This document shows positions 1-64,000 of a stretch of DNA of 64,000 nucleotides, piece after piece. Source of the stretch: Escherichia coli (GTDB lineage: Bacteria > Pseudomonadota > Gammaproteobacteria > Enterobacterales > Enterobacteriaceae); the NCBI RefSeq assembly GCF_044647545.1, contig NZ_CP172818.1. The stretch is one strand, 5' to 3'. How positions within the stretch are numbered: position 1 is the first letter of the stretch; every line of letters starts with the position of its first letter. The notes under the pieces were generated by a model. That model searched no databases. It was not told where the DNA came from and saw nothing but the letters and a program-made list of their open reading frames with translations. Position numbers and translations under genes: made by a program.

Positions 1-1358
1 GAAGTAAACGCGGCGTGCCCCGGGGTGTCCAGGAAGGTGATCATGCCGTTTTCAGTTTCAACGTGGTATGCACCAATGTGCTGGGTAATGCCGCCCGCTT
101 CGCCAGAGGCCACTTTCGTTGAACGAATGTAGTCCAGCAGAGAGGTTTTACCGTGGTCAACGTGACCCATGATGGTCACAACCGGCGCGCGCGGTTCAGC
201 CGCTGCACCCGTGTCACGGTCGCTCATTACCGCTTCTTCCAGCTCGTTTTCACGACGCAGAATAACTTTGTGGCCCATCTCTTCAGCAACCAGCTGTGCG
301 GTTTCCTGATCGATAACCTGGTTGATGGTTGCCATTGCGCCCAGTTTCATCATCGCTTTGATGACCTGAGAGCCTTTAACCGCCATCTTGTTCGCCAGTT
401 CGCCAACGGTGATGGTTTCACCGATCACAACGTCACGGTTAACGGCCTGAGCAGGCTTCTGGAAGCCTTGCTGCAGCGAAGAACCTTTACGTTTTCCGCC
501 TTTACCGCCACGTACTGCTGCGCGTGCTTCTTCACGATCAGCTTTTGATTCAGCGTGTTTGTTGCCTTTCTTCGGACGCGCAGCTTTCGCGTTACGACCA
601 CGGCCACGGCCGCCTTCGACTTCACGATCGCTTTCGTCTTCTGCCTGGCGAGCATGTTGAGAAGTAGTGACGTGATAATCGCTGGAATCTTCAGTCGGTT
701 CCGCGTTATCAGTCCATTTGTTTTCTTCCGCCATACGACGTGCTTCTTCAGCAACGCGACGTGCTTCTTCTTCGAGTTTACGACGCGCTTCTTCTTCGGC
801 TTTACGCTTGAGCTCTGCAGCTTCCTGCTCACGGCGGGCTTTTTCAGCCTGGGCGTTTTTAGTCATATCGTCTTGTTGATTGCTCACTTTGTCTTTTTCC
901 GCAGCTTCACGTTTCGCTTGTTCAGCAGCTTCGCGCTTAGCTTGTTCTGCGGCCTCACGTTCAGCTTTTTGTTGCGCCTCACATTTGGCCGATTCTTCTG
1001 CCTCACGACGGGCTTGCTCTTCCGCTTCACGCTGCGCTTGCTCTTCCGCAGCAAGGCGTTCAGCCTCTTGCGGATCGCGTTTCACAAAGGTGCGTTTCTT
1101 GCGGACTTCGATTTGTACCGATTTGCTTTTTCCACCGGTACCAGGAATGTTAAGGGTGCTGCGTGTTTTACGTTGCAGCGTCAATTTGTCCGGGCCTGAA
1201 TTTTTCTGATTCAGGTGGTCAATCAAAGTCTGTTTCTCTTGTGCAGACACAGAGTCGTCAGCAGACTTCCGGATACCTGCATCAGCAAATTGCTGTACCA
1301 GGCGTTCCACGGAGGTCTGTCGCTCTGCGGCCAGCGTTTTAATCGTTACATCTGTCAT
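1..1358 (-). CDS. infB: Translation initiation factor IF-2, N-terminal ~452 codons; gene continues beyond window start
   Basis: Minus-strand frame from ATG at 1356-1358 translates [16 protein letters not shown]..., recognised as the IF2 N-terminus; missing from ORF track because it runs off the window edge; low-complexity A/E/R/K repeat region. Confidence 0.9.
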
Positions 1359-1382
1359 GCTGTTCCTTCCTGCTACAGTTTA

Positions 1383-2870
<1,488 letters not shown>

Positions 2871-2897
2871 CGCGGGCTTTTCACCTCATCCAGACTA

Positions 2898-3350
2898 TTA
2901 AAAGTGGGGAACCAGGTTCGCCTTCTGGATATTACTCAGCGCGAACACTTCATCTTTACCTTCGACGGTAACTGTGATCATTTCACCGTCTACCGCTTTG
3001 ATAACGCCCTGCCATTTACGACGGTTTTGTACCGCCATGCGGAGAACCAGAGTCACCTCTTCTCCGACGAAACGGGCGTAGTGTTCAGCCGTGAACAGTG
3101 GGCGATCGAGACCCGGTGAGGAGACTTCCAGGTTATAAGCAACGGTGATGGGATCTTCAACATCCAGCACAGCACTTACCTGGTGGCTCACATCAGCACA
3201 ATCATCAACATTGATGCCATCTTCACTATCAATATAGATGCGCAGTGTGGATGTGCGACCGCGAATAAATTCGATGCCAACCAGTTCAAAACCCAGGGCC
3301 TCAACTGGCGCAGTAATCATCTCTGTTAATTTTTGCTCTAATGTGGACAA
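2898..3350 (-). CDS. rimP: Ribosome maturation factor RimP
   Basis: ORF contains ...[27 protein letters not shown]...; start placed at an in-frame TTG to give the 150-aa form; located between metY and nusA. Confidence 0.85.
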
Positions 3351-3367
3351 GCCCACCCCCAAGACAT

Positions 3368-3432
3368 AAAAAAAGGGCCTAAAGCCCAGTTATTCTGTAG
3401 TCAGATAACAAAAAACCCCGATAAATCGGGGC
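3368..3432 (-). terminator. Two tandem hairpin plus U-run structures between metY and rimP (intra-operon terminators/attenuator)
   Basis: Minus-strand RNA: ccccgau-uu-aucgggg followed by uuuuuug (3410-3432), and a weaker gggc...gccc hairpin followed by U7 (3368-3387). Confidence 0.5.
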
Positions 3433-3556
3433 TTTATATAACTGAACCCTATAACCGCAACTGCGGTCTGGAGCACTTTCCAGAAGGATTTTTTCAAATC
3501 CCACTACGAAGGCCGAAGTCTTCACAGTATATTTGAAAAAGGACTCTAAGGGAAAG

Positions 3557-3633
<77 letters not shown>

Positions 3634-3965
3634 CCTGAAACGTGGCAAATTCTACTCGTTTTGGGTAAAAAATGCAAATACTGCTGGGATTTGGTGTACC
3701 GAGACGGGACGTAAAATCTGCAGGCATTATAGTGATCCATGCCACATTTTGTCAACGTTTATTGCTAATCACGTGAATGAATATCCAGTTCACTTTCATT
3801 TGTTGAATACTTTTGCCTTCTCCTGCTCTCCCTTAAGCGCATTATTTTACAAAAAACACACTAAACTCTTCCTGTCTCCGATAAAAGATGATTAAATGAA
3901 AACTCATTTATTTTGCATAAAAATTCAGTGAGAGCGGAAATCTAGGCTCATCATCAGTTAATTAA

Positions 3966-5324
<1,359 letters not shown>

Positions 5325-5331
5325 TTCGACA

Positions 5332-6957
5332 TCAACCCTGCCCTTCAGGGGTGGGGTTACCTTGCTTATCCTCAGTAAACTCCTTTCTTAGCATCACAAA
5401 ATCGAAAACATCATGGTTTGCATCTACAACCCGTGAGTCTCCTTTATAGTGTGCAATCACTTCCTCAAGCGTTTGCGGCTGTTCCGGCTTTGTTACCCCC
5501 ATCCACGCATTAATAAGGTAATTATTGTACGCAGTGGAAAAGATATCGTTTTCCGTTGTGCGATCCACGCCATCCCCAAGAACGGGGCTATACCAGATAA
5601 ACATCGGGACATGATATGCCTGCTGGCTGGCCTCCCTGCCTCCATGAAAATAGACGTTCTTCTTCGTAGGGTCGCGTTCCAGGCCGTGGTCGGCAAAATA
5701 CATGACCGAGGCGCGGCGATCTTTTAATAATTCAAAAACCTGACCTAGCAAACTATCTGTGTAATGAATGGAGTTGTCATAGCAGGCATCCTGATCGTCC
5801 TGCGGTTGAAACACGGCGCTGGATTGCGGATAGGCGCTACAAGCCGGTTCATGGCTTCCATTTAAATGAAGAACAATCAGTTTCTTTTGCTGCGTCTTTT
5901 GCTGTAACGCTTGCGATAAATGCGGCAACAACAATTCATCAAATCCTCTGACATAGACTGTTTCCATGGCGCGCATGGCGATACTGGTAACTGCTGTACC
6001 ATTCTGCCGAAAAGCGGATTGCGAGCTTAGCCAGAAAGTCTGAAATCCTGCTTGATTAGCCATATTAATAATGTTGTCCGGGTAATTATGAATGTCATGA
6101 CTCAAAACAGAATCAGCAGTTAAAGAAAGGGGAACCGACAGCGCAGTGTAAGGTGCACCGCTTATTGCTTGATTAAACAGTTTGATCTGTTTTCTTTGTG
6201 CTTCGACTTGCGGTGTCGTAGAGCGTGTGTATCCATACAAAGACATATTGTCGACACGTACAGACTCCCCCACAATCAACACGTAGGTATCAATACCTGT
6301 ATCCCTGACTGATAATTGAAAATACGGCACCGTGTTTGCAATTGAGAGTAATCTTTGATGCTCTTTCGCTGCTAAAGCAAAATAATTGAGATTGAAAAAC
6401 GGTGTATAGGTAGCAAATCGCGACGCTAGTATATATGGACTGAACGCTTTTTTATTTTTTGCATCTTTATAAGCAAATTGACAAGCGGAAAATAAACTGC
6501 CCGAAATGACAATCAGCAATAATATTCCTGTCACTTTTTTTGTCGGCAAGGAAACATCATATTTTATTATTACTGCCAAAAAAAGAAGGGATAAAAAAGC
6601 AAAAGCACATAGATAAGGGATATACATCCCCAGCATTTTCACAACTTCATCCGGATCACTCTGCAGCACACTAATCGCAAATCCATCATTGAAAGTTGTA
6701 CCAAAGGTACACCATGAATAGAGGCTAATACTCATGTCTGCCGCAGTCAGTAACACAAATGGTGCGGCAACAAGCAGGCGAAGCGGAAGGGATGATATAC
6801 GTTTAACAACCAGGATGGTCAGAACGAAAAACAGCAATCGCTGAACCATATGCGCTCCGGAAGAGGCGACTAAGTTCGTAATACCAAAAACAATAACACA
6901 AAGATACAACAACCAATGAGATTTAAAACTTCTAACAAATTTGTTGAATACTGTCAT
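5332..6957 (-). CDS. yhbX: Inner-membrane sulfatase-family (phosphoethanolamine transferase-like) protein YhbX
   Basis: ORF of 552 aa; start moved to internal Met (MTVFNKF...) for the ~541-aa form; N-terminal TM helices then sulfatase-like domain; convergent with argG, 7-bp gap. Confidence 0.75.
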   Translation of the reverse strand: MTVFNKFVRSFKSHWLLYLCVIVFGITNLVASSGAHMVQRLLFFVLTILVVKRISSLPLRLLVAAPFVLLTAADMSISLYSWCTFGTTFNDGFAISVLQSDPDEVVKMLGMYIPYLCAFAFLSLLFLAVIIKYDVSLPTKKVTGILLLIVISGSLFSACQFAYKDAKNKKAFSPYILASRFATYTPFFNLNYFALAAKEHQRLLSIANTVPYFQLSVRDTGIDTYVLIVGESVRVDNMSLYGYTRSTTPQVEAQRKQIKLFNQAISGAPYTALSVPLSLTADSVLSHDIHNYPDNIINMANQAGFQTFWLSSQSAFRQNGTAVTSIAMRAMETVYVRGFDELLLPHLSQALQQKTQQKKLIVLHLNGSHEPACSAYPQSSAVFQPQDDQDACYDNSIHYTDSLLGQVFELLKDRRASVMYFADHGLERDPTKKNVYFHGGREASQQAYHVPMFIWYSPVLGDGVDRTTENDIFSTAYNNYLINAWMGVTKPEQPQTLEEVIAHYKGDSRVVDANHDVFDFVMLRKEFTEDKQGNPTPEGQG

Positions 6958-7371
6958 CCAGAAATCCAAGTTCACAACCAATATAAACAATTATCAACAA
7001 TGTTCAATTTTATATCAGACATGTTTTTCAACTCTGATCCATATCAGACCGAAACACTGTTAGTTTTTTCTTTTTAAATGATGCGGCCATTGTTCTCAGT
7101 AATTAAATAACATTATCAATGCGTCTCTAAACATTACGCAGAACGTAGCCATCAGTAGTTATACTGACAGGAGCAGGATGGTTTATCGAGAAGTAAACAT
7201 ATCCGTATTCGTACCGGAACTGGAGTTGACACAATAAAGTGCCAATTATGTCAGCAGAAGGGAAAAGTTTATAACTAAGGCGTACCGGCACCATCGTTTC
7301 AAGGTACCAGCTACGAGTAAAGCAACTGGACGAGATACAGATACCTGACAACCATTCCTCAGACCAGGACC

Positions 7372-7402
7372 AAAACGAAAAGAGACGCTTTTCAGCGTCT
7401 CT
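7372..7402 (-). terminator. Rho-independent terminator downstream of leuU (end of secG-leuU transcript)
   Basis: Minus-strand hairpin agagacgc-ugaaaa-gcgucucu followed by a U-rich run, immediately 3' of the tRNA. Confidence 0.5.
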
Positions 7403-7413
7403 TTTCTGGAATT

Positions 7414-7500
7414 TGGTACCGAGGACGGGACTTGAACCCGTAAGCCCTATTGGGCACTACCACCTCAAGGTAGCGTGTCTACCAATTCCACCACCTCGGC
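7414..7500 (-). tRNA. leuU: tRNA-Leu, 87 nt with long variable arm
   Basis: Reverse complement reads GCCGAGGTGGTGGAATTGGTAGACACGCTACCTTGAGGTGGTAGTGCCCAATAGGGCTTACGGGTTCAAGTCCCGTCCTCGGTACCA. Confidence 0.9.
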
Positions 7501-7514
7501 ACGGATACTACTTT

Positions 7515-7847
7515 TTAGTTCGGGATATCGCTGGTCGGCTTAGCCGGAGCAGCTGGCTGAGTTTGTTCGGTTTTCGCCGGCGCACTCAGGTTTTCCCATT
7601 CGCTACCTTTATTGGTTTTATTGCTATTGATGTTACCCAGCACCAGACTGATGATGAAGAATAACGTTGCCAGCAGCGCCGTCATGCGGGTCATGAAGTT
7701 ACCAGAACCACTTGAACCAAACAGCGTAGCGGAAGCGCCTGCTCCGAAGGAGGCTCCCATATCAGCGCCTTTACCTTGCTGCAGCATGATCAGACCAACA
7801 AGGCCAATTGCCACAATAAGGAAAACTACTAAAAGAGCTTCGTACAT
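7515..7847 (-). CDS. secG: Protein-export membrane protein SecG
   Basis: ORF contains MYEALLVVFLIVAIGLVGLIMLQQGKGADMGASFGAGASATLFG...; start moved to the Met giving the 110-aa protein; directly upstream of leuU. Confidence 0.9.
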   Translation of the reverse strand: MYEALLVVFLIVAIGLVGLIMLQQGKGADMGASFGAGASATLFGSSGSGNFMTRMTALLATLFFIISLVLGNINSNKTNKGSEWENLSAPAKTEQTQPAAPAKPTSDIPN

Positions 7848-8074
7848 AATCAACCTGTTCCTTGCGGAGTTGCCGCGTACCAATGCTTCAACCAATAAAG
7901 CGGGAGTTTTTAATCTTTCCCACTGAAGCGGGTGTGAATACTAACCAAAGCGAATGACCTTCGCAAGGGCAATTTTATCGCATTGTATCAACTGCGGAAA
8001 AAAACAGCAAAACCGATGTATTCGCCGAGAAAAAAGGCGACAATCGCCGCCTTTTTAGCCAGTTATCTAACGCT

Positions 8075-9412
8075 TTAAACGGCTTTTACTGCATCGGCGA
8101 TGCGGTGTGCAAATTCAGTCACCTGCGCTTCGTCTTCGCCTTCCACCATCACGCGAATTAACGGTTCGGTGCCGGATTTACGCAACAGCACACGTCCACG
8201 GCTACCCAGCGCCGCTTCAACTTCTGCAGTCACAGCTTTGACTGATTCATGCTCCAGCGGATCGCCGCTACCTGCGGTGTAACGCACGTTTACCAGGATT
8301 TGCGGGAACATTTTCATGCCGCTGCAAAGGTCGTGCAGGCTCATATGGTTACGCGCCATCGCCGCCAGCACCTGCAAACCAGCAACGATGCCGTCACCGG
8401 TAGTGGTTTTATCCAGCAGGATCACATGACCGGAGTTCTCTGCACCGATACGCCAGCCTTTCTCCTGCATTTTTTCCAGTACGTAGCGGTCACCCACTTT
8501 CGCGCGCGCAAATGGAATACCTAACTGTTTCAGCGCCAGTTCAAGCCCCATGTTGCTCATCAATGTACCCACAGCACCTCCACGCAGCTGGCCCTGACGA
8601 AGACCCTCACGCGCGATGATATACATGATCTGATCGCCATCGACTTTATTGCCTTCATGGTCAACCATAATCACGCGATCGCCGTCGCCGTCGAAGGCAA
8701 TACCGAGATCCGCTTTTTCAGCCAGCACACGAGCCTGGAGCGCGCGAACGTCGGTAGCCCCCACTTCGGCATTGATGTTTACACCGTTTGGCTCACAACC
8801 GATAGCGATAACGTTCGCCCCCAGTTCACGCAGCACGTTCGGCGCGATGTGGTAAGTCGCACCGTTTGCACAATCCACCACAATCTTCAGTTCACTGAGG
8901 CTAAGTTCGTTCGGGAACGTGGCTTTGCAAAACTCGATATAGCGACCCGCAGCATCAACGATACGGCTGGCTTTACCCAGTTCTGCCGAATCAACACAGC
9001 TGATCTCTTTTTCCATTTCCGCTTCGATGGCCTCTTCTACTGCATCCGGTAGTTTGGTGCCGTCGATAGAGAAAAATTTAATGCCATTATCGTAGAACGG
9101 GTTATGCGATGCAGATATCACAATTCCGGCCTCTGCGCGGAAGGTACGCGTCAGATAAGCCACGGCCGGTGTTGGCATCGGACCAGTGAAGAGTGCGGAA
9201 AGGCCCGCAGCCGCCAGACCCGCTTCCAGTGCTGACTCCAGCATATAGCCAGAAATACGCGTGTCTTTACCAATAATGATCTTACGGGAGCCGTGGCGCG
9301 CCAGCACTTTACCCGCGGCCCAACCCAGCTTAAGCACAAAATCAGGTGTGATCGGCGCATCCCCTACACGACCACGAATCCCATCGGTACCGAAATATTT
9401 ACGATTACTCAT
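8075..9412 (-). CDS. glmM: Phosphoglucosamine mutase
   Basis: 445-aa [40 protein letters not shown]... with the [10 protein letters not shown] active-site serine motif. Confidence 0.95.
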
Positions 9413-10253
9413 AGCGTTTGTTTTCCTTTGCAGACAGAGTGGCTTCCACCACCCGCATCGCTTCTACGGTTTCTTTGACGTCATGAACACGAATGATGTG
9501 CGCGCCTTGCATTGCGGCAATGACCGCACAGGCCAGACTACCGCTCAGGCGCTCGGACGGCCCCACGTTCAGCAGCTGCCCAATCATCGATTTTCGTGAC
9601 ATACCCACCAACAGCGGCAGGTTGAAATGGTGAAATTCAGCCAGGCGCGCCAGTAATGAATAGTTATGGGAGAGATTTTTACCGAAACCGAATCCGGGGT
9701 CGAGCAACAATTTCTCTTTTGCGATACCCGCCTGCTCGCAACGTGCTATTTGCTCAATAAAGTAGCGATTCACTTCTGCAAAGACATCGTCATACTTCGG
9801 CGCTTCCTGCATGGTTTTTGGATTTCCCTGCATATGCATCAGACAAACCGGTAAACCGGTTTCTGCAGCCGCCTCCAGAGCGCCAGGTTCGGAAAGGGAG
9901 CGGATATCGTTAATAATGTGAGCGCCAACTTTCGCTGACTCACGGATGACTTCTGGTTTGGATGTATCTACCGAGATCCAGACTTCGAAGCGTTGAGCAA
10001 TTGCCTCAACCACAGGAATAACACGTTGCAACTCTTCTTCAACGCTAACTTCCGCCGCTCCTGGGCGCGTGGACTCGCCACCAACGTCAATGATCGTCGC
10101 GCCAGCGTTGATCATCAGATTCGCATGTTTCACCGCATCTATCAGCGAGTTATGCGTGCCGCCATCCGAAAAGGAATCAGGCGTGACGTTGAGGATCCCC
10201 ATTACGTGAGGATGGCTAAGGTCCAGTGAAGTGCCCTGGGCAAAGAGTTTCAT
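9405..10253 (-). CDS. folP: Dihydropteroate synthase
   Basis: ORF contains [32 protein letters not shown]...; start moved to the internal Met (282 aa); overlaps glmM start by 8 nt. Confidence 0.9.
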
Positions 10254-10342
10254 GGTGTTATCCCTGGTATGAATTGATAAGAAAAAACCCCGGAGCACGC
10301 CCCGGGGTTTTCGGTACAAATACAGTCATCTGATGCGGGAAC

Positions 10343-12277
10343 TTACTTGTCGCCTAACTGCTCTGACATGGTGTTACCCGGGTTCGGCGTACGCGGTTCA
10401 TCAACCGGACGTGGAGCCTTTGGACTACCATTGTCGCCAGAATTGTTAGAAGCGCCTGGTTCTTCCCAGCCCGCTGGCGGACGTACATCGCGACGTGCCA
10501 TCAGGTCATCAATCTGCGGTGCGTCGATAGTCTCATATTTCATGAGAGCATCTTTCATCGCATGCAGAATATCCATATTGTCGGTCAGAAGCTGACGCGC
10601 ACGATTATAGTTACGCTCAATCAGTGCTTTCACTTCCTGGTCGATGATACGTGCAGTTTCATCGGACATATGTTTCGCTTTCGCTACGCTACGGCCGAGG
10701 AACACTTCACCTTCTTCTTCCGCGTACAGCAGTGGACCCAATTTCTCAGAGAAGCCCCACTGAGTCACCATGTTACGTGCCAGGTTGGTCGCAACTTTAA
10801 TATCGTTGGACGCACCGGTAGAAACATGTTCCGGCCCGTAGATGATCTCTTCTGCCAGACGACCACCGTACAGCGTAGAAATCTGGCTTTCCAGTTTCTG
10901 ACGGCTGGCGCTGATTGCGTCGCCCTCAGGCAAGAAGAAAGTCACACCCAGCGCACGACCGCGTGGGATAATCGTCACTTTGTGCACCGGATCGTGTTCC
11001 GGCACCAGGCGACCGATAATCGCGTGACCCGCTTCGTGGTAAGCCGTCGATTCTTTCTGCGCTTCCGTCATCACCATGGAGCGACGTTCCGCACCCATCA
11101 TGATTTTGTCTTTCGCTTTCTCGAACTCAACCATCGACACAACGCGTTTGTTGCCACGAGCAGCGAACAGTGCCGCTTCGTTTACCAGGTTCGCCAGGTC
11201 AGCACCGGAGAAACCAGGAGTACCACGGGCAATGATTGCCGCGTCGATATCGGGTGCCAAAGGTACGCGACGCATGTGAACTTTCAGGATCTGCTCACGA
11301 CCACGAACATCTGGCAAGCCAACCACAACCTGACGGTCGAAACGGCCTGGACGCAGCAGGGCCGGGTCAAGAACGTCCGGACGGTTAGTCGCGGCGATAA
11401 CGATGATACCTTCGTTACCTTCGAAGCCATCCATCTCAACCAGCATCTGGTTCAAAGTCTGTTCACGTTCATCGTGACCACCGCCCAGACCTGCGCCACG
11501 CTGGCGGCCTACGGCGTCGATTTCATCGATAAAGATGATGCACGGTGCCGCTTTCTTCGCCTGTTCGAACATATCACGAACACGGGATGCACCCACACCG
11601 ACGAACATTTCTACGAAGTCAGAACCGGAGATAGTAAAGAACGGAACTTTTGCTTCGCCTGCAATCGCTTTCGCCAGCAGCGTTTTACCGGTACCCGGAG
11701 GACCGACCATCAGGACGCCTTTCGGGATCTTACCGCCGAGTTTCTGGAAGCGGCTCGGCTCGCGCAGATACTCAACCAGTTCAGCAACTTCTTCTTTTGC
11801 TTCGTCGCAGCCCGCAACGTCAGCAAAGGTCGTTTTGATCTGATCTTCCGTCAGCATGCGCGCTTTGCTCTTACCAAACGACATGGCACCTTTGCCACCG
11901 CCGCCCTGCATTTGACGCATGAAGAAGATCCAGACACCAATCAGCAACAGCATCGGGAACCAGGAGATGAAGATAGAAGCCAGCAGACTTGGTTCTTCAG
12001 GCGGTTCACCGACAACCTTGACGTTCTTGGTCAACAGGTTATCCAGTAATTTCGGATCCTGAACCGGAATGTAAGTGGTATAACGGTTACTATCTTTCTT
12101 GGTAACGTTGATTTCACGTCCGTTGATACGCGCTTCACGAACCTGGTCGTTATTGACCTCTTGTAGGAAGGTAGAGTAATCCACCTTACGGCCATTAGAC
12201 TCGCTGGGCCCAAAGCTCTGGAATACTGACATCAGCACAACGGCAATGACCAGCCAGAGTATTAGGTTTTTCGCCAT
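10343..12277 (-). CDS. ftsH: ATP-dependent zinc metalloprotease FtsH (AAA+)
   Basis: ORF ...[22 protein letters not shown]... with Walker A GPPGTGKT and HEAGH zinc-binding motif; start placed at MAKNLILW (644 aa). Confidence 0.95.
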
Positions 12278-12376
12278 GTCACTCAAGGGATTAACCTCTT
12301 ATTACAACTGTGTTAAAAACAGCGTCAGGATACTCTATATCCAGCATCTTTCAAACTTTCGTCTGAAATCTCCCGG

Positions 12377-13006
12377 TTAGGGTTTACGCCCGGTCGCTAC
12401 AATATACACTTCCCGCGAACGTGCACGAGAAGAGTCCGGCTTACGAACTTTGACCTTCGTAAACAGGGAGCGAATTTCCCTTAGATACTCATCGAAACCT
12501 TCGCCCTGGAACACCTTCACAACAAAACTGCCACCTGGAGCTAATACATCACGACACATTTCTAGCGCCAGTTCCACCAGATACATGGCACGGGGGATAT
12601 CCACCGCCGGTGTTCCGCTCATGTTTGGTGCCATATCGGACATGACAACCTGGACTTTGCTGTCGCCAACGCGCTCCAGCAGTGCTTTCATCACCAGTTC
12701 ATCACGAAAATCGCCCTGAAGAAAGTCCACACCAACGATAGGATCCATAGGTAAAAGATCGCAAGCGATGATGCGGCCTTTGCCGCCAATTTGGGTGACC
12801 ACATATTGTGACCAACCACCCGGAGCAGCACCAAGGTCGACAACCGTCATTCCCGGTTTAAAGAGTTTGTCACTTTGCTGTATTTCATCAAGTTTAAACC
12901 AGGCACGGGAACGTAACCCCTTTTTCTGTGCCTGTTGAACATATTTATCGCTAAAGTGTTCCTGAAGCCAGCGGCTGGAGCTGGCAGAACGCTTCTTACC
13001 TGTCAT
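12377..13006 (-). CDS. rlmE: 23S rRNA (uridine2552-2'-O)-methyltransferase RlmE (FtsJ)
   Basis: 209-aa [44 protein letters not shown]... with SAM-binding [13 protein letters not shown] motif; upstream of ftsH. Confidence 0.9.
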
Positions 13007-13131
13007 TTAACTTTCCCATTGGGATAACTCATCGTAACCAATTGCGTAAATTTTTACGCGCCTATTTGGTGATATATGGGAGATGGCGGTAGAATGACCC
13101 GTTTTCAATCCCAACGTAAGCAAAAAATACG

Positions 13132-13425
13132 ATGAATCTGAGTACTAAACAAAAACAGCACCTGAAAGGTCTGGCACATCCGCTCAAGCCAGTTGTTCTG
13201 CTTGGCAGTAATGGTTTGACCGAAGGGGTGCTGGCCGAGATTGAACAAGCGTTAGAGCACCATGAACTCATCAAGGTGAAAATCGCCACCGAAGATCGCG
13301 AAACTAAAACCTTGATCGTGGAAGCTATCGTGCGCGAAACCGGCGCCTGTAATGTACAGGTCATCGGTAAAACGCTGGTGCTTTATCGCCCAACTAAAGA
13401 ACGTAAAATCTCGCTGCCACGCTAA
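13132..13425 (+). CDS. yhbY: CRS1/YhbY-family RNA-binding protein
   Basis: 97-aa ORF MNLSTKQKQHLKGLAHPLKPVVLLGSNGLTEGVLAEIEQALEHHELIKVKIA...; divergent from rlmE. Confidence 0.85.
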   Translation: MNLSTKQKQHLKGLAHPLKPVVLLGSNGLTEGVLAEIEQALEHHELIKVKIATEDRETKTLIVEAIVRETGACNVQVIGKTLVLYRPTKERKISLPR

Positions 13426-13513
13426 GATTATCCTAAAGTTACACACATTTGCTGTGTAAAACGAGGGGTTTTCCGCAGGCAGGAGAGCAAAATGCCACGC
13501 TCTGTTCGTTGAT

Positions 13514-13537
13514 AAAAGGCCGCATAGCGGCCTTTTT
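13514..13537. terminator. Bidirectional rho-independent terminator between convergent yhbY and greA
   Basis: aaaa-ggccgc-ata-gcggcc-ttttt: GC stem flanked by an A-run and a T-run. Confidence 0.5.
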
Positions 13538-13580
13538 CCTTTCTTTACAATACATCAACATCTTGAGTATTGGGTAATTC

Positions 13581-14057
<477 letters not shown>

Positions 14058-14149
14058 TTGTTATACCTCTTGAATATTCCTGATGGGGCAAGTCTTCACC
14101 CACCCCGGCTGTTCGGCCTGCCCGGCATAACTCCTCACCGGGACCAGAA

Positions 14150-14190
14150 GCAAAAAAAATACCGACCCGGGTACAGGTCCCAGGTCAGCT
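14150..14190 (-). terminator. graL: Terminator-like hairpin plus U8 in the greA leader (expected 3' end of the GraL leader RNA)
   Basis: Minus-strand RNA gaccugg...ccggguc hairpin followed by gguauuuuuuuug, about 95 nt upstream of the greA start codon. Confidence 0.4.
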
Positions 14191-14305
14191 ACAATTCACA
14201 TTTTGATAGTCATTTTACCCTGAAGTTCCCGAAGGGTCATCGTTTACTTTATAGGGCGTTGCGCCGTAGTATGACGGCTCGATTCCAGGTTGTTAGCGCG
14301 AGATT

Positions 14306-15739
14306 ATGCGATTTTCCAGATTTATCATCGGATTGACCAGCTGTATAGCGTTCAGTGTTCAGGCCGCAAATGTTGATGAGTACATTACTCAACTCCCCGC
14401 TGGTGCCAACCTTGCCCTGATGGTGCAAAAAGTCGGCGCGTCGGCCCCCGCTATTGATTACCACAGTCAGCAGATGGCGCTGCCCGCCAGTACGCAGAAA
14501 GTGATTACTGCGCTGGCGGCGTTGATTCAACTCGGCCCCGATTTTCGTTTTACCACGACGCTTGAAACCAAAGGTAATGTGGAAAACGGTGTACTTAAGG
14601 GTGACTTAGTAGCGCGATTTGGTGCCGATCCGACGTTAAAACGTCAGGATATTCGCAATATGGTCGCGACTTTGAAAAAATCTGGCGTCAACCAAATCGA
14701 TGGCAATGTGTTGATAGATACCTCCATTTTCGCCAGCCACGATAAAGCCCCCGGCTGGCCATGGAATGACATGACACAATGCTTTAGCGCTCCGCCTGCC
14801 GCCGCCATAGTTGACCGCAACTGTTTCTCCGTCTCGCTCTATAGTGCCCCAAAACCTGGTGATATGGCTTTTATACGCGTGGCATCTTATTACCCCGTTA
14901 CGATGTTCAGCCAGGTACGCACCCTCCCCCGTGGTTCTGCCGAAGCGCAATACTGCGAGCTGGATGTGGTGCCAGGCGACCTGAACCGCTTTACGCTGAC
15001 CGGATGCCTGCCACAACGTTCTGAGCCGCTCCCGTTGGCTTTTGCCGTGCAGGATGGTGCCAGCTATGCTGGGGCAATTCTGAAAGATGAGTTAAAACAG
15101 GCAGGTATCACCTGGAGCGGAACACTGCTACGCCAGACTCAGGTTAACGAACCTGGAACGGTAGTTGCCAGTAAACAGTCGGCCCCGCTGCACGATCTGC
15201 TTAAGATTATGCTGAAAAAGTCGGACAACATGATTGCCGATACGGTTTTCCGCATGATCGGCCATGCGCGCTTCAATGTGCCTGGAACATGGCGGGCCGG
15301 GTCGGACGCCGTGCGTCAGATCCTGCGCCAGCAAGCCGGTGTCGATATTGGTAACACCATTATTGCCGATGGTTCAGGGCTTTCGCGGCATAACCTGATT
15401 GCCCCCGCCACCATGATGCAGGTGCTGCAATACATTGCCCAACACGACAATGAACTTAACTTTATCTCTATGCTGCCGCTGGCGGGCTATGACGGCTCTT
15501 TGCAGTACCGTGCAGGTCTGCATCAGGCGGGCGTGGATGGCAAAGTCTCAGCGAAAACCGGCTCGTTGCAGGGGGTATATAACCTGGCGGGATTCATTAC
15601 CACGGCGAGCGGGCAACGAATGGCGTTTGTGCAATATCTTTCTGGCTATGCAGTAGAACCGGCGGATCAGCGTAATCGCCGTATTCCGTTAGTGCGTTTT
15701 GAAAGCCGTTTGTATAAAGATATTTATCAGAACAATTAG
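14306..15739 (+). CDS. dacB: D-alanyl-D-alanine carboxypeptidase/endopeptidase PBP4
   Basis: 477-aa ORF MRFSRFIIGLTSCIAFSVQAANVDEYITQLPAGANLALMVQKVGASAPAIDYHSQQMALPASTQKV... with signal peptide and STQK active-site motif. Confidence 0.9.
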   Translation: MRFSRFIIGLTSCIAFSVQAANVDEYITQLPAGANLALMVQKVGASAPAIDYHSQQMALPASTQKVITALAALIQLGPDFRFTTTLETKGNVENGVLKGDLVARFGADPTLKRQDIRNMVATLKKSGVNQIDGNVLIDTSIFASHDKAPGWPWNDMTQCFSAPPAAAIVDRNCFSVSLYSAPKPGDMAFIRVASYYPVTMFSQVRTLPRGSAEAQYCELDVVPGDLNRFTLTGCLPQRSEPLPLAFAVQDGASYAGAILKDELKQAGITWSGTLLRQTQVNEPGTVVASKQSAPLHDLLKIMLKKSDNMIADTVFRMIGHARFNVPGTWRAGSDAVRQILRQQAGVDIGNTIIADGSGLSRHNLIAPATMMQVLQYIAQHDNELNFISMLPLAGYDGSLQYRAGLHQAGVDGKVSAKTGSLQGVYNLAGFITTASGQRMAFVQYLSGYAVEPADQRNRRIPLVRFESRLYKDIYQNN

Positions 15740-15750
15740 TCAAAAAGAAA

Positions 15751-15769
15751 CCCCGGCACATGGCCGGGG
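15751..15769. terminator. GC-rich hairpin in the 33-bp gap between convergent dacB and obgE
   Basis: ccccggc-acat-ggccgggg inverted repeat; no strong T-run, so terminator function is tentative. Confidence 0.3.
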
Positions 15770-15772
15770 TGA

Positions 15773-16960
<1,188 letters not shown>

Positions 16961-17926
16961 TCATTCGCCTGCGCGGGGTTGCGATACCACCGTTGTATGC
17001 TTACGTAATCCGCCCCAAATACGATGACCAATGGCGGAATACATCGCGCCCGCAACCACGACAAACGCACCGAGATAACCTAAAAGGTTTAACATCGGTC
17101 TGGCGAAGAAATCGGGCCAGGCCAGTGACAAAAGATCTGAAAAAAACAGCGTAAACAGTGGGGTGAGCGTGATGATCGCGCTCACCTGCGCTGCCTGCCA
17201 GCGAGCCATCGCTTCCGCCAGGGCGCCATATCCTACCAAGGTATTCAGTCCGCAAAAAATTAAACATGCGAGCTGCCAGTGGCTAAGCTGCGCTATCACT
17301 CCAGGCTTTGCCAGAGGGAAGAGCGCAATTGTACATAAAGTGTACAGTAAAAACAGGATCTGCGGTGAGGCCAGCCGACGCAATAAAACCTTTTGCGCCA
17401 CGCCATAACTCACCCACACCGTCGCCGCACCGACCCCAAAGATTACTCCCCAGGTGTAATCGGTGAGCTTTGTAAATATCTCGACCAGACTGGTGTTAAA
17501 AAACATCACCAGGCCGCTCAGGAGCATCAATGCCCCTACAACCTGAGTGCTGCGCATTTTCTCTTTCAGGATAAATACGCTGGCAACCATCATGCCAACT
17601 GGCGAGAGTTGCCCAATCACCTGCGAAGCGGTCGGACTCAGGTATTGCAAGGATGAGCTGAACAGGATGAAGTTCCCAAACAGCCCGGCGGTCGCCACTG
17701 CCAACAAAATCAACCAGCGTGGCTTACGAAACACGCGTAATGGCGGCAACCTCTTCTTCACCGCAAGAATGGCACCAAGGCCAATACTCGCCATCAAGAA
17801 ACGGTAAAACACGATTGTCGGAGGTTCCATCACCTCCAGCACCTGCTTCATTGCGATTGGCAACGCCCCCCAGCAAATTGCTGTGGTGAGCGCCAAAAGA
17901 ATGCCAATGCCTGCCTGCTGCTTCAT
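16961..17926 (-). CDS. yhbE: EamA/DMT-family inner membrane transporter
   Basis: 321-aa hydrophobic ORF MKQQAGIGILLALTTAICWGALPIAMKQVLEVMEPPTIVFYRF...; ~10 predicted TM segments; downstream of obgE. Confidence 0.8.
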   Translation of the reverse strand: MKQQAGIGILLALTTAICWGALPIAMKQVLEVMEPPTIVFYRFLMASIGLGAILAVKKRLPPLRVFRKPRWLILLAVATAGLFGNFILFSSSLQYLSPTASQVIGQLSPVGMMVASVFILKEKMRSTQVVGALMLLSGLVMFFNTSLVEIFTKLTDYTWGVIFGVGAATVWVSYGVAQKVLLRRLASPQILFLLYTLCTIALFPLAKPGVIAQLSHWQLACLIFCGLNTLVGYGALAEAMARWQAAQVSAIITLTPLFTLFFSDLLSLAWPDFFARPMLNLLGYLGAFVVVAGAMYSAIGHRIWGGLRKHTTVVSQPRAGE

Positions 17927-17995
17927 ACCGTATTCCCTGCAAAGCGCATTTGCGGATTAACGTCGCACCATGCGCATTTTTACCGGTTATCGAAT

Positions 17996-18024
17996 GTAAA
18001 AAGCCCCGCAACGTGTTGCGGGGC
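17996..18024 (-). terminator. Rho-independent terminator of the rplU-rpmA operon
   Basis: Minus-strand hairpin gccccgcaac-ac-guugcggggc followed by a U-run, just 3' of rpmA. Confidence 0.55.
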
Positions 18025-18052
18025 TTTCATCCGTTACCGGGACGCGAAAAAC

Positions 18053-18678
<626 letters not shown>

Positions 18679-18900
18679 TCAGAGTGCGCTATAAATATTC
18701 ACAATAGGGCGCGAATATTACGCAAAACGCACGCCTTTGACAAGTGCTACAGTCAATACACGAAGAAAAAAAACACAACTTGTACGGTAACGTTTATCTG
18801 TGCCATTTTTTCAGTACAATCACCCTATATTCCTAACCATAAACCCTAAGTTGCCTTTGTTCACAGTAAGGTAATCGGGGCGAAAAGCCCGGCTTTTGCG

Positions 18901-19872
18901 ATGAATTTAGAAAAAATCAATGAGTTAACCGCGCAAGATATGGCGGGTGTTAATGCGGCAATCCTTGAGCAGCTTAATTCCGACGTCCAACTGATCAATC
19001 AGTTAGGCTATTACATCGTCAGCGGCGGCGGTAAACGTATTCGTCCGATGATTGCTGTACTGGCTGCACGAGCTGTTGGCTATGAGGGAAATGCGCATGT
19101 CACCATTGCTGCCCTGATCGAGTTTATCCACACGGCGACTCTGCTGCACGACGACGTTGTGGATGAATCAGATATGCGCAGGGGTAAAGCTACCGCCAAC
19201 GCCGCATTTGGCAATGCCGCCAGCGTGCTGGTAGGCGATTTTATTTATACCCGCGCGTTCCAGATGATGACCAGCCTCGGCTCGCTCAAAGTGCTGGAAG
19301 TCATGTCAGAAGCCGTAAACGTCATCGCAGAAGGTGAAGTTCTGCAACTGATGAACGTTAACGATCCGGACATCACTGAAGAAAACTACATGCGCGTTAT
19401 CTATAGCAAAACCGCGCGTCTGTTTGAGGCTGCCGCGCAGTGTTCCGGGATTCTGGCTGGCTGTACGCCGGAGGAGGAGAAAGGCCTGCAGGATTATGGG
19501 CGCTATCTCGGCACTGCTTTCCAGTTGATCGACGATTTACTCGATTACAATGCCGATGGCGAACAGTTAGGTAAAAACGTCGGCGACGATCTGAACGAAG
19601 GTAAACCGACGCTGCCGCTGCTGCATGCAATGCATCATGGCACACCAGAACAGGCACAGATGATTCGTACCGCCATCGAACAGGGTAACGGTCGCCATCT
19701 TCTGGAACCGGTTCTGGAAGCAATGAACGCTTGTGGATCTCTTGAATGGACGCGTCAGCGTGCCGAGGAAGAAGCAGACAAAGCCATCGCAGCGTTACAG
19801 GTGCTCCCGGACACCCCTTGGCGAGAAGCACTCATCGGCCTCGCGCACATCGCTGTTCAACGCGATCGTTAA
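18901..19872 (+). CDS. ispB: Octaprenyl diphosphate synthase
   Basis: 323-aa ORF with polyprenyl synthase aspartate-rich motifs LLHDDVVDESDMRRG and FQLIDDLLDY. Confidence 0.9.
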   Translation: MNLEKINELTAQDMAGVNAAILEQLNSDVQLINQLGYYIVSGGGKRIRPMIAVLAARAVGYEGNAHVTIAALIEFIHTATLLHDDVVDESDMRRGKATANAAFGNAASVLVGDFIYTRAFQMMTSLGSLKVLEVMSEAVNVIAEGEVLQLMNVNDPDITEENYMRVIYSKTARLFEAAAQCSGILAGCTPEEEKGLQDYGRYLGTAFQLIDDLLDYNADGEQLGKNVGDDLNEGKPTLPLLHAMHHGTPEQAQMIRTAIEQGNGRHLLEPVLEAMNACGSLEWTRQRAEEEADKAIAALQVLPDTPWREALIGLAHIAVQRDR

Positions 19873-20100
19873 TCCCCTCCCCCTCATCCCGCGCAGCGCG
19901 CGGGATGATTCCAGTAAATTCCATAAAAACACTTATTCAGCTCTATAAAACCTGAAAAATAGGGCTGTACATCTTTATATATTCTGAATATTCACACTCT
20001 TTACAGGAACTTTTTAGAGCAATAGGCCATCAGGAGTATAGTGATGCTCGACAGAAGAAGTGTTCTGAATGAAAGCGACTAACTTAAGGAGTGAGGAAAG

Positions 20101-20379
20101 ATGGAAAGTAATTTCATTGACTGGCATCCCGCTGACATCATTGCGGGTTTGCGCAAGAAGGGAACGTCAATGGCGGCGGAATCTCGCAGAAATGGTTTGA
20201 GTTCCTCAACGCTGGCGAACGCATTATCGCGCCCCTGGCCGAAAGGAGAGATGATTATTGCGAAAGCCCTGGGAACTGACCCCTGGATTATCTGGCCATC
20301 TCGCTACCATGATCCGCAGACCCATGAGTTTATCGACAGAACGCAGTTGATGCGTAGCTACACTAAACCGAAAAAATGA
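20101..20379 (+). CDS. sfsB: Ner-like DNA-binding transcriptional regulator SfsB (Nlp)
   Basis: 92-aa ORF MESNFIDWHPADIIAGLRKKGTSMAAESRRNGLSSSTLANALSRPWPKGEMIIAKALG... Confidence 0.8.
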   Translation: MESNFIDWHPADIIAGLRKKGTSMAAESRRNGLSSSTLANALSRPWPKGEMIIAKALGTDPWIIWPSRYHDPQTHEFIDRTQLMRSYTKPKK

Positions 20380-20426
20380 GTGGTCTGGCGGTAGCCCCGC
20401 GAACGGGGCTGCCAGCTCTCAGACAA

Positions 20427-21686
<1,260 letters not shown>

Positions 21687-21740
21687 TTAGTTTGTTCTCA
21701 GTTAACAATTCATATCCGCTACCGGCGAATCGCCCATAGC

Positions 21741-21995
21741 TCAAAAGCCGTTCAGTTTGCGATCGCGCGCCCACTCCGCAGGGGTATACGCTTTGATCGA
21801 CACAGCATGAATGCGGTTATCCGCAATATATTCCATCAGCGGGCCATAGACCGTCTGCTGTTTTTTAACCCGACTCATGCCGTCAAACAACTCACCCACG
21901 GCAATAACCTGAAAGTGGCTGCCATCGCCGGAAACGTGGACTTCCTGGAGGGAGAGAGCGTTCATCAACACGCTCTGAATTTCATTATTTTCCAT
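21741..21995 (-). CDS. ibaG: BolA-family acid-stress protein IbaG (YrbA)
   Basis: ORF ...[75 protein letters not shown]...; start moved to MENNEIQ (84 aa). Confidence 0.8.
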
Positions 21996-22114
21996 GGGAT
22001 CTTCAATCATCAGTTAATAAATCAGCGAAACATCTTAGAGCAAAGTTGCGCTGGCATAAATAAGCAAAAAGCCTCGCTGATAAATCAGACAAGGCTCGAC
22101 TTGCAGGCAGGTTT

Positions 22115-22147
22115 GCCGGACAGGCGGTTAACGCCATATCCGGCCTG
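22115..22147. repeat. REP (repetitive extragenic palindrome)-like element between ibaG and mlaB
   Basis: gccggacaggcggttaacgccatatccggcctg resembles the E. coli REP consensus GCCGGATG..GCG....CGC..ATCCGGCCTAC. Confidence 0.4.
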
Positions 22148-22154
22148 AAAAAAT

Positions 22155-22447
22155 TTAACGAGGCAGAACATCAGCAGGCAAATTATACAATTTCGCCAGG
22201 GTATACACTTTGTCGTTTACCCCCTGAAGCGTCACATTGTTGCCCTGCTTTTTCGCCAGATCGATAAGATGGAGCAGCAGTGCCAGTCCACCCGTATCCA
22301 CGCGAGACACACGGCTAAGATCGATGCTGGTAATCCCCTTCACCGCTTCCTCACGTATTTCCCAAAGCGGTAGCAGAACGTCCTGATCCAGCTCTCCGGA
22401 TAACGCCAGCGTGTCACCCGTCTGCATCCAGCTCAGTGACTCGCTCA

Positions 22448-22448
<1 letters not shown>
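22155..22448 (-). CDS. mlaB: Phospholipid ABC transporter STAS-domain protein MlaB
   Basis: ORF contains MSESLSWMQTGDTLALSGELDQDVLLPLWEIREEAVKGITSIDLSRVSRVDTGGLALLLHLIDLAKKQG...; start moved to MSESL (97 aa); last gene of the mla operon. Confidence 0.8.
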
Positions 22449-23101
<653 letters not shown>

Positions 23102-23653
23102 TTATTTCGTTGTACCCACAGGTTCAGTGGTTTCATTATTACCTGGCGCAGCAGCTGGCGCATCGCCACTATTCTTATTGTCATCGCCTTTACTACCGTA
23201 AAGGAACTGACCAATGAGATCTTCCAGCACCATCGCAGACTTGGTGTCCTGAATTGTATCGCCATCCTTCAGGATAGCAGTCCCCAGTTCCGGGTCTTCA
23301 AAACCGACGTTTAATGCCAGATATTGTTCCCCCAGCAGGCCGGAAGTACGAATGCTCAGCGAACTGGTATCAGGAATGTGGTTATAACGTTGTTCAATTT
23401 CCAGCGTTACGCGCGGCAGATAGGTTTTCGGGTCCAGCGTAATATCCGCCACCCGGCCCACAACAACGCCACCAATGCTGACCGGAGAGCGCGCTTTCAG
23501 GCCGCCAATGTTATCGAACGTCGCATAAAGCGTATAGGTCGGTTCAGTACGTATGGACGTCACGTTCGCCGCCTTCAGGCAAACAAACAGCGCCGCCAGT
23601 AGTGCTGCTAATAAAAAGATACCCACCCAAATTTCATTTTTTTTCGTTTGCAT
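23102..23653 (-). CDS. mlaD: MCE-domain phospholipid transport protein MlaD
   Basis: ORF ...MQTKKNEIWVGIFLLAALLAALFVCLKAANVTSIRTEPTYTLYATFDNIGGLKARSPVSIGGVVVGRV...; start moved to MQTKK (183 aa). Confidence 0.9.
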   Translation of the reverse strand: MQTKKNEIWVGIFLLAALLAALFVCLKAANVTSIRTEPTYTLYATFDNIGGLKARSPVSIGGVVVGRVADITLDPKTYLPRVTLEIEQRYNHIPDTSSLSIRTSGLLGEQYLALNVGFEDPELGTAILKDGDTIQDTKSAMVLEDLIGQFLYGSKGDDNKNSGDAPAAAPGNNETTEPVGTTK

Positions 23654-23657
23654 GAAC

Positions 23658-25257
<1,600 letters not shown>

Positions 25258-25466
25258 AATTCACCCTTCGTCTTGCGTTGATTTTCTAAGCATGGCGCTC
25301 AATTTAACCTTGAACCCAACATATTTACAGAATATTACCCGCCGTGGTTAGCGAAAGCTGGCATTTGTTTTACTTTTTAGCCGCATAAAGTCAAAATTAA
25401 GAATCCGTTACGGCTTTCTGAAAATCTTCAGCGGACCGGCGAGTATACCTGAAGAAAGGACGTTAG

Positions 25467-26444
25467 ATGCTTTTAGCTACGGCACTGTTAATTGTTGGTT
25501 TACTTTTGGTCGTTTACAGTGCCGACCGCCTGGTTTTTGCCGCGTCTATTCTTTGCCGAACCTTTGGCATCCCGCCGCTAATCATCGGCATGACGGTGGT
25601 CAGTATTGGTACATCGTTACCAGAAATCATCGTCTCGCTTGCCGCGTCTTTGCACGAACAACGCGATTTAGCCGTTGGTACAGCCCTCGGCTCAAACATT
25701 ATCAATATATTGCTGATCCTCGGTCTTGCTGCGCTGGTTCGTCCTTTTACCGTCCATTCTGATGTTCTACGCCGTGAATTACCCTTAATGTTGTTGGTCA
25801 GCGTGGTGGCCGGTTCCGTACTCTATGACGGACAACTTAGTCGCAGCGATGGTATCTTTCTCCTCTTTCTGGCTGTGCTATGGCTGCTGTTCATTGTTAA
25901 ACTTGCACGTCAGGCTGAACGTCAGGGGACTGACAGCCTGACCAGAGAGCAGCTTGCAGAGTTGCCGCGTGACGGTGGATTGCCCGTCGCGTTTTTATGG
26001 CTCGGCATTGCGCTTATCATCATGCCAGTGGCCACGCGGATGGTGGTTGATAACGCCACGGTGCTGGCGAATTACTTTGCCATCAGCGAGTTGACGATGG
26101 GTCTGACGGCAATTGCTATCGGAACCAGCCTGCCGGAACTGGCAACCGCAATAGCGGGGGTTCGCAAAGGTGAAAACGACATTGCTGTCGGAAATATCAT
26201 TGGCGCAAACATTTTTAATATTGTCATCGTGTTGGGTTTACCCGCGCTGATAACGCCAGGAAAGATTGATCCACTGGCGTACAGTCGTGACTACAGCGTG
26301 ATGTTGCTGGTGAGCATTATTTTTGCGTTGCTGTGCTGGCGGCGCTCCCCGCAATCGGGCCGTGGTGTAGGGGTATTATTAACTGGCGGATTTATCGTAT
26401 GGCTGGCGATGTTGTACTGGTTATCGCCAATACTCGTTGAATAA
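25467..26444 (+). CDS. yrbG: Ca2+/Na+ antiporter-family inner membrane protein YrbG
   Basis: 325-aa hydrophobic ORF MLLATALLIVGLLLVVYSADRLVFAASILCRTFGIPPLIIGMTVVSIGTSLPEIIVSLAASL... with two alpha-repeat GTSLPE motifs. Confidence 0.85.
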   Translation: MLLATALLIVGLLLVVYSADRLVFAASILCRTFGIPPLIIGMTVVSIGTSLPEIIVSLAASLHEQRDLAVGTALGSNIINILLILGLAALVRPFTVHSDVLRRELPLMLLVSVVAGSVLYDGQLSRSDGIFLLFLAVLWLLFIVKLARQAERQGTDSLTREQLAELPRDGGLPVAFLWLGIALIIMPVATRMVVDNATVLANYFAISELTMGLTAIAIGTSLPELATAIAGVRKGENDIAVGNIIGANIFNIVIVLGLPALITPGKIDPLAYSRDYSVMLLVSIIFALLCWRRSPQSGRGVGVLLTGGFIVWLAMLYWLSPILVE

Positions 26445-26457
26445 CTGGAAACGCATT

Positions 26458-27444
26458 ATGTCGCACGTAGAGTTACAACCGGGTTTTGACTTTCAGCAAG
26501 CAGGTAAAGAAGTCCTGGCGATTGAACGTGAATGCCTGGCGGAGCTTGATCAATACATCAATCAGAATTTCACGCTTGCCTGTGAAAAGATGTTCTGGTG
26601 TAAAGGGAAAGTTGTCGTCATGGGGATGGGGAAATCGGGGCACATCGGGCGCAAAATGGCGGCAACGTTTGCCAGCACTGGTACACCTTCATTTTTCGTC
26701 CATCCTGGTGAAGCCGCGCATGGTGATTTAGGCATGGTCACCCCACAGGATGTGGTGATTGCTATCTCTAACTCAGGTGAATCCAGCGAAATCACGGCCT
26801 TAATTCCAGTGCTTAAGCGTCTTCACGTACCGTTAATCTGCATCACCGGTCGCCCGGAGAGCAGCATGGCGCGCGCCGCAGATGTGCATCTGTGTGTTAA
26901 AGTAGCGAAAGAAGCCTGTCCGTTAGGGCTGGCACCGACCAGCAGCACCACCGCCACGCTGGTTATGGGCGATGCCCTCGCTGTCGCGCTGTTAAAAGCA
27001 CGCGGCTTTACTGCTGAAGATTTTGCGCTCTCACACCCAGGCGGCGCACTGGGTCGTAAACTTCTGCTGCGCGTAAACGATATTATGCATACGGGCGATG
27101 AGATCCCGCATGTTAAGAAAACGGCCAGTCTGCGTGACGCATTGCTGGAAGTTACCCGCAAAAATCTTGGTATGACTGTCATTTGCGATGACAATATGAT
27201 GATTGAAGGCATCTTTACCGACGGTGATTTACGCCGTGTCTTCGATATGGGCGTGGATGTTCGTCAGTTAAGTATTGCCGATGTGATGACGCCGGGGGGA
27301 ATACGTGTGCGCCCTGGCATTCTGGCCGTTGAGGCACTGAACTTAATGCAGTCCCGCCATATCACCTCCGTGATGGTTGCCGATGGCGACCATTTACTCG
27401 GTGTGTTACATATGCATGATTTACTGCGTGCAGGCGTAGTGTAA
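26458..27444 (+). CDS. kdsD: D-arabinose 5-phosphate isomerase KdsD
   Basis: ORF ...MSHVELQPGFDFQQAGKEVLAIERECLAELDQYINQNFTLACEKMFWCKGKVVVMGMGKSGHIGRKMAATFASTGTPSFFVHPGEAAHGDLG...; SIS plus tandem CBS domains; start moved to MSHVELQ. Confidence 0.9.
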   Translation: MSHVELQPGFDFQQAGKEVLAIERECLAELDQYINQNFTLACEKMFWCKGKVVVMGMGKSGHIGRKMAATFASTGTPSFFVHPGEAAHGDLGMVTPQDVVIAISNSGESSEITALIPVLKRLHVPLICITGRPESSMARAADVHLCVKVAKEACPLGLAPTSSTTATLVMGDALAVALLKARGFTAEDFALSHPGGALGRKLLLRVNDIMHTGDEIPHVKKTASLRDALLEVTRKNLGMTVICDDNMMIEGIFTDGDLRRVFDMGVDVRQLSIADVMTPGGIRVRPGILAVEALNLMQSRHITSVMVADGDHLLGVLHMHDLLRAGVV

Positions 27445-27464
27445 AGATTCAAGGATAAACAACA

Positions 27465-28031
27465 ATGAGCAAAGCAGGTGCGTCGCTTGCGACCTGTTAC
27501 GGCCCTGTCAGCGCCGACGTTATGGCAAAAGCAGAGAACATTCGTCTGCTGATCCTCGATGTCGATGGCGTACTGTCAGATGGCCTGATTTATATGGGCA
27601 ATAATGGCGAAGAGCTGAAAGCGTTCAATGTTCGTGACGGTTATGGCATTCGTTGTGCGCTCACCTCTGATATTGAAGTCGCTATCATTACCGGGCGAAA
27701 GGCTAAACTGGTAGAAGATCGTTGTGCCACATTGGGGATCACTCACTTGTATCAGGGGCAGTCAAACAAACTGATCGCCTTTAGCGATCTGCTGGAAAAA
27801 CTGGCGATTGCCCCGGAAAATGTGGCTTATGTCGGCGATGATCTCATCGACTGGCCGGTAATGGAAAAAGTGGGGTTAAGCGTCGCCGTGGCCGATGCGC
27901 ATCCATTGTTGATCCCGCGCGCCGATTACGTGACGCGCATTGCTGGCGGTCGTGGCGCAGTGCGAGAAGTTTGCGACTTATTACTCCTGGCGCAGGGCAA
28001 ACTGGATGAAGCCAAAGGGCAATCGATATGA
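27465..28031 (+). CDS. kdsC: KDO 8-phosphate phosphatase KdsC
   Basis: 188-aa ORF MSKAGASLATCYGPVSADVMAKAENIRLLILDVDGVLSDGLIYMGNNGEELKAFNVRDGYGIRC... with HAD motif DVDGVL. Confidence 0.9.
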   Translation: MSKAGASLATCYGPVSADVMAKAENIRLLILDVDGVLSDGLIYMGNNGEELKAFNVRDGYGIRCALTSDIEVAIITGRKAKLVEDRCATLGITHLYQGQSNKLIAFSDLLEKLAIAPENVAYVGDDLIDWPVMEKVGLSVAVADAHPLLIPRADYVTRIAGGRGAVREVCDLLLLAQGKLDEAKGQSI

Positions 28032-28603
28032 GTAAAGCCAGACGTTGGGTTATCATTGTGCTATCACTGGCGGTTCTGGTGATGATCGGCATTAATATGG
28101 CCGAAAAAGACGATACCGCCCAGGTGGTCGTCAACAACAATGATCCCACCTATAAAAGCGAGCATACGGACACGCTCGTCTATAACCCAGAAGGGGCACT
28201 AAGCTATCGATTGATTGCTCAACATGTTGAATATTATTCCGATCAGGCCGTTTCGTGGTTTACGCAGCCGGTACTTACCACGTTTGATAAGGATAAAATC
28301 CCGACATGGTCAGTAAAAGCAGATAAAGCCAAGCTGACCAATGACCGGATGCTCTATTTATATGGACACGTTGAAGTCAACGCACTTGTGCCGGACTCTC
28401 AACTTCGCAGAATCACGACGGATAACGCGCAGATCAATCTGGTGACGCAGGATGTTACCTCTGAAGACCTCGTCACGTTATACGGAACAACATTTAACTC
28501 CAGCGGTCTGAAAATGCGCGGCAACTTACGCAGCAAGAACGCCGAGCTGATTGAAAAGGTTAGAACATCCTATGAAATTCAAAACAAACAAACTCAGCCT
28601 TAA
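28028..28603 (+). CDS. lptC: LPS export protein LptC
   Basis: 191-aa ORF MSKARRWVIIVLSLAVLVMIGINMAEKDDTAQVVVNNNDPTYKSEHTDTLVYNPEGALSYRLIAQHVEYY...; start overlaps the kdsC stop (ATGA). Confidence 0.9.
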   Translation: MSKARRWVIIVLSLAVLVMIGINMAEKDDTAQVVVNNNDPTYKSEHTDTLVYNPEGALSYRLIAQHVEYYSDQAVSWFTQPVLTTFDKDKIPTWSVKADKAKLTNDRMLYLYGHVEVNALVPDSQLRRITTDNAQINLVTQDVTSEDLVTLYGTTFNSSGLKMRGNLRSKNAELIEKVRTSYEIQNKQTQP

Positions 28604-29129
28604 TCTTGTGCTTGCCAGCTCACTTCTGGCCGCCAGCATTCCGGCATTTGCTGTAACCGGAGACACTGATCAGCCGATCCACATTGAATCGGACCAGCAA
28701 TCTCTTGATATGCAAGGCAACGTGGTTACCTTTACCGGTAATGTCATCGTCACCCAGGGCACCATCAAAATTAATGCCGACAAAGTGGTCGTTACCCGTC
28801 CGGGCGGCGAACAAGGTAAAGAAGTGATTGACGGCTACGGTAAACCGGCAACGTTCTACCAGATGCAGGACAATGGTAAACCCGTTGAAGGTCACGCTTC
28901 CCAGATGCACTACGAACTGGCAAAAGATTTTGTCGTTCTGACGGGTAATGCTTATCTGCAGCAGGTCGATAGCAACATTAAGGGCGATAAGATCACTTAC
29001 CTGGTGAAAGAGCAGAAAATGCAGGCTTTCAGCGACAAAGGTAAGCGCGTAACCACCGTTCTGGTGCCGTCGCAGCTGCAAGACAAAAACAACAAAGGCC
29101 AGACCCCGGCACAGAAGAAGGGTAATTAA
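28572..29129 (+). CDS. lptA: LPS transport periplasmic protein LptA
   Basis: ORF ...MKFKTNKLSLNLVLASSLLAASIPAFAVTGDTDQPIHIESDQQSLDMQGNVVTFTGNVIVTQGTIKINADKVVVTRPGG...; start moved to MKFKT (185 aa); overlaps lptC 3' end. Confidence 0.9.
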   Translation: MKFKTNKLSLNLVLASSLLAASIPAFAVTGDTDQPIHIESDQQSLDMQGNVVTFTGNVIVTQGTIKINADKVVVTRPGGEQGKEVIDGYGKPATFYQMQDNGKPVEGHASQMHYELAKDFVVLTGNAYLQQVDSNIKGDKITYLVKEQKMQAFSDKGKRVTTVLVPSQLQDKNNKGQTPAQKKGN

Positions 29130-29135
29130 TTCGTT

Positions 29136-29861
29136 ATGGCAACATTAACTGCAAAGAACCTTGCAAAAGCCTATAAAGGCCGTCGCGTGGTAGAAGACGT
29201 CAGCCTGACCGTCAACTCCGGGGAAATTGTCGGTCTGCTGGGGCCAAACGGTGCCGGTAAGACCACCACTTTCTACATGGTTGTAGGCATTGTGCCGCGC
29301 GATGCGGGCAACATCATTATTGATGATGACGATATCAGTCTGCTGCCTCTGCATGCACGCGCGCGCCGCGGTATCGGCTATCTGCCACAGGAAGCCTCCA
29401 TTTTCCGTCGCCTCAGCGTTTACGATAACCTGATGGCGGTACTGCAAATTCGTGACGACTTGTCTGCTGAACAACGTGAAGACCGCGCGAACGAGCTGAT
29501 GGAAGAGTTTCACATTGAGCACCTGCGTGACAGCATGGGGCAGTCACTCTCCGGGGGTGAACGTCGCCGTGTAGAAATTGCCCGCGCACTGGCTGCGAAT
29601 CCGAAATTTATTCTGCTCGACGAACCGTTTGCCGGGGTTGACCCGATCTCGGTTATCGACATTAAACGCATCATTGAACACCTGCGCGACAGCGGCCTGG
29701 GCGTACTGATCACTGACCACAACGTGCGTGAAACACTGGCGGTTTGTGAACGCGCTTATATCGTCAGTCAGGGGCATTTGATCGCCCACGGCACGCCTAC
29801 AGAAATCTTACAAGACGAACACGTTAAGCGTGTATACCTTGGGGAAGACTTCAGACTCTGA
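29136..29861 (+). CDS. lptB: LPS export ABC transporter ATPase LptB
   Basis: 241-aa [56 protein letters not shown]... with Walker A and [16 protein letters not shown] signature. Confidence 0.95.
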
Positions 29862-29908
29862 TAGGGTAGAAGTTTGCGACGTTTTAGCAGGAGAGTACGA
29901 TTCTGAAC

Positions 29909-31342
29909 ATGAAGCAAGGTTTGCAACTCAGGCTTAGCCAACAACTGGCGATGACGCCACAGCTCCAACAGGCAATTCGTCTGTTGCAGTTGTCGACGCT
30001 GGAACTTCAGCAGGAGCTACAGCAGGCGCTGGAGAGTAATCCGCTGCTTGAGCAAATCGACACTCATGAAGAAATCGACACCCGCGAAACGCAAGACAGT
30101 GAAACACTGGACACCGCCGACGCGCTCGAACAAAAAGAGATGCCGGAAGAGCTGCCGCTCGATGCCAGTTGGGACACCATTTACACCGCTGGTACACCAT
30201 CCGGCACCAGCGGTGACTACATTGACGACGAGCTGCCGGTCTATCAGGGCGAAACGACGCAGACCTTGCAGGATTACCTGATGTGGCAGGTCGAGTTGAC
30301 ACCGTTTTCCGACACTGACCGCGCTATTGCTACCTCTATCGTCGATGCCGTTGATGACACTGGTTATCTGACTGTCCCGCTGGAAGATATTCTCGAAAGT
30401 ATGGGCGATGAAGAGATTGACATCGACGAAGTTGAAGCCGTCCTTAAGCGGATCCAACGGTTTGATCCGGTCGGTGTGGCGGCAAAAGATCTGCGTGACT
30501 GCCTGCTGATCCAACTCTCCCAATTCGATAAAACCACGCCGTGGCTGGAAGAGGCCAGACTGATTATTAGCGATCATCTCGATCTGTTAGCCAATCACGA
30601 CTTCCGCACTTTAATGCGCGTCACGCGTCTGAAAGAAGATGTGCTGAAAGAAGCCGTCAATCTGATCCAGTCGCTCGATCCGCGCCCCGGGCAGTCGATC
30701 CAGACTGGCGAACCTGAGTATGTCATTCCAGATGTGCTGGTGCGTAAGCATAACGGTCACTGGACGGTAGAACTCAACAGTGACAGCATTCCGCGTCTGC
30801 AAATCAACCAGCACTACGCCTCGATGTGCAATAACGCGCGCAACGATGGTGACAGCCAGTTTATCCGCAGCAATCTGCAGGATGCCAAATGGTTGATCAA
30901 GAGTCTGGAAAGCCGTAACGATACGCTACTGCGCGTGAGTCGCTGTATCGTTGAACAGCAGCAAGCCTTCTTTGAGCAAGGTGAAGAATATATGAAACCG
31001 ATGGTACTGGCCGATATCGCCCAGGCTGTCGAAATGCATGAATCGACGATATCTCGCGTGACCACGCAAAAATACCTGCATAGTCCACGAGGCATTTTTG
31101 AACTGAAGTATTTCTTTTCCAGTCACGTCAATACCGAGGGCGGCGGCGAAGCTTCCTCCACGGCGATTCGTGCGCTGGTGAAGAAATTAATCGCGGCGGA
31201 AAACCCAGCGAAACCGTTGAGCGACAGCAAGTTAACCTCTTTGCTGTCGGAACAAGGTATCATGGTGGCACGCCGCACTGTTGCGAAGTACCGAGAGTCT
31301 TTATCCATTCCGCCGTCAAACCAGCGTAAACAGCTCGTTTGA
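29909..31342 (+). CDS. rpoN: RNA polymerase sigma-54 factor
   Basis: 477-aa [52 protein letters not shown]... with C-terminal RpoN box [10 protein letters not shown]. Confidence 0.95.
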
Positions 31343-31364
31343 CCCAACCGATAAGGAAGACACT

Positions 31365-31652
31365 ATGCAGCTCAACATTACCGGAAATAACGTCGAGATC
31401 ACCGAGGCACTGCGCGAATTTGTTACAGCCAAATTTGCCAAACTTGAGCAATATTTTGACCGAATCAACCAGGTCTATGTTGTTCTGAAAGTGGAGAAAG
31501 TCACCCACACCTCAGATGCAACACTGCATGTAAACGGTGGTGAAATTCATGCCAGCGCGGAAGGTCAGGACATGTACGCTGCCATTGATGGCTTAATTGA
31601 TAAGCTGGCACGCCAGTTGACCAAACATAAAGATAAACTGAAACAACACTAA
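31365..31652 (+). CDS. hpf: Ribosome hibernation promoting factor
   Basis: ORF contains MQLNITGNNVEITEALREFVTAKFAKLEQYFDRINQVYVVLKVEKVTHTSDATLHVNGGEIHASAEGQDMYAAIDGLIDKLARQLTKHKDKLKQH; start at ATG 31365 (95 aa). Confidence 0.9.
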   Translation: MQLNITGNNVEITEALREFVTAKFAKLEQYFDRINQVYVVLKVEKVTHTSDATLHVNGGEIHASAEGQDMYAAIDGLIDKLARQLTKHKDKLKQH

Positions 31653-31769
31653 TTGTCCGGGCAATTAGCATGTGCATGGCGGCCTGTTGTGCGGCACAAC
31701 GGGCCATTTGTACGGTTAATGCTCCGAGCCTGTTCCACTGTTTGAGTGGGCAGGTTCTTAGGTGAAATT

Positions 31770-32261
31770 ATGACAAATAATGATACAACTCTACAGCTTA
31801 GCAGTGTTCTTAACAGGGAATGTACGCGAAGCCGCGTCCACTGTCAGAGCAAAAAACGCGCCCTGGAAATCATCAGCGAGCTGGCGGCGAAACAACTTAG
31901 CCTGCCGCCTCAGGTGGTTTTTGAAGCTATCCTGACGCGGGAAAAAATGGGCAGTACCGGTATCGGCAATGGTATTGCCATTCCGCATGGCAAACTGGAA
32001 GAAGATACTCTGCGTGCCGTTGGCGTTTTCGTTCAGCTCGAAACGCCTATAGCTTTCGATGCCATCGACAACCAACCGGTGGATTTACTTTTTGCCCTGC
32101 TGGTGCCGGCAGACCAAACTAAAACGCACCTGCATACTCTGTCACTGGTGGCGAAACGTCTGGCGGACAAAACCATCTGCCGCCGTTTACGCGCAGCCCA
32201 GAGCGATGAAGAGCTGTATCAAATCATTACGGATACCGAAGGTACTCCGGATGAAGCGTAG
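31770..32261 (+). CDS. ptsN: Nitrogen-related PTS EIIA-Ntr protein PtsN
   Basis: ORF ...MTNNDTTLQLSSVLNRECTRSRVHCQSKKRALEIISELAAKQLSLPPQVVFEAILTREKMGSTGIGNGIAIPHGKLEED...; start moved to MTNND (163 aa). Confidence 0.9.
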   Translation: MTNNDTTLQLSSVLNRECTRSRVHCQSKKRALEIISELAAKQLSLPPQVVFEAILTREKMGSTGIGNGIAIPHGKLEEDTLRAVGVFVQLETPIAFDAIDNQPVDLLFALLVPADQTKTHLHTLSLVAKRLADKTICRRLRAAQSDEELYQIITDTEGTPDEA

Positions 32262-32306
32262 TTATTCGGTAATGTCTCTTTTAGACGTTGTGAGGAGAAA
32301 CAGTAC

Positions 32307-33161
32307 ATGGTACTGATGATCGTCAGCGGACGTTCAGGTTCAGGTAAATCTGTCGCCCTGCGTGCGCTGGAAGATATGGGTTTTTACTGCGTGGATAACC
32401 TTCCCGTAGTGTTGTTACCCGATCTGGCTCGAACTCTGGCCGATCGCGAGATTTCTGCCGCCGTCAGCATTGATGTTCGTAATATGCCGGAGTCACCAGA
32501 AATATTCGAACAGGCGATGAGTAACCTGCCTGACGCTTTCTCACCGCAACTACTGTTCCTGGATGCCGACCGTAATACCTTAATTCGTCGTTACAGTGAC
32601 ACGCGCCGACTGCATCCGCTTTCCAGCAAAAACCTGTCGCTGGAAAGTGCTATCGACAAAGAAAGCGATTTGCTGGAGCCTCTGCGTTCGCGAGCGGATC
32701 TGATTGTCGATACCTCAGAAATGTCCGTTCACGAGCTGGCTGAAATGCTGCGTACCCGTCTGCTGGGTAAACGTGAACGCGAACTGACCATGGTCTTTGA
32801 GTCTTTTGGCTTCAAACACGGTATCCCTATCGATGCAGATTACGTCTTTGACGTGCGCTTCTTGCCGAACCCGCACTGGGATCCGAAACTGCGTCCAATG
32901 ACAGGTCTGGATAAGCCTGTCGCCGCGTTCCTCGACCGCCACACAGAAGTACACAATTTTATCTACCAGACGCGAAGCTATCTTGAGCTATGGTTACCTA
33001 TGCTGGAAACCAACAACCGTAGCTACCTGACGGTCGCCATTGGTTGTACCGGCGGGAAGCACCGTTCGGTGTATATTGCAGAGCAACTGGCAGACTACTT
33101 CCGCTCGCGCGGTAAAAACGTCCAGTCACGCCATCGTACGCTGGAAAAACGCAAACCATGA
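32307..33161 (+). CDS. rapZ: RNase adapter protein RapZ (YhbJ)
   Basis: 284-aa [75 protein letters not shown]... with P-loop GRSGSGKS. Confidence 0.9.
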
Positions 33162-33430
33162 CCGTCAAGCAAACTGTTGAAATCACAAACAAGCTGGGCA
33201 TGCATGCCCGGCCTGCAATGAAGCTGTTTGAATTAATGCAAGGTTTTGACGCTGAAGTGCTGTTACGTAATGACGAAGGCACCGAGGCTGAAGCCAACAG
33301 CGTTATTGCACTGCTGATGCTGGATTCTGCCAAAGGACGGCAGATTGAAGTTGAAGCGACCGGTCCGCAGGAAGAGGAAGCACTGGCCGCCGTTATCGCC
33401 CTCTTTAACTCTGGTTTTGATGAAGATTAA
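33158..33430 (+). CDS. npr: Phosphocarrier protein NPr (HPr paralog of the nitrogen PTS)
   Basis: 90-aa [93 protein letters not shown]; overlaps rapZ stop by 4 nt. Confidence 0.9.
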
Positions 33431-33575
33431 TCTTCATCACTTTGACATTCAAATCCCTTCAAGCTCCCCCGGCAATAAGAAAAGCGCGTACTGAAATCGT
33501 TATCAATCAACGTCAATTGTACATTTCGTGCGCTTTTTACTTTCAGAAGAACCTTAAGAAAACCTTAAGAAGCAT

Positions 33576-33592
33576 TGTTTAGATTTCGTTTA
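33576..33592 (+). promoter_or_regulatory. Candidate PhoP box (direct hexamer repeat TGTTTA-5nt-CGTTTA) upstream of yrbL
   Basis: tgtttagatttcgttta lies 51-67 bp upstream of the yrbL ATG; matches the (T/G)GTTTA-N5-(T/G)GTTTA PhoP-binding architecture. Confidence 0.4.
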
Positions 33593-33642
33593 AGTTAATC
33601 GACCATACTGGAGATCGTCAGAAAATATTTCCAGGAGATGGC

Positions 33643-34275
33643 ATGATTCGCTTATCTGAACAAAGTCCCCTGGGCACCGGAAGACATCGGAAATGTTATG
33701 CGCATCCGGAAGATGCCCAACGCTGTATCAAGATTGTCTACCATCGTGGCGATGGTGGCGATAAAGAGATCCGCCGTGAGTTAAAGTACTACGCGCATCT
33801 TGGTCGTCGGTTAAAAGACTGGAGTGGAATACCGCGCTATCACGGTACCGTTGAGACGGATTGCGGAACCGGTTATGTCTACGATGTGATTGCAGATTTT
33901 GACGGCAAACCCTCCATTACGCTGACCGAATTTGCTGAACAATGCCGTTACGAAGAAGACATTGCACAACTGCGCCAGATACTGAAACAGCTGAAGCGTT
34001 ATTTGCAGGATAACCGTATCGTGACGATGTCGCTGAAGCCGCAGAATATCCTCTGTCACCGCATCAGTGAGTCAGAGGTTATCCCCGTCGTCTGCGACAA
34101 CATTGGTGAAAGCACATTGATTCCACTGGCGACCTGGTCGAAGTGGTGTTGTCTGCGTAAGCAAGAGCGGTTATGGAAACGATTTATCGCCCAACCGGCG
34201 CTGACTATTGCCCTGCAGAAAGATCTGCAACCTCGTGAAAGCAAAACGCTGACCCTCACTTCGCGCGAAGCTTAA
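33643..34275 (+). CDS. yrbL: PhoP regulon protein YrbL (Mg2+-starvation induced)
   Basis: 210-aa [92 protein letters not shown]... Confidence 0.8.
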
Positions 34276-35000
34276 TCCAGCTGGTGTTGTTGCATAAACG
34301 ACTCACCGCCTAACTGATACATCTGCCGTAAAATCCACGCCTGACGGCTACGCACGTAGCCCGATGGCGCGGAGACTTTGAAACGAAGTGGATTAGGTAA
34401 TACAGCTGCCAGTAATGCAGCTTCCGACCGGGTAAGCTTGCTCGCGGGTTTGTGGAAATAACGTTGTGCCGCAGCTTCGACGCCAAACACACCGTCGCCA
34501 AATTCGGCGATATTCAGGTAAACCGTCAGGATACGCTTTTTGCTCCAGACCGTTTCTATCCCCAGCGTTAATCCAGCTTCCAGCCCTTTTCGAACCCAGC
34601 TACGCCCATCCCATAAAAAGAGATTTTTGGCAGTCTGCTGAGAAATCGTTGAAGCACCGCGAATACGGTTTTCATTGCGCTCGTTGTGCGCCAGGGCTTT
34701 CTCAATGGAAGCGACATCAAAGCCCCAGTGCTCAGGAAATGTCTGATCTTCTGCGGCAATCACCGCCAGTCCCATCCACGGCGAGATTTGATCCATACTG
34801 ACCCAGTCAGAATGTGCCACGTAACGAAAATTGCCATGCAGCCAGGCGCTGACCTGTCGCTCGACCATTACCGCTGAGAAAGGAACAGGCGCAACGCTAA
34901 ACAACGCGATGCCCCCGCCCCAAAAAACGGCGAGGACAACCATTAACCGCAAAAGAAAACGGCGAACGAAACTAAACACCGTTAAGCGGCTTTTACTCAT
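34272..35000 (-). CDS. mtgA: Monofunctional peptidoglycan glycosyltransferase MtgA
   Basis: 242-aa ORF with N-terminal TM segment and transglycosylase motifs ...[16 protein letters not shown]... and [13 protein letters not shown]... Confidence 0.9.
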
Positions 35001-35650
35001 TCAGCCAGAACCAGCACGCGGGAAACCAGCTTATCAATGCCGCTCGCCGCTTCTGCAATGTTCTGCGCCAGCATATATGCCGGGGTGGTGACAATCTTAT
35101 TGTCTTCATCAACCACGATATCATCGACAGGACACGGCACATGCTCCGCGCCCATCTCTTCCAGCACTTCTGCGGTATCAATATCAGTACCGATGGTCAA
35201 ACGCAGCGGGAAATCGAAAATTTTCGGCAGCATCGCCGGGGCAATACACATAAAACCAAGCGGTTTTCCGGCCTGATGCATCGCTTGTGCCAGCGCCTTT
35301 AATTCACGGTCAACGGTGCATTCGCGACCAAGACTGGCAAAATTGCTTAAATTCTTCGCCGCGCCAAACCCCCCCGGCACAATCAACGCATCCAGTTCAG
35401 CGGCATCGGCCTGGGCCAGAGGACGGATTTCACCGCGCGTTATTCGTGCCGCTTCAATCAGCACATTGCGCGTTTCCGTCATCGCTTCGCCCGTTAAATG
35501 GTTGATAACATCAACCTGCTGCTTATCCGGTGCAAAGCAGACCGCCTGCGCACCGCTGCGTGAAATAGCTAACAACGTCAACACCGCTTCATGAATTTCA
35601 GAACCGTCATAAACGCCGCATCCGCTCAGAATTACGCCAATTTTCTTCAT
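34997..35650 (-). CDS. elbB: DJ-1/PfpI-family glyoxalase-like protein ElbB
   Basis: ORF ...[78 protein letters not shown]...; start moved to MKKIGV (217 aa); overlaps mtgA start. Confidence 0.85.
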
Positions 35651-35767
35651 TGTGATCATCCTTTCGCAATTGACTGAAACACATTAATTTTTTTAATAAA
35701 AATGCTACGCATCACACATTTAACTGATTCATGTAACAAATCATTTAAGTTTTGCTATCTTAACTGC

Positions 35768-35888
35768 GTGCGGCCTGAAAAACAGTGCTGTGCCCTTGTA
35801 ACTCATCATAATAATTTACGGCGCAGCCAAGATTTCCCTGGTGTTGGCGCAGTATTCGCGCACCCCGGTCTAGCCGGGGTCATTTTTT
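35768..35888 (+). ncRNA. arcZ: ArcZ (RyhA/SraH) Hfq-dependent sRNA, convergent with and overlapping the arcB 3' end
   Basis: Sequence GTGCGGCCTGAAAAACAGTGCTGTGCCCTTGTAACTCATCATAATAATTTACGGCGCAGCCAAGATTTCCCTGGTGTTGGCGCAGTATTCGCGCACCCCGGTCTAGCCGGGGTCATTTTTT, ending in a hairpin plus T-run. Confidence 0.8.
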
Positions 35889-38216
35889 AGTGGCTTTTGC
35901 CACCCACGCTTTCAGTACTTCTACGTCGTGACGCCACTCTTCTTTCATCTCTTCAATCCATTCACCGACGTTATCTTCCCAGGCGGGAAGGTCAGGAGAC
36001 TGAATTTGCTGACCCAGCTGTTGCAGATGGCGTAACCCCACTGACCCCGCCGCACCTTTAATTTTATGTCCTTCCTCAACAATGCCTTTTTTATCCTGCG
36101 CCGTCAGATTCGACTCCAGCACGCTGACATAGCCCGGCATCATCTTCTCAAACACCGCTAACCCGTCGGTGATCAGCTTCGGTCCTACAAGTTCGAGATA
36201 CTGTTCCAGCATGGGAATATCGAGCAATGCTTCTGATTTACTGTTCTCTTCTGTCGTCACCGTACTTTCCTCATCATCCTGGGTATCCCAGAATTTCTTG
36301 ATCATCGCGGTTAGCGCCGGAACAGAAAGCGGCTTACTCAGCACATCATCCATTCCAGCATTGAGGTACTCTTGTTTGTCTTTCAGCACGTTAGCGGTTA
36401 AGGCCACCAGCGGTGGTAAATCCTCGCGCGGATAACGCTTCGTCAGTTCACGAGAGATATCCAGCCCGGTCATATCTGGCAACTGAATATCCAGCAACAC
36501 CAGGTCGTATTCGCCCGGTTTAAACATCTCCAGCGCCGCCTTGCCGGTCATGGCGACATCAACGCTGTTACCTAATTTTTCCAGCACAGAGCGTGCGACA
36601 ATCACGTTCAGTTCAATGTCTTCCACCAGCAGCACATTCAGCGCCGGTAAAGGCATATCGTCTTCATCAAACGCATCATCAACCTCTTCTGCTACCGACG
36701 GTGCGTGGATCGTCAACGTAAAGGTTGAACCTTTGCCCTGTTCGCTGGTAACCGTAATATCGCCGCCCATATTTTTCGCCAGACGACGAGAAACGGCCAG
36801 ACCAATACCGGTGCCGGTGGCAGGTTTACCGCCATGACTGTCTTTCACCTGGTAATACATGGCGAAGATTTTATCCAGCTCATCCTGCGGAATGCCGATA
36901 CCAGAGTCTTCCACTTCAAAATGCAGCATATCGCCTTCATCGTAGCGCACGCGCACGGTAACCTGGCCTTGCTGGGTGAATTTGACGGCGTTACTGATGA
37001 GGTTCCACAGGATCTGCCGTAAACGCGTCCCGTCGGTAATGACCTGATGCGGTAATGGCAGCGTCGGCTCCAGATTAAAGCGCAATCCTTTTTGTTGCGC
37101 CTGCAAGGCGGAGAGATTTTCCAGATCGGCAAGGAAGCTGGTGAAATCAACCGGCTGATTATCAAGCTGGACCTTGCGCCGTTCCATCTTATCCATGTCG
37201 ATAATATCGTTGAAGATATTCCCCAGCGTGACGGCCGAAACATGGATGGTTTTGAGGTATTTTTCCTGCTCGGCGGTGAGTTCGGTATCCAGCAGAATGC
37301 GGCTCAGGCCGACGATACCATTCAGCGGTGTACGCAATTCGTGACTGATGGTGGAGATAAACGTCGTTTTGTCGCGGCTGGCCCGTTCAAGCGCATCCTG
37401 ATACCGCTTACGCTCGGTAATGTCGCGACCAAAGCCCATCAAACCGTGACGTTTACCCACGCGGTCGTAGTACGGCACTTTACGGATTTCAAAGCAGGCT
37501 TTGCGCCCGTCCGGGTAATCCAGCCACTGTTCATAGGTCAGTGACACATTATGACGGAACACTTTTTCATCGGTTTCAATGACTTTTGCGGCGGCTTCCG
37601 GTGAGTAAACATCAGCAGGTTTCAGGTGAACCAGTTGTTTTTCGCTTTTTCCGGTCAGCAGCTCCATCGCGCGGTTACAGCCGGAAAACTCTTTATCTTC
37701 GTTACGATAAAAAACCAGGTCGGGTGAAGCATCAAGGAAGGAACGTAAGAATGAGGATTGCTGCTCGAGCTGAATTTGTGTCTCTTCGCGCTCTTTGATT
37801 TCAATTTTCAGTTGGCCGAAGGTTTCCTGCAGTTCTGCTTCCGCTTTTTCACGAACGGCGATTTCCTGATTTAGCTGGGCAATATTATCTTTTAACTGAA
37901 CGTTGAGGCTCAAATCGCGCTCGCGCATCTCCTCCAGTTTTTGCACCAGTCGTGACAGACGTTGCCGTGACTCCTCCAGTTGCTCGACGACCACCGATAG
38001 AAAGTAGACCGCCCACGGCGTAATCAGCAAACCAAAGAAGATAGAACGAATAACATCAATGCTTTCGACCTGACCATGCAGCACCATGGTTACCGCCATT
38101 TGTACCACAATGGCAAGAACGACGAGGGCCAGCGCCAGCAACATTGAGAAGCGCACCAGACCTAACTTCATCATCAGGTCAACATAATACTGCGCCAGCA
38201 GACGAATTTGCTTCAT
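35880..38216 (-). CDS. arcB: Aerobic respiration control sensor histidine kinase ArcB
   Basis: 778-aa ORF MKQIRLLAQYYVDLMMKLGLVRFSMLLALALVVLAIVVQMAV...; HisKA H-box ISHELRTPLNG, receiver domain and C-terminal HPt domain. Confidence 0.95.
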   Translation of the reverse strand: MKQIRLLAQYYVDLMMKLGLVRFSMLLALALVVLAIVVQMAVTMVLHGQVESIDVIRSIFFGLLITPWAVYFLSVVVEQLEESRQRLSRLVQKLEEMRERDLSLNVQLKDNIAQLNQEIAVREKAEAELQETFGQLKIEIKEREETQIQLEQQSSFLRSFLDASPDLVFYRNEDKEFSGCNRAMELLTGKSEKQLVHLKPADVYSPEAAAKVIETDEKVFRHNVSLTYEQWLDYPDGRKACFEIRKVPYYDRVGKRHGLMGFGRDITERKRYQDALERASRDKTTFISTISHELRTPLNGIVGLSRILLDTELTAEQEKYLKTIHVSAVTLGNIFNDIIDMDKMERRKVQLDNQPVDFTSFLADLENLSALQAQQKGLRFNLEPTLPLPHQVITDGTRLRQILWNLISNAVKFTQQGQVTVRVRYDEGDMLHFEVEDSGIGIPQDELDKIFAMYYQVKDSHGGKPATGTGIGLAVSRRLAKNMGGDITVTSEQGKGSTFTLTIHAPSVAEEVDDAFDEDDMPLPALNVLLVEDIELNVIVARSVLEKLGNSVDVAMTGKAALEMFKPGEYDLVLLDIQLPDMTGLDISRELTKRYPREDLPPLVALTANVLKDKQEYLNAGMDDVLSKPLSVPALTAMIKKFWDTQDDEESTVTTEENSKSEALLDIPMLEQYLELVGPKLITDGLAVFEKMMPGYVSVLESNLTAQDKKGIVEEGHKIKGAAGSVGLRHLQQLGQQIQSPDLPAWEDNVGEWIEEMKEEWRHDVEVLKAWVAKATKK

Positions 38217-38311
38217 TAGGGAATTCCTTCACGACAACCTGCCCCAATAATACCCAATTCTGACAGTTACGTTATAAATTGTGTGAGAAATGCGGAATTC
38301 CCCTCAATGGC

Positions 38312-39241
38312 CTACGCCGTTGGAGGTAGCCACGGACGTCCCAGCGCCGATCCCTGTACGCCATGTTCATTCAGATAACGATCCAGCTCGACCATTCCCG
38401 TCCAGCGATTTTCGCACCACAGAGGAGCAAGCAGCGTCGGGCGACGGGCGCTGGCGGAAATGCGGTGGTAGATCACTTCCGGTGGCGTATGGCGAATCAT
38501 TTCTCCGGCAGTGAGCGTGTAATCTTCCAGTTCAATACCGTTCAAACGCCCCGCTTCCCAGGCTTTCGCCATAATGCTGCCTTTCACAATATGCAGCGGA
38601 TGCAGCTTTATGCCGTCCACGCCAGTTTCAACGACTCGCTCCAGCGTTTGCAAACATTCAGCCTGCCCTTCACCAGGCAGGCCGACAATTAAGTGAGAAC
38701 ACACCTTCAGCCCACGCTCACGCGCCAGCTGCGTCGTGCGCTGATAACAGGCAAAATCATGACCGCGATTGATGCGATGCAGCGTTTTGTCGTGGGCGGT
38801 TTGTAGCCCCAGCTCCAGCCACACTTCGTAACCCTGGTCCTTATATTCGCAAAGCAGATCCAGCACCGCATCCGGCACGCAGTCCGGGCGGGTACCAACA
38901 CACAAACCGACAATATTGGCCTGGCTCACCGCCTGCTGATACATAGAACGCAGCACCTGAACTTCCGCAAAGGTGCTGGTATACGCCTGAAAGTAGGCCA
39001 GATAGCGTTTAGCGCGGTTAACTAAATTCGCCTGGTGCGCCAGTTGCTCGGCAATGGAACGATGCTGCTGCGCTTCATCGGCAAACGAGGCCACATTACA
39101 GAATGTGCAGCCACCACGCCCGATGGTACCGTCACGGTTAGGGCAGCTAAAACCGCCGTGCAGCGTCAGCTTATGCACCTTTTGCCCATAACGACGGGTG
39201 AGATCACCACCAAACATATTGACTAATTTCTGTAACTGCAT
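38312..39241 (-). CDS. yhcC: Radical SAM protein YhcC (TIGR01212 family)
   Basis: ORF ...MQLQKLVNMFGGDLTRRYGQKVHKLTLHGGFSCPNRDGTIGRGGCTFCNVASF... with Cx(8-9)CxxC cluster motif; start moved to MQLQK (~309 aa). Confidence 0.8.
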   Translation of the reverse strand: MQLQKLVNMFGGDLTRRYGQKVHKLTLHGGFSCPNRDGTIGRGGCTFCNVASFADEAQQHRSIAEQLAHQANLVNRAKRYLAYFQAYTSTFAEVQVLRSMYQQAVSQANIVGLCVGTRPDCVPDAVLDLLCEYKDQGYEVWLELGLQTAHDKTLHRINRGHDFACYQRTTQLARERGLKVCSHLIVGLPGEGQAECLQTLERVVETGVDGIKLHPLHIVKGSIMAKAWEAGRLNGIELEDYTLTAGEMIRHTPPEVIYHRISASARRPTLLAPLWCENRWTGMVELDRYLNEHGVQGSALGRPWLPPTA

Positions 39242-39274
39242 AATCTGATAGACCGCGCCTTGAAAAGAGGCCAA

Positions 39275-39914
39275 AGCCTGCCATTTTTAGCTCAATTCGG
39301 CGATGACCTGGATCAATCGTCCCGGCCTGCTTTTATCAACTGCATAATCAATCAAAATTACCGAAATTTCATGCACAATCACATAAATCACTTTTGCTTA
39401 TCTTGTGTCAGATTTTTTTATCTCCTTATGGATTTTAGGCAAAAACAGTAGCATGAAACGTTATTACCAATTAAGGCAGTATAAAATGCTGGTTTTCTCG
39501 TCAGTTCAAGGCAGGATAAGGGTTAACACGCCTTTATGACAGTCAGGAATTGACTGTTTCTCTAACGACGCCCTTTTAGCCTTAAATAGAAAATCCACTT
39601 TAATTTCAGACAATTAATAAAGAATTTTGCGCTAAAGCACATTTCTGTACCAATAAGCTTGCCATTTGACCTGTATCAGCTTTCCCGATAAGTTGGAAAT
39701 CCGCTGGAAGCTTTCTGGATGAGCAGCCTGCTCATCATATTTATGCAGTAATTGAGATCCCCTCTTCACCGTATTAACCGATGCGAAAAGGACAACAAGG
39801 GGGCGAATGCGAGGCGCGCGTATGACACGCAAACCCCGTCGCCACGCTCTTACTGTGCCCGTGCGCAGCGGTTCGGAAGTGGGGTTCCCGCAGAGCCTGG
39901 GGGAGGTTCACGAT
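39275..39914 (+). promoter_or_regulatory. Long AT-rich gltBD promoter/leader region
   Basis: About 640 bp non-coding upstream of the gltB start, AT-rich with A/T tracts; position matches the multi-regulator gltBDF promoter of E. coli; individual sites not resolved by eye. Confidence 0.45.
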
Positions 39915-42900
39915 ATGTTGTACGATAAATCCCTTGAGAGGGATAACTGTGGTTTCGGCCTGATCGCCCACATAGAAGGCGAACCTAGCCACAAGGTAGT
40001 GCGTACTGCAATACACGCACTGGCCCGCATGCAGCACCGTGGCGCGATTCTCGCCGATGGTAAAACCGGTGACGGTTGCGGCTTGCTGTTACAAAAACCG
40101 GATCGCTTTTTTCGCATCGTTGCGCAGGAGCGCGGCTGGCGTTTAGCAAAAAACTACGCTGTCGGGATGCTCTTCCTGAATAAAGATCCTGAACTCGCCG
40201 CTGCCGCACGCCGCATCGTTGAAGAAGAGCTGCAACGCGAAACATTGTCGATTGTGGGCTGGCGTGATGTCCCCACTAACGAAGGCGTGCTGGGTGAAAT
40301 CGCCCTCTCCTCTCTGCCACGCATTGAGCAAATTTTTGTGAACGCCCCGGCAGGCTGGCGTCCACGCGATATGGAGCGCCGTCTGTTTATCGCCCGCCGC
40401 CGCATTGAAAAGCGTCTCGAAGCCGACAAAGACTTCTACGTCTGTAGCCTGTCGAATCTGGTGAACATCTATAAAGGTCTGTGTATGCCGGCGGATCTGC
40501 CGCGCTTTTATCTGGATCTTGCGGACCTGCGTCTGGAATCGGCCATTTGCCTGTTCCACCAGCGCTTTTCCACTAACACCGTACCGCGCTGGCCGCTGGC
40601 ACAGCCGTTCCGCTACCTCGCGCATAACGGTGAAATCAACACCATCACTGGTAACCGCCAATGGGCGCGTGCGCGTACCTATAAATTCCAGACGCCGCTG
40701 ATCCCTGACCTGCACGACGCCGCGCCGTTCGTCAACGAAACCGGCTCTGACTCCAGTTCCATGGATAACATGCTGGAACTGCTGCTGGCAGGCGGGATGG
40801 ATATCATCCGCGCCATGCGTCTGTTAGTGCCACCCGCCTGGCAGAACAACCCGGATATGGACCCGGAACTGCGTGCCTTCTTTGACTTTAACTCCATGCA
40901 TATGGAGCCGTGGGATGGCCCGGCAGGCATCGTGATGTCTGACGGTCGTTTTGCCGCCTGTAACCTCGACCGTAACGGTCTGCGTCCGGCACGCTATGTC
41001 ATCACCAAAGATAAGCTCATTACCTGCGCCTCTGAAGTCGGTATCTGGGATTATCAGCCTGACGAAGTGGTCGAAAAAGGCCGCGTCGGGCCAGGCGAAC
41101 TGATGGTGATCGACACCCGCAGTGGGCGTATTCTGCACTCGGCAGAAACCGATGACGATCTGAAAAGCCGCCATCCATATAAAGAGTGGATGGAGAAAAA
41201 CGTCCGCCGACTGGTACCGTTTGAAGATCTGCCCGATGAAGAAGTGGGTAGCCGCGAACTGGACGACGACACGCTTGCCAGCTACCAGAAACAGTTTAAC
41301 TACAGCGCGGAAGAGCTGGACTCCGTAATTCGCGTACTGGGTGAAAACGGTCAGGAAGCCGTCGGTTCGATGGGCGATGATACCCCATTCGCCGTGCTCT
41401 CCAGTCAGCCGCGCATTATTTACGACTACTTCCGCCAGCAGTTTGCTCAGGTAACCAACCCGCCAATCGACCCGCTGCGTGAAGCGCATGTTATGTCGCT
41501 CGCCACCAGCATTGGCCGCGAAATGAACGTCTTCTGCGAAGCTGAAGGCCAGGCGCACCGTTTAAGCTTTAAATCGCCGATTCTGCTCTATTCCGATTTC
41601 AAACAGCTCACGACGATGAAAGAGGATCACTACCGCGCAGATACGCTGGATATCACCTTTGACGTCACTAAAACCACGCTCGAAGCGACGGTGAAAGAGC
41701 TGTGCGACAAAGCCGAAAAAATGGTACGTAGCGGCACCGTGCTGCTGGTGCTCTCCGACCGGAATATCGCTAAAGATCGCCTGCCGGTTCCGGCTCCGAT
41801 GGCGGTTGGCGCGATCCAGACCCGTCTGGTCGAGCAAAGCCTGCGTTGCGATGCCAACATCATCGTCGAAACCGCCAGCGCCCGTGATCCGCACCACTTC
41901 GCCGTGTTGCTGGGTTTCGGCGCGACGGCTATTTATCCGTACCTTGCCTATGAAACGCTGGGCCGTCTGGTAGACACCCACGCGATTGCCAAAGATTATC
42001 GTACCGTGATGCTCAACTATCGTAACGGCATCAACAAAGGCTTGTACAAAATCATGTCCAAAATGGGCATCTCCACCATCGCCTCTTATCGCTGCTCGAA
42101 ACTGTTTGAAGCGGTCGGTCTGCACGATGATGTCGTGGGCCTGTGCTTCCAGGGCGCGGTTAGCCGCATTGGCGGGGCGAGCTTTGAAGACTTCCAGCAG
42201 GATCTGCTGAATCTGTCGAAACGTGCCTGGCTGGCGCGTAAGCCCATCAGCCAGGGCGGCCTGCTGAAATACGTGCACGGTGGCGAATACCACGCCTACA
42301 ACCCGGACGTGGTGCGCACACTGCAACAGGCGGTACAAAGCGGCGAGTACAGCGACTATCAGGAATACGCGAAGCTGGTTAATGAGCGTCCGGCAACCAC
42401 GCTGCGCGATCTGCTGGCAATTACGCCGGGTGAAAACGCAGTCAACATTGCCGATGTTGAACCGGCAAGCGAACTGTTTAAACGCTTCGATACCGCTGCG
42501 ATGTCTATCGGCGCGTTAAGCCCGGAAGCCCACGAGGCGCTGGCTGAAGCGATGAACAGCATCGGCGGTAACTCGAACTCCGGTGAAGGGGGTGAAGATC
42601 CGGCGCGCTACGGTACCAACAAAGTCTCACGCATCAAGCAGGTGGCGTCCGGTCGCTTCGGTGTTACTCCGGCGTATCTGGTCAATGCTGACGTCATTCA
42701 GATTAAAGTCGCCCAGGGCGCGAAGCCGGGCGAAGGCGGTCAGTTGCCGGGTGATAAAGTCACTCCTTACATTGCCAAACTGCGCTATTCGGTGCCCGGA
42801 GTGACGCTGATCTCCCCGCCGCCGCACCACGATATCTACTCTATCGAGGACTTAGCGCAGCTCATTTTCGACCTCAAGCAGGTTAACCCGAAAGCGATGA

Positions 42901-44375
42901 TCTCCGTGAAGCTGGTGTCCGAACCGGGCGTCGGCACCATCGCGACTGGCGTGGCGAAAGCTTATGCGGACTTGATCACCATCGCAGGCTATGACGGCGG
43001 CACCGGCGCAAGTCCGCTTTCATCGGTGAAATACGCAGGCTGTCCGTGGGAGCTGGGGCTTGTTGAAACCCAACAGGCGCTGGTTGCCAACGGCTTGCGT
43101 CACAAGATCCGTTTGCAGGTTGATGGCGGCCTGAAAACCGGCGTTGATATCATCAAAGCGGCGATTCTCGGCGCAGAAAGCTTCGGCTTCGGCACTGGCC
43201 CGATGGTGGCGCTCGGCTGTAAATATCTGCGTATTTGCCATCTGAACAACTGCGCGACGGGTGTTGCAACTCAGGATGACAAACTGCGTAAGAATCACTA
43301 TCACGGCCTGCCGTTCAAGGTGACTAATTACTTTGAGTTTATCGCACGTGAAACCCGCGAGCTGATGGCACAGCTGGGGGTAACGCGTCTGGTGGATCTG
43401 ATTGGTCGCACCGACCTGCTGAAAGAGCTGGACGGTTTCACCGCCAAACAGCAGAAACTGGCGCTGTCGAAGCTGCTGGAAACTGCCGAGCCACATGCAG
43501 GTAAGGCACTCTACTGCACCGAAAACAACCCGCCGTTTGATAACGGCCTACTGAACGCGCAGTTGCTGCAACAGGCAAAACCGTTTGTCGATGAACGCCA
43601 GAGCAAAACCTTCTGGTTCGATATCCGCAACACCGATCGTTCTGTCGGCGCGTCGCTTTCAGGCTATATCGCCCAGACGCACGGCGATCAGGGGCTGGCT
43701 GCCGATCCGATCAAAGCATACTTCAACGGCACCGCAGGCCAGAGCTTCGGTGTGTGGAACGCGGGCGGCGTGGAACTGTATCTGACCGGCGATGCTAACG
43801 ACTATGTCGGTAAAGGCATGGCGGGCGGCTTAATTGCCATTCGTCCTCCGGTTGGCTCAGCCTTCCGCAGCCATGAAGCAAGCATTATCGGCAACACCTG
43901 CCTGTATGGCGCGACCGGAGGTCGTCTGTATGCCGCAGGCCGCGCGGGTGAACGTTTCGGCGTACGTAACTCCGGTGCTATCACCGTGGTAGAAGGCATT
44001 GGCGACAACGGCTGTGAATATATGACGGGCGGTATTGTCTGTATTCTGGGTAAAACCGGCGTTAACTTCGGCGCGGGCATGACCGGCGGCTTCGCTTACG
44101 TTCTCGATGAAAGCGGCGATTTCCGCAAACGCGTTAACCCGGAACTGGTCGAGGTCTTAAGCGTTGACGATTTGGCGATCCATGAAGAGCATCTGCGTGG
44201 TCTTATCACCGAGCATGTGCAGCATACCGGTTCCCAGCGCGGTGAAGAGATTCTGGCGAACTGGTCAACCTTCGCCACGAAATTCGCGCTGGTTAAACCG
44301 AAGTCCAGTGATGTAAAAGCACTGCTGGGTCACCGTAGTCGTAGCGCAGCAGAGTTGCGCGTGCAGGCGCAGTAA
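39915..44375 (+). CDS. gltB: Glutamate synthase (NADPH) large subunit
   Basis: ORF track 39807..44375 (1522 aa); start placed at MLYDKSLERDNCGFGLIAHIEGEPSHK... for the 1486-aa form; glutamine amidotransferase, FMN and Fe-S domains. Upstream in-frame Met at 39822 is an alternative. Confidence 0.93.
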   Translation: MLYDKSLERDNCGFGLIAHIEGEPSHKVVRTAIHALARMQHRGAILADGKTGDGCGLLLQKPDRFFRIVAQERGWRLAKNYAVGMLFLNKDPELAAAARRIVEEELQRETLSIVGWRDVPTNEGVLGEIALSSLPRIEQIFVNAPAGWRPRDMERRLFIARRRIEKRLEADKDFYVCSLSNLVNIYKGLCMPADLPRFYLDLADLRLESAICLFHQRFSTNTVPRWPLAQPFRYLAHNGEINTITGNRQWARARTYKFQTPLIPDLHDAAPFVNETGSDSSSMDNMLELLLAGGMDIIRAMRLLVPPAWQNNPDMDPELRAFFDFNSMHMEPWDGPAGIVMSDGRFAACNLDRNGLRPARYVITKDKLITCASEVGIWDYQPDEVVEKGRVGPGELMVIDTRSGRILHSAETDDDLKSRHPYKEWMEKNVRRLVPFEDLPDEEVGSRELDDDTLASYQKQFNYSAEELDSVIRVLGENGQEAVGSMGDDTPFAVLSSQPRIIYDYFRQQFAQVTNPPIDPLREAHVMSLATSIGREMNVFCEAEGQAHRLSFKSPILLYSDFKQLTTMKEDHYRADTLDITFDVTKTTLEATVKELCDKAEKMVRSGTVLLVLSDRNIAKDRLPVPAPMAVGAIQTRLVEQSLRCDANIIVETASARDPHHFAVLLGFGATAIYPYLAYETLGRLVDTHAIAKDYRTVMLNYRNGINKGLYKIMSKMGISTIASYRCSKLFEAVGLHDDVVGLCFQGAVSRIGGASFEDFQQDLLNLSKRAWLARKPISQGGLLKYVHGGEYHAYNPDVVRTLQQAVQSGEYSDYQEYAKLVNERPATTLRDLLAITPGENAVNIADVEPASELFKRFDTAAMSIGALSPEAHEALAEAMNSIGGNSNSGEGGEDPARYGTNKVSRIKQVASGRFGVTPAYLVNADVIQIKVAQGAKPGEGGQLPGDKVTPYIAKLRYSVPGVTLISPPPHHDIYSIEDLAQLIFDLKQVNPKAMISVKLVSEPGVGTIATGVAKAYADLITIAGYDGGTGASPLSSVKYAGCPWELGLVETQQALVANGLRHKIRLQVDGGLKTGVDIIKAAILGAESFGFGTGPMVALGCKYLRICHLNNCATGVATQDDKLRKNHYHGLPFKVTNYFEFIARETRELMAQLGVTRLVDLIGRTDLLKELDGFTAKQQKLALSKLLETAEPHAGKALYCTENNPPFDNGLLNAQLLQQAKPFVDERQSKTFWFDIRNTDRSVGASLSGYIAQTHGDQGLAADPIKAYFNGTAGQSFGVWNAGGVELYLTGDANDYVGKGMAGGLIAIRPPVGSAFRSHEASIIGNTCLYGATGGRLYAAGRAGERFGVRNSGAITVVEGIGDNGCEYMTGGIVCILGKTGVNFGAGMTGGFAYVLDESGDFRKRVNPELVEVLSVDDLAIHEEHLRGLITEHVQHTGSQRGEEILANWSTFATKFALVKPKSSDVKALLGHRSRSAAELRVQAQ

Positions 44376-45788
<1,413 letters not shown>

Positions 45789-45909
45789 GGTGTTCTGGAA
45801 AGCGCCTCGCATAATCTGAAGAAAACCAATGTAATACGCACATCTGGATTGTTACCGGCCGATGCAGATCCCGGCGTATAGCTGATTCCATTATTCAACA
45901 CTGCGCCAT

Positions 45910-47037
45910 ATGAAGGGACAGATAATGGAATCGCTCTCAGAAGGAACCACAGCAGGCTACCAGCAAATCCACGACGGCATTATTCATCTGGTCGATAGCG
46001 CCCGGACGGAAACGGTACGTAGTGTTAACGCGTTAATGACCGCCACATACTGGGAAATTGGCCGACAAATTGTCGAATTTGAACAAGGTGGCGAGACCAG
46101 GGCTGCGTATGGTGCGCAGCTAATCAAGCGACTATCAAAGGATTTAAGTCTAAGGTATAAGCGTGGGTTTTCCACCAGGAATTTATGGCAGTTTAAGAAT
46201 TTTTATATTTGTTTTCAACGAATTGAAATTGTGCAGACACTGTCTGCACAATTCACCCCCACAATTCGCCAGACACTATCTGGCGAATCTTGCCATTTAG
46301 CGCAACTTGCCAAATCTTTCCCCCTGCCCTGGTCCACTTACGTCCGTTTGCTTTCTGTTAAAAACGCTGACGCTCGTAGCTTTTATGAGAAAGAAACACT
46401 CCGCTGTGGCTGGTCTGCTCGTCAGCTCGAACGGCAAATTGCGACCCAATTTTATGAGCGGACACTACTGTCACATGACAAATCAGCCATGCTGCAACAA
46501 CACGCTCCTGCCGAGACGCATATTCTTCCGCAACGGGCGATACGCGATCCCTTTGTGCTCGAATTTCTGGAATTGAAAGATGAATATTCAGAATCCGATT
46601 TTGAGGAGGCGCTGATCAACCACCTGATGGATTTCATGCTGGAACTTGGGGATGATTTTGCCTTTGTTAGTCGACAGCGAAGGTTACGCATTGATGACAA
46701 CTGGTTTCGTGTCGATCTGCTGTTTTTCCACCGCCGTTTACGCTGCCTGCTAATCGTCGATCTAAAAGTGGGCAAATTCAGCTATAGCGATGCCGGACAG
46801 ATGAATATGTATCTCAACTACGCCAAAGAGCACTGGACGCTACCGGATGAAAATCCGCCCATCGGTCTGATTCTCTGTGCAGAGAAAGGAGTCGGAGAAG
46901 CGCATTATGCACTGGCTGGTTTACCTAACACCGTTCTGGCGAGTGAATATAAGATGCAACTACCTGATGAAAAACGACTCGCGGATGAACTCGTTCGAAC
47001 ACAGGCGGTGTTAGAGGAAGGCTATAGACGCCGTTAA
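45910..47037 (+). CDS. yhcG: DUF1016 / PD-(D/E)XK nuclease-superfamily protein YhcG
   Basis: 375-aa ORF MKGQIMESLSEGTTAGYQQIHDGIIHLVDSARTETVRS...; C-terminal region has restriction-endonuclease-like D...(E/D)xK spacing (RVDLLFF, IVDLKVGKF); alternative start at ATG 45925 (MESLSEG). Confidence 0.8.
   Translation: MKGQIMESLSEGTTAGYQQIHDGIIHLVDSARTETVRSVNALMTATYWEIGRQIVEFEQGGETRAAYGAQLIKRLSKDLSLRYKRGFSTRNLWQFKNFYICFQRIEIVQTLSAQFTPTIRQTLSGESCHLAQLAKSFPLPWSTYVRLLSVKNADARSFYEKETLRCGWSARQLERQIATQFYERTLLSHDKSAMLQQHAPAETHILPQRAIRDPFVLEFLELKDEYSESDFEEALINHLMDFMLELGDDFAFVSRQRRLRIDDNWFRVDLLFFHRRLRCLLIVDLKVGKFSYSDAGQMNMYLNYAKEHWTLPDENPPIGLILCAEKGVGEAHYALAGLPNTVLASEYKMQLPDEKRLADELVRTQAVLEEGYRRR
46227..46253. 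repeat. 27-bp palindrome, copy 1 (inside yhcG CDS)
   Basis: aattgtgcagaca-c-tgtctgcacaatt: perfect 13-bp arms around a single central base. Confidence 0.7.
46263..46289. repeat. 27-bp palindrome, copy 2 (inside yhcG CDS, 9 bp after copy 1)
   Basis: aattcgccagaca-c-tatctggcgaatc: 11 of 13 arm positions complementary; same AATT....CAGACAC core as copies 1 and 3. Confidence 0.7.
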
Positions 47038-47051
47038 TTTCAGCGGTTTCG

Positions 47052-47078
47052 AATTCTCCAGACACTGTCTGGAGAATC
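47052..47078. repeat. 27-bp palindrome, copy 3 (14 bp downstream of yhcG stop)
   Basis: aattctccagaca-c-tgtctggagaatc: 12 of 13 arm positions complementary; differs from copy 2 by compensatory changes (cgcc/ggcg to ctcc/ggag). Confidence 0.7.
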
Positions 47079-47096
47079 TTTAAAACGAACTAAGTT

Positions 47097-48429
<1,333 letters not shown>

Positions 48430-48433
<4 letters not shown>

Positions 48434-49119
48434 AGCACCGCCTTTTTCATCGCTGTGTTGTACCACTGACAAATGTGTTCAAGACGCGTAATGGCAGAAC
48501 CGACCGTCACCGCCCACGCGCCGTGGCGCATCGCATCCGCCGCCTGAGCAGGCGTGTTGTAACGCCCTTCGGCAATCACCCGACATCCGGCGTCGCTCAA
48601 CGTTTTCACCAGCGCCAGATCCGGCTCTTCTGGCGTTTCAGGTGTGGTATAGCCAGAAAGCGTGGTGCCAATAATTTCGGCTCCCAGCTTTTGGCAAGCC
48701 AGGCCGTCTTCCGGCGTTGAGCAGTCGGTCATCGCCAGTAAACCGTGATGGTGAATACGTGCCAGCAGCGTTTCAACAGGCACCGGACGCGGACGATCGG
48801 TGCCATCAATCGCGATGATATCCGCGCCTGCCTGCGCCAGCGCATCGACATCTTCAATATAGGCCGTGATGCGTACCGGAGAATCCTCCAGATCGCGTTT
48901 CACAATCCCGATAATCGGCACACTCACCACCGCACGCGTGGCTTGCAGATTTGCCACACCTTCAATGCGAATGGCGACCGCACCCGCCTGCTCTGCAGCT
49001 AATGCCATGGCGGCGACGATTTCGGGTTTATCGAGCGGGCTGTCAGGAACCGGCTGGCAGGAGACAATCAGGCCACCGTTAGCAGCGATTTTTTGATCCA
49101 GTTGTGCAAGTAACGACAT
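48430..49119 (-). CDS. nanE: N-acetylmannosamine-6-phosphate 2-epimerase
   Basis: ORF ...[77 protein letters not shown]...; start moved to MSLLAQ (229 aa). Confidence 0.9.
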
Positions 49120-49166
49120 ACATCTTCCCTTAGCGAAAGGCCCGGTACAGAGACCGGGCAACAGGA

Positions 49167-50657
49167 TTAACTTTTGGTTTTGACTAAATCGTTTTTGGCG
49201 CTGCCAAACGGCACGGCACCGCTAAATGGTTTGCCGTCGATAGCGTCATGAGTACGCAATGCTTCCGGGCGCAGCCAACGCTGAACGCGAGAAGGCATAT
49301 CCAGACCAATCAGCAGGATCACCACAAACGTCAAACTGAACGAGAGCGATGCCAGCGCAGTACCCAGATCCAGACGTTGAGCGATCAACGCGCCGATGAT
49401 TGGGGCCAGTGCGCCGCCCAATGCGCCAACGTTGTAGGTAAAGCCCAGGCCCGCTGCACGCTGGTCGGTATCGAAATAACCGCCAATCAGTTTCGGTAAG
49501 ATCCCGGCGATCCCTTGTCCAAGCATTTGCTGGAAGAACAGTAACAGACCGAGCACCCAGACGTTTGCGCCGCCAATCGCAAATACCGGAATAATCAGCA
49601 GCTGCGAGGCCAGCAGACTACAAACGTACGCTTTGCGGGTTCCCAGCCAGTCACCGAGGAAGCCACCGACGCAGCACCCCACCGCCGCGCCAAAGCCACT
49701 AAAGAACAGCACATTGGCGACAGTATGCGGGTCATAAGCCAGATCGGTTTTCAGATATGTTGGCAGCAGCGCCTGAATCGGCCATGAGTAGAGGAAAGCA
49801 AACAACACGACCACCATCAGCATTACGCCCGTTGGCCAGCGTTTGCCCGTACTCTGCACCATAAAGCTGATAAAGATTGCGGCGCATAACAGCCCAAGAA
49901 CAGCGACGATCGCGGCATTTTGCAGGTTACCGGCGAAGCAGAACCACAGCGCAGTAGCCGCCGCCAGTGTCATTACGATATTGGCAATGCGATGTTCACC
50001 ACGGTAGAGAATATCCACCATTGTGCGTACCGGTGCTTTACCCCCGTGTTTCTCTTTCCAGTCTTCCGCTTCCGGGATGTTTTTACGCAGCCAGAGAGCA
50101 AAGATGATTGGCAAAATGCCGATAAAGAACAGCGCACGCCAGCCCCAGACCGGAACCACCAGACTATAGACCTGAGCGGCAACGACGGCCCCCACTGAGA
50201 AGCCTGAAATCAGAAAACCACTGGCTTTGTTACGCAGATGCTTTGGCCAGCTTTCAATGACATAGGTGGCGCTGGAACCGTATTCACCCGCCATCCCCAT
50301 GCCGATGACCAGACGAGCGATAAACATGGTGATGTAGCCTGGCGCAAAGCCGCAGGCCAGCGTCCCGGCCGAGAAGAGAACGATGCTGGTGACCATTGCC
50401 AGACGACGCCCGTAGCGGTCACCCATAGCGCCGAGCATCAGGCCGCCGAACCAGCGAGAGATAAAGGCTGCGGAGATCAGACTTGCCGCCTGCACCGTCG
50501 TGAGCCCGAATTCACCCTGTACTTCGGTGAGTACTAGGGCGATTAAAACGAAATCAAAACCGTCAAGCAGATATCCCAACCAGGCAGCGGAAAATGCCCG
50601 CCATTGTGCGCGGTTAAGATGGCGATACCACGGGATATTCTGGGTTGTAGTACTCAT
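49167..50657 (-). CDS. nanT: Sialic acid transporter (MFS)
   Basis: ORF ...[65 protein letters not shown]...; start moved to MSTTTQ (496 aa). Confidence 0.9.
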
Positions 50658-50765
50658 TGTGAGTCTCCCGCGGTGGGCGATGCCCACACGCTTTGGTATG
50701 AAAATTGTAGGGTACAGATGCGTTTATTTCCCCTCACCCGGTAGGGGCGAGCGAGGGGAAAAAAC

Positions 50766-51659
50766 TCACCCGCGCTCTTGCATCAACTGCTGGGCCAGCG
50801 CCTTCAGTTCTGGCAGATATTTTTCATCTACCGGACCAAACGGTTTGCGGCACAGCGGCACAGAAACGACATCCATATAATGCAGGACAGTTTTCAGGCC
50901 GCGGAATACGCCCGTTTTGATCAGTAAATCAATGACTTTGTTGCACTCAGTTTGCAGTTTCTGCGCGGTCTGGATATCGCCTTCTTTCAGCGCCTTAACA
51001 ATGCCCTGATAACGCCAGCCCATGATGTTGTAGGTACTACCGATACCACCATCAGCGCCCGCCAGAAGACCAGAGGCGAAGATTTCGTCGTAACCGTTAT
51101 AGAGCACCAGATCAGGATGTTCACGACGGATCTGCTCCATCTGATAGAGATCGCCAGAAGTCTGTTTCAGCGCACCGACGCCAGGCAACGTAACAAGTGT
51201 GTTGATCTGATCCAGGGTAAGTTTTACCCCACTCAGGGCTGGAATGTTGTACACCACCATCGGCAAACCATCCGCTGAATCAATAATTGCCCGATAGTGA
51301 TCGCAGTGTTCTTCAAAGCTGAAAGGATAGTAGAACGGCGTAACGGCAGAGACGGCATCGAAGCCATAACGTTTAGCCGATGCCGCAAGTTGTTGGCTTT
51401 CAGCAGTGCTGACGCAACCTACGTGAGCGATGAGTTTAATCTTGCCTTTCGCCTCTTCGGCGACGATTTCCAGTACCTGTTCACGCTCGGAAAGGCTTTG
51501 TACAAAGGCTTCGCCGGTAGAACCACCCACGTATAAACCGTCGATGCCCTGCTGAATATTGAACTGAACCAGGCGACGCAGACTCGCTTTATCCAGTGCT
51601 TGTTGTTGATCAAAAGGAGTCAGGAGTGCGGCCATTACGCCACGTAAATTCGTTGCCAT
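50766..51659 (-). CDS. nanA: N-acetylneuraminate lyase
   Basis: 297-aa [85 protein letters not shown]... Confidence 0.95.
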
Positions 51660-51694
51660 AAATACCTCTGAAGTGATGCTTGTCTGATAAACGA

Positions 51695-51717
51695 TATACC
51701 TTTATACCTGTTATACC
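51695..51717 (-). promoter_or_regulatory. NanR operator: three direct GGTATA hexamer repeats (Nan box) in the nanA promoter
   Basis: Plus strand tatacc-tt-tatacc-tgt-tatacc (GGTATA x3 on the nanA strand), about 40-60 bp upstream of the nanA start. Confidence 0.55.
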
Positions 51718-51780
51718 AGATCAATTAAGCAACACCCCATACAGAAAGCTTATAATGCGATCTGCTTCACTAAAGTGGCA

Positions 51781-52572
51781 TTATTTCTTTTTGTTGGTGG
51801 TCTGACCGAAGGCGTGCCAGGTAGCAGAGACGCTGTTGAGATGCGATTGCAACGCGCGATCGGCTTCATCGGGATCGTGGCGGCGGATCGCGTCAACGAT
51901 CGCAATATGCTGTTGATAGCTAACGTTGTTATGCTCGTGCAGAGCCTGATCAGCCACGGTTGGACGTGCGGCGATCAGCCAGTCGAGCAGGGCAACGTGG
52001 ATCGCCATGAAGATTGGGTTACCGGGGATCTCCGCCAGCACGCGGTGGAAATCAACGTCTGAACGAATGAATGCCGCGTTGTTATCCAGCGACTGACTGT
52101 TGATTTCCAGTGCTTTTGCCAGCAAATCGATTTGCTCATCGGTGGCGTGTTCAGCCGCATAGCGCACCAGGCTGGATTCAAAGAACAGACGTAATTGTTC
52201 GAAATGGGCAATCCCGCCAGGATGAGAAAGGAAATCTTTCGCCATGCCGGAAAGCTCGCCGATGATGGTGTCCGCAGAAGGACGTGAGACGCGAGCGCGT
52301 TCGCCGTTGTTTATCTGCACCAGACCTTTGCGTTTTAACGCTGCCAGCGCTTCACGCACCGAAGGACGCCCGACATTAAAGAACGCCATCAGTTCGCGTT
52401 CAGACGGTAATTGTTCACCTTCGCCAAATTCACGACGGCGGATCATCTGTTCCAGCTCTTCTTCCACCATTTCGGAGAGTTTTTTACGCGCCAGCGGGCG
52501 GCTGCGTAAGTTGCGGCCAATTACAGGTGAAGAATCTTCGGTTTGCGAATCAAATGCGTTCATAAGGCCCAT
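51781..52572 (-). CDS. nanR: GntR/FadR-family transcriptional repressor NanR
   Basis: 263-aa [89 protein letters not shown]... Confidence 0.9.
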
Positions 52573-52951
52573 TCTGTAAGGTCAGTGTGATTAACATCAT
52601 CAGTGACATCCTATCACAGGATTGAAAGTAGGGGGAAATGGCGGGGTTTTCTCTTTGTGCCTCATCATTACTATGATTAACTGAATAATTAACTATTGCG
52701 AAAAATTAATGTAACGCAGATAAAAACATCCCGATTGAATTATTCATAAGACTATTAACAAGTATTATGAATATTATGAATGTGTTCTTACAAAATAATC
52801 ATAAGCGCATATTTTTTAATGAAAAATCACCTCATCTACAATTAAAAACACGACATCCGCACCATAAATAGCCTTGCAAAAAATATAACATCATTGTTTT
52901 CAATCTGCCGTTTATGGGATTGACCGTTTTCTTTTGACACGGAGTTCAACA

Positions 52952-54319
52952 ATGTTCGGCATAATTATATCTGTCATCGTATTAATTACGATGGGCTATT
53001 TGATCCTGAAAAACTACAAACCTCAGGTGGTGCTGGCTGCCGCAGGTATCTTCCTGATGATGTGCGGTGTCTGGTTAGGGTTCGGTGGTGTGCTCGATCC
53101 CGCCAAAAGCAGCGGCTACTTGATCGTCGATATTTATAATGAAATCCTGCGCATGCTGTCCAACCGCATTGCCGGATTGGGGCTGTCGATTATGGCAGTG
53201 GGCGGTTATGCCCGCTATATGGAGCGCATAGGGGCAAGTCGCGCGATGGTGAGCTTGTTAAGCCGCCCGTTAAAACTCATTCGCTCGCCGTATATTATTC
53301 TGTCGGCAACTTACGTCATCGGCCAAATCATGGCGCAGTTTATTACCAGCGCCTCCGGTCTGGGTATGTTGCTGATGGTCACCTTATTTCCGACGCTGGT
53401 GAGTCTGGGAGTAAGTCGTCTCTCTGCGGTGGCGGTTATCGCAACCACCATGTCCATTGAGTGGGGGATTCTGGAAACGAACTCCATTTTTGCTGCCCAG
53501 GTCGCAGGAATGAAAATTGCCACTTACTTCTTCCACTACCAGCTTCCGGTCGCCTCTTGCGTCATTATCTCGGTGGCGATCTCCCACTTTTTCGTGCAAC
53601 GCGCTTTCGACAAAAAAGATAAAAATATCAATCACGAACAGGCAGAGCAAAAAGCTCTCGATAATGTCCCACCGCTCTATTACGCCATTTTACCGGTGAT
53701 GCCGTTAATCCTGATGCTCGGCTCGCTGTTCCTTGCCCACGTCGGGCTGATGCAGTCAGAACTGCATCTGGTGGTGGTGATGTTACTGAGTTTGACGGTG
53801 ACGATGTTTGTTGAGTTCTTCCGCAAGCATAACTTGCGCGAAACAATGGACGATGTGCAGGCGTTTTTTGACGGCATGGGTACGCAGTTTGCCAACGTGG
53901 TAACGCTGGTGGTCGCGGGTGAAATATTTGCGAAAGGCTTAACGACGATTGGCACTGTCGATGCGGTTATCAGGGGGGCGGAGCATTCTGGTCTGGGCGG
54001 TATTGGCGTGATGATTATTATGGCGCTGGTCATTGCCATTTGTGCCATCGTGATGGGCTCAGGCAATGCGCCGTTTATGTCATTTGCCAGTCTTATTCCG
54101 AATATCGCAGCCGGACTACATGTACCAGCGGTTGTAATGATTATGCCGATGCATTTTGCCACGACGTTAGCGCGCGCTGTTTCGCCGATTACTGCGGTGG
54201 TGGTCGTTACGTCAGGAATTGCAGGCGTTTCGCCTTTTGCGGTAGTGAAGCGGACAGCGATCCCCATGGCAGTCGGTTTCGTGGTGAATATGATTGCCAC
54301 TATCACGCTATTTTATTAA
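52952..54319 (+). CDS. dcuD: Anaerobic C4-dicarboxylate transporter DcuC-family protein DcuD
   Basis: ORF track starts at a TTG (52934); start placed at ATG 52952 ([43 protein letters not shown]...) with GGAG 8 bp upstream; multi-TM, 455 aa. Confidence 0.85.
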
Positions 54320-54362
54320 GCGATTAAAAAGACAAAACAGGCCGCCAGGGCCTGTTTTAGTA

Positions 54363-54860
54363 TTACTTCACAACGCGTAATGCTGGTCGACCACCACGTG
54401 GTGGCTGCGGTGGTTCATCGTCAGGATGAGTGTCATCATCGTGATCTGGCTTGTCGCCATCAATAACCGACATAACGGTTTCGTTGTCTGCCGATGCCTC
54501 TTCATCATTCATGATGCTGGCATCTTCATCGTAGGCAGCTTCAGGTTCAAACATCGTGCCTGCGCCATTTTCACGGGCGTAGATAGCCAGCACGGCAGCC
54601 AGCGGCACAGAAACCTGACGCGGAATGCCACCAAAGCGCGCGTTAAAGCGCACCTCATCATTCGCCAGTTCCAGATTGCCGACAGCTCGCGGCGCAATGT
54701 TGAGTACGATTTGCCCGTCACGCGCATATTCCATAGGAACCTGCACGCCAGGGAGCGTCACATCCACCACCAGGTGCGGCGTGAGCTGGTTATCCAGCAA
54801 CCACTCATAGAATGCACGCAGCAGATAGGGACGACGTGGTGTTAGCTGTGACAAATCCAT
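54363..54860 (-). CDS. sspB: ClpXP adaptor (stringent starvation protein B)
   Basis: 165-aa ORF MDLSQLTPRRPYLLRAFYEWLLDNQLTPHLVVDVTLPGVQVPMEYARDGQIVLNIAPRAVGNLELANDEVRFNARFGGIPRQVSVP... Confidence 0.9.
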   Translation of the reverse strand: MDLSQLTPRRPYLLRAFYEWLLDNQLTPHLVVDVTLPGVQVPMEYARDGQIVLNIAPRAVGNLELANDEVRFNARFGGIPRQVSVPLAAVLAIYARENGAGTMFEPEAAYDEDASIMNDEEASADNETVMSVIDGDKPDHDDDTHPDDEPPQPPRGGRPALRVVK

Positions 54861-54865
54861 ACAGA

Positions 54866-55504
54866 TTAACTCCGGCCCAGACGCATTTCACGTTCAGCTT
54901 CAGTTAAAGAAGCAAGGAAAGAGTCACGCTCAAAGACGCGGGTCATATAGCCTTTCAGCTCTTTCGCACCCGGGCCGCTGAACTCGATACCCAGTTGCGG
55001 CAGACGCCACAGCAGCGGAGCAAGGTAGCAATCGACCAGGCTGAATTCATCGCTCAGGAAGTACGGCTTCTGGCCGAAGACCGGCGCAATCGCCAGCAGT
55101 TCTTCGCGCAGTTGCTTACGTGCGGCATCTGCTTCAGAAGCTGAACCGTTGATGATGGTGTTCATCAGCGTGTACCAGTCTTTTTCGATGCGATGCATGT
55201 ACAGACGGCTTTCACCGCGAGCTACCGGGTAAACAGGCATCAGTGGCGGATGCGGGAAACGCTCATCCAGATATTCCATAATGATGCGAGATTCCCACAG
55301 GGTCAGCTCACGATCCACCAGGGTCGGAACGCTCTGATTCGGGTTGAGGTCAATCAGATCCTGAGGCGGATTGTCCTTTTCCACGTGTTCGATCTCGAAA
55401 CTTACACCTTTCTCAGCCAGCACAATGCGGACCTGATGGCTATAGATGTCAGTAGGACCGGAAAACAGCGTCATTACCGAACGTTTGTTGGCAGCGACAG
55501 CCAT
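54866..55504 (-). CDS. sspA: Stringent starvation protein A (GST-like RNAP-associated protein)
   Basis: 212-aa ORF MAVAANKRSVMTLFSGPTDIYSHQVRIVLAEKGVSFEIEHVEKDNPPQDLIDLNPNQSVPTLVDRELTLWESRIIMEYLDERFPHPPLMP... Confidence 0.95.
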   Translation of the reverse strand: MAVAANKRSVMTLFSGPTDIYSHQVRIVLAEKGVSFEIEHVEKDNPPQDLIDLNPNQSVPTLVDRELTLWESRIIMEYLDERFPHPPLMPVYPVARGESRLYMHRIEKDWYTLMNTIINGSASEADAARKQLREELLAIAPVFGQKPYFLSDEFSLVDCYLAPLLWRLPQLGIEFSGPGAKELKGYMTRVFERDSFLASLTEAEREMRLGRS

Positions 55505-55838
55505 GAAAACCTCCAGGTATAGTCAGAATTTTTACTGCTACCAGCCACCAGGTGGCCAGTCAGAAGTTGTGTTACCCAGTAAGGAACGACTCTCTTTGTT
55601 CGAAAATCAAACAAAAAATGAGCAATACCCGACATTTGGGCAGAAAATTGGATGATAGTTTACCAGATTTTGCGACCTTTGTGGTGAGTCGATGCCGGAA
55701 ATGGGGAAAAAGAGATGCGCTTTAGTCTGAAATAGTTGACTTAGTCCCTTATTGGCGATGTGGTTTTTGTTTTGCCTGTTGTCAGACGGCAGCAAAAAGC
55801 AACTTTCCATTTTTTACGCTGATTCAGAATTTAGCCAT

Positions 55839-55865
55839 AAAAAAACCCGCCGAAGCGGGTTTTTT
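55839..55865 (-). terminator. Rho-independent terminator downstream of rpsI (end of rplM-rpsI operon), symmetric A/T flanks
   Basis: aaaaaaa-cccgc-cgaa-gcggg-tttttt. Confidence 0.55.
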
Positions 55866-55897
55866 CGCAAATTGTTTTCTGCCGGAGCAGAAGCCAA

Positions 55898-56293
<396 letters not shown>

Positions 56294-56305
56294 CTATAAT
56301 CCCGA

Positions 56306-56821
<516 letters not shown>

Positions 56822-56952
56822 CTACCCCTTCGAATAGCCTATGCCAGCACACAAAAAGTTTTGGGAAAAAAACTTTCTTGTAACGTGGGGTCGCAGGATT
56901 ATAGAGAAGTCGGGGTCAAAGATCGACCCCTTTTTGTGATTTGTGGCAGGTT

Positions 56953-58080
56953 TTAACCCGCTAAATGCTCGCGCTTCAGATACTCTTCGCTTTGCATCTC
57001 TTGCAGACGTGACAGGCAACGCTGGAACTCAAATTTCAGCCGCTCGCCCTGATAAATGTCATATAGCGGCACTTCTGCACTCACCACTAATTTGACATGG
57101 CGCTCGTAAAACTCATCCACCAGCGCAATAAAGCGCCGCGCTTCGCTCTCCATCAACCGCGTCATAACTGGTACATCAAACAACATGACCGTGTGAAAGA
57201 GGCGTGAGAGCGCAATATAGTCATGCTGACTGCGGGCGTCGACGCACAGCGTAGTAAAAGAGACCGCCAGCGTCTGGTTCTCGACGCCCATTGTCGCCAA
57301 TGGCCGATGGTTGATTTCTAATGTCGGTGAATTTTCTCGTTTCGCCCCCGCCAGCGCCAACCATAGTTTATCCATTTGCGCCCGGGTTTCATCGTTGAGG
57401 GGCGAAAGCCACAGATGCGCCTGAGTGAGTGTACGCAGTCGATAATCAACACCAGCGTCCACGTTCATTACATCACAATGCTGTTTAATGGCATCGATTG
57501 CAGGCAAAAAACGCGCACGTTGTAGGCCATTTCGATAAAGTTCGTCCGGCGGAATATTTGACGTCGCTACCAGCGTTATTCCGCGAGCGAACAGGGCTTT
57601 CATCAGGCCGCCAAGTAGCATGGCGTCGGTAATATCAGAAACAAAAAATTCGTCAAAACAGAGCACGTCAGTTTCTGCTTTAAAGCGATCGGCAATAATT
57701 TCCAGCGGATCGGTCTGCCCCTGCAAAGCAGTTAGCTCTTCATGTACCCGCAGCATAAACCGGTGAAAGTGCAGACGCTGTTTCCGCTCTCCCGGCAGGC
57801 TTTGATAGAAAAGGTCCATCAGCCAGGTTTTCCCGCGTCCTACCCCGCCCCACATATATAAGCCACGCACTGGCGTATGCTTTGTGTCTTCGCGTTTACC
57901 CCACAGCTTACCGACCCGCGCCATTAGCCCACTCGTCCTGGGGGCTGGTGGCGTGCTATTGATGAGTTCCTGATAAATAATTTCCAGGCGGCTGACGGCC
58001 TCTTTTTGAACGTCGTCGGGTTGATGGCTGCCTTCATTGAGCGCCTTCAGGTATTGCGATGTTGGGGTAATGCTTTGCAT
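56953..58080 (-). CDS. zapE: Cell division ATPase ZapE (YhcM, AFG1-like)
   Basis: 375-aa ORF MQSITPTSQYLKALNEGSHQPDDVQKEAVSRLEIIYQELINSTPP... with Walker A GGVGRGKTW. Confidence 0.85.
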   Translation of the reverse strand: MQSITPTSQYLKALNEGSHQPDDVQKEAVSRLEIIYQELINSTPPAPRTSGLMARVGKLWGKREDTKHTPVRGLYMWGGVGRGKTWLMDLFYQSLPGERKQRLHFHRFMLRVHEELTALQGQTDPLEIIADRFKAETDVLCFDEFFVSDITDAMLLGGLMKALFARGITLVATSNIPPDELYRNGLQRARFLPAIDAIKQHCDVMNVDAGVDYRLRTLTQAHLWLSPLNDETRAQMDKLWLALAGAKRENSPTLEINHRPLATMGVENQTLAVSFTTLCVDARSQHDYIALSRLFHTVMLFDVPVMTRLMESEARRFIALVDEFYERHVKLVVSAEVPLYDIYQGERLKFEFQRCLSRLQEMQSEEYLKREHLAG

Positions 58081-58273
58081 GATCTTATTGTTATTCCTTG
58101 AATAATCGGTGCGCCGTTGTTCACGGTTGACGAAAAAAAGGCCGTTCTACACTACGCGATATGCAGTCGGGATTCCACTTCTGTGGAATTAACGGTTATA
58201 GTGGCATAATCAGCCGCAGGCATGGAGCCTGAAGCCAACACCCTACGGAAACAAAAGACAACGGGAGATGTTC

Positions 58274-58672
58274 ATGACCTGGGAATATGCGCTAATTGGG
58301 TTAGTCGTCGGCATCATTATTGGTGCTGTGGCCATGCGTTTTGGTAATCGTAAACTACGCCAGCAACAGGCGTTGCAGTACGAACTGGAAAAGAATAAAG
58401 CTGAACTGGACGAGTATCGCGAAGAGCTGGTTAGCCACTTTGCCCGCAGCGCGGAATTACTGGATACCATGGCGCACGACTATCGCCAGCTGTATCAACA
58501 CATGGCGAAAAGCTCCAGCAGCCTGCTGCCGGAACTGTCTGCTGAAGCAAACCCGTTCCGTAATCGTCTGGCAGAGTCTGAAGCCAGCAACGATCAGGCA
58601 CCGGTGCAAATGCCTCGCGACTATTCTGAAGGCGCATCCGGCCTGCTGCGTACTGGCGCGAAGCGCGACTAA
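58274..58672 (+). CDS. zapG: Z-ring associated inner membrane protein ZapG (YhcB)
   Basis: ORF ...MTWEYALIGLVVGIIIGAVAMRFGNRKLRQQQALQYELEKNKAELDEYREELVSHFARSAELLDTMAHDYRQLYQHMAKSS...; start placed at the second Met (132 aa). Confidence 0.8.
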   Translation: MTWEYALIGLVVGIIIGAVAMRFGNRKLRQQQALQYELEKNKAELDEYREELVSHFARSAELLDTMAHDYRQLYQHMAKSSSSLLPELSAEANPFRNRLAESEASNDQAPVQMPRDYSEGASGLLRTGAKRD

Positions 58673-58825
58673 TTTATTTTTCGGGCGCAGCCATTGCGCC
58701 CTCCTCTTCTCTCCCTCCCCGACTATCATTTAATCTGGTGTCTCATTGTTAGCCGTCTGAAAATTCAATAACATCAAACTGTTTTGAATCTCTTTTCTTA
58801 TCATTCAGGTACGAGAGCAGGAATA

Positions 58826-60193
58826 ATGAAAAAACAAACCCAGCTGTTGAGTGCATTAGCGTTAAGTGTCGGGTTAACTCTCTCGGCGTCATTTCAGGCC
58901 GTTGCGTCGATTCCAGGCCAAGTTGCCGATCAGGCCCCTCTCCCCAGTCTGGCCCCAATGCTGGAAAAAGTGCTTCCGGCAGTGGTGAGCGTACGGGTGG
59001 AAGGAACGGCCAGTCAGGGACAGAAAATCCCGGAAGAATTCAAAAAGTTTTTTGGTGATGATTTACCGGATCAACCTGCACAACCCTTCGAAGGTTTAGG
59101 CTCCGGTGTCATCATCAACGCCAGTAAAGGCTATGTGCTGACCAACAACCATGTGATTAATCAGGCACAGAAAATCAGTATTCAGCTCAATGATGGGCGC
59201 GAGTTTGATGCAAAACTGATTGGTAGCGATGACCAGAGCGATATCGCCCTGTTACAAATTCAAAACCCGAGCAAATTAACGCAAATCGCTATTGCCGACT
59301 CCGATAAATTGCGCGTCGGTGATTTTGCCGTGGCGGTCGGTAACCCATTTGGCCTTGGGCAAACCGCCACCTCTGGCATTGTTTCCGCATTAGGCCGCAG
59401 CGGGTTGAATCTTGAAGGTCTGGAAAACTTTATCCAGACAGATGCTTCCATTAACCGCGGTAACTCCGGCGGTGCACTGTTAAACCTTAACGGCGAGTTA
59501 ATTGGCATCAACACTGCAATCCTTGCGCCTGGCGGCGGGAGCGTCGGGATTGGATTTGCCATCCCCAGTAATATGGCGCGAACACTGGCGCAGCAGCTTA
59601 TCGACTTTGGTGAAATCAAACGCGGTTTGTTAGGCATCAAAGGCACCGAGATGAGTGCCGATATCGCCAAAGCCTTCAACCTTGACGTGCAGCGTGGCGC
59701 GTTTGTCAGCGAAGTGTTGCCAGGTTCTGGCTCGGCGAAAGCGGGCGTCAAAGCGGGCGATATTATTACCAGCCTCAACGGCAAACCGCTGAATAGCTTT
59801 GCTGAGTTGCGCTCTCGTATCGCGACCACCGAGCCGGGCACAAAAGTGAAACTTGGCCTGCTGCGTAACGGCAAACCACTGGAAGTAGAAGTGACGCTCG
59901 ATACCAGCACCTCTTCGTCGGCCAGCGCTGAAATGATCACGCCAGCGCTGGAAGGTGCAACGTTGAGCGATGGTCAGCTAAAAGATGGCGGCAAAGGTAT
60001 TAAGATCGATGAGGTTGTCAAAGGAAGCCCAGCTGCTCAGGCTGGCTTGCAAAAAGACGATGTGATCATTGGCGTCAACCGCGATCGGGTGAACTCGATT
60101 GCTGAAATGCGTAAAGTGCTGGCGGCAAAACCGGCCATCATCGCCCTGCAAATTGTACGCGGCAATGAAAGCATCTATCTGCTGATGCGTTAA
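58826..60193 (+). CDS. degQ: Periplasmic serine endoprotease DegQ (HtrA family)
   Basis: ORF ...MKKQTQLLSALALSVGLTLSASFQAVASIPGQVADQAPLPSLAPMLEKVLPAVVSVRVEGT...; GNSGGAL catalytic-serine motif, two PDZ domains; start moved to MKKQTQ (455 aa). Confidence 0.9.
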   Translation: MKKQTQLLSALALSVGLTLSASFQAVASIPGQVADQAPLPSLAPMLEKVLPAVVSVRVEGTASQGQKIPEEFKKFFGDDLPDQPAQPFEGLGSGVIINASKGYVLTNNHVINQAQKISIQLNDGREFDAKLIGSDDQSDIALLQIQNPSKLTQIAIADSDKLRVGDFAVAVGNPFGLGQTATSGIVSALGRSGLNLEGLENFIQTDASINRGNSGGALLNLNGELIGINTAILAPGGGSVGIGFAIPSNMARTLAQQLIDFGEIKRGLLGIKGTEMSADIAKAFNLDVQRGAFVSEVLPGSGSAKAGVKAGDIITSLNGKPLNSFAELRSRIATTEPGTKVKLGLLRNGKPLEVEVTLDTSTSSSASAEMITPALEGATLSDGQLKDGGKGIKIDEVVKGSPAAQAGLQKDDVIIGVNRDRVNSIAEMRKVLAAKPAIIALQIVRGNESIYLLMR

Positions 60194-60282
60194 TGTCGTA
60201 AACCGGGCATCAGGCTGACGTGTGATGTCCGGTTAACTCGTGGTATGCTGCTGCCGTTCCCTTTTTTAATGACGCCTCCATC

Positions 60283-61350
60283 ATGTTTGTGAAGCTCTTA
60301 CGTTCCGTTGCGATTGGATTAATTGTCGGCGCTATTCTGCTGGTTGCCATGCCTTCGCTGCGCAGCCTTAACCCGCTTTCCACTCCGCAATTTGACAGTA
60401 CCGATGAGACGCCTGCCAGCTATAATCTGGCGGTTCGCCGCGCCGCGCCAGCGGTGGTTAACGTTTACAACCGTGGTTTGAACACCAACTCTCACAACCA
60501 GCTTGAGATCCGCACCCTGGGATCCGGTGTAATCATGGATCAACGCGGTTATATCATCACCAATAAACACGTCATCAACGACGCCGATCAGATCATCGTC
60601 GCCTTACAGGATGGACGTGTATTTGAAGCATTGCTGGTGGGATCTGACTCTCTAACCGATCTGGCGGTACTTAAAATTAATGCCACTGGCGGTTTACCTA
60701 CCATTCCAATTAATGCACGTCGCGTACCGCACATTGGCGACGTGGTACTGGCGATCGGTAACCCGTACAACCTCGGGCAGACCATTACCCAGGGGATTAT
60801 TAGTGCCACGGGTCGAATCGGTCTGAACCCGACCGGGCGGCAAAACTTCCTGCAAACTGATGCTTCCATTAACCACGGTAACTCTGGCGGCGCGCTGGTG
60901 AACTCGCTGGGCGAACTGATGGGCATTAACACGCTGTCGTTTGATAAGAGTAACGATGGCGAAACGCCGGAAGGTATCGGCTTTGCGATTCCTTTCCAGT
61001 TAGCAACCAAAATTATGGATAAACTGATCCGCGATGGTCGCGTGATCCGCGGCTACATTGGTATCGGCGGACGTGAGATCGCACCACTGCACGCGCAGGG
61101 CGGTGGTATAGATCAACTGCAAGGGATCGTGGTTAATGAAGTGTCACCTGACGGCCCGGCGGCGAATGCGGGTATTCAGGTCAATGATTTGATTATTTCG
61201 GTGGATAACAAACCGGCCATCTCTGCTCTGGAGACGATGGATCAGGTGGCGGAAATTCGCCCTGGCTCGGTGATCCCGGTTGTAGTGATGCGTGATGATA
61301 AGCAGTTAACGCTGCAGGTCACCATTCAGGAATATCCGGCAACCAATTAA
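60283..61350 (+). CDS. degS: Sigma-E pathway site-1 serine protease DegS
   Basis: 355-aa ORF MFVKLLRSVAIGLIVGAILLVAMPSLRSLNPLSTPQFDSTDETPASYNLAVRRAAPAVVNVYNRG...; GNSGGAL motif, single PDZ domain. Confidence 0.9.
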   Translation: MFVKLLRSVAIGLIVGAILLVAMPSLRSLNPLSTPQFDSTDETPASYNLAVRRAAPAVVNVYNRGLNTNSHNQLEIRTLGSGVIMDQRGYIITNKHVINDADQIIVALQDGRVFEALLVGSDSLTDLAVLKINATGGLPTIPINARRVPHIGDVVLAIGNPYNLGQTITQGIISATGRIGLNPTGRQNFLQTDASINHGNSGGALVNSLGELMGINTLSFDKSNDGETPEGIGFAIPFQLATKIMDKLIRDGRVIRGYIGIGGREIAPLHAQGGGIDQLQGIVVNEVSPDGPAANAGIQVNDLIISVDNKPAISALETMDQVAEIRPGSVIPVVVMRDDKQLTLQVTIQEYPATN

Positions 61351-61365
61351 GTCGTGCGCTCAAAA

Positions 61366-61396
61366 CAAAAAACCGGAGTCTGTGCTCCGGTTTTTT
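61366..61396. terminator. Bidirectional rho-independent terminator between convergent degS and mdh
   Basis: aaaaaa-ccggag-tctgtg-ctccgg-tttttt. Confidence 0.55.
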
Positions 61397-61412
61397 ATTA
61401 TCCGCTAATCAA

Positions 61413-62426
<1,014 letters not shown>

Positions 62427-62723
62427 TTACAATGACCACATCTCAAGAATGTGTAGTCACGCAAGTTTAGCGTTTATGCATTTAATTGCCGTAATCAGGA
62501 ACCTAACTTACGTAATTAACAGTCGCTTATGCATTAGCGCAACATTCCAACAGGTGGTGACAATATACCCTACCGTTCAGCCAAAACAACATCAATTTGA
62601 TAACAATTAATTTACTTTTAAGCAGAATTTGCATGCCGTGACGCAGGCATGTTTCTCAATAACGAAATTTGATAAAATCCCGCTCTTTCATAACATTATT
62701 TCAGCCTTCTTCAGGGCTGACTG

Positions 62724-62765
62724 TTTGCATAAAAATTCATCTGTATGCACAATAATGTTGTATCA
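62724..62765 (+). promoter_or_regulatory. Candidate tandem ARG boxes (ArgR autoregulatory operator) in the argR promoter
   Basis: tttgcataaaaattcatc followed by tgtatgcacaataatgttgtat, 20-60 bp upstream of the argR ATG; resembles the TNTGAAT-W4-ATTCANW consensus. Confidence 0.35.
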
Positions 62766-62782
62766 ACCACCATATCGGGTGA

Positions 62783-63256
<474 letters not shown>

Positions 63257-63620
63257 TCTCTGCCCCGTCGCTTCTGGCGGCGGGGAAAATGTTGCTTATC
63301 CCTCTCAACCCCCTGCTTTCCCCTGCGATTGATTTAACGAATAGTGCGTTTTACTGCGACATGTCATTCACACAATGAATACATACGGTAAAAAAAGCAC
63401 ATTATGCAAAATTCATTATCTAATTGAAAATACTAGAATTAAAAATAAATAACCGTGTTTTTAATTCTTTTTTGTTATTAAAATTCACATTTTTAACACT
63501 TAGTATCAACTGAAACAGTTAGCGTGGTATTAATTAGTTCAATAATTAGTGTATACTTGATTTTGTGATATGGGTCACGAAACAAAGGCCCAGCTAAAAG
63601 ATTATGTCGAGGTAAAAATC

Positions 63621-63884
63621 ATGAAAATCAAAACCACTGTTGCTGCATTAAGCGTACTTTCTGTTCTCTCTTTCGGTGCATTCGCTGCCGACTCCATTGA
63701 TGCTGCACAAGCACAAAATCGTGAAGCAATCGGGACCGTATCCGTAAGTGGTGTGGCGTCTTCGCCAATGGATATGCGTGAAATGCTGAACAAAAAAGCA
63801 GAAGAGAAAGGCGCAACGGCCTACCAGATTACGGAAGCTCGTAGCGGTGACACCTGGCACGCTACGGCTGAACTGTACAAATAA
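63621..63884 (+). CDS. yhcN: YdgH/BhsA/McbA-like (DUF1471) periplasmic stress protein YhcN
   Basis: ORF ...MKIKTTVAALSVLSVLSFGAFAADSIDAAQAQNREAIGTVSVSGVASSPMDMREMLNKKAEEKGATAYQITEARSGDTWHATAELYK; start moved to MKIKT (87 aa), signal peptide. Confidence 0.8.
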   Translation: MKIKTTVAALSVLSVLSFGAFAADSIDAAQAQNREAIGTVSVSGVASSPMDMREMLNKKAEEKGATAYQITEARSGDTWHATAELYK

Positions 63885-63911
63885 ACCCTCATCGTCTTGT
63901 CCGACGATATT

Positions 63912-63937
63912 GCCCCCGGTTCGGGGGCTTTTTTTTT
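63912..63937. terminator. Rho-independent terminator after yhcN, likely shared with a convergent minus-strand gene
   Basis: gcccccg-gttc-gggggc followed by T9. Confidence 0.55.
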
Positions 63938-63940
63938 GCG

Positions 63941-64000
63941 CTAATGACGAACATTAAAACGCAAATGCCCTTCCAGCTCTTCCTCTGCCTCATCAAACAG
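63941..64000 (-). CDS. 3' end (last 19 codons) of a convergent minus-strand gene running off the window; position suggests yhcO
   Basis: Minus-strand frame reads ...LFDEAEEELEGHLRFNVRH then stop at 63941-63943; no full ORF visible, identity inferred from synteny only. Confidence 0.35.
   Translation of the reverse strand: MFDEAEEELEGHLRFNVRH

Follow-up and report, generated by a model that had tools for sequence, protein, structure and literature searches.

Internal in-frame start codons of infB in an Escherichia coli strain match the mapped K-12 starts of IF2-beta and IF2-gamma

The infB gene of Escherichia coli K-12 is a described case of tandem translation, which later papers trace to Plumbridge et al. 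(1985), Nyengaard et al. (1991) and Sacerdot et al. (1992). According to PMC13245402, the "internal GUG158 and AUG165" codons start IF2-2/beta and IF2-3/gamma, and both N-termini have been reported on the evidence of N-terminal peptides. Two point mutations, g474c in the third base of codon 158 and t494c in the second base of codon 165, abolish IF2-2 and IF2-3 and leave IF2-1 functional, and the short forms persist in the del1 allele, whose deletion stops 32 nt upstream of the IF2-2 start (Madison et al., PMC3334882). Furthermore, the internal start of infB was detected in both K and B strains of E. coli by retapamulin ribosome profiling (Ribo-RET; bioRxiv 10.1101/520783), and Salmonella has a homologous pair of infB proteoforms (PMC11005335). 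Initiation at these codons is an established fact in K-12 and BL21 and has also been reported in Salmonella, and a passage in PMC1780047 that cites Laursen et al. (2002) states that two or three isoforms are made in other Enterobacteriaceae too.

The isoforms of E. coli have masses of 97.3, 79.9 and 78.8 kDa; a Domain I of 157 residues, which is exclusive to IF2-alpha, binds NusA, and the beta and gamma products differ by seven residues only (PMC12297416). Differences between the isoforms in their binding to NusA, in tolerance of DNA damage and in growth have been reported (PMC12297416, PMC3334882). Among other E. coli genes, clpB and mrcB resemble infB in that a full-length and an N-terminally truncated protein arise from one mRNA by use of an in-frame internal start (bioRxiv 10.1101/520783). 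In contrast to this general scheme, infB has two closely spaced internal starts with only a weak Shine-Dalgarno-like match; clpB and mrcB enter this comparison solely through their listing in that study.

The infB locus and its start codons

The sequence analysed here, referred to as the window, is a stretch of 64,000 nt from an E. coli genome (GCF_044647545.1, contig NZ_CP172818.1). On the minus strand of positions 1-1500, an infB open reading frame begins at ATG1 (1358-1356) and remains open past the window start, and translation of positions 1-1358 yields IF2 from its N-terminus to codon 452. The gene order across the window is infB, nusA, rimP, metY, argG and onwards, and it agrees with a collinear stretch of K-12 MG1655 that starts at position 3314657. 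Of 5426 complete E. coli genomes, 5424 matched window positions 1-1500 over at least 80% of the query, with infB and nusA annotated in the matching regions, and the nearest genomes showed one mismatch (99.9% identity over 1500 nt). Sequence identity, collinearity with K-12 and the Pfam domains of a full-length orthologue all identify the gene as infB in the nusA-infB operon. The relevant features are the following.

1..1358, minus strand: infB (translation initiation factor IF2), codons 1-452; identified by translation, 99.9% identity to annotated E. coli infB and collinearity with K-12 b3168
1356..1358, minus strand: ATG1, start of full-length IF2-alpha (IF2-1), with an SD-like GGAAGGA upstream at 1364-1370
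888..1355, minus strand: Domain I, present in IF2-alpha only, codons 2-157; first IF2_N sub-domain, IF2_assoc and charged linker
885..887, minus strand: GTG codon 158, internal start of IF2-beta (IF2-2); coincides with the start of K-12 CDS YP_010283915.1 (PMC13245402, PMC3334882)
864..866, minus strand: ATG codon 165, internal start of IF2-gamma (IF2-beta', IF2-3); coincides with the start of K-12 CDS YP_010283916.1 (PMC13245402)
870..902, minus strand: internal translation initiation region, codons 153-163 (GCG GAA AAA GAC AAA GTG AGC AAT CAA CAA GAC); A-rich, predicted unpaired, synonymous sites strongly conserved
1383..2870, minus strand: nusA, directly upstream of infB in the same operon; from the list of open reading frames and the annotation of matching regions

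An earlier note on this DNA had placed a GTG at codon 158 (885-887) and an ATG at codon 165 (864-866) of the minus-strand gene, the latter followed by TKNAQAEK. A recount from ATG1 showed these positions to be right to the base, and the residues are borne out by the translation. The same note had taken the two codons to be those known to initiate the shorter IF2 forms. Indeed, the MG1655 RefSeq annotation holds three infB coding sequences (the full-length one, YP_010283915.1 and YP_010283916.1) which, at the window offset, end at 1358, 887 and 866, and the codons also match the published GUG158 and AUG165 and the sites of g474c and t494c. Alignment with E. coli infB likewise puts both codons at the mapped internal starts. 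It should be noted that 20 of the 452 in-frame infB codons are ATG, GTG or TTG, and that GTG158 and ATG165 as bare codons are not beyond chance. Their significance therefore lies in their position-for-position identity with the mapped K-12 starts, together with their conservation across species.

The K-12 gene (b3168) shares with the present locus the metY-rimP-nusA-infB operon context, the start codons 1, 158 and 165, and an identical initiation region. No differences from K-12 were found over infB nucleotides 427-560, which correspond to -45 to +88 relative to GUG158. The identical stretch thus includes 45 nt on the upstream side of GTG158 and 66 nt beyond ATG165, and covers the 32 nt upstream of GUG158 that are kept in the del1 allele. 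A 48-mer spanning both codons was found exactly in 5301 of 5426 E. coli genomes and with 1-2 mismatches in a further 122; in the one variant that was inspected, the sole difference was at the synonymous third position of codon 159. The window therefore almost certainly carries E. coli infB with classical tandem translation, in which IF2-alpha, IF2-beta and IF2-gamma all come from one mRNA. The view of the earlier note that the arrangement is intact is sound, since infB nucleotides 427-560 are identical to those of K-12 and all features that can be judged from the sequence are present, and synthesis of the three isoforms in this strain would be predicted from this intact sequence. No sequence features arguing against tandem translation were found in the infB part of the window. 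The arrangement is, as such, already known, being that of K-12 in another E. coli strain, and its significance is one of annotation: the strain has the usual infB arrangement with three isoforms, which is a textbook example of how internal initiation lets one gene make several proteins.

Conservation of the internal starts among Enterobacteriaceae

To place the two codons in a wider context, one genome per species was scanned with a degenerate DNA pattern for infB codons 81-92, an anchor that lies upstream of the internal starts and is neutral toward them. The scan gave 66 loci, nearly all from Enterobacteriaceae plus Yersinia aldovae. One locus labelled 'uncultured Clostridiales' (L008) was dropped because its anchor matches while the downstream sequence is not alignable as IF2, and two loci (L028 and L053) were dropped because their downstream sequence is too short. 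Start-codon counts consequently refer to 64 usable sequences, namely 63 others and the window. One further locus, L054 (Enterobacter sp. EA-1, CP025776.1), was excluded from the entropy and accessibility analyses because its frame is lost after about codon 167. The infB translation of this locus diverges after ...DEMTRQP and again near codon 198, which suggests frameshift errors in the assembly. In another record, L048 ('Citrobacter freundii strain M-21'), the IF2 linker equals that of L034 (Atlantibacter subterranea) over 160 aligned residues and is unlike that of the other Citrobacter loci; this record may be mislabelled.

Val158 is encoded by GTG in 64 of 64 enterobacterial sequences, a count that does not represent independent observations, as the taxa are related; the same tree, however, underlies all columns. 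Other conserved valine columns use GTA, GTG, GTT and GTC in mixture, with the exception of Val85, which is GTC in all 64 sequences. The invariance of a single codon is therefore not unique to codon 158. The surroundings of GTG158 are conserved as well: synonymous variation is zero at codons 153, 154, 157, 158, 159 and 161, and the mean synonymous entropy at codons 150-163 is 0.26 bits, versus 0.79 bits elsewhere. The lowest sliding window of synonymous variation within codons 81-229 covers codons 149-163, with a near-tie at codons 104-118 (window positions 1005-1049; mean of 0.29 bits), which is a repetitive region.

ATG165 is less constant than GTG158. It is present in 54 of the 64 sequences and absent from 10 (L013, L018, L023, L026, L034, L037, L038, L039, L048 and L060), where codon 165 is AAA, GCA, GCG, GAA, TCG, GTA or GTG and GTG158 is kept. 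Species without ATG165, among them Trabulsiella, Shimwellia, Atlantibacter and Yersinia aldovae, may make two IF2 forms only. This raises the question whether GUG158 alone has been selected, with AUG165 being secondary and dispensable and its product having no function separate from that of IF2-beta. We consider this somewhat less likely than not. The replacement of ATG165 in lineages that all retain GTG158 speaks in its favour, as do the ordinary variability of codons 164-168 and the small difference of seven residues between the two products (PMC12297416). However, both N-termini have been reported in E. coli (PMC13245402), and AUG165 lies within the same region of the mRNA that is predicted to be open. 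Compared with published work, the invariance of GTG158, the loss of ATG165 in 10 of 64 sequences and a region that is synonymously frozen and predicted to be open represent a small quantitative addition.

Initiation signals, RNA accessibility and origin of the short forms

Pairing with the 3' tail of 16S rRNA was strongest at ATG1 (-6.5 kcal/mol) among the 20 in-frame start-type codons. Between positions -20 and -4, the best pairing at GTG158 amounts to -3.5 kcal/mol and involves solely the GGA of the invariant GCGGAA, while the best value at ATG165 is -1.9 kcal/mol. A strong, GGAGG-like Shine-Dalgarno sequence 5-9 nt before GTG158 or ATG165 was looked for by pairing energy and was not found. 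A mechanism in which the internal starts depend on such a sequence was rejected on these energies (-3.5 and -1.9 kcal/mol, as opposed to -6.5 kcal/mol for ATG1).

The surroundings of the internal starts are distinguished by their composition and their predicted openness. The A content is 46-48% in the surrounding 63 nt versus 31% in the infB fragment, and local folding predictions over 439 windows of 30 nt rank those centred on codons 158-165 as the eight most accessible. For 62 other species, folding likewise put the most accessible window of the 480-nt stretch at codons 158-166 in 51 cases. These accessibilities are thermodynamic predictions. No stable or unusual RNA structure was detected around the site, and the 141-nt region folds like its shuffled versions (z = -0.11). 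The internal site thus resembles an open, A-rich initiation site with a weak Shine-Dalgarno sequence, as judged from the folding and pairing models.

We propose the following course of events for the infB mRNA. Ribosomes would start at AUG1 to give IF2-alpha of 97.3 kDa and, independently and on the same mRNA, at the in-frame GUG158 and AUG165 to give IF2-beta of ~79.7 kDa and IF2-gamma of ~78.9 kDa. At the internal site, the 30S subunit would load directly on the open, A-rich and sequence-conserved coding stretch and start at GUG158 or, seven codons on, at AUG165. Most likely, internal initiation is independent of strong Shine-Dalgarno pairing, a step that we infer from the modelled pairing and folding. 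Direct loading of the 30S subunit on an open A-rich stretch reportedly agrees with what Laursen et al. (2002, Genes Cells) concluded.

The absence of a strong Shine-Dalgarno sequence at both codons could also be taken to mean that Val158 and Met165 are encoded by GTG and ATG merely as ordinary elongation codons without a role in initiation in this strain, the more so as start-type codons are common in frame (20 in 452). This view is highly improbable, however, because both codons and their flanks agree at every base with the sites mapped by experiment in K-12. In addition, GTG158 is invariant and synonymous variation around it is depressed across genera, and no other part of the mRNA is predicted to be as open.

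A different explanation holds that short IF2 does not come from internal initiation: either the transcript is truncated, owing to an internal promoter or to RNA processing, or IF2-alpha is cut by proteolysis. This was considered historically, and the metY-nusA-infB operon has multiple promoters and processing sites (PMC6511841). Nevertheless, we found no sigma-70-like promoter on either strand of window positions 700-1500. Moreover, point mutations in the start codons alone remove the short forms while IF2-1 is functional (PMC3334882), and Ribo-RET arrests initiating ribosomes at the internal site (bioRxiv 10.1101/520783). The consensus of published work is already that the short forms arise although no transcript begins between codons 1 and 158. 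We therefore attach hardly any weight to truncated transcripts or proteolysis as the source of the short forms, and retain tandem translation from internal starts as the best explanation.

Predicted isoforms, the codon 126 variant and other parts of the window

Pfam analysis of a full-length orthologue placed IF2_assoc at residues 56-94 and IF2_N in two stretches, the best of which, the second IF2_N, lies at 314-364; GTP_EFTU and IF-2 were also present. Codons 158 and 165 thus fall between IF2_assoc and the second IF2_N. Because they precede the second IF2_N as well as the GTPase and later domains, the short forms lose Domain I alone. Starting at either codon, they would lack the 157-residue Domain I, consisting of the first IF2_N sub-domain and the linker, and would retain the second IF2_N along with the GTPase and fMet-tRNA-binding domains. 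Since infB exceeds the window, masses were computed from the 452 window residues joined to the C-terminal part from FDAARGOS_497. The resulting values of 97.30 kDa for IF2-alpha, 79.74 kDa for IF2-beta and 78.93 kDa for IF2-gamma match the published ones (97.3, 79.7-79.9 and 78.8 kDa), and the short forms keep the functional core. In view of the intact site, we expect the roles of the isoforms in NusA binding, tolerance of DNA damage and growth to be normal in this strain.

Over the 452 infB codons, the window differs from K-12 at 13 nucleotides, of which 11 are synonymous and two lie in codon 126. The resulting R126C exchange is the sole amino-acid difference and falls within the alpha-specific Domain I. 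Codon 126 (981-983, minus strand, with the SNP at 983) is TGT (Cys) in the window, CGT in FDAARGOS_497 and CGC (Arg) in K-12. The site lies 94 nt upstream of GTG158 and thereby beyond the 32-nt upstream segment that is retained in del1. An off-centre 65-mer containing the SNP had no exact match in 5424 complete E. coli genomes, so R126C may be either private to this sequence or a sequencing error.

In over 60 species of enterobacteria, the block GCGGAA..AAAGUGAGC.AAUCAA around GUG158 is without synonymous variation. Beyond being open, it could serve as a specific recognition element, with ribosomal protein S1 or an IF2/IF3-dependent autoregulation as examples of what it might act in, and set the ratio of alpha to beta; alternatively, R126C could alter alpha-specific functions. 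Both ideas come from the conservation pattern, and we consider this further reading unlikely. If the block did act as a recognition element, R126C in the NusA-binding Domain I, which is found in IF2-alpha only, might change functions specific to this isoform.

Compared with the nearest complete genome, FDAARGOS_497, the window shows very few differences over ~50 kb. In the dacB-obgE intergenic region, a 6-nt deletion (TTTTGC) was found at 15769/15770, where K-12 has ~150 nt extra. The 3' end of gltD carries a 1-nt deletion and a ~72-nt deletion at 45784-45792. As a result, the gltD open reading frame (44388-45788) encodes 466 residues ending in ...AADGI* versus 472 residues ending in ...AADGIMNWLEV*, the last six codons being replaced, and a GC-rich hairpin downstream of gltD is removed by the deletion. 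The deletion junction is shared by no complete E. coli genome and is thus private. Further along, the window differs from FDAARGOS_497 by a SNP (45860) and by five inserted nucleotides, CAGAT (45865-45869), both just upstream of an open reading frame for a yhcG-like PDDEXK nuclease (45910-47037). At 45788-45793, the 7.1-kb K-12 segment gltF-yhcA-yhcD-yhcE(IS5)-yhcF is missing from this lineage, and the yhcG-like gene directly follows gltD, as it does in FDAARGOS_497 and related strains. The window also contains the following RNA features, all of which are expected in this region of the E. coli genome.

3368-3468, minus strand: rimP leader, Rfam gathering-level match
14154-14275, minus strand: greA leader, Rfam gathering-level match
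35768-35875, plus strand: ArcZ sRNA, Rfam gathering-level match
3560-3633: tRNA gene metY
7417-7500: tRNA gene leuU

Follow-up and report, generated by a model that had tools for sequence, protein, structure and literature searches.

The window analysed here, a stretch of 64,000 nucleotides of E. coli DNA, opens on a gene with an imperfect tandem repeat. Is this repeat kept for the sake of the protein or of the nucleic acid, how often does its number of units change between strains, and what is to be made of a cysteine codon found within it? The repeat, the helix that it encodes and the adjoining isoform starts are already known, textbook features of E. coli infB. What is new is quantitative: a census of natural alleles that differ in unit number, together with the junctions found in them, evidence that selection on the protein maintains the repeat, and the placing of an Arg to Cys change at residue 126 (R126C) as a rare recurrent variant that is probably neutral. 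Overall, we consider it highly probable that the locus is the known helix repeat of IF2 domain I, held in place by selection on the protein, with rare unit changes based on microhomology and with R126C as a near-neutral variant.

The genes at this end of the window are the following:

1..1358, minus strand: 5′ part of infB (IF2 codons 1-452), from translation and Pfam, with the ATG at 1358..1356
1383-2870, minus strand: nusA, beside infB
2898-3362, minus strand: rimP, beyond nusA

Judged from its sequence, the repeat-bearing gene is infB, which encodes the bacterial translation initiation factor IF2. The gene is incomplete in the window, its reading frame leaving via the window start. In the 452-residue translation, Pfam finds IF2_N (PF04760, two stretches, 96 bits), IF2_assoc (PF08364, 63 bits) and GTP_EFTU (PF00009, 34 bits, the domain being clipped where the window ends); each of them exceeds its curated cut-off. 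The translation is the same as the RefSeq protein WP_000133044.1 at 451 of 452 residues, R126C being the sole difference. Around the repeat, 659 nt match infB in 5,425 of 5,426 complete RefSeq E. coli genomes; the matching DNA, 99.8% identical over the 659 nt, is annotated infB by RefSeq. The operon context metY-rimP-nusA-infB is present, with tRNA-Met (metY) and argG next, as in an annotated relative.

K-12 DH1 and the ST648-like strain FDAARGOS_497 share the same 890-aa IF2 (WP_000133044.1), and their DNA differs by about 2% over a 241-nt stretch of the repeat, every change being synonymous. This comparison shows an extreme conservation of the IF2 protein, its “low-complexity” part included.

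The features of the repeat itself are given below:

885..1052, minus strand: seven in-frame 24-nt units, encoding octads of the form EAxExAxR (IF2 residues 103-158), from repeat detection and coding register
1012-1025 and 1036-1049, gene on the minus strand: a 14-nt direct repeat, the longest exact one in the block, with copies 24 nt apart, reading GCTTGCTCTTCCGC on the plus strand
909..956, minus strand: two REAAEQAK-type units (residues 135-150), the site of most natural copy-number changes (from two units to one or three)

The original prediction had placed tandem repeats at 880-1080 in the part of the gene that encodes the N-terminal region of IF2. These repeats are real: the predicted range brackets 885-1052 and the peptide quoted with it is exact. 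In order, the octads are AAEEQAQR / EAEEQARR / EAEESAKC / EAQQKAER / EAAEQAKR / EAAEQAKR / EAAEKDKV. Tandem Repeats Finder reports two arrays of period 24, one at 893-967 (3.1 copies, 78% matches) and the other at 994-1049 (2.3 copies, 84% matches), with scores of 87 and 77, and a separate repeat search recovers a 7-copy family with a spacing of 24 nt. The window strain thus has the standard seven units, with no change in copy number. At the nucleotide level, the self-identity of the block is 0.69 at a lag of 24 and 0.60 at a lag of 48, compared to 0.29-0.44 at other in-frame lags. When the codons of the block are shuffled, the identity at lag 24 falls to 0.38 +/- 0.04 (z = 7.5), and none of 5000 shuffles reaches 0.69.

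What the repeat encodes has been described by NMR: in work of Laursen et al. 2003/2004, summarised by Gualerzi and Pon 2015 (PMC4611024), residues 2-50 form a compact subdomain, residues 51-97 are irregular and residues 98-157 form the domain I helix, in a region that is mobile. An AlphaFold2 model of the N-terminal part, for which we used a small alignment of enterobacterial sequences, agrees with the NMR work that the block is one continuous helix. It predicts a beta-hairpin at 58-92 and an uninterrupted 62-residue helix at 96-157 (pLDDT of 83-90 for the block), followed by a break at 158-165 and a second helix at 166-216. Accordingly, of the earlier description of this segment as “low-complexity”, the charged and repetitive character stands, but the segment is an ordered octad-repeat helix (PMC4611024 and the AlphaFold2 model) rather than a featureless one.

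The helix ends at two internal starts (PMC10486304, PMC12297416):

885..887, minus strand: GTG codon 158, internal start of IF2-beta (IF2-2), the codon that closes the seventh octad
864..866, minus strand: ATG codon 165, internal start of IF2-gamma (IF2-3)

The 120-residue region predicted as helical (96-157 and 166-216) is interrupted only once, exactly at the eight residues between GTG158 and ATG165. With the helix break coinciding with these starts, the octad helix is the last part of domain I and belongs to IF2-alpha only. NusA binding has been assigned to residues 1-50 and to the 57-90 beta-hairpin (PMC12297416). From the predicted structure, we infer that the octad helix may serve as a spacer between this NusA-binding module and the ribosome-binding body of the factor.

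The composition of the segment (Glu 27%, Ala 25%, Arg 14%, Lys 10%, with hydrophobics at about 3% Leu) goes with a marked charge pattern. Over residues 98-215, pairs of opposite charge number 37 at i,i+4 and 25 at i,i+3, compared to 12-13 at i+1 and i+2, and the helix segment has no hydrophobic heptad seam. Such a pattern is the signature of a putative stable solitary helix. Single alpha-helix (SAH) spacers of the ER/K type exist in myosin VI/X and caldesmon. The infB segment resembles them in being rich in E, R, K and A, in its excess of charge pairs at i,i+3 and i,i+4 and in its predicted long continuous helix, but its Ala and Gln content exceeds that of canonical ER/K motifs, and NMR reports mobility. 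We therefore use the comparison in the sense of “works like” and not as a claim of membership, the monomeric stability of the IF2 helix being a prediction. The picture of a rigid solitary helix may also be too simple, because of the mobility reported by NMR and because a preprint describes the entire N-terminal region as intrinsically disordered and as the driver of a cold-induced condensation that it finds lost in the beta isoform (10.1101/2025.02.02.631968). The segment corresponds to the K-12 domain I helix (98-157) in gene, residue range and all seven octads, the 452 residues of the window being identical bar R126C; the differences are Cys126 and a few synonymous changes typical of another phylogroup.

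The codon that sets the window apart is the following:

981..983, minus strand: codon 126, TGT (Cys), which reads aca on the plus strand and results from a C-to-T transition at 983 on the coding strand

A cysteine had been suspected here where K-12 has arginine, and it is real in the sequence: codon 126 is TGT in the window versus CGC in K-12. FDAARGOS_497, the closest complete genome, has CGT at this codon; strains named ST648 and IMT16316 fall into its group. It matches the window throughout the first 45.8 kb apart from the codon-126 base, which is the only substitution, and a 6-bp indel. Arg occupies octad position 8 at residues 110, 118, 134, 142 and 150 and, in the reference, at 126, where its i-4 neighbour is Glu122.

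We searched the 71-mer around codon 126 in 5,423 complete genomes and found no exact match with either TGT or TGC. That R126C is unique to this sequence is nonetheless ruled out by an identical full-length protein elsewhere: WP_000133044.1 with R126C occurs verbatim in a collection of 15 billion proteins, under several GenBank accessions and on 20-23 or more contigs. Four carrier loci could be read. All have TGC, and they represent four different K-12-like haplotypes with 17-35 differences from the window over 3.6-4.4 kb. With TGC in these haplotypes versus TGT in the window, R126C arose at least twice.

Is the TGT codon a real allele, or could it be a sequencing or assembly error or some other artefact specific to this record? 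The absence of the R126C codon, in either spelling, from complete genomes would fit such an error, as would the TGC found in all four of the other carriers read, whose haplotypes are unrelated and leave TGT unconfirmed in the ST648-like background. The window also has further private changes at hairpin-forming sequences with respect to otherwise identical relatives. At 15745-15775, between dacB and cgtA/obgE, the hairpin CCCCGGCACATGGCCGGGG is followed by TTTTGC in all close relatives, and the window is without these 6 bases (15769), so that the dacB-side intrinsic terminator has lost its T-tract; this shortened form has no single contiguous match in any complete E. coli genome. Around 45784, the 3′ end of gltD lacks about 73 nt compared to the closest genomes: the downstream GC-rich hairpin is deleted and GltD ends six residues early (466 versus 472 aa, with MNWLEV lost). 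Just past this deletion, a palindromic element carries an SNP at 45860 and a 5-nt insertion at 45865-45869. The altered gltD end (45784-45870) is absent from all complete genomes searched. Together, these private oddities hint at a lower-quality or altered record. The change at codon 126, however, is a single clean transition in non-homopolymeric coding sequence, which is not a typical assembly error, and R126C is viable and circulates elsewhere, on at least 23 contigs of other lineages. Moreover, the codon was read in 4 carriers, and the 19 further carrier contigs could include the haplotype of the window. On balance, we regard an artefact as unlikely, and a real allele as the better reading of the TGT codon.

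As a separate observation on the same record, FDAARGOS_497 has an IS4 between degS and mdh where the window, at about 61376-61387, has an empty site. This empty site adjoins a terminator-like hairpin, AAAACCGGAGTCTGTGCTCCGGTTTTTT.

If R126C is a real allele, it may be adaptive, that is, recurrently selected in the helix specific to IF2-alpha for an effect on NusA coupling or on cold-induced condensation, or for its reactive thiol. In favour of this reading, the change has originated independently at least twice (from CGT to TGT in the window and from CGC to TGC elsewhere), and four further haplotypes carry it. To place the frequency of R126C, we looked up ten comparable Arg substitutions in the same protein collection as controls. 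Eight are present: R118C (9 contigs), R142C, R150C and R126H (6 contigs each), R126G and R110C (2 contigs each), and R117C and R126L (1 contig each). R134C and R126S are absent from the 15-billion-protein collection. R126C is thus the commonest of the 11 substitutions looked up (20 contigs versus 0-9), at two to three times the best control. Nevertheless, its frequency is of the order of the controls, and a mild bias of selection or mutation may contribute; with 8 of 10 arbitrary controls also present in the collection, any tolerated transition is expected to recur at such sampling depth. The absence of R126C from the 5,423 complete genomes also speaks against recurrent selection, and so does the position of the reported NusA contacts, which lie in residues 1-90, outside the helix (PMC12297416).

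Other genera point the same way. In a cross-genus alignment, the equivalent of position 126 is Gln in Plesiomonas and Lys in Gilliamella. Plesiomonas IF2 has a Cys at the equivalent of Arg134, in the next octad (AAKCAAQEQ), so a related genus does tolerate a Cys at position 8 of an octad. We therefore judge an adaptive R126C very unlikely. Based on the sequences compared, R126C is most likely a rare, recurrent and nearly neutral polymorphism.

The same cross-genus alignment is small because most of the sequences found by homology to the N-terminal 306 residues were fragments. Within it, the octads are conserved across Enterobacterales and the indels look like whole-unit changes. Two IF2 fragments labelled Vibrio parahaemolyticus are nearly identical in this alignment to Proteus mirabilis IF2, probably as a result of contamination or mislabelling in the source records.

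Next, we investigated how often the number of units changes within E. coli. Megablast is unable to span a 24-nt gap, so we ran gapped blastn with a 241-nt query against 5,425 complete genomes. Among these, 26 fall below 95% identity over the 241 nt, as expected for an indel of about one unit, and synthetic queries with -24 and +24 nt brought the variants to the top of the ranking. In this way, we assigned 23 unit-number alleles (0.4% of the genomes), which leave 2-3 of the 26 low-identity genomes out. Nineteen alleles were read as sequence; those of Z1323PEC0008, ETEC4079, IAL7250 and AST198 were assigned from match span and identity. All changes are in frame, and RefSeq annotates the variants as intact infB of 882, 898 or 858 aa. 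The expectation that such repeats would be prone to slippage and length polymorphism between strains is therefore borne out, at a low frequency, and a comparison of the infB N-terminal region across strains finds both unit-number and point variation.

The 23 alleles comprise 10 with -24 nt, 12 with +24 nt and 1 with -96 nt. They fall into at least nine distinct junction types, each at a microhomology of 5-14 nt. The ten -24 nt alleles (882 aa) show four kinds of junction: fusion of the two REAAEQAK units into a hybrid with the join inside GAACAAGC, loss of the second REAAEQAK unit with the join inside CGTGAAGCTGC, loss of the first REAAEQAK unit, and a hybrid of units 1 and 2 joined at the 14-nt repeat. 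The twelve +24 nt alleles (898 aa) show five. In strain N68, the -96 nt allele, four units are gone and the join is at GCGTGAAGC. The 14-nt repeat (1012-1049), the longest exact repeat in the block, is also the join of natural -24 and +24 alleles of units 1 and 2, found in ETEC4077, N18-04097, BS74R-D and XJ5.2.

The carriers are diverse and include camel O157, avian O78, porcine ETEC and human cerebrospinal-fluid isolates from unrelated countries. The same junctions occur with different flanking SNPs in unrelated hosts and countries, which argues for many independent events. Some of the unit-number alleles could be assembly artefacts. The collection shows that the domain I helix tolerates gains and losses of 8 residues, and even a loss of 32.

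One further candidate deletion allele, the Nissle 1917 record CP007799, was rejected as probably an assembly artefact. Its octad region is aberrant (NZ_CP007799.1, 5112477-5112993; EAEEQAKREAQQKAKREAQQKAKR...) and the query hits this record at three sites. We take it as a misassembly because the repeat is aberrant and infB is annotated as an incomplete pseudogene.

With the variation described, we asked at which level the repeat is kept. Keeping the protein fixed, we resampled its synonymous codons according to codon usage in infB and nusA. The lag-24 identity expected from the protein repeat and codon usage is 0.66 +/- 0.02, compared to 0.69 observed (z = 1.1). Similarly, residues repeated 8 positions apart use the same codon at 16 of 31 places, for an expectation of 15.3. 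Homogeneity of the DNA beyond what the protein requires, as would be left by recent duplication, concerted evolution or gene conversion, was thus not detected by codon resampling. Since the observed identity is close to that predicted from the protein, the repeat is kept by selection on the protein. This result is a demonstration that the DNA periodicity is wholly a shadow of protein-level selection.

A nucleic-acid role of its own could still be proposed for the repeat, either as an mRNA structure that tunes internal initiation of IF2-beta and IF2-gamma or as a hypermutable tract of the contingency type. Its appeal lies in the position of the block, which terminates at the GTG158 start, and in the sequence around both internal starts, which is open and would be compatible with an internal ribosome-loading site. 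The 141 nt of mRNA around these starts fold slightly worse than shuffles (z = +1.5), as do the nearest 60-70 nt, and both starts are unpaired in the centroid fold; such open mRNA is compatible with an accessible internal initiation site, and no evidence of designed structure was seen in these folds. Against the proposal, the periodicity is fully accounted for by the protein repeat and codon usage, and folding of the repeat RNA reveals no significant structure compared to shuffles (z = -1.5; 11 of 200 shuffles fold as well). As for a contingency tract, the infB repeat shares with phase-variable contingency loci a tandem repeat within a gene, whose copy number is altered by slipped-strand mispairing. 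Unlike in those loci, however, the unit is imperfect and 24 nt long, so that slippage is never frame-shifting, and variants make up just 0.4% of strains with no on/off switching. Indeed, no frame-shifting or on/off unit change was found among the variants, each of which is a multiple of 24 nt and annotated as an intact infB. We thus give a nucleic-acid role little credence.

Protein-level selection on the repeat then accounts for the observations as follows. The repeat encodes a long hydrophilic alpha-helix (about residues 96-157) in IF2 domain I, present in full-length IF2-alpha only. In this helix, the seven E-A-x-E-x-A-K/x-R units place opposite charges densely at distances of 3 and 4 residues, as expected of a stable solitary helix. 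It sits between the module reported to bind NusA (1-50 and 57-90) and the rest of the factor and ends where the GTG158 and ATG165 internal starts are located. Selection acts on the protein periodicity and leaves synonymous positions to be randomised between units, as a result of which just 5-14-nt exact matches are left between neighbouring units. From the junctions, we infer that these leftover microhomologies would permit occasional slipped-strand mispairing or unequal exchange. The outcome is always whole 24-nt units in frame, each of them 8 residues or about 12 Angstrom of helix, and such changes are tolerated. R126C is one C-to-T transition at an Arg in octad position 8, removing a single i-4 Glu-Arg pairing.

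A bolder version, in which R126C is positively selected and alters an IF2-alpha-only activity or redox sensitivity while the 8-residue gains and losses tune the reach of the tether, is highly improbable, and if true R126C would affect NusA-mediated transcription-translation coupling, cold-induced condensation or DNA-repair-related functions. Under protein-level selection with a near-neutral R126C, the natural unit-number alleles and R126C are nonetheless possible probes for functions specific to IF2-alpha, such as NusA coupling, cold adaptation and genome maintenance.

Finally, a second repetitive block lies next to the octads:

723..806, minus strand: repeats of 21/24 nt (EEARR type), IF2 residues ~185-212 in domain II, from Tandem Repeats Finder

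Natural in-frame deletions are found in this block as well: one 883-aa IF2 is without VAEEARR and one 882-aa IF2 is without KLEEEARR. Spontaneous in-frame deletions in domain II, together with one duplication, are known from lamotrigine resistance (Stokes et al. 2014, PMC4371806). Delta17 removes residues 176-192 (PMC10486304) and Delta8 maps to the same region. These resistance alleles resemble the octad variants in being spontaneous, viable in-frame gains and losses that arise readily in the repetitive charged N-terminal region of infB. They differ in lying in domain II (residues 158-290, at about 490-885 in the window) and not in the domain I octads, and in having been selected in the laboratory by the drug at 15 degrees C. 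The likeness is closer for the natural 883- and 882-aa alleles, which delete 7-8 residues in the same domain II block. Because they share this region with the resistance deletions, natural isolates with domain II deletions might, by analogy, be lamotrigine-insensitive.

Follow-up and report, generated by a model that had tools for sequence, protein, structure and literature searches.

Two hairpins, each followed by a run of U, stand on the minus strand of the Escherichia coli chromosome between the initiator tRNA gene metY and the genes rimP, nusA and infB, and the question is whether they merely close the tRNA transcript or govern the expression of the genes downstream. We analysed this locus in a window of 64 kb, that is, the whole stretch of 64,000 nucleotides, to which all positions below refer unless stated otherwise. 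The annotated order on the minus strand is secG, tRNA-Leu, yhbX, argG (on the other strand), tRNA-Met, rimP, nusA and infB; translation from the TTG at 3350 gave the known RimP sequence, with nusA and infB at lower coordinates. In an alignment, the sequence from upstream of metY to the start of rimP was identical to that of K-12 MG1655 except for one base in the tRNA, and K-12 coordinates can therefore be converted for this stretch (MG1655 coordinate = window coordinate + 3,314,656). The exceptional base is a G at tRNA position 46 (window 3588), which is an A in K-12 (GAAGGTCG against GAAGATCG), so that the metY product of this strain is the major form, tRNA-fMet1, which has been described for E. 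coli B strains. When 601 bases around the hairpins were used as a query, matches over at least 80% of its length were found in 5420 complete E. coli genomes, the best with 100% identity. The features of the locus are listed in Table 1.

Table 1 Features of the metY-rimP interval; identity is that of the Enterobacteriaceae loci (80 species) to the window
Feature	Position	Strand	Sequence, score or basis	Identity (%)
metY, initiator tRNA-Met (CAU)	3557..3633	-	ARAGORN; Rfam tRNA 61.4 bits	
tRNA trailer, long irregular hairpin	3476..3556	-	-23.7 kcal/mol, z -2.7; contains RNase III site and promoter P2	79
H0, small hairpin	3454..3467	-	ACCGC-AGUU-GCGGU; just upstream of the conserved leader, outside the Rfam consensus structure	
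Leader	3351..3450			95.7
Invariant box	3441..3450	-	AGGGUUCAGU here, AGGGUCCAGU in most other genera; capitals in the Rfam consensus	99.4
t1, upstream intrinsic terminator	3410..3435	-	AAAGCCCCGA-UUUA-UCGGGGUUUU; stem 3435..3412, U6 at 3415..3410	98.7
Spacer between t1 and t2	3388..3409	-	GUUAUCUGACUACAGAAUAACU; GUUAU after the U tract and ACU before t2 conserved, middle variable	94
t2, downstream terminator, general rimP-leader motif	3368..3387	-	GGGCU-UUA-GGCCC at 3387..3375, U7 at 3374..3368	
rimP ribosome-binding region and start codon	3348..3360	-	GGGGGUGGGC and UUG (3350..3348); annotated start	97
rimP coding sequence, first protein gene under the leader	2898..3350	-	annotation and translation; start TTG at 3350	
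rimP four-fold degenerate sites				59.5

The preliminary description of this DNA had placed two hairpin plus U-run structures on the minus strand in the metY-rimP interval, and we located both of them there, with coordinates agreeing within three bases. Each is a G+C-rich stem-loop followed by a U tract, as in an intrinsic terminator. The stem of the upstream hairpin, t1, has 10 pairs, 5 of them G-C, and a UUUA loop. The stem of the downstream hairpin, t2, has 4 to 5 bp with four G-C pairs (GGGC/GCCC), which is the lower limit for an intrinsic terminator stem; the additional pair in E. coli is a non-conserved U-G, and the loop varies from 3 to 5 nt across leaders. RNA folding, suggested in the preliminary description as a check, bore out t1 (-15.0 kcal/mol against a shuffle mean of -4.75, z = -4.3, equalled by 0/200 shuffles) and not t2 on its own (-7.4 kcal/mol, z = -1.4, equalled by 23/200 shuffles). 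Thus t1 clearly differs from random sequence, and t2 by itself does not. The 86-nt stretch with both hairpins folded at -27.3 kcal/mol (z = -4.55), a value that none of 200 shuffles equalled. The patterns CCCCG-N3-8-CGGGGTTTTT for t1 and GGGC-N3-8-GCCCTTTTT for t2 each occurred once in the 64-kb window, where 0.01 occurrences were expected for either; a generic terminator scan of positions 1..8000 gave no overall enrichment (13 against 8.9 ± 2.9 expected). Since t2 is weak alone but has an invariant stem and is part of the Rfam family match described below, its credibility is comparative. We rejected chance hairpins as an explanation, for t1 because of the shuffles and for both structures because of the pattern expectation, the Rfam match and the conservation.

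The stretch 3368..3468 of the minus strand matched the Rfam family RF01770 ('Gammaproteobacteria rimP leader') over its full length (model positions 1-102 of 102) with 102 bits and an E value of 5.8e-18, the curated gathering threshold being 47 bits. The consensus structure of RF01770 consists of exactly the t1 and t2 hairpins. The window sequence has the tandem CCCg...cGGG and then GGGc...gCCC hairpins of the family with a U run after each, directly upstream of rimP-nusA-infB, and the U tract of t2 ends 17 nt before the rimP TTG. With the same locus, the same two hairpins and a full-length match, the E. coli leader is a member of the family, whose consensus structure differs from the description given here in containing neither the covarying hairpin H0 nor a long-range pairing of the AGGGUYCAG box. 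When 2800..4200 was scanned against Rfam with permissive settings, RF01770, the tRNA and sub-threshold matches at chance level were all that came up; as no aptamer family was matched in this interval, we dropped a riboswitch, a T-box and a ribosomal-protein leader as candidates. One of the sub-threshold matches, to the Salmonella small RNA family STnc430 (plus strand, 3290-3443; score 26.6 bits, threshold 47, E = 0.12), is probably noise from the symmetric t1 hairpin.

RF01770 was defined by Naville and Gautheret 2010 (PMC2965389), who described a weak, near-universal terminator that precedes rimP and whose GGGc...gCCC stem is conserved, and, in some Gammaproteobacteria, a second terminator farther upstream with the inverse CCCg...cGGG motif. 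These authors considered the rimP leader the most widespread attenuator and NusA its likely effector, and the E. coli leader sequence found here is present in SuppData1 of their paper. The experimental literature on E. coli names the same structures: Brandi et al. (PMC6511841) list, among the terminators of the operon, 'two (t1 and t2) upstream of rimP', with reference to Ishii 1984, Plumbridge and Springer 1983 and Regnier and Grunberg-Manago 1989, which we quote as cited there. The window represents the same organism with the same spacer as K-12, and only the metY allele differs. In speaking of tandem terminators with partial termination in this operon, the preliminary description was in agreement with both PMC6511841 and RF01770. 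We conclude, with a probability of about 0.92, that the two hairpins are t1 and t2, the tandem Rho-independent terminators of the metY-rimP-nusA-infB leader, and together make up the element RF01770, for which a role in NusA feedback is proposed. Since an Rfam family and the experimental literature name the same structures, the element is already known, and the finding is a correct rediscovery of a catalogued feature.

Conservation was followed in 80 Enterobacteriaceae loci, obtained by a search for RimP relatives with one genome per species. All 80 had a metY-type tRNA end upstream and the t2 motif at a fixed distance from rimP; the strict t1 pattern was found in 75 of them, and the remaining five had a C-to-U change that keeps the pair. 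Ten further genera reached through RimP homologues (Yersinia, Serratia, Pectobacterium, Edwardsiella, Xenorhabdus, Photorhabdus, Tatumella, Sodalis, Dickeya and Erwinia) gave RF01770 matches with 84 to 103 bits; each lies directly in front of rimP, with an initiator tRNA on its upstream side. Both hairpins were thus present in 80/80 Enterobacteriaceae loci and in 10/10 loci of other Enterobacterales. Purifying selection on the leader is very strong (Table 1), and the aligned sequences indicate that it acts on the whole 100 nt and not on the stems alone. Among 70 distinct leaders (71-sequence alignment), the t1 stem was 99.4% paired, and its changes were all one-sided and pair-preserving. In t2, the 4-bp GGGC/GCCC stem was invariant in 70/70 distinct orthologous leaders, the fifth (U-G) pair was not conserved, and the energy of this hairpin stayed between -5.7 and -7.9 kcal/mol in 89 distinct leaders. 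An invariant stem of 4 bp with a fifth pair that is not kept suggests that t2 is a deliberately minimal hairpin.

The comparison also brought out two features of the surroundings. In 8/10 of the other Enterobacterales loci (L083, L084, L086-L089, L091 and L092, from Yersinia, Serratia, Edwardsiella, Xenorhabdus, Photorhabdus, Tatumella, Dickeya and Erwinia), the rimP leader directly follows secG, tRNA-Leu and the initiator tRNA, without the yhbX and argG genes that stand between leuU and metY in E. coli. In one metagenome contig (L133, PPYE01236725.1), t1, t2 and rimP are intact, but the place of the box, H0 and the tRNA is taken by unrelated DNA whose end reads TTGACA...TATACT; a rearrangement, a chimeric assembly or an engineered construct could account for this.

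The position of the promoters bears on whether the hairpins serve the tRNA or the protein genes. According to PMC6511841, the operon contains RNase III sites, the promoters P-1 and P0 upstream of metY and the promoter P2 downstream of it. We assigned the -10 element of P2 by sequence reading to TATACT at 3531..3526, with a start near A3519. The primer used by Adams et al. for cloning the rimP 5' UTR begins with ACTTCGG at window 3519, and TATACT lies 7 bases upstream of it, which fits P2. Upstream of metY on the minus strand, we noted a perfect sigma-70 promoter (TTGACA-18-TATAAT, 12 of 12) at 3755..3726, which fits P-1, and a promoter-like TTTGCA-18-TAGAAT at 3678..3649, which fits P0. Because P2 fires between metY and t1, the hairpins also attenuate transcripts that carry no tRNA. 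An RNase III site at MG1655 3318176, corresponding to window 3520, falls in the upper part of the trailer hairpin (Regnier and Grunberg-Manago 1989, as cited in PMC5371410), and the terminators lie 122 to 189 nt downstream of the tRNA 3' end. Consequently, the preliminary description was right about partial termination and not about tRNA 3'-end formation being coupled to read-through, as the tRNA is released by RNase III upstream and not by termination.

The view that the hairpins merely end the metY transcription unit and exert no regulation on the downstream genes is suggested by their location behind a tRNA gene and by t1, which is a textbook terminator. However, P2 feeds rimP-nusA-infB through both hairpins, a t2-type motif stands upstream of rimP in many bacteria that have no tRNA there, and constraint extends over the whole 100-nt leader rather than the stems only. 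Moreover, the operon transcripts are raised in mutants with reduced NusA-dependent termination (PMC6511841). We therefore regard a role restricted to the end of metY as highly improbable.

Published in vivo data on 3' ends gave a divided answer when consulted for transcript ends at the hairpins, another check that the preliminary description had named. The curated Term-seq lists of Adams et al. 2021 (PMC7815308) contain no 3' end at t1 or t2 and none at 33180xx, but the Rho-region table of the same study contains position 3318065 on the minus strand, i.e. window 3409, one base past the U run of t1 (Rho score 2.97, p = 1e-38). Without bicyclomycin, coverage there was 4269 upstream against 196 downstream, and with the drug it was 3527 against 481; since the 800-nt upstream counting window includes metY, the drop from 4269 to 196 is not a clean measure of termination efficiency. 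The entry in this table could mean that termination in the leader is mainly Rho-dependent and that the hairpins mark a processed or trimmed 3' end instead of the site of release. Yet 3318065 coincides with the end of a canonical hairpin and its U6, bicyclomycin may act indirectly and its effect was counted over a window that includes metY, and a lacZ fusion with the rimP 5' UTR and ORF was lower, not higher, in the rhoR66S mutant (PMC7815308). Taken together, these data make mainly Rho-dependent release improbable. In the supplements of SMRT-Cappable-seq we found no entry for rimP, metY or 33180, and the Northern blots of PMC6511841 gave no support for cold-shock anti-termination at this place.

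NusA-mediated feedback on the operon, absent from the preliminary description, is the main role proposed for the hairpins. Indeed, t1 and t2 are terminators in the 5' leader of an operon that encodes NusA, as would be the case for a NusA-autoregulated attenuator. Transcription termination by the hairpins and feedback of NusA on the operon have been reported in the literature. NusA represses its own operon, with the leader terminator as the favoured site of action (PMC2965389), and papers citing Plumbridge 1985, Nakamura 1985 and Bylund 2011 credit them with NusA-raised termination or negative feedback in E. coli. In Bacillus subtilis, NusA-stimulated leader termination autoregulates nusA (Mondal et al. 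2016, as cited in PMC12288461), and a similar NusA proposal has been made for Streptococcus agalactiae, which has a like arrangement, and for E. coli (PMC4448216). In Salmonella, transposon insertions in the rimP leader are not tolerated.

In the mechanism that we propose on this basis, transcripts from P-1, P0 or P2 would all pass t1 and t2 before rimP, nusA and infB. As a strong canonical terminator, t1 would remove most of them constitutively. The deliberately weak t2 hairpin, with four conserved G-C pairs and U7, would be of the type whose efficiency depends on NusA, and we infer that it is the NusA-sensitive step in E. coli. At high NusA levels, a larger fraction of the polymerases would stop in the leader and nusA expression would be lower, which would constitute a negative feedback. 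The RNase III cut upstream of t1 frees the tRNA, leaving either the mRNA or the terminated leader.

Comparison with other leaders shows which elements are shared. In the B. subtilis ylxS(rimP)-nusA operon, too, the 5' leader contains a weak intrinsic terminator, and the GGGc...gCCC motif is shared (PMC2965389), but this leader has a single terminator and lacks the upstream tRNA, t1 and the AGGGUYCAG box. The leader-peptide attenuators of trp, his and pheST also terminate transcription prematurely in the 5' leader and may form alternative pairings; in contrast to them, the rimP leader has no conserved leader ORF, and the proposed signal is a protein factor and not ribosome stalling. A leader peptide was rejected: only mechanical ORFs (35 and 48 aa, with TTG and GTG starts) cross the leader, and no frame is kept across species because of single-base indels around H0 and the t2 loop.

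The terminated leader RNA itself, running over roughly 110 to 150 nt from the 5' end made by P2 or RNase III to t1 or t2, might in addition be a trans-acting small RNA bound by ProQ. The rimP leader is among the attenuator-derived, ProQ-associated short RNAs of Salmonella (PMC5391140), beyond which we found nothing in the literature on ProQ and rimP, and conservation of the leader is greater than two stems require. On the other hand, this conservation fits cis-acting folding as well, the RNA has no known target, and ProQ favours structured 3' ends, so that its binding alone does not show function. We consider a function in trans unlikely.

A further conserved element of the leader is the box upstream of t1 (segment GGGUUCAG), which is also present in the leaders of Vibrio, Photobacterium, Idiomarina and Pseudoalteromonas (PMC2965389 SuppData1). 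The box, AGGGUYCAGU (3450..3441), is complementary to ACUGGGCU (3390..3383), that is, to the 5' arm of t2 with its flank. Instead of two independent terminators, the leader may accordingly be a single structural switch, in which a helix between the box and ACUGGGCU would enclose t1, block t2 and act as an anti-terminator. Polymerases that escape t1 would then pass t2, except where NusA or some other factor shifts the fold back; NusA, another factor or competing pairing may select the fold, and H0 may serve as a folding insulator or pause element. Such a switch would refine the feedback by NusA at t1 and t2 and would not replace it.

This pairing was assessed with distant leaders from a scan of metagenome contigs and with those of Vibrio, Photobacterium, Idiomarina and Pseudoalteromonas from PMC2965389. 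The 8-bp core was complementary in essentially all of 54 distinct combinations of box and partner, and the adjacent pair changed from U-A to A-U in 5 of them; clade-specific extensions also pair (UUAU/AUAA in Enterobacteriaceae, UGUUC/GAACA in Idiomarina, UUAC/GUAA in leader L109). However, both strands of the core are invariant, so no compensatory change is seen within the 8 bp, and pairs beyond 9 bp are kept in <55% of the sequences. The covariation score of the box helix was 0.136, compared with 0.091 ± 0.008 for shuffled and at most 0.098 for slid partners, only a moderate excess, and the duplex energy of native partners was -13.2 compared with -12.6 ± 0.2 for permuted ones (0/2000 permutations as low), but related sequences may beat shuffles without any structure.

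Folding calculations pointed in both directions. The minimum-energy structure of the E. coli leader in RNAfold has a 14-bp box helix (3451..3438 with 3393..3380) in place of t2, and the 3' strand of this helix is transcribed earlier than the 3' arm of t2. In ensemble folding, by contrast, t2 was favoured in 51/89 leaders and the alternative helix in 33/89, and RNAalifold paired the box with the rimP start region (a second UGGGCUU) and kept t2. In three Vibrio leaders the box, as we read them, finds a better pairing partner in a GCUUGG segment before t2, and PMC2965389 assigns the anti-terminator to t1, not to t2. No other explanation covers the 99.4% conservation of the box. Given the moderate covariation, the mixed ensemble folding and the RNAalifold alternative, we put forward the masking of t2 by the box as a hypothesis and not as a result, and regard it as possible, though on balance doubtful. 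The pairing was found neither in the Rfam structure nor in the text of PMC2965389, the two sources compared, and it may already have been described in the older primary literature on E. coli.

Several observations concern other partners of the box. UGGGCUU is present twice on the minus strand, at 3382-3388 in the 5' arm of t2 and at 3349-3355 at the end of the ribosome-binding region and the rimP UUG; pairing of the box with the second copy, as in RNAalifold, would hide the rimP start codon. This second copy is absent in Vibrio-like leaders and in leader L109. In the leaders of V. cholerae, V. parahaemolyticus and V. vulnificus, the box sequence CCAGCA(A/G) also pairs with (U/C)UGCUUGG, which lies 10 to 15 nt before t2, and between two of the species an A-U pair is exchanged for G-C; given this second pairing, the Vibrio box may have two alternative partners.

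Of the remaining structures, H0 showed compensatory variation: 5/5 pairs varied on both sides among the 70 distinct leaders (closing pair A-U in 36 and G-C in 24), and the hairpin was missing in one Erwinia genome (L092). An extension of the t1 stem by UCAG (3445..3442) with CUGA (3404..3401) is predicted in E. coli; one of its pairs changed from U-A to C-G in 6 sequences, the extension was unpaired in 6 others, and we retained it solely as a structure that might compete with the long-range helix. Three further candidates were set aside. A hairpin in the middle of the spacer (GUUAUCUG/CAGAAUAAC) was dropped since its inner pairs are broken in several genera. A weak anti-terminator of t1, GGGUU/AGCCC, appeared only transiently in length-series folds and had no comparative support. 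In a boxA/nut-like reading of GUGCUCCAG and H0, the match to boxA is limited to GCUC, in a segment with 70 to 90% conservation.

To summarize, the hairpins between metY and rimP re-identify a feature of the nusA-infB operon known from textbooks and recorded in Rfam; the finding adds nothing new in this respect and serves as a positive control, two real terminators having been placed within three bases from raw sequence. The leader gates three core factors, RimP, NusA and IF2, and is among the most widespread bacterial attenuators. The pairing of the box with t2, if true, would provide a concrete and testable mechanism for the NusA feedback in E. coli, where the sources consulted only propose or cite one.

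Follow-up and report, generated by a model that had tools for sequence, protein, structure and literature searches.

The intergenic DNA that separates yhbX from the tRNA gene leuU on the chromosome of Escherichia coli is long enough, as a preliminary description of this locus remarked, to leave room for an unannotated small RNA or a regulatory element, and it also harbors an open reading frame (ORF) of 74 codons. The question raised by this locus is whether the spacer conceals a gene, for an RNA or for a small protein, or whether it consists of the control and termination signals of the genes that border it. The spacer was analyzed within a window of 64,000 nucleotides, that is, the whole stretch of DNA under study. 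The answer that emerges is that the spacer is probably an ordinary composite intergenic region, without a hidden gene.

In the model proposed here, the leuU-proximal end of the spacer (7372-7413) belongs to the conserved chromosomal backbone and holds a Rho-independent terminator, together with a short 3′ trailer, closing the secG-leuU transcript. The rest (6958-7371) is AT-rich DNA that occurs only alongside yhbX and that most likely acts as the 5′ control region of this gene, with a weak promoter near the start codon, protein-binding DNA further upstream and, possibly, a weak site for sigma-32 RNA polymerase about 315 bp upstream of yhbX. According to the same model, the 74-codon ORF would be a chance reading frame, neither conserved as coding sequence nor required by the cell, and a small RNA gene would be absent.

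Anatomy of the locus

In the window, argG (3981-5324) lies on the plus strand, while yhbX (5332-6957), the tRNA-Leu(GAG) gene leuU (7414-7500), secG (7515-7847), located upstream of leuU, and glmM (8075-9412) lie on the minus strand. The identification of leuU is based on ARAGORN and on an Rfam tRNA match of 52.8 bits, and its mature 3′ end has been mapped by Term-seq at K-12 position 3322072. The start of yhbX borders the spacer, and the gap between yhbX and leuU (6958-7413) is exactly 456 bp long, with a G+C content of 38.8%. A single ORF of at least 60 codons is found in the gap, namely the 74-codon frame at 7127-7351 on the minus strand, which begins with TTG; both the coordinates of the spacer and this minus-strand ORF, as given in the preliminary description, were thus reproduced. 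The spacer is 100% identical to that of E. coli FDAARGOS_497, the window being part of an E. coli chromosome, and its version in K-12 MG1655 measures 458 bp. No RefSeq feature is annotated inside the spacer in K-12 MG1655 or in 30 listed complete genomes. The spacer is made of two pieces of different history, the terminator at 7372-7413 and the yhbX-linked DNA at 6958-7371, which are considered in turn below.

The terminator and the leuU trailer

Downstream of the secG-leuU unit, on the minus strand, a scan for intrinsic terminators returns a match at 7367-7406 that has the features of a Rho-independent terminator, that is, a G+C-rich stem-loop followed by a U-tract. Specifically, a perfect 13-bp stem with 6 G-C pairs, running from 7406 to 7377, encloses a 4-nt loop and is followed by GUUUUGG. 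The hairpin folds more stably than shuffled sequences on the minus strand (z = -4.4) as well as on the plus strand (z = -3.2), and it is kept in Salmonella enterica arizonae and diarizonae and in Raoultella. The expectation that the secG-leuU transcript ends within the spacer is therefore borne out, by a hairpin with a U-tract that is conserved across genera. Together with positions 7407-7413, the terminator forms a leuU 3′ trailer of about 45 nt (7413-7367).

The 3′ external transcribed spacer of the glyW-cysT-leuZ operon, 3′ETS-leuZ, functions as a sponge for the small RNAs RyhB and RybB. The layout at leuU is similar, since here too a tRNA-Leu gene is the last of a polycistronic transcript and is followed by a short trailer and an intrinsic terminator, the trailer of about 45 nt being conserved across genera. 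In contrast to 3′ETS-leuZ, the leuU trailer has no Rfam match, and Term-seq shows the mature tRNA end alone, so that the likeness would be one of layout only. In particular, the only Term-seq 3′ end at the edge of the spacer is the mature leuU end (K-12 3322072, minus strand), and not the end of the terminator (PMC7815308 supp. 1). Abundant Term-seq 3′ ends are also present within secG, in the region corresponding to 7620-7760 of the window (K-12 3322299 and 3322389, minus strand), one secG end being classed as ‘upstream ORF’ at -141 from leuU; these ends are probably processing or pause sites of the secG-leuU transcript.

The yhbX islet

In the alignment, homology across genera begins at about position 7372, at the U-tract of the terminator, and nothing is shared to its left. 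Conservation across Enterobacteriaceae, suggested in the preliminary description as a check on the spacer, thus holds for the terminator (7372-7413), kept in Salmonella and Raoultella, and does not extend to 6958-7371. The comparison between species covers Salmonella, Raoultella and one Escherichia-like metagenome contig; among the genome contigs scanned, the pattern made of the terminator and the leuU 3′ end, exact in K-12, retrieved S. enterica arizonae and diarizonae, Raoultella and one contaminant contig, and no Escherichia genome. In S. enterica diarizonae (L012 3824-3991) the interval between argG and leuU is about 165 bp long and consists of an argG terminator and REP-like palindromes, and in the Escherichia-like contig (L051 4398-4549; argG 92% and secG 96% identical) it is about 150 bp long. 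Both of these empty-site intervals (150-165 bp) hold a canonical argG terminator. The corresponding interval of Raoultella contains three unrelated ORFs.

Of 5426 complete E. coli genomes, 5168 contain the spacer, and yhbX with its 414 bp of upstream DNA is found in 95% of them. In 237 of the 5426 (about 4%), yhbX is replaced by a gene on the opposite strand that encodes a 317-aa protein of the XRE/HTH_19 type, and in this allele argG has its own terminator. Because relatives lack both yhbX and the 414 bp, and because these 237 genomes carry the HTH gene instead, the two constitute a single replaceable islet, about 2.05 kb long (5317-7371), which is made up of the final two codons of argG, the yhbX gene and 414 bp of spacer DNA. 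As for the distribution of the protein, a search with YhbX returned matches that, among the at least 120 listed, are all 99-100% identical, the named ones coming from E. coli, and the YhbX cluster listing shows no species besides E. coli; a scan of genome contigs with a YhbX peptide likewise confirmed no relative. Spacer-like DNA has no match among phages. The ‘plasmid’ matches to the spacer derive from three chromosome-sized records (4.8-4.9 Mb) and one record of 354 kb, and are taken as mislabelled chromosomal DNA.

The islet resembles those adjacent to tRNA genes in that a variable segment of low G+C content lies just downstream of leuU, with contents that differ by strain and genus. Unlike tRNA-adjacent islands, however, it carries no integrase, yhbX being the sole gene that it holds, and the 3′ end of the tRNA is not directly repeated at the far junction, where no repeat longer than 8 nt was found; moreover, the junction of the islet falls at the U-tract of the terminator and not within the tRNA. 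A tRNA-targeted integrative island, with an integrase and a tRNA-derived att repeat, was rejected for lack of both, and what is seen resembles a replacement mediated by homologous recombination within the flanking sequences.

Several observations concern the occupants of this site. The argG-leuU interval is a replacement hotspot (L002 3832-5000; L010; L054; L064; L059). The HTH gene recurs, with 98.6% identity, in a contig that shares only 91.6% identity with E. coli over secG, and a homologue with 72% identity occupies the same site in a contig with an argG of 85.6% identity; in view of these occurrences in divergent contigs, the HTH occupant may be older or more mobile than yhbX. Two metagenome contigs, L042 and L045, associate yhbX and a spacer of the E. 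coli type (98-99%) with a divergent argG (92.6% and 84.8%, respectively), which suggests either that recombination had its breakpoints where argG meets yhbX or that the assemblies are chimeric. A further contig (L071), in which an unrelated 981-aa ORF stands beside an E. coli-like secG, was set aside as a metagenome chimera by appearance. With regard to the integrity of yhbX, one genome (L030, GCA_038399155.1) carries a 1-bp deletion that leaves the gene uncalled, and a second E. coli genome (L024) has a 505-aa yhbX call with a later start; such occasional decay fits an accessory status of the gene.

Nucleotide diversity and constraint

The diversity of the spacer was measured in 19 E. coli genomes, using as reference the four-fold degenerate sites pooled from argG, yhbX, secG, glmM and folP; an exact-sequence look-up with SecG, which returned E. 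coli loci only, was used for this purpose. Over 6958-7371, nucleotide diversity (π) is 0.0146, against 0.068 at the pooled four-fold sites of the 19 genomes, and in a set of 43 sequences it is 0.0156, against 0.070 at the four-fold sites of yhbX. In other words, four-fold degenerate sites are about 4.5 times as polymorphic as the islet part of the spacer. The difference is found in both base classes, with 10 of 253 A/T sites segregating in the spacer versus 77 of 396 at four-fold positions (Fisher p = 3e-9), and 13 of 161 G/C sites versus 118 of 520 (Fisher p = 2e-5). The islet part of the spacer is under purifying selection, and the spacer between secG and glmM has a similarly low diversity (π = 0.022 in the 19 genomes).

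A larger set of 52 sequences, composed of the 19 E. coli genomes and 33 metagenome contigs, was used for single nucleotide polymorphisms (SNPs). No significant conserved block was found in the spacer among the 52 sequences, SNPs being spread out along it. A SNP-free stretch at 7061-7156, apparent in the 19 genomes, is not significant with 52 (estimated p of about 0.1) and was discarded as a conserved block. The approximately 330 bp that extend from the proximal promoter candidates described below to the terminator are as constrained as the rest of the spacer. Conservation no greater than neutral expectation, which the preliminary description regarded as an argument against a function, is thus not what was observed, as the spacer lies 4-5-fold below four-fold sites; this does not imply a hidden gene. 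Specifically, purifying selection on intergenic DNA is described as general in bacterial core genomes in a passage of a previous study (PMC5890482, citing Thorpe 2017 and Molina & van Nimwegen 2008). Since such selection is reported to be the norm, and since the secG-glmM spacer behaves alike, the conservation of the yhbX-leuU spacer points to ordinary regulatory constraint and not to a hidden gene. For the same reason, that is, because purifying selection acts on the islet DNA upstream of yhbX as it does on core intergenic regions, yhbX probably has real transcriptional control.

It could be argued that the 414 bp are functionless filler that came with yhbX, and that their low diversity reflects a low mutation rate of AT-rich DNA or hitch-hiking. 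This DNA is in fact found exclusively with yhbX, no motif or structure beyond chance was detected in it, and it tolerates indel polymorphisms of 1 bp and 2 bp and a 6-bp deletion. In addition, it tolerates the insertion of a cassette: in a published strain, a cat cassette placed at about 7265/7266, within the 74-codon ORF, is used as a neutral, ftsH-linked marker (bioRxiv 10.1101/2023.02.03.527047). Against this reading, the deficit of diversity affects the A/T and the G/C class alike, and the secG-glmM spacer, which contains promoter and UTR sequence, gives a similar ratio. Hitch-hiking, in turn, fails because the neighboring four-fold sites of yhbX remain diverse in the same strains (π of 0.06-0.07). 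Functionless filler is consequently held to be unlikely, and regulatory constraint on a yhbX control region remains the preferred reading of the 414 bp.

Candidate control elements upstream of yhbX

The preliminary description had placed the yhbX promoter in the spacer. Two overlapping sigma-70-like candidates are indeed located on the minus strand at 6980-7018, 25-60 bp upstream of the yhbX ATG, namely CTGATA-17-GATAAT (7018-6990) and TTGAAC-16-TATATT (7007-6980). A promoter at this position is plausible, but such sites are no commoner than in shuffled sequences (2 found versus 2.0 expected); if used, the candidates would give yhbX a 5′ UTR of about 15-25 nt. Further upstream, a palindrome, TCTGAT-ATGG-ATCAGA, spans 7033-7048, and GTCTGATAT recurs at 7012-7020. 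One arm of the palindrome is polymorphic (position 7036), and the element might be a protein-binding site. Both the position of the yhbX promoter and what binds upstream of it are inferred.

Promoters recognized by sigma-32 conform to a consensus with a -35 element CTTGAAA, a spacer of 13-15 nt and a -10 element CCCCATNT. A sigma-32-like element is found on the minus strand at 7275-7303, with a perfect -35 (CTTGAAA, 7303-7297), a 14-nt spacer and a poor -10, CGCCTTAG, which matches 4 of the 7 specified positions. The 64-kb window contains three copies of CTTGAAA (7297-7303, 14561-14567 and 39259-39265), versus 10.9 +/- 3.0 expected from shuffles. Both elements are polymorphic among the 52 sequences, at positions 7303, 7282 and 7276, the first base of the -35 varying in 10 and the -10 in 17 of them. 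The sole experimental sign of RNA polymerase binding in the spacer is peak #100 of a genomic-SELEX survey of the RpoH holoenzyme, assigned to the yhbX<-leuU spacer at 3,319,952 in old K-12 coordinates (PMC5493296); if the coordinates of the two K-12 versions are taken to be offset by about 1978 bp, as inferred here, it corresponds to approximately position 7272 of the window. The peak has an intensity of 3.2, the cut-off being 3.0, and was obtained in vitro at coarse resolution (PMC5493296).

These data raise the possibility that yhbX is expressed from a sigma-32 promoter at about 7303-7275, behind a leader of about 310 nt; in that case, the distal half of the spacer would be transcribed and act as a regulatory leader. 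If true, such a promoter would link yhbX, a poorly characterized gene of the phosphoethanolamine-transferase family, to the heat-shock or envelope-stress response, and the long leader would explain why constraint spans the whole 414 bp. The assignment of the SELEX peak to this spacer speaks for the proposal, as do the perfect -35, which lies 25-30 bp from the peak and is one of only three copies in 64 kb, and the constraint on the distal spacer, as strong as that on the proximal part. The minus strand also folds marginally better than shuffles over the whole spacer (z = -1.93; 3 of 100 shuffles as good), with one window at -2.18, which would be in line with a weakly structured minus-strand leader, at a marginal level of significance. 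On the other hand, the peak barely exceeds the cut-off and was seen in vitro, the -10 element is poor, and polymorphism affects both the first -35 base and the -10; in addition, the neutral cat marker is inserted between the site and yhbX, although this gene is itself dispensable. A sigma-32 promoter with a long leader is for these reasons regarded as rather improbable, and an ordinary control region with a weak promoter near the yhbX start continues to be favored.

In the survey that reported the peak, the spacer is listed as ‘type-B’, a class of spacer that follows one transcription unit and precedes the next (PMC5493296), in agreement with its combination of the secG-leuU terminator and the presumed yhbX promoter region. 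Compared with such a spacer, the one between yhbX and leuU exceeds the length required for both elements, about 330 bp being left without an assigned function, and everything except the terminator is accessory DNA that is missing from relatives.

Antisense transcription and the small RNA question

Pervasive antisense transcription in AT-rich accessory DNA is curbed by Rho, with H-NS binding as the usual partner. A behavior of this kind is seen in the spacer, where a weak plus-strand transcript ends in a Rho-dependent manner in a region with an approximate centre at 7080-7095 (K-12 3321743, about window position 7087; PMC7815308 supp. 2). Specifically, the reads drop from 199 to 22 in the absence of bicyclomycin (BCM) and from 240 to 76 in its presence, which corresponds to a Rho score of 2.86, a low value with respect to Rho-curbed pervasive transcription (PMC7815308 supp. 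2). The signal at about 7087 is low-level transcription antisense to the 5′ end of yhbX, running out of this gene.

An unannotated small RNA, on either strand, would make use of the approximately 330 bp that are constrained and have no assigned role. The hairpin at 7377-7406 could also end a plus-strand transcript (z = -3.2), and weak plus-strand transcription does enter the spacer, to be stopped by Rho near 7087. The latter signal is, however, low-level antisense read-in of a type listed at hundreds of sites, and the other lines of evidence argue against an RNA gene. In a search against Rfam 15 at a permissive threshold, the tRNA was the only family matched, all others remaining far under their gathering scores; the best non-tRNA match, STnc50 (E = 0.17; 24 bits, the gathering score being 55), covers the terminator only. 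In the 120-nt windows tested on both strands, just the two that contain the terminator hairpin beat shuffles (-4.4 and -3.2), the remaining ones ranging from -2.2 to +0.6 with a lowest single window of -2.18, and over the whole spacer the plus strand gives a z of +0.68; folding outside the terminator is thus not significant. The consensus scan found no intrinsic terminator in the spacer beyond that of leuU, no promoter-like site in a suitable position and, hence, no promoter/terminator pair inside it. Furthermore, no Term-seq 3′ end is listed inside the spacer on either strand for K-12 in LB at OD 0.4, LB at OD 2.0 or M63 (PMC7815308 supp. 1). Conservation of the sort seen for small RNAs is lacking too, as the spacer DNA is missing from Salmonella, Raoultella and the Escherichia-like relative.

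No small RNA gene in the spacer is supported by these data, and the room for one, to which the preliminary description had drawn attention, is occupied by neither an Rfam family, nor a fold signal, nor an internal Term-seq 3′ end. The encoding of a small RNA by this DNA is accordingly considered very unlikely, and a composite of terminator and yhbX control region is retained. A minus-strand hairpin at 7310-7285 was also considered as a conserved structure and rejected, its window having a z of -1.1; the SNPs at 7303, 7288 and 7289 all preserve pairing, as about half of transitions would by chance.

The 74-codon ORF

When the spacer was shuffled 5000 times with its dinucleotide composition preserved, the longest complete ORF reached at least 74 codons in 10.4% of the shuffles, with a mean of 53, so that the length of the frame at 7127-7351 (minus strand) is within chance. 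The preliminary description saw no obvious ribosome-binding site, a statement that scoring does not uphold: a Shine-Dalgarno-like GAGGA (7356-7360, minus strand) lies 4 nt before the TTG and forms an anti-SD duplex of -6.1 kcal/mol, which places it among roughly the top 7% of random start triplets of the window. Nevertheless, both the spacing of 4 nt and the start codon are suboptimal, and a strong intrinsic terminator precedes the site by about 20 nt, with no promoter found by the consensus scan between the terminator and the start of the ORF. The predicted product has no recognizable domain, as had been remarked, with a best Pfam E-value of 0.2 and an empty PADLOC output. In a collection of 5.8 billion proteins it matches only 5 clusters, 3 of them from E. 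coli by source name and 2 without an organism name; none of the 5 contains a Pfam domain, and no homologue outside E. coli was found in this collection. As the underlying DNA is present in 5168 of 5426 genomes, the small number of clusters means that the ORF is almost never called as a gene. One of the 2 unnamed clusters (P0124), with 72% identity to the ORF, was rejected as a homologue because it is chimeric.

The pattern of variation is not that of a coding sequence either. The 17 SNPs found in the ORF among the 52 E. coli sequences fall 9/2/6 on codon positions 1/2/3, and in the 19 genomes non-synonymous changes number about 10 against 4 synonymous ones, which is the neutral proportion; that is, the excess of synonymous change typical of a coding gene is absent from both sets. 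In yhbX, by contrast, codon positions 1+2 have about 0.12 times the diversity of four-fold sites. Disruptive alleles also circulate: a nonsense allele leaving 41 aa is carried by E. coli 113290 and, independently, by a metagenome contig (L078), and a stop-loss allele, an in-frame 6-bp deletion and possible frameshift alleles were found as well.

Translation of this frame into a 74-aa protein, or into one of 55 aa from an internal ATG, off RNA reading through the terminator has in its favor the GAGGA motif, a frame uninterrupted in most E. coli sequences and the presence of only 2 of 17 SNPs at codon position 2, yet it is extremely unlikely, and already largely refuted, given the chance length, the lack of homologues and domains, a codon position 1 at least as variable as position 3, the nonsense allele of a natural lineage seen twice, the start beyond a strong terminator and the neutrality of the cat insertion in laboratory use. 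The 74-codon ORF is a chance ORF and not a gene. It is thereby removed as a candidate and should remain unannotated, just as there is no sign of a hidden RNA gene in the spacer. The strain-variable islet status of the spacer, the terminator excepted, matters for what is meant by a ‘neutral’ insertion at this site.

The 3′ end of argG

A last set of observations regards the opposite border of the islet. In the yhbX allele, the stop codons of argG (5324) and yhbX (5332) are separated by 7 bp, the final two codons of argG are not those found in the other allele, and argG has no terminator outside yhbX. The argG 3′ end detected by Term-seq is located at K-12 3320017-19 (plus strand), in the 3′ coding end of yhbX and past a CCCTGCCCTTCAGGG hairpin, with a Rho score of 3.76, and the argG-yhbX pair is classed as an excludon by ExcludonFinder.

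Follow-up and report, generated by a model that had tools for sequence, protein, structure and literature searches.

The greA leader of an Escherichia coli genome carries the known GraL terminator

Results and Discussion

The greA-dacB intergenic region and its RNA features

The DNA analyzed here (the window) is a stretch of 64,000 nucleotides from the Escherichia coli contig NZ_CP172818.1 (assembly GCF_044647545.1), in which the gene order ftsH, rlmE, yhbY, greA, dacB, obgE is the same as in strain K-12. The greA gene (13581-14057, minus strand; identified in the list of open reading frames) encodes the 158-amino-acid transcription elongation factor GreA; its DNA shows 100% identity to E. coli records annotated as greA and its position matches that of K-12 b3181. 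The divergent neighbour, dacB (14306-15739, plus strand; assigned from the list of open reading frames and E. coli records), bounds the intergenic region, which occupies exactly positions 14058-14305. A 551-bp stretch around this region is present in 5425 of the 5426 complete E. coli genomes, with 100% identity to many of them.

Directly upstream of greA, and on the same strand, lies a match to the Rfam family RF01769 ("Enterobacteria greA leader"; 14154-14275, minus strand, model positions 1-124 of 124). The covariance model scored 125.8 bits, the gathering threshold being 60 bits (E = 4.5e-24), and the match was recovered again in a scan of the whole window. In the aligned 281 nt between dacB and greA, only 4 differences separate the window from K-12 MG1655, in which this element, named GraL, was characterized by Potrykus et al. 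2010 (PMC2836576) and Dylewski et al. 2019 (PMC6829880). The high covariance score and the near-identity to the K-12 element bear out the original prediction, made from the sequence of the window, that the greA leader contains a GraL-type leader RNA. The range given with it, 14058-14305, is the whole greA-dacB intergenic region; the hairpin itself is at 14189-14161. A search for a RefSeq annotation of GraL in K-12 and other E. coli records found no feature of any kind in the intergenic region.

Other RNA features of the window with Rfam scores above the gathering threshold are: (i) the small RNA ArcZ (35768-35875, plus strand), (ii) the rimP leader RF01770, which comes from the same survey of premature terminators as the greA leader (3368-3468, minus strand), and (iii, iv) two tRNAs (3560-3633 and 7417-7500, minus strand). 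Two candidates at the 3' end of greA, STnc420 and STnc540, were rejected, as they scored 20-21 bits where the gathering thresholds are 70 and 38, respectively; both correspond to the greA/yhbY terminator hairpin. This GC-rich hairpin of 10 bp with flanking A- and T-runs (13514-13536), located between the convergent genes greA and yhbY, is probably a shared bidirectional terminator.

Two overlapping promoters and the GraL transcripts

A promoter scan placed the sigma-70 promoter P1 of greA at 14212-14240 (minus strand), with the -35 element ATGACC (14240-14235), a 17-nt spacer and the -10 element TAAAAT (14217-14212). The sigma-E promoter P2 (14202-14229, minus strand) was assigned from the consensus GGAACTT-N16-TCNAA, with GGAACTT at 14229-14223, a 16-nt spacer and TCAAA at 14206-14202. 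The motifs of P1 and P2 overlap, their starts are 11 nt apart and the sequence in this part is the same as in K-12, for which the start sites and the sigma dependence of both promoters were published.

Several landmarks reported for K-12 were used in mapping, i.e. the greA AUG at +150 from P1, initiation of P1 at ApU, initiation of P2 at ApA 11 nt further downstream, the hairpin region that was swapped in the published constructs (+19 to +48), the terminator (+19 to +47) and the end of the U-rich tail (+59). Placed from the AUG position and ApU initiation, the P1 +1 is A14207 (minus strand); the P2 +1 is A14196 (minus strand). All of the published coordinates could be transferred exactly to the window (14207 and 14196 for the two starts, 14189-14160 for the hairpin region and 14148 for the end of the tail), so that the comparison with published GraL positions that had been proposed as a check came out in full agreement. 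With the K-12 coordinates (+1 to +48..+59), the P1 form of the GraL small RNA would span 14148-14207 (minus strand) and the P2 form would begin at 14196. Since the lengths are taken over from K-12, the 3' ends of GraL in the window would be expected over approximately 14158-14148.

The terminator hairpin and its release tract

The terminator hairpin (14161-14189, minus strand) was found by a terminator scan, by minimum free energy (MFE) folding and by RNAalifold. It comprises a 5' arm (14189-14179), the loop ACCUGUA (14178-14172) and a 3' arm (14171-14161). According to the terminator scan and the MFE fold, the stem has 11 bp, with 7 G-C and 3 G.U pairs, and the loop has 7 nt. On the minus strand the element reads GCUGACCUGGG-ACCUGUA-CCCGGGUCGGU-A-UUUUUUUU-GCUU; the terminator scan reported the 11-bp stem followed by ATTTTTTTTG. 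The release tract (14148-14160, minus strand), delimited by the sequence and its alignment with K-12, consists of A, U8 and GCUU, where K-12 has A, U7 and GCUU: a single A at 14160 separates the stem from the T8 run (14159-14152), after which GCTT follows. The arms of the stem are the same as in K-12, and the intrinsic terminator as a whole lies at +19 to +59 from P1.

The earlier description of this element as a 7-bp hairpin followed by eight U residues was correct in part. The segments GACCUGG (14186-14180) and CCGGGUC (14170-14164) do pair, with one G.U, but they belong to a functional stem of 11 bp, and published work shows that with a stem cut from 11 to 7 bp the relative termination efficiency is ~4-fold lower (PMC2836576). 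The eight U residues are present in the window at 14159-14152, but an A intervenes between them and the stem and the K-12 reference has seven. The distance of ~95 nt to the greA start was accurate, as the last U of the tract and the A of the ATG (14057) are 95 nt apart.

In a 48-nt segment the hairpin folds with a free energy of -19.6 kcal/mol and accounts for 74% of the ensemble. Dinucleotide shuffles (n = 200) gave -9.9 +/- 2.4 kcal/mol (z = -4.0), and none of the 200 was as stable as the native hairpin. This bears on the simplest alternative, namely that a functionless inverted repeat lies by chance beside a T-run. Terminator-like matches do arise by chance, at an expected 1.3 in the 1.1-kb region scanned, but a hairpin of this stability relative to its shuffles, a stem conserved with compensatory changes across 53 species (see below), and termination and release shown biochemically in the K-12 publication all speak against such an origin. 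The chance reading is thus already refuted by the present evidence and may be regarded as having practically no probability.

Conservation of the terminator across the Enterobacteriaceae

For the comparative analysis, greA loci were collected with a degenerate DNA pattern covering the first seven greA codons, using one genome per species; this anchor was chosen to avoid selecting for the hairpin. The scan yielded at least 120 loci. Among the matches listed, 55 encode genuine GreA proteins (79-100% identical), and 65 were chance matches outside the Enterobacteriaceae, which were dropped after a check for the GreA open reading frame. All genuine GreA loci among the matches listed are from Enterobacteriaceae, with the exception of one (Aliagarivorans). 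Leaders from 52 other species among the matches listed were aligned with that of the window (n = 53), each taken as the transcribed stretch that begins at the P1 +1 and ends at the ATG.

Without guidance, RNAalifold predicted the same 11-bp terminator stem from the 53 leaders. Standard pairs fill 98.8% of the 570 cells of this stem, and two-sided changes occur at 6 of the 11 pairs (26 cells). None of 500 column shuffles reached the pairing, the compensatory-cell count or the covariation score of the terminator, and pairing dropped to 25-56% when the 3' partners were slid by 1-3 columns. A stretch of 9 nt after the stem contains 7-8 U in all 53 leaders, and the median hairpin energy is -18.3 kcal/mol. 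The loop exists in 38 different versions, in contrast to a near-invariant promoter geometry: the P1 -35 and -10 elements are each conserved in 52 of 53 leaders and the 17-nt spacer in 53 of 53, while P2 has the 16-nt spacer in 53 of 53 and TCAAA in 51 of 53. Two types of tail were distinguished, A-U7/8-G in Escherichia, Citrobacter and Salmonella, and UUUUCUUUU(U)G in most other genera. RF01769 scored above its gathering threshold in all 17 Enterobacteriaceae loci tested (68-130 bits).

Three further observations were made in these leaders. The motif GCUUCUG after the U-run is 95% conserved in the 53 leaders. As the bases right after the U-run (UUUGCUUCUG, 14146-14155, minus strand; 95% conserved in 53 species) are more conserved than the hairpin arms, the alignment suggests that sequence constraint may act on the release region or on the first bases to be read through. 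In Mangrovibacter (loci L023, L065 and L086), an extra G+C-rich hairpin with a T6-7 run (…GUCCGGGGCGUUUUUUUAUAAUGAGG) is located ~10-40 nt upstream of greA, immediately before the Shine-Dalgarno sequence, and is possibly a second, tandem terminator-like element. In the single outgroup locus, Aliagarivorans taiwanensis L041, a search of the greA leader with RF01769 gave no match; an unrelated 10-bp hairpin with T7 is present ~45 nt upstream of greA (7274-7305, plus strand), which fits the idea of independent leader terminators upstream of greA outside the Enterobacteriaceae.

The upstream stems of the Rfam model lie in promoter DNA

The survey of premature terminators that underlies RF01769 (Naville and Gautheret 2010) reported "a clear antiterminator structure" in greA leaders, and in the Rfam consensus three stems, which the window matches, precede the terminator. 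Both facts favour a switchable attenuator, or a riboswitch-like leader, in which an upstream antiterminator competes with the terminator. That survey, however, examined a stretch of at most 200 nt 5' of every predicted terminator and lacked transcription-start data. In the window, the three stems are located at 14275-14205, i.e. upstream of or across the P1 +1 (14207), where they overlap the -35 and -10 elements and are absent from transcripts initiated at P1 or P2. Among 53 species, none of the 15 pairs in these stems has changed in a compensatory way, all variants being one-sided and pair-breaking (e.g. C.T in 30 of 53 at 14234-14229). Moreover, the transcribed 5' 36 nt fold at only -0.2 kcal/mol, compared with -18.9 kcal/mol for the terminator, and termination was published to be constant through growth. 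As stems in untranscribed promoter DNA that lack covariation do not constitute an antiterminator, this model was rejected, and a switchable leader is considered very improbable.

When formation of the 3' arm was forbidden, a search of the 36 nt preceding it found no better alternative fold. Given this result and the near-zero folding energy of the same segment, the element is a leaky terminator without a built-in alternative fold, which agrees with the constant termination through growth.

The 5' 71 positions of RF01769 (14205-14275, minus strand) correspond to promoter DNA upstream of or across the P1 start. The model thus takes in ~68 nt of untranscribed promoter DNA, and only the part from 14207 onwards is transcribed from the mapped promoters. 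Judged from the alignments, its structure annotation and the published "antiterminator" look unsupported.

The read-through leader

Directly after the terminator tail, MFE folding predicted hairpin 2 (CCCGG...CCGGG; 14121-14142, minus strand). Most genera have a hairpin here as well, formed by quite dissimilar sequences, and the architecture of the read-through leader is a recurring one. Hairpin 3 (GGGGUGGGU-GAAG-ACUUGCCCC; 14085-14106, minus strand), in which 14106-14098 pairs with 14093-14085, was obtained both by MFE folding and in the RNAalifold consensus. Across the Enterobacteriaceae leaders, it shows compensatory change at 7 of 7 pairs and is 86.4% paired; none of 500 shuffles reached its pairing or covariation score, and slid controls reached at most 66%. 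Hairpin 3 is outside the Rfam model RF01769 and is not discussed in the two GraL papers (PMC2836576, PMC6829880). Over its full 168 nt, the leader did not fold significantly better than its shuffles (z = -1.48), and the folding results therefore support the individual hairpins only, and no global fold.

Since autoregulation was published to persist when the leader past +59 is deleted, hairpin 3 is not needed for autoregulation by GreA. Hairpins 2 and 3 (14142-14085) could, tentatively, form a second conserved RNA module at which the P3/P4 5' ends arise by processing and which sets the stability or translation of greA mRNA apart from the GraL/GreA loop; this proposal, together with a separate effect of the allele described below, we regard as doubtful. 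The "P3/P4" primer-extension ends were considered post-transcriptional by their authors, and a link between them and hairpin 3 is speculation.

The Shine-Dalgarno sequence of greA, AGAGG (14066-14070, minus strand), is recognizable by sequence 8 nt before the ATG, and its GAGG is invariant in 53 species. The leader also contains a ten-codon open reading frame, MPGRPNSRGG* (14096-14128, minus strand), 2 nt behind GAGGAG; the SD-like run before it forms the loop of hairpin 2, and K-12 has an even better SD-like sequence, TAAGGAG, at this place. The existence of this frame, with a strong Shine-Dalgarno-like sequence in the window and in K-12, invites the idea of ribosome-mediated attenuation through a leader peptide. 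However, the frame lies downstream of the terminator, over which it can therefore exert no control, and only 18 nt precede the terminator stem. Its start codon is not conserved (GUG in E. albertii, absent in other genera), and for this reason the short frame at 14128-14096 is probably not coding. Nowhere in the leader is conservation lower than in the region of this frame (41-55% identity), yet the hairpin is still formed. Autoregulation, too, was published to remain intact after deletion of everything past +59. No conserved open reading frame was found upstream of or overlapping the terminator, the sole short one being downstream with a start that is not conserved; the leader-peptide model was rejected and its probability is judged to be even lower than that of the switchable leader.

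A rare allele of the terminator

Four single-nucleotide differences distinguish the leader of the window from that of K-12: (i) C14176 in place of U in the loop of the terminator hairpin, (ii) one extra U in the tract (U8 versus the published A-U7-GCU2), (iii) G14136 in place of A in hairpin 2, and (iv) C14085 in place of U, by which a G.U at the base of hairpin 3 becomes G-C. Of 5426 complete E. coli genomes, 110 contain an exact copy of the 60-mer with the loop C and U8, which makes this a rare allele, and 5107 contain an exact copy of the 59-mer of the K-12 allele (loop U and U7). A further 86 genomes match the loop-C 60-mer with a 1-nt gap, presumably representing the loop C combined with U7; as homopolymer length is error-prone in some assemblies, these allele counts need care. 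This natural U7/U8 polymorphism sits in the very tract where termination was published to be imprecise. The U8/loop-C allele could shift the efficiency of GraL termination or the pattern of its 3' ends, and hence the GreA set-point of the lineage.

Published behaviour of GraL and the proposed mechanism

The evidence obtained in this analysis comprises identity to a characterized element, Rfam membership, hairpin thermodynamics, promoter and terminator conservation, and covariation; start sites, termination efficiency, short RNAs and GreA dependence are taken from the K-12 literature. Termination at GraL amounts to ~66% in vivo, as determined by comparing lacZ fusions that contain or lack the terminator, and to ~60% in vitro (Potrykus 2010, PMC2836576), so that the expectation that most transcripts stop before greA was correct. 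The resulting RNAs of 40-60 nt form two clusters, of ~55 and ~45 nt, by Northern blot and in vitro (PMC2836576). Further published work in K-12 showed that their 3' ends are scattered over 10 nt, that short chains are released from immobilized templates, and that the degree to which termination is imprecise depends on the three lowest base pairs of the stem.

An autoregulatory loop, which had been considered plausible because GreA itself modulates termination and pausing, was likewise already in print. GreA represses its own synthesis ~3-fold, for which the leader/GraL sequence in cis and catalytically active GreA are required (PMC2836576, PMC6829880). According to the published K-12 work, a greA-lacZ fusion is derepressed ~3-fold on greA deletion, and the repression is promoter-independent, tracks GraL abundance and does not require the leader past +59. 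Deletion of greA lowers GraL ~4-fold and GreA restores its level; Hfq, Nus factors and sigma-E were excluded as mediators. Purified GreA was without effect on termination in vitro and autorepression was not reproduced with purified components, hence the loop needs an extra factor or is indirect. In trans, the reported target of GraL is nudE, and overproduced GraL improves fitness in a sequence-specific manner.

These data can be combined with the features of the window in the following mechanism. The sigma-70 promoter P1 (14207) and the overlapping sigma-E promoter P2 (14196) would fire into a leader without competing RNA structure. RNA polymerase would transcribe the 11-bp G+C-rich hairpin and A-U8-GCUU and release about two-thirds of the chains at several adjacent positions, giving GraL RNAs of roughly 40-60 nt, and the remaining third would read through ~95 nt of structured leader into greA. 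More GreA in vivo would lead to more GraL, less read-through and roughly 3-fold autorepression; this would require that GreA be competent for cleavage and that GraL be present in cis with its native sequence, the promoter and the downstream leader being dispensable. Released GraL would also act in trans, with nudE as the reported target. By analogy, the rare U8/loop-C allele is expected to behave like that of K-12.

The same published data were weighed against a reading in which the terminator is only a constitutive "damper" on the output of two strong promoters, with GraL as an inert by-product and GreA acting indirectly through global changes in transcription. In its favour, termination does not respond to GreA in vitro, the efficiency of termination does not change over growth, GraL is barely detectable by Northern blot at single copy, and a scrambled GraL retains residual repression in late growth. 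Against it, GraL drops ~4-fold in the greA deletion and is restored by GreA, and scrambling of the GraL sequence with the terminator structure kept abolishes or strongly reduces repression, which is promoter-independent. The fitness gain from GraL overproduction depends on its sequence, and the unpaired 5' segment and the GCUUCUG after the U-tract are conserved beyond the needs of a bare terminator. We therefore consider a mere damper unlikely, although it deserves more weight than the other alternatives, and conclude with high confidence that the hairpin with its U-tract is the E. coli GraL terminator, a leaky terminator in the leader of greA that acts in GreA self-repression.

GreA acts globally in transcription fidelity and against arrest, and its level must be tightly held. 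The GraL terminator is a known device for holding this level and also the source of a trans-acting small RNA. Because the original prediction had already named GraL, and each part of its interpretation is already in print, the present result is the correct recognition of a known element and not a discovery. The rediscovery of GraL from raw sequence indicates that leader terminators are recognizable in this way and adds nothing to the biology.

Comparison with known systems

The closest relative of the element is GraL of K-12, with which it shares the locus, the promoters, the sequence of the 11-bp stem, the tail composed of A, a U-run and GCUU, and the distance to greA; the two differ in four single bases of the leader (C14176, U8, G14136 and C14085). 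The greA leaders of other Enterobacteriaceae (Enterobacter, Klebsiella, Kluyvera, Citrobacter, Salmonella and others) have the same promoter geometry and the same position of the 11-bp stem. Outside Escherichia, Citrobacter and Salmonella, however, a C interrupts the tail, which reads UUUUCUUUU(U)G instead of AU7-8G, and both the loop and the upper part of the stem are different, with compensation.

Among other leaders from the survey that reported the greA leader, those of rnk and rimP (RF01770) likewise have a conserved intrinsic terminator between a promoter and an open reading frame related to transcription or translation, and some of the survey leaders have been proposed to be trans-acting RNAs as well; in sequence, the rnk and rimP leaders are unrelated to the greA leader. 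A parallel to GraL was also drawn with the SAM riboswitch SreA of Listeria (PMC6829880), a terminated 5' leader fragment that, like GraL, combines control in cis with action in trans. Unlike SreA, GraL has neither a ligand-binding aptamer nor an alternative fold, and its effector, GreA together with a further factor, enhances termination rather than relieving it.

Follow-up and report, generated by a model that had tools for sequence, protein, structure and literature searches.

A likely relic of a decayed y-type REP follows mlaB in Escherichia coli and precedes the intrinsic terminator of the mla operon

The palindrome located immediately downstream of mlaB in Escherichia coli is most likely a decayed, solitary and immobile relic of a y-type REP, lying in the mlaB 3′ UTR as a stable stem-loop ahead of the terminator. 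It is neither the terminator of the mla operon nor a BIME. REPs, their decay, their placement after stop codons and their effects at the RNA level have already been well described in E. coli, and in this sense the element is an ordinary one.

The palindrome was studied within a 64,000-nt stretch of DNA, referred to here as the window. The window derives from the E. coli chromosome, as many complete genomes match an 801-nt query spanning the site at 100% identity. The gene cluster consists of ispB and sfsB on the plus strand and of murA, ibaG, mlaB, mlaC, mlaD, mlaE and mlaF, all on the minus strand. Window positions are converted to K-12 coordinates by adding 3314808, and the K-12 MG1655 sequence is identical in the palindrome-bearing part of the mlaB–ibaG spacer. 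The features of the region, in window coordinates, are as follows.

22155–22448, minus strand: mlaB CDS from the ORF list, 97 aa as annotated in K-12 (b3191, K-12 3336963–3337256); the stop codon is TAA at 22155–22157.
22145–22154, minus strand: spacer of 10 nt separating the first paired base from the stop codon (AUUUUUUCAG), the last four bases of which, TCAG, replace the GTAG of a REP.
22114–22148, minus strand: REP-equivalent element of 35 nt, consisting of TCAG, then GCCGGAUAU GGCG UUAAC CGCC UGUCCGGC, then A.
22097–22113, minus strand: linker from the REP-like hairpin to the terminator hairpin (AACCUGCCUGCAAGUCG), the most variable part of the spacer in Escherichia (11–21%).
22071–22096, minus strand: stem-loop of the mla operon terminator (AGCCUUGUCUGAUUUAUCAGCGAGGCU), conserved, −12.4 kcal/mol in the MFE fold.
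22058–22070, minus strand: U-tract of the terminator, UUUUUGCUUAUUU, with the RNA 3′ end at 22066 (K-12 3336874).
22011–22057, minus strand: conserved block upstream of ibaG (…GCGCAACUUUGCUCUAAGAUG…), near-invariant across all genera and 3–5% divergent in Escherichia.
21741–21995, minus strand: ibaG CDS from the ORF list, 84 aa as annotated (K-12 b3190), with the annotated start at 21995.

The block at 22011–22057 probably represents the promoter and 5′ leader of ibaG–murA; a sigma-70 consensus scan found no ibaG promoter within it. In TraDIS-Xpress experiments, outward-reading insertions in mlaB–F increased murA expression (PMC7566553). As to existing annotation, the RefSeq records of MG1655 and W3110 contain no REP features anywhere, even at the classic yaaX–yaaA REP, and their silence at the palindrome is therefore uninformative. 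The mlaB–ibaG locus is unmentioned in PMC8266576 and has no entry in the RepRanger sRNA table (PMC12306157).

Both the inverted-repeat arms and the predicted fold confirm that a palindrome stands right after mlaB, as the first-pass annotation had claimed, although the span it assigned (22111–22154) is slightly generous compared with the REP-equivalent span of 22114–22148. The two arms of the 30-nt palindrome occupy positions 22115–22129 and 22130–22144. In mlaB-sense RNA they form the hairpin GCCGGAUA-U-GGCG UUAAC CGCC UGUCCGGC, which has 12 bp, a single bulged U and a 5-nt loop. Folding of the 150-nt mlaB–ibaG spacer as mlaB-sense RNA produced three separate hairpins (z = −4.78 relative to shuffled sequences). 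The palindrome is the strongest hairpin in the spacer, at −19.9 kcal/mol versus −12.4 kcal/mol for the terminator hairpin, and falls within the range computed for consensus y and z REPs (−19.5 to −22 kcal/mol).

Being the strongest hairpin of the spacer and directly following the last gene of the operon, the palindrome might be taken for the mla terminator, or for half of a two-hairpin terminator, with no relation to REPs. However, it is followed by AAACCUGCC with no U-tract, and so lacks the makeup of an intrinsic terminator. The neighboring hairpin at 22071–22096 has that makeup, combining covariation, a U-tract and a mapped 3′ end. This second hairpin is present in essentially all 80 enterobacterial orthologs (the best 80 of 418). 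Its consensus has nine pairs, five of which show compensatory double changes, and is followed by TTTTTGCTT, which is invariant across genera; moreover, genera devoid of the REP terminate with this hairpin alone. In a published Term-seq data set (PMC7815308, Adams et al. 2021; supplementary files 1 and 3), a 3′ end is placed at K-12 position 3336874 on the minus strand. This end is backed by 45,215 reads in one condition and 62,344 in the other, and scores 2.63 as an intrinsic terminator and 1.25 ('No') for Rho. The mapped end falls between …GCGAGGCTTTTT and GCTTATTTAT, so that window position 22066 is the last U of the second hairpin's U-tract. In the same wild-type data, the 33369xx range that holds the REP-like hairpin is free of listed 3′ ends. 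A simple consensus promoter/terminator scan also left the palindrome unflagged; it missed the true terminator as well, because the stem of the latter is bulged.

Thus, with the 3′ end mapping to the downstream terminator and AAACCUGCC rather than a run of Us behind the palindrome, the element resides inside the mlaB 3′ UTR. The earlier placement of the element at the end of the mla transcript does not hold, since the conserved intrinsic terminator is 20–90 nt further downstream. That the palindrome serves as the mla terminator has next to no likelihood, and we reject this reading on sequence, comparative and Term-seq grounds. Coverage upstream versus downstream of the true terminator is 169 versus 126; together with the TraDIS-Xpress report (PMC7566553), this suggests that termination is incomplete, that a promoter lies close downstream, or both.

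How closely does the palindrome resemble a REP? REPs were harvested from 230 kb of K-12 by selecting on the palindrome foot alone, with neither the tail nor the stem interior pre-selected. The harvest yielded 22 canonical REPs, together with two chance matches inside genes and a single hairpin lacking the tail. Two covariance models were used: R1, built from 22 K-12 copies of both y and z types, and R2, built from 17 y copies only. On R1, genuine K-12 REPs, including 17 copies outside the seed, score 39–64 bits. On R2, y REPs score 50–65 bits, z REPs 28–42 bits, and a held-out decayed y copy near malE–malF 24.7 bits. The mlaB element obtained 14.1 bits on R1 (E ~0.014) and 14.4 bits on R2 (E ~0.019), with E-values that are rough and marginal when taken alone. 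These scores place it inside the 10–16-bit noise band, which in control DNA is made up of unrelated hairpins and of true REPs read on the wrong strand. The first-pass annotation had itself named poor scoring by REP models as the outcome that would count against a REP, and with about 14 bits set against 39–65 for real copies, the identification as a canonical REP essentially fails.

Within the 64-kb window, the element nevertheless ranks first on both models. The runner-up, at 43531–43551, lies within a 1,522-aa ORF and is not credible. A scan with the 3′ half-site consensus returned only the mlaB site and one chance match in the window. The half-site pattern GCCKGATGCGRCGY with three mismatches allowed gave 57 matches versus 42.5 expected, and is too permissive to discriminate. 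The claim that the window holds no second REP-like sequence is thereby borne out, as no other credible match emerged from the REP-model scans. In Rfam, RF02564 (naRNA4), the sole REP-derived family there, matches 22088–22145 on the minus strand with 20.6 bits and E = 0.97, below the gathering score of 59.5. The element is therefore not a member of this family, and the weak match arises because the family was built from REPs.

At the level of individual features, the element shares much with the y-type REP of E. coli (Bachellier/Gilson; PMC3333891; PMC8266576). It is an extragenic imperfect palindrome of 35 nt, within the 30–40 nt expected of REPs, and it follows a stop codon, has the foot GCCGGAT/TCCGGC and the trailing A, retains T11 and G32, and folds at about −20 kcal/mol. 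The differences concern the features by which a REP is recognized and mobilized. The tetranucleotide is TCAG instead of GTAG, the latter being exact in 20 of the 22 harvested K-12 REPs and altered by one base in the other two. The AA/GC stem bulge, A12A13–G26C27, present as AA…GC in 17/17 copies of the y-only alignment, is gone: A12 is paired with U27, leaving the single bulged U13. Further differences include a rewritten 3′ arm, a loop of 5 nt rather than 4, a score of 14 versus 50–65 bits, and an occurrence that is single-copy and outside any BIME. It was reported that binding and cleavage by TnpA_REP require both GTAG and the A12A13–G26C27 bulge (PMC3333891, PMC8266576), and that the protein further contacts C27, T11 and G32, with T tolerated at position 27 in SELEX (PMC8266576). 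Since GTAG and the bulge are both missing, the mlaB element is predicted to be, very probably, no substrate for TnpA_REP (RayT).

Nor does the element behave as a repeat. The exact variant is single-copy, with a per-genome median of one occurrence in 5,425 E. coli genomes, and so does not show the repetition typical of REPs. No partner REP was detected as a second match either in the spacer or elsewhere in the window, which separates it from BIMEs. Binding of gyrase and IHF is a property of paired-REP BIMEs and their linkers. The IHF core consensus WATCAANNNNTTR has eight matches in the window and none within 22011–22160. We therefore reject the suggestion that the element binds gyrase or IHF, as it stands alone and lacks a partner REP, a linker and an IHF core motif.

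These observations bear on whether the palindrome is an active, bona fide REP, that is, a canonical copy which ends and stabilizes the mla mRNA, serves as a binding site for gyrase or IHF, and can be processed by the REP transposase. Its foot, its length, its extragenic position directly after a stop codon, its top rank on both models in the window and the weak match to the REP325-derived naRNA4 family would all agree with such an element. The roughly 14-bit scores, the absence of GTAG and of the bulge needed for TnpA_REP binding (PMC3333891, PMC8266576), the lack of a partner, linker or IHF motif in the spacer, the copy number that is invariant across 5,425 genomes, and the transcript end mapping to the downstream terminator argue against it. 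We regard an active REP as extremely improbable, largely refuted by the model scores, the missing GTAG and the missing bulge. What stands of the REP assignment is that the element is REP-derived, solitary and directly after mlaB; what does not is canonical status, denied by the score and by the loss of GTAG and the AA/GC bulge.

Scores inside the noise band could also be explained by a chance or convergent GC-rich hairpin that never descended from a REP. Tail-less GCCGGA hairpins do exist elsewhere in K-12, downstream of pepD (L003:29213–29248) and between crl and phoE (L003:34014–34037), and they score 12–13 bits. Against this explanation, the 5′ arm of the mlaB element read in REP orientation, AGGCCGGATATGGCGTTAAC (22127–22146, minus strand), is identical to the y-REP arm at 18 of 20 positions. 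The match reaches past the foot into the GGCGTT.AC loop region, and only 0.01 matches to the y arm are expected by chance per window even with three mismatches allowed. In addition, the length is exactly the 35 nt of a REP. The 3′ arm of the mlaB element shows no match to the REP consensus; it has changed so as to pair with the 5′ arm.

The comparison of orthologous spacers speaks even more directly to ancestry. The comparative set comprised the best 80 of 418 orthologous loci detected via IbaG, with the spacer defined as the stretch bounded by the mlaB stop and the ibaG start. The spacers fall into the following classes.

About 125 nt, most genera: TTTTTTCAGTACGTTAC…, then the hairpin and TTTTTGCTT; no REP.
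About 136 nt, Klebsiella, Raoultella and Kluyvera: no REP.
158–159 nt, Escherichia: REP-like hairpin, 11–14 bits on R1.
169–171 nt, most Citrobacter: one REP in the E. coli position and orientation (GTAGGCCGGATAAGGCCTTGTGCCGCCATCCGGCA), 28–36 bits on R1.
199 nt, Salmonella enterica subsp. arizonae and two Citrobacter: full BIME (…CTAC, linker, GTAG…), 32–44 bits.

The Escherichia spacer is thus ~34 nt longer than that of the REP-less genera. At the orthologous position in Citrobacter there is an unmistakable REP with GTAG, bounded on both sides by the same flanking sequences as in Escherichia. Moreover, Escherichia and the REP-bearing Citrobacter have in common the derived terminator variant AGCCTTGTCTGATTTATCAGCGAGGCT, which indicates that the whole spacer is homologous between the two. 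The tetranucleotide at the Citrobacter site occurs as GTAG, GTAA, CCAG or TCAG, and orthologs whose tail has turned into GTAA, CCAG or TCAG fall to 18, 17 and 11 bits on R1. Within the 10-nt post-stop spacer of E. coli, TTTTTTCAG is also found in REP-less genera, so we read it as ancestral flank or decayed tail; the ancestral counterpart of 22097–22144 is given as TACGTTACTATCGAA.

Taken at the sequence level, this homology points decisively to descent of the mlaB palindrome from a REP, and within the series of orthologous REPs the E. coli copy is the one that has decayed furthest. A hairpin of chance or convergent origin is accordingly very improbable.

The related BIMEs (L013, L022 and L023), found in S. 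enterica subsp. arizonae and some Citrobacter, occupy the same spacer, belong to the same repeat family and start within ~5 nt of the mlaB stop. They differ in consisting of two canonical inverse REPs (32–44 bits) next to a degraded terminator hairpin, whereas in E. coli a single decayed copy accompanies an intact terminator. The strength of the terminator also varies across the set. The mean energy of its hairpin is −12.0 kcal/mol in Escherichia, −11.1 in Citrobacter and −5.5 in the BIME carriers, versus −14.3 kcal/mol in the 54 REP-less spacers. On raw counts, the association of a weaker terminator with a REP or BIME yields a Mann–Whitney p = 1.6e-8, a nominal value that is not meaningful as the REP-bearing taxa form one or two clades. 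For the same reason, we treat terminator weakening as a lead and not as a result.

The history we favor for the decayed REP can be outlined as follows. A y-type REP would have inserted into the mlaB–ibaG spacer in an ancestor common to Escherichia and part of Citrobacter. The features recognized by TnpA_REP/RayT would then have been lost, with GTAG turning into TCAG and the AA/GC bulge into a paired A–U plus a one-base bulge, while the 3′ arm was presumably remodeled toward near-perfect pairing with the well-preserved 5′ arm. A similar course is seen in the decayed y REP by malE–malF (K-12, L006:45092–45126), which has a CCAG-type tail and a stem perfected through its 3′ arm, and scores 13.4 bits on the mixed model. 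That copy differs in scoring 24.7 bits on the y model and in belonging to a REP cluster, whereas the mlaB copy scores 14.4 bits and is isolated.

We also asked whether the hairpin is under constraint. A 136-nt segment is complete in 5,425 of 5,426 complete E. coli genomes and at least 99% identical in 5,403 of them, whereas only 3,396 genomes reach 99% identity over the surrounding 801 nt. Neither presence/absence nor copy-number polymorphism of the element was observed in E. coli. Across the six distinct sequences compared within Escherichia, pairing is kept in 72 of 72 pair cells, and four pairs vary. One of these is a compensatory CG-to-UA swap in E. albertii; the other three are C-to-U changes giving G·U wobbles, which pair only in mlaB-sense RNA. 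In a structure-conservation test of the hairpin, 77 of 500 shuffles did as well, which leaves the test with low power. Divergence of the hairpin among Escherichia species is 7–17%, versus 5–27% for third codon positions. The terminator hairpin (4–8%) and the block upstream of ibaG (3–5%) are clearly more constrained.

This pattern is compatible either with weak selection for an RNA stem-loop or with a slowly decaying neutral relic. The second reading accepts the decayed REP as described and denies that it affects either the stability of mla mRNA or the translation of MlaB; a small GC-rich hairpin would merely decay slowly, with nothing selecting against it. It fits the divergence of the hairpin, which resembles that of third codon positions while the terminator and promoter block are constrained, as well as the non-significant covariation test, the absence of a mapped 3′ end at the hairpin, and the free decay of the Citrobacter orthologs in tail and stem, down to 11 bits. 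On the other hand, all stem substitutions in Escherichia keep pairing, including the double compensatory change and the three strand-specific G·U wobbles, and the segment is less variable in E. coli than its surroundings, with 0.4% of genomes below 99% identity versus 37% for the 801-nt region. It is also physically unlikely that a hairpin of −19.9 kcal/mol only 10 nt past the stop would be invisible to ribosomes and exonucleases. On balance, an entirely neutral relic is possible but doubtful.

If the decayed REP instead acts as an RNA element, its action would follow from its place in the transcript. It is transcribed as part of the mlaFEDCB mRNA, in the 3′ UTR, 10 nt past the UAA and upstream of the intrinsic terminator, and we infer that it would act there as a passive, very stable stem-loop. 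Once the weaker terminator hairpin had been breached, it would pose a second barrier to 3′-to-5′ exonucleases, and such a barrier would protect the upstream mla message. Newbury, Higgins and colleagues reportedly described in 1987 mRNA 3′ ends stabilized by REPs, for example at malE–malF. The mlaB element resembles these as a stable 3′-UTR stem-loop that could block 3′-to-5′ exonucleases; it differs in that a true terminator follows it and carries the mapped 3′ end, with no REP-proximal end in the wild-type Term-seq data. Stabilization of the upstream mla mRNA by the hairpin is thus plausible on this model. Any intermediate of an exonuclease block is not abundant, as Term-seq lists no 3′ end at the foot of the hairpin.

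A second potential effect concerns translation, since a hairpin so close to the stop codon might obstruct the terminating ribosome and reduce the amount of MlaB. According to the account of Liang, Rudd and Deutscher (2015) summarized in PMC12306157, REPs situated less than 16 nt downstream of a stop codon reduce translation of the gene that precedes them. The mlaB element resembles these stop-proximal REPs as a stable hairpin inside this range as the summary gives it, with 10 nt from the UAA to the first paired base and 6 nt to the tetranucleotide position. It differs from them in not being a canonical REP, although the mechanism, as reported in that summary, needs the RNA hairpin and not GTAG (PMC12306157). 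By analogy, the element may lower MlaB output, an effect that would depend on the hairpin and on trans-translation.

A more ambitious proposal is that the REP relic was co-opted as a regulatory 3′-UTR module. The hairpin would then set the output of MlaB relative to MlaFEDC, and gain of the REP or BIME would have let the terminator weaken toward tuned read-through into ibaG–murA, coupling maintenance of outer-membrane lipids to peptidoglycan synthesis. We consider this improbable, and return to the decayed y-type REP with a stable stem-loop as the preferred reading.

For annotation, the end of the mla operon transcript should be assigned to the intrinsic terminator (K-12 3336874) and not to the palindrome. 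Beyond correct annotation, the relic at mlaB is of little consequence in itself. However, this one orthologous spacer provides a natural series that runs from no REP through a canonical REP and decayed relics to a full BIME, and it may be used to follow how REPs enter, decay and interplay with an adjacent terminator. If it is true that the stop-proximal hairpin damps MlaB synthesis, the element would also matter for the stoichiometry of the Mla transporter subunits.

Searches of the window with half-site consensus sequences and covariance models recovered no canonical REP anywhere across its 64 kb (1–64000). In the 230 kb of K-12 DNA that served as control, about 16 loci together hold about 41 REPs, a density at which about 4.5 REP loci would be expected in the window (Poisson P of zero about 0.01). 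The window is therefore REP-poor. The second-best match to the REP models within it was the following:

43531–43551, minus strand: GTAG-prefixed mini-hairpin (GTAGGCCGTTATCAAACGGCG), 12.7 bits

This hairpin is located within an ORF of 1,522 aa (39807–44375, plus strand), and we set it aside as a chance match. The IHF core consensus WATCAANNNNTTR occurs eight times in the whole window against 2.6 expected, a number reached by none of 100 shuffles, and none of these eight matches lies near the REP-like element of the mlaB–ibaG spacer.

The K-12 control also provided examples of degenerate REPs and of hairpins resembling them:

L006:45092–45126 (K-12 4245092–4245126): decayed y-type REP adjoining the malE–malF REPs
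L003:29213–29248: tail-less GCCGGA…TCCGGC hairpin, downstream of pepD
L003:34014–34037: tail-less GCCGGA…TCCGGC hairpin, between crl and phoE

The first of these has a CCAG tail and a "perfected" stem, and it scores only 13.4 bits with the mixed (y and z) REP model and 24.7 bits with the y-only model. REP ancestry is thus compatible with a low mixed-model score. The two tail-less hairpins resemble the foot of a REP, yet they reach just 12–13 bits; they could represent further REP relics or simply terminator-type hairpins.

Among the orthologous enterobacterial loci, two kinds of additional element were observed in the mlaB–ibaG spacer:

L013:1006–1095, L022:1006–1095 and L023:1006–1096: full two-REP BIME, in Salmonella enterica subsp. 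arizonae and two Citrobacter
about 1072–1095 of L014–L037: extra small hairpin (e.g. CCCCTGAAGGGG), in REP-bearing Citrobacter spacers

The BIME begins about 5 nt past the stop codon, and in its three carriers the terminator hairpin is degraded (−7.2 and −3.8 kcal/mol, compared with about −14 kcal/mol in REP-less genera). The extra Citrobacter hairpin is placed between the REP and the terminator, whereas Escherichia spacers have no such hairpin.

As for the flanking genes, mechanically derived ORFs exceed the annotated lengths of both:

22155–22544: mlaB ORF, 129 aa from an upstream GTG (97 aa annotated)
21741–22010: ibaG ORF, 89 aa (84 aa annotated)

In K-12, the end of mlaC overlaps the annotated mlaB start (3337256) by one base. 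A second copy of the mlaB–ibaG segment is carried on a plasmid in one or two complete E. coli genomes, a search of the collection placing the 801-nt query at two plasmid sites and the 136-nt query at one.

Finally, the cross-genus comparison delineated a conserved element between the terminator U-tract and ibaG:

22011–22057, minus strand: conserved block (…GCGCAACTTTGCTCTAAGATG…)

This block is the best-conserved stretch of the mlaB–ibaG spacer, with a divergence of 3–5% for the Escherichia species, and is almost unchanged across every enterobacterial genus compared. It is probably the site of the ibaG–murA promoter or leader, although a sigma-70 consensus scan returned no match within it.

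Follow-up and report, generated by a model that had tools for sequence, protein, structure and literature searches.

Overlapping stop and start codons between infB and argR of Escherichia coli: ordinary operon junctions and the 32-nt overlap of lptC and lptA

That stop and start codons overlap in bacterial operons is textbook knowledge. A window of 64,000 nt, corresponding to the infB-argR stretch of the E. coli chromosome, contains 43 co-directional gene pairs, eight of which overlap (all positions given here are those of the window). A preliminary description of this DNA held that such junctions imply translational coupling and constrain where alternative start codons can be placed, but does an overlap in itself reveal how the downstream gene is translated? 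Our explanation, in which we place high confidence, is that these are ordinary operon junctions: seven have commonly enriched spacings at which reinitiation or ribosome-assisted unfolding could operate, and lptA would be translated largely independently of lptC termination.

Operons and junction geometry

The region was matched in 5425 of 5426 complete E. coli genomes, several chromosomes being 100% identical over 26437-35000. Gene positions were taken from the RefSeq CDS of a strain 100% identical over that interval and mapped to the window, and the junctions were read directly (Table 1). The stretch under study covers the yrbG-kdsD-kdsC-lptC-lptA-lptB and rpoN-hpf-ptsN-rapZ-npr operons, and gene content, order and sequence identity agree with the known E. 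coli yrbG-lptB and rpoN operons. The yrbG-lptB genes have been described as a six-cistron operon (PMC4986956), and in the other operons the overlapping genes are taken to lie on one transcript, as is established for E. coli. Within yrbG-lptB, the TTG at 26437 opens the longest open reading frame of kdsD, but kdsD is annotated from the ATG at 26458, the aligned start codon in 73 of 73 related species.

Table 1. Positions of the operons, gene junctions and promoter-like motif discussed in the text
Feature	Position	Strand	Description	Basis
folP/glmM	9405..9412	-	folP stop TAA and glmM start ATG inside ATGAGTAA; spacing -8	CDS mapping, sequence read
mlaC/mlaB	22446..22450	-	mlaC stop TAA and mlaB start ATG share base 22448 (TAATG); spacing -1	CDS mapping, sequence read
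yrbG-kdsD-kdsC-lptC-lptA-lptB operon	25467..29861	+	spacings +13, +20, -4, -32, +6	CDS mapping
kdsC/lptC	28028..28031	+	kdsC stop TGA and lptC start ATG in ATGA; spacing -4	CDS mapping, sequence read
Sigma-E-type promoter motif inside lptC	28484..28511	+	GGAACAA-N16-TCTGA, ~54 nt upstream of lptA ATG	by eye
lptC/lptA dual-coding overlap	28572..28603	+	32 nt; lptA start 28572, lptC end 28603; spacing -32	CDS mapping, sequence read
rpoN-hpf-ptsN-rapZ-npr gene cluster	29909..33430	+	spacings +22, +117, +45, -4	CDS mapping
rapZ/npr	33158..33161	+	rapZ stop TGA and npr start ATG in ATGA; spacing -4	CDS mapping, sequence read
yrbL/mtgA convergent overlap	34272..34275	.	yrbL stop TAA (+) and mtgA stop TAA (-) in palindrome TTAA	CDS mapping, sequence read
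elbB/mtgA	34997..35000	-	elbB stop TGA and mtgA start ATG in ATGA; spacing -4	CDS mapping, sequence read
nanK/nanQ	47558..47561	-	nanK stop TGA and nanQ start ATG in ATGA; spacing -4	CDS mapping
nanE/nanK	48430..48433	-	nanE stop TGA and nanK start ATG in ATGA; spacing -4	CDS mapping, sequence read

Five of the overlaps have a spacing of -4 (ATGA), one of -1 (TAATG), one of -8 (ATGAGTAA) and one, lptC/lptA, of -32; same-strand overlap or interleaving of stop and start codons holds at the seven junctions spaced -4, -1 and -8. The seven junctions listed in the preliminary description proved exact in coordinates, geometry and gene names, as judged by CDS mapping and direct reading of the sequence. 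Its "envelope" label suits kds, lpt, mla, mtgA and glmM, but not nanE/nanK, folP or npr. Absent from its list were the nanK/nanQ overlap and the convergent overlap of the yrbL and mtgA stop codons.

Among co-directional pairs with spacings from -35 to +35, 5 of 22 are at exactly -4 (binomial p ~1e-5 against a uniform spread). Spacings from -8 to +6 occur in 10 of 43 pairs in the window (23%) and have been reported for 707 of 2987 pairs (24%) E. coli genome-wide (PMC10666635); the two rates are indistinguishable (p = 1), so the window is typical. An enrichment of overlaps in the window or in envelope genes was considered and rejected, the rate being equal to that of the whole genome. Each of the eight overlaps is an ordinary junction within a well-known E. 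coli operon, and that of lptC and lptA is already published.

Start codons of the downstream genes

How securely are the overlapping starts placed? Five of the eight downstream genes (lptC, npr, mtgA, glmM and nanQ) have no in-frame alternative start upstream, and to this extent the view that the junctions constrain alternative starts is upheld; it does not extend to mlaB, lptA and nanK, which do have one, and in-frame starts occur further downstream in every downstream gene but nanK. The alternatives include TTG 28551 and GTG 28608 for lptA, GTG 28058 and ATG 28082 for lptC, and GTG 48466 and TTG 48472 for nanK, and nanQ begins ATGATGATG, with three ATGs in succession. Public records also hold LptA versions of 191, 192 and 197 aa. 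Such choices are what would be expected if the overlaps were partly annotation artefacts, the true downstream starts lying elsewhere and the genes overlapping differently or not at all. We regard this as highly improbable, as at each junction the annotated Met is aligned as the start codon in 62-80 species, with the exception of elbB/mtgA, for which the nearest start had to be taken in 33 of 62 species owing to N-terminal indels. In distant lptA loci the same ATG is the only available start, an in-frame stop lying 12 nt upstream of it, and initiation at GTG 28608 would cost the LptA signal peptide its lysine-rich beginning. Furthermore, a tetracycline-profiling study (PMC4909307) lists 154 revised starts, and neither that list nor its other tables include any of 24 names, current or old, of these genes, which shows only that their starts were not revised; the genes are likewise absent from the files of an N-terminomics paper.

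Conservation and coupling at the -4, -1 and -8 junctions

A survey of 80 Enterobacteriaceae species (n = 62-80 per junction) found the spacings to be nearly invariant. The kdsC/lptC spacing is -4 in 77 of 78 species and in the distant loci L087, L088 and L094, rapZ/npr is at -4 in 75 of 75, mlaC/mlaB at -1 in 62 of 68 and at -4 in 6, elbB/mtgA at -4 in 58 of 62 and at -1 in 3, and lptC/lptA at -32 in 79 of 80. However, short non-overlapping spacings are conserved as strictly (lptA/lptB +6 in 80/80; rpoN/hpf +22 in 76/76), and spacing conservation therefore does not mark the overlaps as functional.

All prokaryotes show an enrichment of the spacings -4, -1 and -8, and pairs spaced from -4 to +3 couple efficiently (PMC12548453). 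Of the native overlapping pairs tested in E. coli, most proved strictly coupled, bioBF being the one of five that was not coupled (PMC6728339, PMC12548453), and such junctions are enriched for subunits of complexes (30% in E. coli; PMC10666635). The seven junctions at these spacings fall inside the termination-reinitiation window of approximately -8 to +10 nt, and by analogy translational coupling at each of them is plausible, as the preliminary description had supposed. A ribosome ending the upstream gene would be positioned on or beside the downstream start, and the downstream gene could then be translated by reinitiation, or via a site kept unfolded by the passing ribosome, with fresh initiation added wherever the upstream gene contains a Shine-Dalgarno-like sequence. 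A literature search combining lptC, lptA and "translational coupling" returned no paper, and none was found that tests any of these pairs.

Signals for fresh initiation are apparent at several of the starts. Synonymous sites are constrained in the 21 nt preceding the lptC start (entropy 0.65 vs 1.25, p = 0.005), upstream of the npr start (0.44 vs 0.93, p = 0.012) and just upstream of the lptA start, a pattern that indicates putative initiation signals embedded in the preceding genes, and nanK has strong Shine-Dalgarno pairing (-8 to -10 kcal/mol), as nanQ has a strong match. These observations, and the equal conservation of non-overlapping junctions, would also suit overlaps that are neutral by-products of compaction and mutational ease, each downstream gene being started afresh at its own ribosome-binding site with no functional coupling. 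Of the four bases of ATGA, three come with the ATG itself, and a review credits the abundance of -4 spacings, likely, to ease of evolution (PMC12548453); mlaC/mlaB is found at either -1 or -4, and elbB/mtgA at either -4 or -1, without apparent cost, and the bioBF pair shows that an overlap can go uncoupled. We consider this account somewhat unlikely, since mtgA, npr and mlaB are almost without Shine-Dalgarno pairing (-2.7 to -3.3 kcal/mol) and most tested native pairs are strictly coupled (PMC6728339). At npr the pairing is weak (-3.3 kcal/mol); the mtgA start lacks a Shine-Dalgarno match (-2.7 kcal/mol) and is preceded by no additional synonymous constraint (p = 0.59), yet the elbB/mtgA stop/start overlap is kept in 61 of 62 species where nearby synonymous sites vary freely. 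Taken together, the eight overlapped starts were not significantly different from those of other window genes in Shine-Dalgarno strength (p = 0.27) or local folding energy (p = 0.56).

The lptC/lptA overlap and comparison with known systems

The 32-nt overlap of lptC and lptA has been published before (Sperandeo 2006 and Martorana 2011, cited by PMC4986956). It encodes the final 10 codons and the stop of lptC together with the initial 10.7 codons of lptA, the latter, MKFKTNKLSLN, being a positively charged segment that opens the signal peptide. The dual-coding overlap is genuine and conserved; in Enterobacteriaceae, third-codon-position entropy collapses in both frames within it, and both frames are constrained. 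The LptA homologue search listed Enterobacteriaceae only, and distant relatives were reached by a representative search and contig look-ups; among nine divergent loci in which lptC and lptA are adjacent, eight have overlaps of 14-44 nt, all in one phase. The comparison thus makes a mildly new addition, that the overlap appears to be old, with its phase kept, and that the lptA ATG apparently derives from a conserved tyrosine codon of LptC.

Is lptA coupled to lptC? Here the inference of coupling from overlap is weak. The spacing lies outside the termination-reinitiation window, and same-strand overlaps longer than 8 nt are uncommon and show poor coupling in reporter studies (PMC10666635, PMC12548453). 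Coupling is doubtful because it is gone by an overlap of ~25 nt in artificial reporter constructs (PMC12548453), because promoters lie inside lptC, and because LptA is ~5-fold more abundant than LptC. The promoters, lptAp1 and lptAp2, are placed inside lptC and upstream of lptA in PMC4986956, so on part of the lptA mRNA lptC cannot be translated from its start codon. The sigma-E-type motif in lptC, in a region conserved in 79 species, is a candidate for the published lptAp1, a match drawn from sequence; a search of lptC with the sigma-E pattern GAAC-N17-21-TCNAA gave no match, the motif there ending in TCTGA, and a generic scan of 26400-35700 for sigma-70 promoters and terminators gave matches no more numerous than in shuffled sequence.

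In proteome tables, whose steady-state levels also reflect stability and whose units are inferred, the LptC:KdsC ratio is ~0.65-0.75 and the LptA:LptC ratio ~4.5-5; the former is compatible with strict reinitiation but the latter is not, and lptA has extra promoters. Both mRNA and ribosome density climb from kdsD to lptA, with ribosome densities of 91 for kdsD, 131 for kdsC and 214 for lptA, in a table that lacks lptC, npr, mtgA and folP (Burkhardt 2017). Most likely, lptA would be initiated largely independently of lptC termination, through its own embedded ribosome-binding region, and a portion of its mRNA would begin at the promoters inside lptC. An improbable extension is that lptC/lptA forms an ancient phase-keeping module, with the lptA AUG derived from conserved LptC Tyr(-Glu) codons (tATGaa), and has been retained because ribosomes translating lptC tune access to the lptA start and so set the LptA:LptC ratio, rather than for compaction or reinitiation.

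Overlapping stop/start junctions are a long-described form of E. coli gene packing and are already known; those described here occur at background rate and matter little beyond correct annotation. They do call for caution in genetics: deletions or insertions in kdsC, lptC, rapZ, elbB, nanE, nanK, folP or mlaC can affect the sequence around the start of the gene that follows, and in-frame edits in the final 11 codons of lptC alter the LptA signal peptide too. The lptC/lptA pair is also a reminder that translational coupling is not established by overlap alone.

Compared with the known class of -4, -1 and -8 junctions (Brown and Wade 2025), the seven junctions here have the same spacings, are co-directional, lie in known operons and occur at the published frequency, with no difference in sequence. 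That class is enriched for subunits of complexes, whereas here we take LptC and LptA alone among the eight pairs to be proteins known to contact each other. At lptC/lptA, the locus, genes, gene order and 32-nt overlap are those of the published E. coli yrbG-lptB operon, with no difference found. Like other long same-strand overlaps (>8 nt), it belongs to a rare class, and its frame relation is the same as that of the -8 class; its strong conservation and the constraint on both frames set it apart from overlaps produced by mis-called starts.

Overlapping junctions and their genomic setting

The 8.6 kb at 26437-35000 was matched in 5425 of 5426 complete E. coli genomes, several of them 100% identical, and the locus is a known one with known features. 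RefSeq annotation of one identical strain (hereafter the reference strain) places yrbG, kdsD, kdsC, lptC, lptA, lptB, rpoN, hpf, ptsN, rapZ, npr and yrbL on the plus strand and mtgA and elbB on the minus strand. The window extends from infB to argR and differs from the reference strain by a few indels, all outside this region; each annotated CDS was therefore placed anew by blastn. All genes were recovered as full-length CDS with intact frames, apart from infB, truncated where the window begins, and gltD, which departs from the reference strain at its 3′ end.

The seven co-directional overlaps listed in the preliminary description were positioned exactly; an eighth, nanK/nanQ, and the common stop codons of the convergent yrbL and mtgA were absent from its list. 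Its left boundary, 26437, corresponds to the TTG that gives kdsD its longest ORF; kdsD is annotated from ATG 26458, and in all 73 related species compared the start aligned at this codon. The yrbL and mtgA stops lie on a TTAA palindrome, with no space between the two genes for a terminator, and yrbL was detected in only 19 of 80 related loci.

Junctions in the window and their modal spacing among Enterobacteriaceae species (nt; negative, overlap; positive, gap)
Genes	Position in window	Strand	Basis	Modal spacing (species)
kdsC/lptC	ATGA 28028-28031	+	CDS mapping, sequence	-4 (77/78)
lptC/lptA	lptA ATG 28572, 32 nt inside lptC; lptC end 28603	+	CDS mapping, sequence	-32 (79/80)
rapZ/npr	ATGA 33158-33161	+	CDS mapping, sequence	-4 (75/75)
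elbB/mtgA	ATGA 34997-35000	-	CDS mapping, sequence	-4 (58/62; -1 in 3)
nanE/nanK	ATGA 48430-48433	-	CDS mapping, sequence	
folP/glmM	ATGAGTAA at 9405-9412	-	CDS mapping, sequence	
mlaC/mlaB	TAATG, base 22448 common to both	-	CDS mapping, sequence	-1 (62/68; remaining 6, -4)
nanK/nanQ	ATGA 47558-47561	-		
yrbL/mtgA stops	TTAA 34272-34275	yrbL +, mtgA -		
lptA/lptB				+6 (80/80)
rpoN/hpf				+22 (76/76)
mlaE/mlaD				+4 (69/71)

Several other features were recorded in the window. In the window, gltD ends at 45788 (within 45785-45795) and encodes 466 aa ending in ADGI, against 472 aa ending in ADGIMNWLEV in an otherwise near-identical strain; approximately 70 nt, among them a GC-rich hairpin beyond the end of gltD, are replaced relative to that strain, and the junction in one aligned piece had no match among complete E. 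coli genomes. The degS-mdh interval holds an IS4 transposase gene in the reference strain and merely a 62-nt gap in the window (61350-61413). A greA leader (14154-14275, minus strand; Rfam, 125.8 bits) contains a sigma-E-type motif, GAACTT-N16-TCAAA (14202-14228, minus strand), a rimP leader lies at 3368-3468 (minus strand), and the small RNA ArcZ (RF00081, 120.8 bits) lies at 35768-35875 (plus strand) inside the 229-nt elbB-arcB gap.

Conservation, start codons and coupling at the short overlaps

Spacings were compared in 80 loci from different Enterobacteriaceae species, retrieved with LptB and up to 10 kb of flank each. Orthologues were found by tblastn, the upstream gene was extended to its stop, and the start was taken as the codon aligned with E. 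coli Met1. The near-invariance of the spacings marks the junctions as real and under constraint; since short gaps are as fixed as overlaps, selection on overlap as such does not follow.

In the 21 nt preceding the lptC (p = 0.005), lptA (p = 0.010) and npr (p = 0.012) starts, the upstream gene loses approximately half of its variability at third codon positions, which indicates selected initiation signals within these upstream genes. No drop was seen before mtgA (p = 0.59) or mlaB (p = 0.48), and Shine-Dalgarno pairing is nearly nil at both (-2.7 and -3.3 kcal/mol, respectively), so these two may be the strongest candidates for reinitiation with little signal. In published work, how much the Shine-Dalgarno motif contributes differs from pair to pair (PMC6728339, PMC12548453).

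For lptC, npr, mtgA, glmM and nanQ, reading upstream from the annotated start reaches a stop in the frame before any in-frame ATG, GTG or TTG. For lptA there is an alternative TTG at 28551, seven codons upstream, and longer LptA versions are annotated in some public records; in distant lptA loci an in-frame stop precedes the same ATG by 12 nt, and there is no other start. Initiation of lptA at the next candidate downstream, GTG 28608, would deprive the signal peptide of its lysine-rich beginning. Tetracycline profiling revised the starts of 154 genes (PMC4909307); its tables contain none of the junction genes, for which 24 names, current and old, were checked. The nanQ gene opens with three consecutive ATGs (ATGATGATG, 47553-47561, minus strand), only the first overlapping the nanK stop, and which of them serves as the start cannot be told from sequence.

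Are these genes translationally coupled, as the preliminary description held? Coupling efficiency peaks at -4 to +3 nt (PMC12548453), and the native overlapping pairs of E. coli that were tested proved mostly strictly coupled, bioBF being the exception (PMC6728339). By analogy, coupling at the seven short overlaps is plausible; a literature search found no experiment on it at these junctions.

Initiation and age of the lptC/lptA overlap

Unlike the seven short overlaps, lptC and lptA share 32 nt, and their coupling is doubtful. In artificial constructs coupling was lost by -25 nt (PMC12548453), and the promoters lptAp1 (sigma-E dependent) and lptAp2 are located inside lptC (PMC4986956). A good match to the sigma-E consensus, GGAACAA-N16-TCTGA, lies inside lptC at 28484-28511 (plus strand), approximately 54 nt before the lptA ATG, is kept among related species and is probably lptAp1; transcripts from it begin inside lptC and cannot be translated from the lptC start codon. 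Three proteome tables, whose units are inferred, put LptA at approximately 4.5-5 times the level of LptC, and LptC at approximately 0.65-0.75 of KdsC (PMC8144880). Both messenger RNA and ribosome density increase between kdsD and lptA (PMC5318159). As an excess of LptA over LptC is impossible by strict reinitiation, lptA is most likely initiated largely on its own, or via extra transcripts, or both.

Third codon positions vary less inside the overlap than outside it, with 0.32 against 0.82 bits in the lptC frame and 0.04 against 1.26 bits in the lptA frame, a pattern that marks both frames as translated. The comparison also took in eleven divergent LptA representatives, with 34-53% identity to the E. 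coli protein. Two contigs lacked the upstream gene, with lptA relocated elsewhere in one, leaving nine loci with lptC or a remnant upstream (L085-L090, L092-L094), their starts being gene-caller predictions. Eight overlap, by 14, 14, 20, 20, 20, 26, 32 and 44 nt, in one frame relation throughout; in the ninth, the AT-rich L085, lptC is truncated, the spacing is +21 and the former tail coding is still readable. A conserved LptC tyrosine codon, TAT, together with the G of the codon after it, supplies the lptA ATG (tATGaa) in E. coli and in five or more of the divergent loci. The shared frame relation and tyrosine codon suggest that the overlap is old, with a length that varies with the LptC tail, and it occurs well outside Enterobacteriaceae. 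The operon of one distant relative (L094, LptA 35% identical; positions 418, 963-966, 2037-2040) is even more compact, with spacings of -1 (kdsD/kdsC), -4 (kdsC/lptC), -14 (lptC/lptA) and -4 (lptA/lptB).

Comparison with E. coli operons

Among the 22 co-directional pairs spaced -35 to +35 nt in the window, five are at exactly -4 (p ~1e-5 versus a uniform spread). Spacings of -8 to +6 occur in 10 of its 43 co-directional pairs (23%), and in 707 of 2987 (24%) genome-wide (PMC10666635); the clustering is above a chance spread but not above the E. coli genome rate. The overlaps were thus correctly observed, but they are what E. coli operons normally show. Nothing at these junctions would surprise a specialist, being already known, and no open question becomes testable through them. 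The short overlaps fall into the standard -4, -1 and -8 class of co-directional pairs, the three spacings classically enriched in bacteria and archaea (PMC12548453), and the 32-nt lptC/lptA overlap with its internal promoters is the same as that already described for the published E. coli locus.

Follow-up and report, generated by a model that had tools for sequence, protein, structure and literature searches.

Several classes of hairpin have been described in polycistronic transcripts. Intercistronic stabilisers of mRNA are represented by the REP hairpins of malE-malF in E. coli and by the hairpins of the Rhodobacter puf operon. RNase III processing hairpins are known from the R1.1-type sites of phage T7, from rpsO-pnp and from the rnc leader, and coupling structures that mask a Shine-Dalgarno sequence are known from the MS2 coat-replicase transcript and the E. 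coli infC-rpmI-rplT operon. The mRNAs of hibernation factors also possess structured UTRs, such as the stabilising structures of the rmf mRNA and the 3'-UTR of raiA, from which the sRNA RaiZ is derived.

Here we report a conserved intercistronic mRNA hairpin from the rpoN operon, in which sigma-54 is encoded together with a ribosome hibernation factor and the three regulators PtsN, RapZ and NPr. The amounts of the products of this operon bear on potassium balance, cell-envelope synthesis and the timing of virulence in Salmonella. The hairpin lies between hpf and ptsN and is previously undescribed but ordinary in type, as elements of this kind are found in many operons, and it suggests no new principle. 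The spacer carries no annotated feature in complete E. coli genomes, and the published statements on it consist of a primer-extension 'start site' alone.

The hpf-ptsN spacer in E. coli

The window, that is the whole stretch of DNA analysed here, comprises 64,000 nucleotides of an Escherichia coli contig (NZ_CP172818.1, assembly GCF_044647545.1), and the gene order at the locus is lptC-lptA-lptB-rpoN-hpf-ptsN-rapZ-npr. The original prediction had placed a 15-bp perfect palindrome between hpf and ptsN within the rpoN operon. The sequence and coordinates of this palindrome were exact, and the RefSeq gene identities agreed with its location in the intercistronic spacer (Table 1). The true start of hpf is an ATG, a longer ORF beginning with TTG having been rejected. 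At the rpoN operon, MG1655 coordinates are obtained by adding 3,314,808 to those of the window. The spacer was found as a single copy in 5425 of 5426 complete E. coli genomes at an identity of at least 95%, and a search for other copies within the window, with up to 3 mismatches allowed, returned the self-match only. Membership in the REP, BIME or ERIC repeat families was rejected, as the median number of places found by blastn at E <= 10 in an E. coli genome was 1.

Table 1. Features of the hpf-ptsN region, in window coordinates
Feature	Position	Strand	Remarks
hpf (ribosome hibernation-promoting factor) CDS	31365..31652	+	MG1655 3346173-3346460; stop TAA 31650-31652
hpf-ptsN intercistronic spacer, 117 nt	31653..31769	+	nearly all base-paired in predicted RNA
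Hairpin 1, 66 nt, imperfect	31659..31724	+	predicted fold and covariation; begins 7 nt past hpf stop codon
Hairpin 1 upper stem, 11 bp	31681..31705	+	arms 31681-31691 / 31695-31705, loop CGG 31692-31694
15-bp perfect palindrome GTTGTGC-G-GCACAAC	31686..31700	+	exact sequence match
Site equivalent to Salmonella 5' end	31702..31703	+	inside 3' arm of upper stem; PMC6456747
Hairpin 2, 32 nt	31726..31757	+	predicted fold; ends 2 nt before ptsN Shine-Dalgarno
ptsN Shine-Dalgarno AGGTG	31760..31764	+	inside block GCTTAGGTGAAATT, near-identical across Enterobacteriaceae
ptsN (EIIA-Ntr) CDS	31770..32261	+	start ATG 31770; RefSeq annotation agrees

Elsewhere in the window, two perfect palindromes stand 826 nt apart, at 46227-46253 (AATTGTGCAGACACTGTCTGCACAATT) and 47053-47077 (ATTCTCCAGACACTGTCTGGAGAAT), and share the core CAGACACTGTCTG. 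The former lies inside a yhcG-like gene (PDDEXK nuclease, 45910-47037) and the latter in the gap between converging genes, ahead of a yhcH-like gene (DUF386). The MG1655 offset of the rpoN operon fails at 45900-47600, where MG1655 has gltF and yhcA and the window has yhcG and yhcH; the strain of the window therefore differs from K-12 in gene content somewhere between ~34 kb and 46 kb.

Predicted fold of the spacer

The inverted repeat is longer than first noted, with 12-nt arms GGCCTGTTGTGC and GCACAACGGGCC (31681-31705) whose single T/G position gives a U.G wobble in RNA. By itself the palindrome is within chance expectation, as perfect palindromes of this form (7-bp arms around 1 nt) number 7 in the window and 4.3 +/- 2.2 in shuffles. 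RNA folding, which had been proposed as a check, gave -55.2 kcal/mol for the whole spacer as compared to -37.2 +/- 3.6 kcal/mol for dinucleotide shuffles (z = -5.06), and 0 of 200 shuffles were as stable. We judge the structure of the spacer to be beyond chance because of this z score and, decisively, because of the cross-species covariation described below.

The anticipated stem-loop is present, but the palindrome forms only the tip of the 66-nt hairpin 1, and a second hairpin (hairpin 2) stands alongside it. Hairpin 1 is built of lower stems (~16 pairs), an internal loop and, above it, an 11-bp upper stem with a loop of 3 nt at its tip, amounting to ~27 bp in total, and the upper stem is GC-rich with GGCC/GGCC at its base. 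In the predicted fold, the only unpaired parts of the spacer are the ~6 nt past the hpf stop codon and the ptsN ribosome-binding site. A search of 31300-32000 for Rfam families (cmscan, E <= 10) returned three hits at chance level (E 2.3-8.4), all scoring far under the gathering thresholds and all lying outside hairpin 1, and assignment to an Rfam family was rejected.

Conservation across Enterobacterales

Through a scan for PtsN we obtained hpf-ptsN spacers from 80 Enterobacteriaceae species. They fall into length classes of 54-57, 66, 80-83 and 115-125 nt, and all of them have a TTGTCCGGGC-like beginning and a GCTTAGGTGAAATT-like end with a hairpin between. The flanks UUGUCCGGGC (after the hpf stop; 31653-31662) and GCUUAGGUGAAAUU (the ptsN ribosome-binding site; 31755-31769) are near-identical across Enterobacteriaceae. 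The sequence of the stem depends on the genus: its arms are GGCCUGUUGUG / CACAACRGGCC in Escherichia, Salmonella, Citrobacter and Enterobacter, AACCUGCUGUG / CGCAGCAGGUU in Pseudescherichia, CACCCUACCG / CGGUAGGGUG in Kosakonia, GCCAACCGC / GCGGUUGGC in Klebsiella and CGCCCGAUAUGC / GCAUAUCGGGCG in Kluyvera. A strong hairpin was nevertheless predicted in all 66 of the 66 distinct Enterobacteriaceae spacers (z about -1.6 to -6.9 against shuffles).

The 52 distinct Enterobacteriaceae spacers of at least 80 nt were aligned with MAFFT, and RNAalifold recovered the hairpin from this alignment. Over 23 pairs, 97.4% of the 1196 cells were paired, as compared to 31-44% when the 3' partners were slid by 1-3 columns. 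Both sides of a pair had changed in 93 cells as compared to 22 +/- 4 in shuffles, and the covariation score of 0.362 (0.234 in shuffles) was reached by 0 of 500 shuffles. The helix of the palindrome itself (columns 39-47 / 56-64) was 99.6% paired, with compensatory double changes in six of its nine pairs. Among the 38 sequences with the E. coli-type stem, the column entropy of the upper stem (0.09 bits) was similar to that of codon positions 1-2 of hpf and ptsN (0.04-0.13 bits), and that of the terminal loop (0.79 bits) to that of their third codon positions (0.81-0.90 bits). The original prediction had named lack of conservation and absence of a nearby processing site as grounds for dismissing the element. 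Neither held, as the stem is kept by compensatory changes across the 52 sequences and a 5' end mapped in Salmonella falls inside it (discussed below).

In hairpin 2, double changes were found in 3 of the 7 basal pairs. The ~35-nt segment that contains it (window 31722-31759) occurs only in Escherichia, Salmonella, Intestinirhabdus and some Citrobacter; in the C. freundii group, Enterobacter and others, GCGCT is joined directly to TAGGTG and the hairpin 2 segment is missing. The distribution points to a lineage-specific gain or loss and, since the segment covaries as a hairpin, it is a structured module that would have been gained or lost.

Further contigs were located via PtsN homologues. A central hairpin of 10-14 bp, unrelated in sequence, occupies the matching place in Yersinia, Dickeya, Erwinia, Pantoea, Rahnella, Brenneria, Shimwellia and K. 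pneumoniae. The spacers of these eight taxa measure 70-177 nt with z of -2.4 to -6.4, and in none of the eight is the hairpin followed by a proper U-tract. The flanks UUGUCCGGGC and GCUUAGGUGAAAUU and their pairing are not kept in Yersinia, Dickeya and Erwinia. Thus, whatever its length (54-177 nt), the spacer is folded in every lineage sampled.

A few gene calls around these spacers deserve mention. The database calls of ptsN start at an upstream GTG in Yersinia rohdei (L082, 801-813, VKDEMIND...) and in Rahnella (L086, 801-861, VTFGERAD...MIND...), the real start according to the PtsN alignment being 4 and 20 codons downstream, respectively. Two others, P0001 (Shigella flexneri, 224 aa) and P0028 (282 aa), combine the HPF domain PF02482 with the PtsN domain PF00359 in one gene call, and these apparent hpf-ptsN fusions through the spacer are probably frameshifts or assembly errors.

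Sense-strand structure

In 73 of 75 spacers the predicted fold of the sense strand was more stable than that of the reverse complement, with means of -38.6 and -29.3 kcal/mol, respectively, and the antisense strand of the E. coli spacer reached -33.7 kcal/mol against the -55.2 kcal/mol of the sense strand. The advantage of the sense strand arises because 17% of the pairs in the 75 spacers are G.U. Variation within E. coli is of the same kind. In K-12 MG1655 and in strain 005008 the substitution C31683T replaces C-G by U.G in the upper stem, and in other E. coli strains G31714A and G31728A each turn a G.U pair into A-U. The inverted repeat in the DNA is less perfect in K-12 than in the strain of the window, owing to C31683T.

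Compensatory substitutions across species were found on the transcribed strand, as is characteristic of a conserved cis-acting mRNA structure in the generic sense. The comparisons show that the palindrome tops a sense-strand structure that evolution has maintained in the rpoN-hpf-ptsN-rapZ-npr mRNA, and that the object under selection is the sense-strand helix of this mRNA. Of the two options raised in the original prediction, an RNA stem-loop in the polycistronic rpoN-operon mRNA is therefore the one backed by the covariation and the sense-strand asymmetry. The other, a protein-binding site on the DNA, is not supported, in view of G.U pairs that form in the sense RNA only, of arms that are replaced wholesale between genera and of the variable loop. 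Since the loop is free to vary in addition to the G.U pairing and the replacement of the arms, the hairpin is not a symmetric operator in the DNA, nor a site at which a protein would recognise the loop.

Proposed role in the operon mRNA

With regard to its role, the hairpin is most likely a passive element, a structured joint within the mRNA of the operon that would affect its stability or processing, a tentative reading to which we would assign a little less than an even chance. It is proposed because selection acts on pairing and stability and not on sequence or loop, and because the spacer is folded in every lineage. The duplex block would deny RNase E and Rho single-stranded entry in a long untranslated spacer, could act as a barrier against 3'-to-5' exonucleases arriving from the ptsN side, and might possibly undergo double-strand-specific processing. 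In this way the segments carrying hpf and ptsN-rapZ-npr would get separate fates, and the 5' end in the 3' arm in Salmonella would be either a processing product or a stop of reverse transcriptase at the stem.

The spacer is G-rich (G 37, C 25) and is not rut-like. As in stabiliser hairpins, a stable hairpin is found downstream of the upstream cistron. With regard to an upstream RNA species ending at the hairpin, the curated Term-seq lists, which are thresholded, contain no such 3' end; as a major exonuclease barrier should leave a 3' end at the base of the hairpin, this counts against a strong barrier role. Passive shielding is hard to tell from other structural roles by sequence analysis alone. 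The structure, compensated Enterobacterales-wide, provides a concrete and mutable target for tests of a post-transcriptional uncoupling of hpf and ptsN.

Possible control of ptsN translation

The hairpin could instead control the translation of ptsN, which we regard as unlikely. According to this explanation, the base of the hairpin would pair the conserved CCGGGC, past the hpf stop, with GCUUAGG of the ptsN Shine-Dalgarno region, and terminating ribosomes would melt this base and thereby expose the ptsN ribosome-binding site, or else the hairpin would aid re-initiation by proximity. The start of the hairpin is always 4-7 nt past the stop codon and thus within reach of the terminating ribosome, and the near-identity of the flanks UUGUCCGGGC and GCUUAGGUGAAAUU across Enterobacteriaceae is accompanied by half-compensatory changes in which G.U becomes A-U or G-C (pairs 17/84 and 18/83). 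Where hairpin 2 is missing, the minimum-energy fold of every genus joins C5-C6 of the spacer to the GG of AGGUG, at an ensemble probability of ~0.6. However, the probability of this CC-GG pairing is 0.00 in E. coli, Salmonella and the other long-spacer species because hairpin 2 intervenes, and outside Enterobacteriaceae the hairpin is kept whereas the flanks are not.

With a ribosome modelled on the hpf stop, the median accessibility of the Shine-Dalgarno sequence did not rise in any of three classes, changing from 0.34 to 0.31, from 0.49 to 0.30 and from 0.49 to 0.35, and the native E. coli spacer was equal to shuffled or deleted spacers in the accessibility of the ribosome-binding site. Both unmasking of the Shine-Dalgarno sequence and insulation of the ribosome-binding site were rejected as partition-function modelling gave no effect.

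Possible RNase III processing and the 5' end reported in Salmonella

Choi et al. (PMC6456747) used primer extension in Salmonella to locate a 5' end at a 'G' 67 nt before the ptsN start codon, which they took to be a transcription start. On the 117-nt spacers of Salmonella (L023 and L028) this end maps to a GGG at positions -66 to -68, within CAACGGGCC; the mapping uses the subspecies arizonae and diarizonae and assumes a spacer of equal length in SL1344. The position suggests that the GC clamp of the stem stopped reverse transcriptase, or that the 5' end arose by processing, and not that a promoter starts there. The reported ptsN start site may thus be a stem-induced artefact or a processing product.

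A processed end could be made by RNase III if the two-tier hairpin (~27 bp) were its substrate, or the hairpin could be the target of a ProQ-like binder of duplexes or hairpins; in either case the operon mRNA would be split and the Salmonella 5' end produced. We consider this rather improbable. The 11-bp upper stem, asymmetric internal loop and long lower stem of E. coli and Salmonella resemble phage T7-type sites, the Salmonella 5' end falls in duplex RNA, which RNase E would leave uncut, and RNase III sites have been reported to be enriched in intergenic regions within transcripts. Against these points, hpf and ptsN are not named in the main text of the RNase III study of Altuvia, nor in the supplementary tables of Gordon on E. 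coli RNase III, which are possibly incomplete or locus-tagged. The helix also stays below the ~20 bp of an RNase III substrate in several taxa (~16 bp in Pantoea and ~15 bp in Brenneria), and a literature search turned up no reports of binding by ProQ or another protein. Likewise, hpf and ptsN are unnamed in the Salmonella RNase E (TIER-seq) supplementary tables, which are possibly incomplete or locus-tagged, and in the SMRT-Cappable-seq supplements.

We also hold it doubtful that the hairpin would be a dedicated double-strand-specific processing switch splitting the rpoN-operon mRNA between hpf and ptsN, with the Salmonella 'ptsN promoter' as its processing site. If true, the hibernation factor and the PTS-Ntr/RapZ regulators would be uncoupled after transcription. 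A CsrA site was considered separately and rejected, as CsrA is reported not to regulate hpf fusions and a GGA is not conserved in the loop.

Transcription through the hairpin

RNA polymerase reads through the hairpin, which is not an intrinsic terminator. The sequence 3' of the upper stem is AUUUGUAC, with 4 U in 8 nt, and a scan requiring 5 T in 8 found no U-tract or intrinsic terminator at the stem, bearing out the earlier remark that no U-run follows it. In the predicted fold this tail is itself paired in the lower stem of hairpin 1. The curated and thresholded Term-seq tables of Adams et al. (PMC7815308) contain no 3' end and no Rho region in MG1655 3346000-3346899 under three conditions, and no entry naming hpf, ptsN, rpoN or rapZ. 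Over-expression of sigma-E, which drives the upstream lptA promoter, raised rpoN 2.4-fold, hpf 2.2-fold, ptsN 2.3-fold and yhbJ 2.7-fold; the induction is similar on both sides of the spacer and transcription therefore reads through. The missing U-tract, the Term-seq tables and the equal induction of hpf and ptsN all agree with the original view that an intrinsic terminator was unlikely.

A leaky form of terminator or attenuator is also very unlikely. In such a case the GC-rich upper stem together with AUUUGU would stop some polymerases and yield more rpoN-hpf than ptsN-rapZ-npr transcript, for which one may point to the 11-bp GC-rich stem being followed by the 4 U of AUUUGUAC and to the UUUUACC that follows the hairpin in Pantoea. 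However, the E. coli tail fails the scan, its U-containing part is locked in the lower stem and the tail is not U-rich in other genera, besides which no Term-seq 3' end was listed under the three conditions and the induction by sigma-E is equal upstream and downstream.

DNA-level explanations

It is highly improbable that the element works at the level of DNA, either as an operator for a dimeric DNA-binding protein or as part of an internal ptsN promoter at the G at -67. The primer-extension 5' end of Salmonella lies there and a ptsN-lacZ transcriptional fusion is active, yet the activity of the fusion may arise within hpf. A perfect 15-bp palindrome would suit an operator, but the G.U pairs spoil the symmetry of the DNA, K-12 included. 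A sigma-54-like TGGC...TTGT is found upstream in E. coli, though with a spacing off by one, and its bases are missing in Salmonella and Enterobacter; a sigma-54 promoter was rejected on these grounds. A sigma-70 promoter was rejected as well: no sigma-70-like match is present on the + strand anywhere in 31000-32400, and the would-be -10 falls on the hypervariable loop and the covarying 5' arm, which changes by compensation and keeps no hexamer. Finally, a chance palindrome without function has next to no probability since, although palindromes of this size are about as frequent as in shuffles (7 against 4.3 +/- 2.2), chance is refuted by the covariation, the strand asymmetry, the constraint on stem versus loop and the independent hairpins in other families.

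Comparison with known systems

The GC-rich hairpin with its 11-bp stem and triloop is similar to Rho-independent terminators but differs from them in having no U-tract, in that its downstream segment is paired and in being read through. In genera that lack hairpin 2 it shares with the masking structures of MS2 and infC-rpmI-rplT a base that is predicted to bind the GG of the ptsN Shine-Dalgarno sequence, close to the terminating ribosome; unlike in those systems, masking is not predicted in E. coli and Salmonella and the modelled unmasking is absent. As in rmf and raiA-RaiZ, a strong conserved hairpin follows a hibernation-factor gene. The hpf hairpin, however, is inside an operon and not at the end of a transcript, has no Rfam match beyond chance level and has no terminator to release an sRNA.

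The RNase III hairpins of T7 R1.1, rpsO-pnp and the rnc leader resemble it in their two-tier intercistronic form with an internal loop, and the mapped Salmonella 5' end inside the double-stranded 3' arm would be in line with such processing. In contrast to them, the hpf-ptsN hairpin is unnamed in the parts of the RNase III data sets consulted, and some of its helices are too short for a classical substrate. Compared with the stabilisers of malE-malF and puf, the hpf-ptsN hairpin differs in being single-copy and not REP and in that a protected 3' end is unseen in E. coli Term-seq, but it is like them in being a stable stem-loop without a U-tract, situated in a polycistronic spacer just past the upstream stop codon, with selection acting on structure over sequence.
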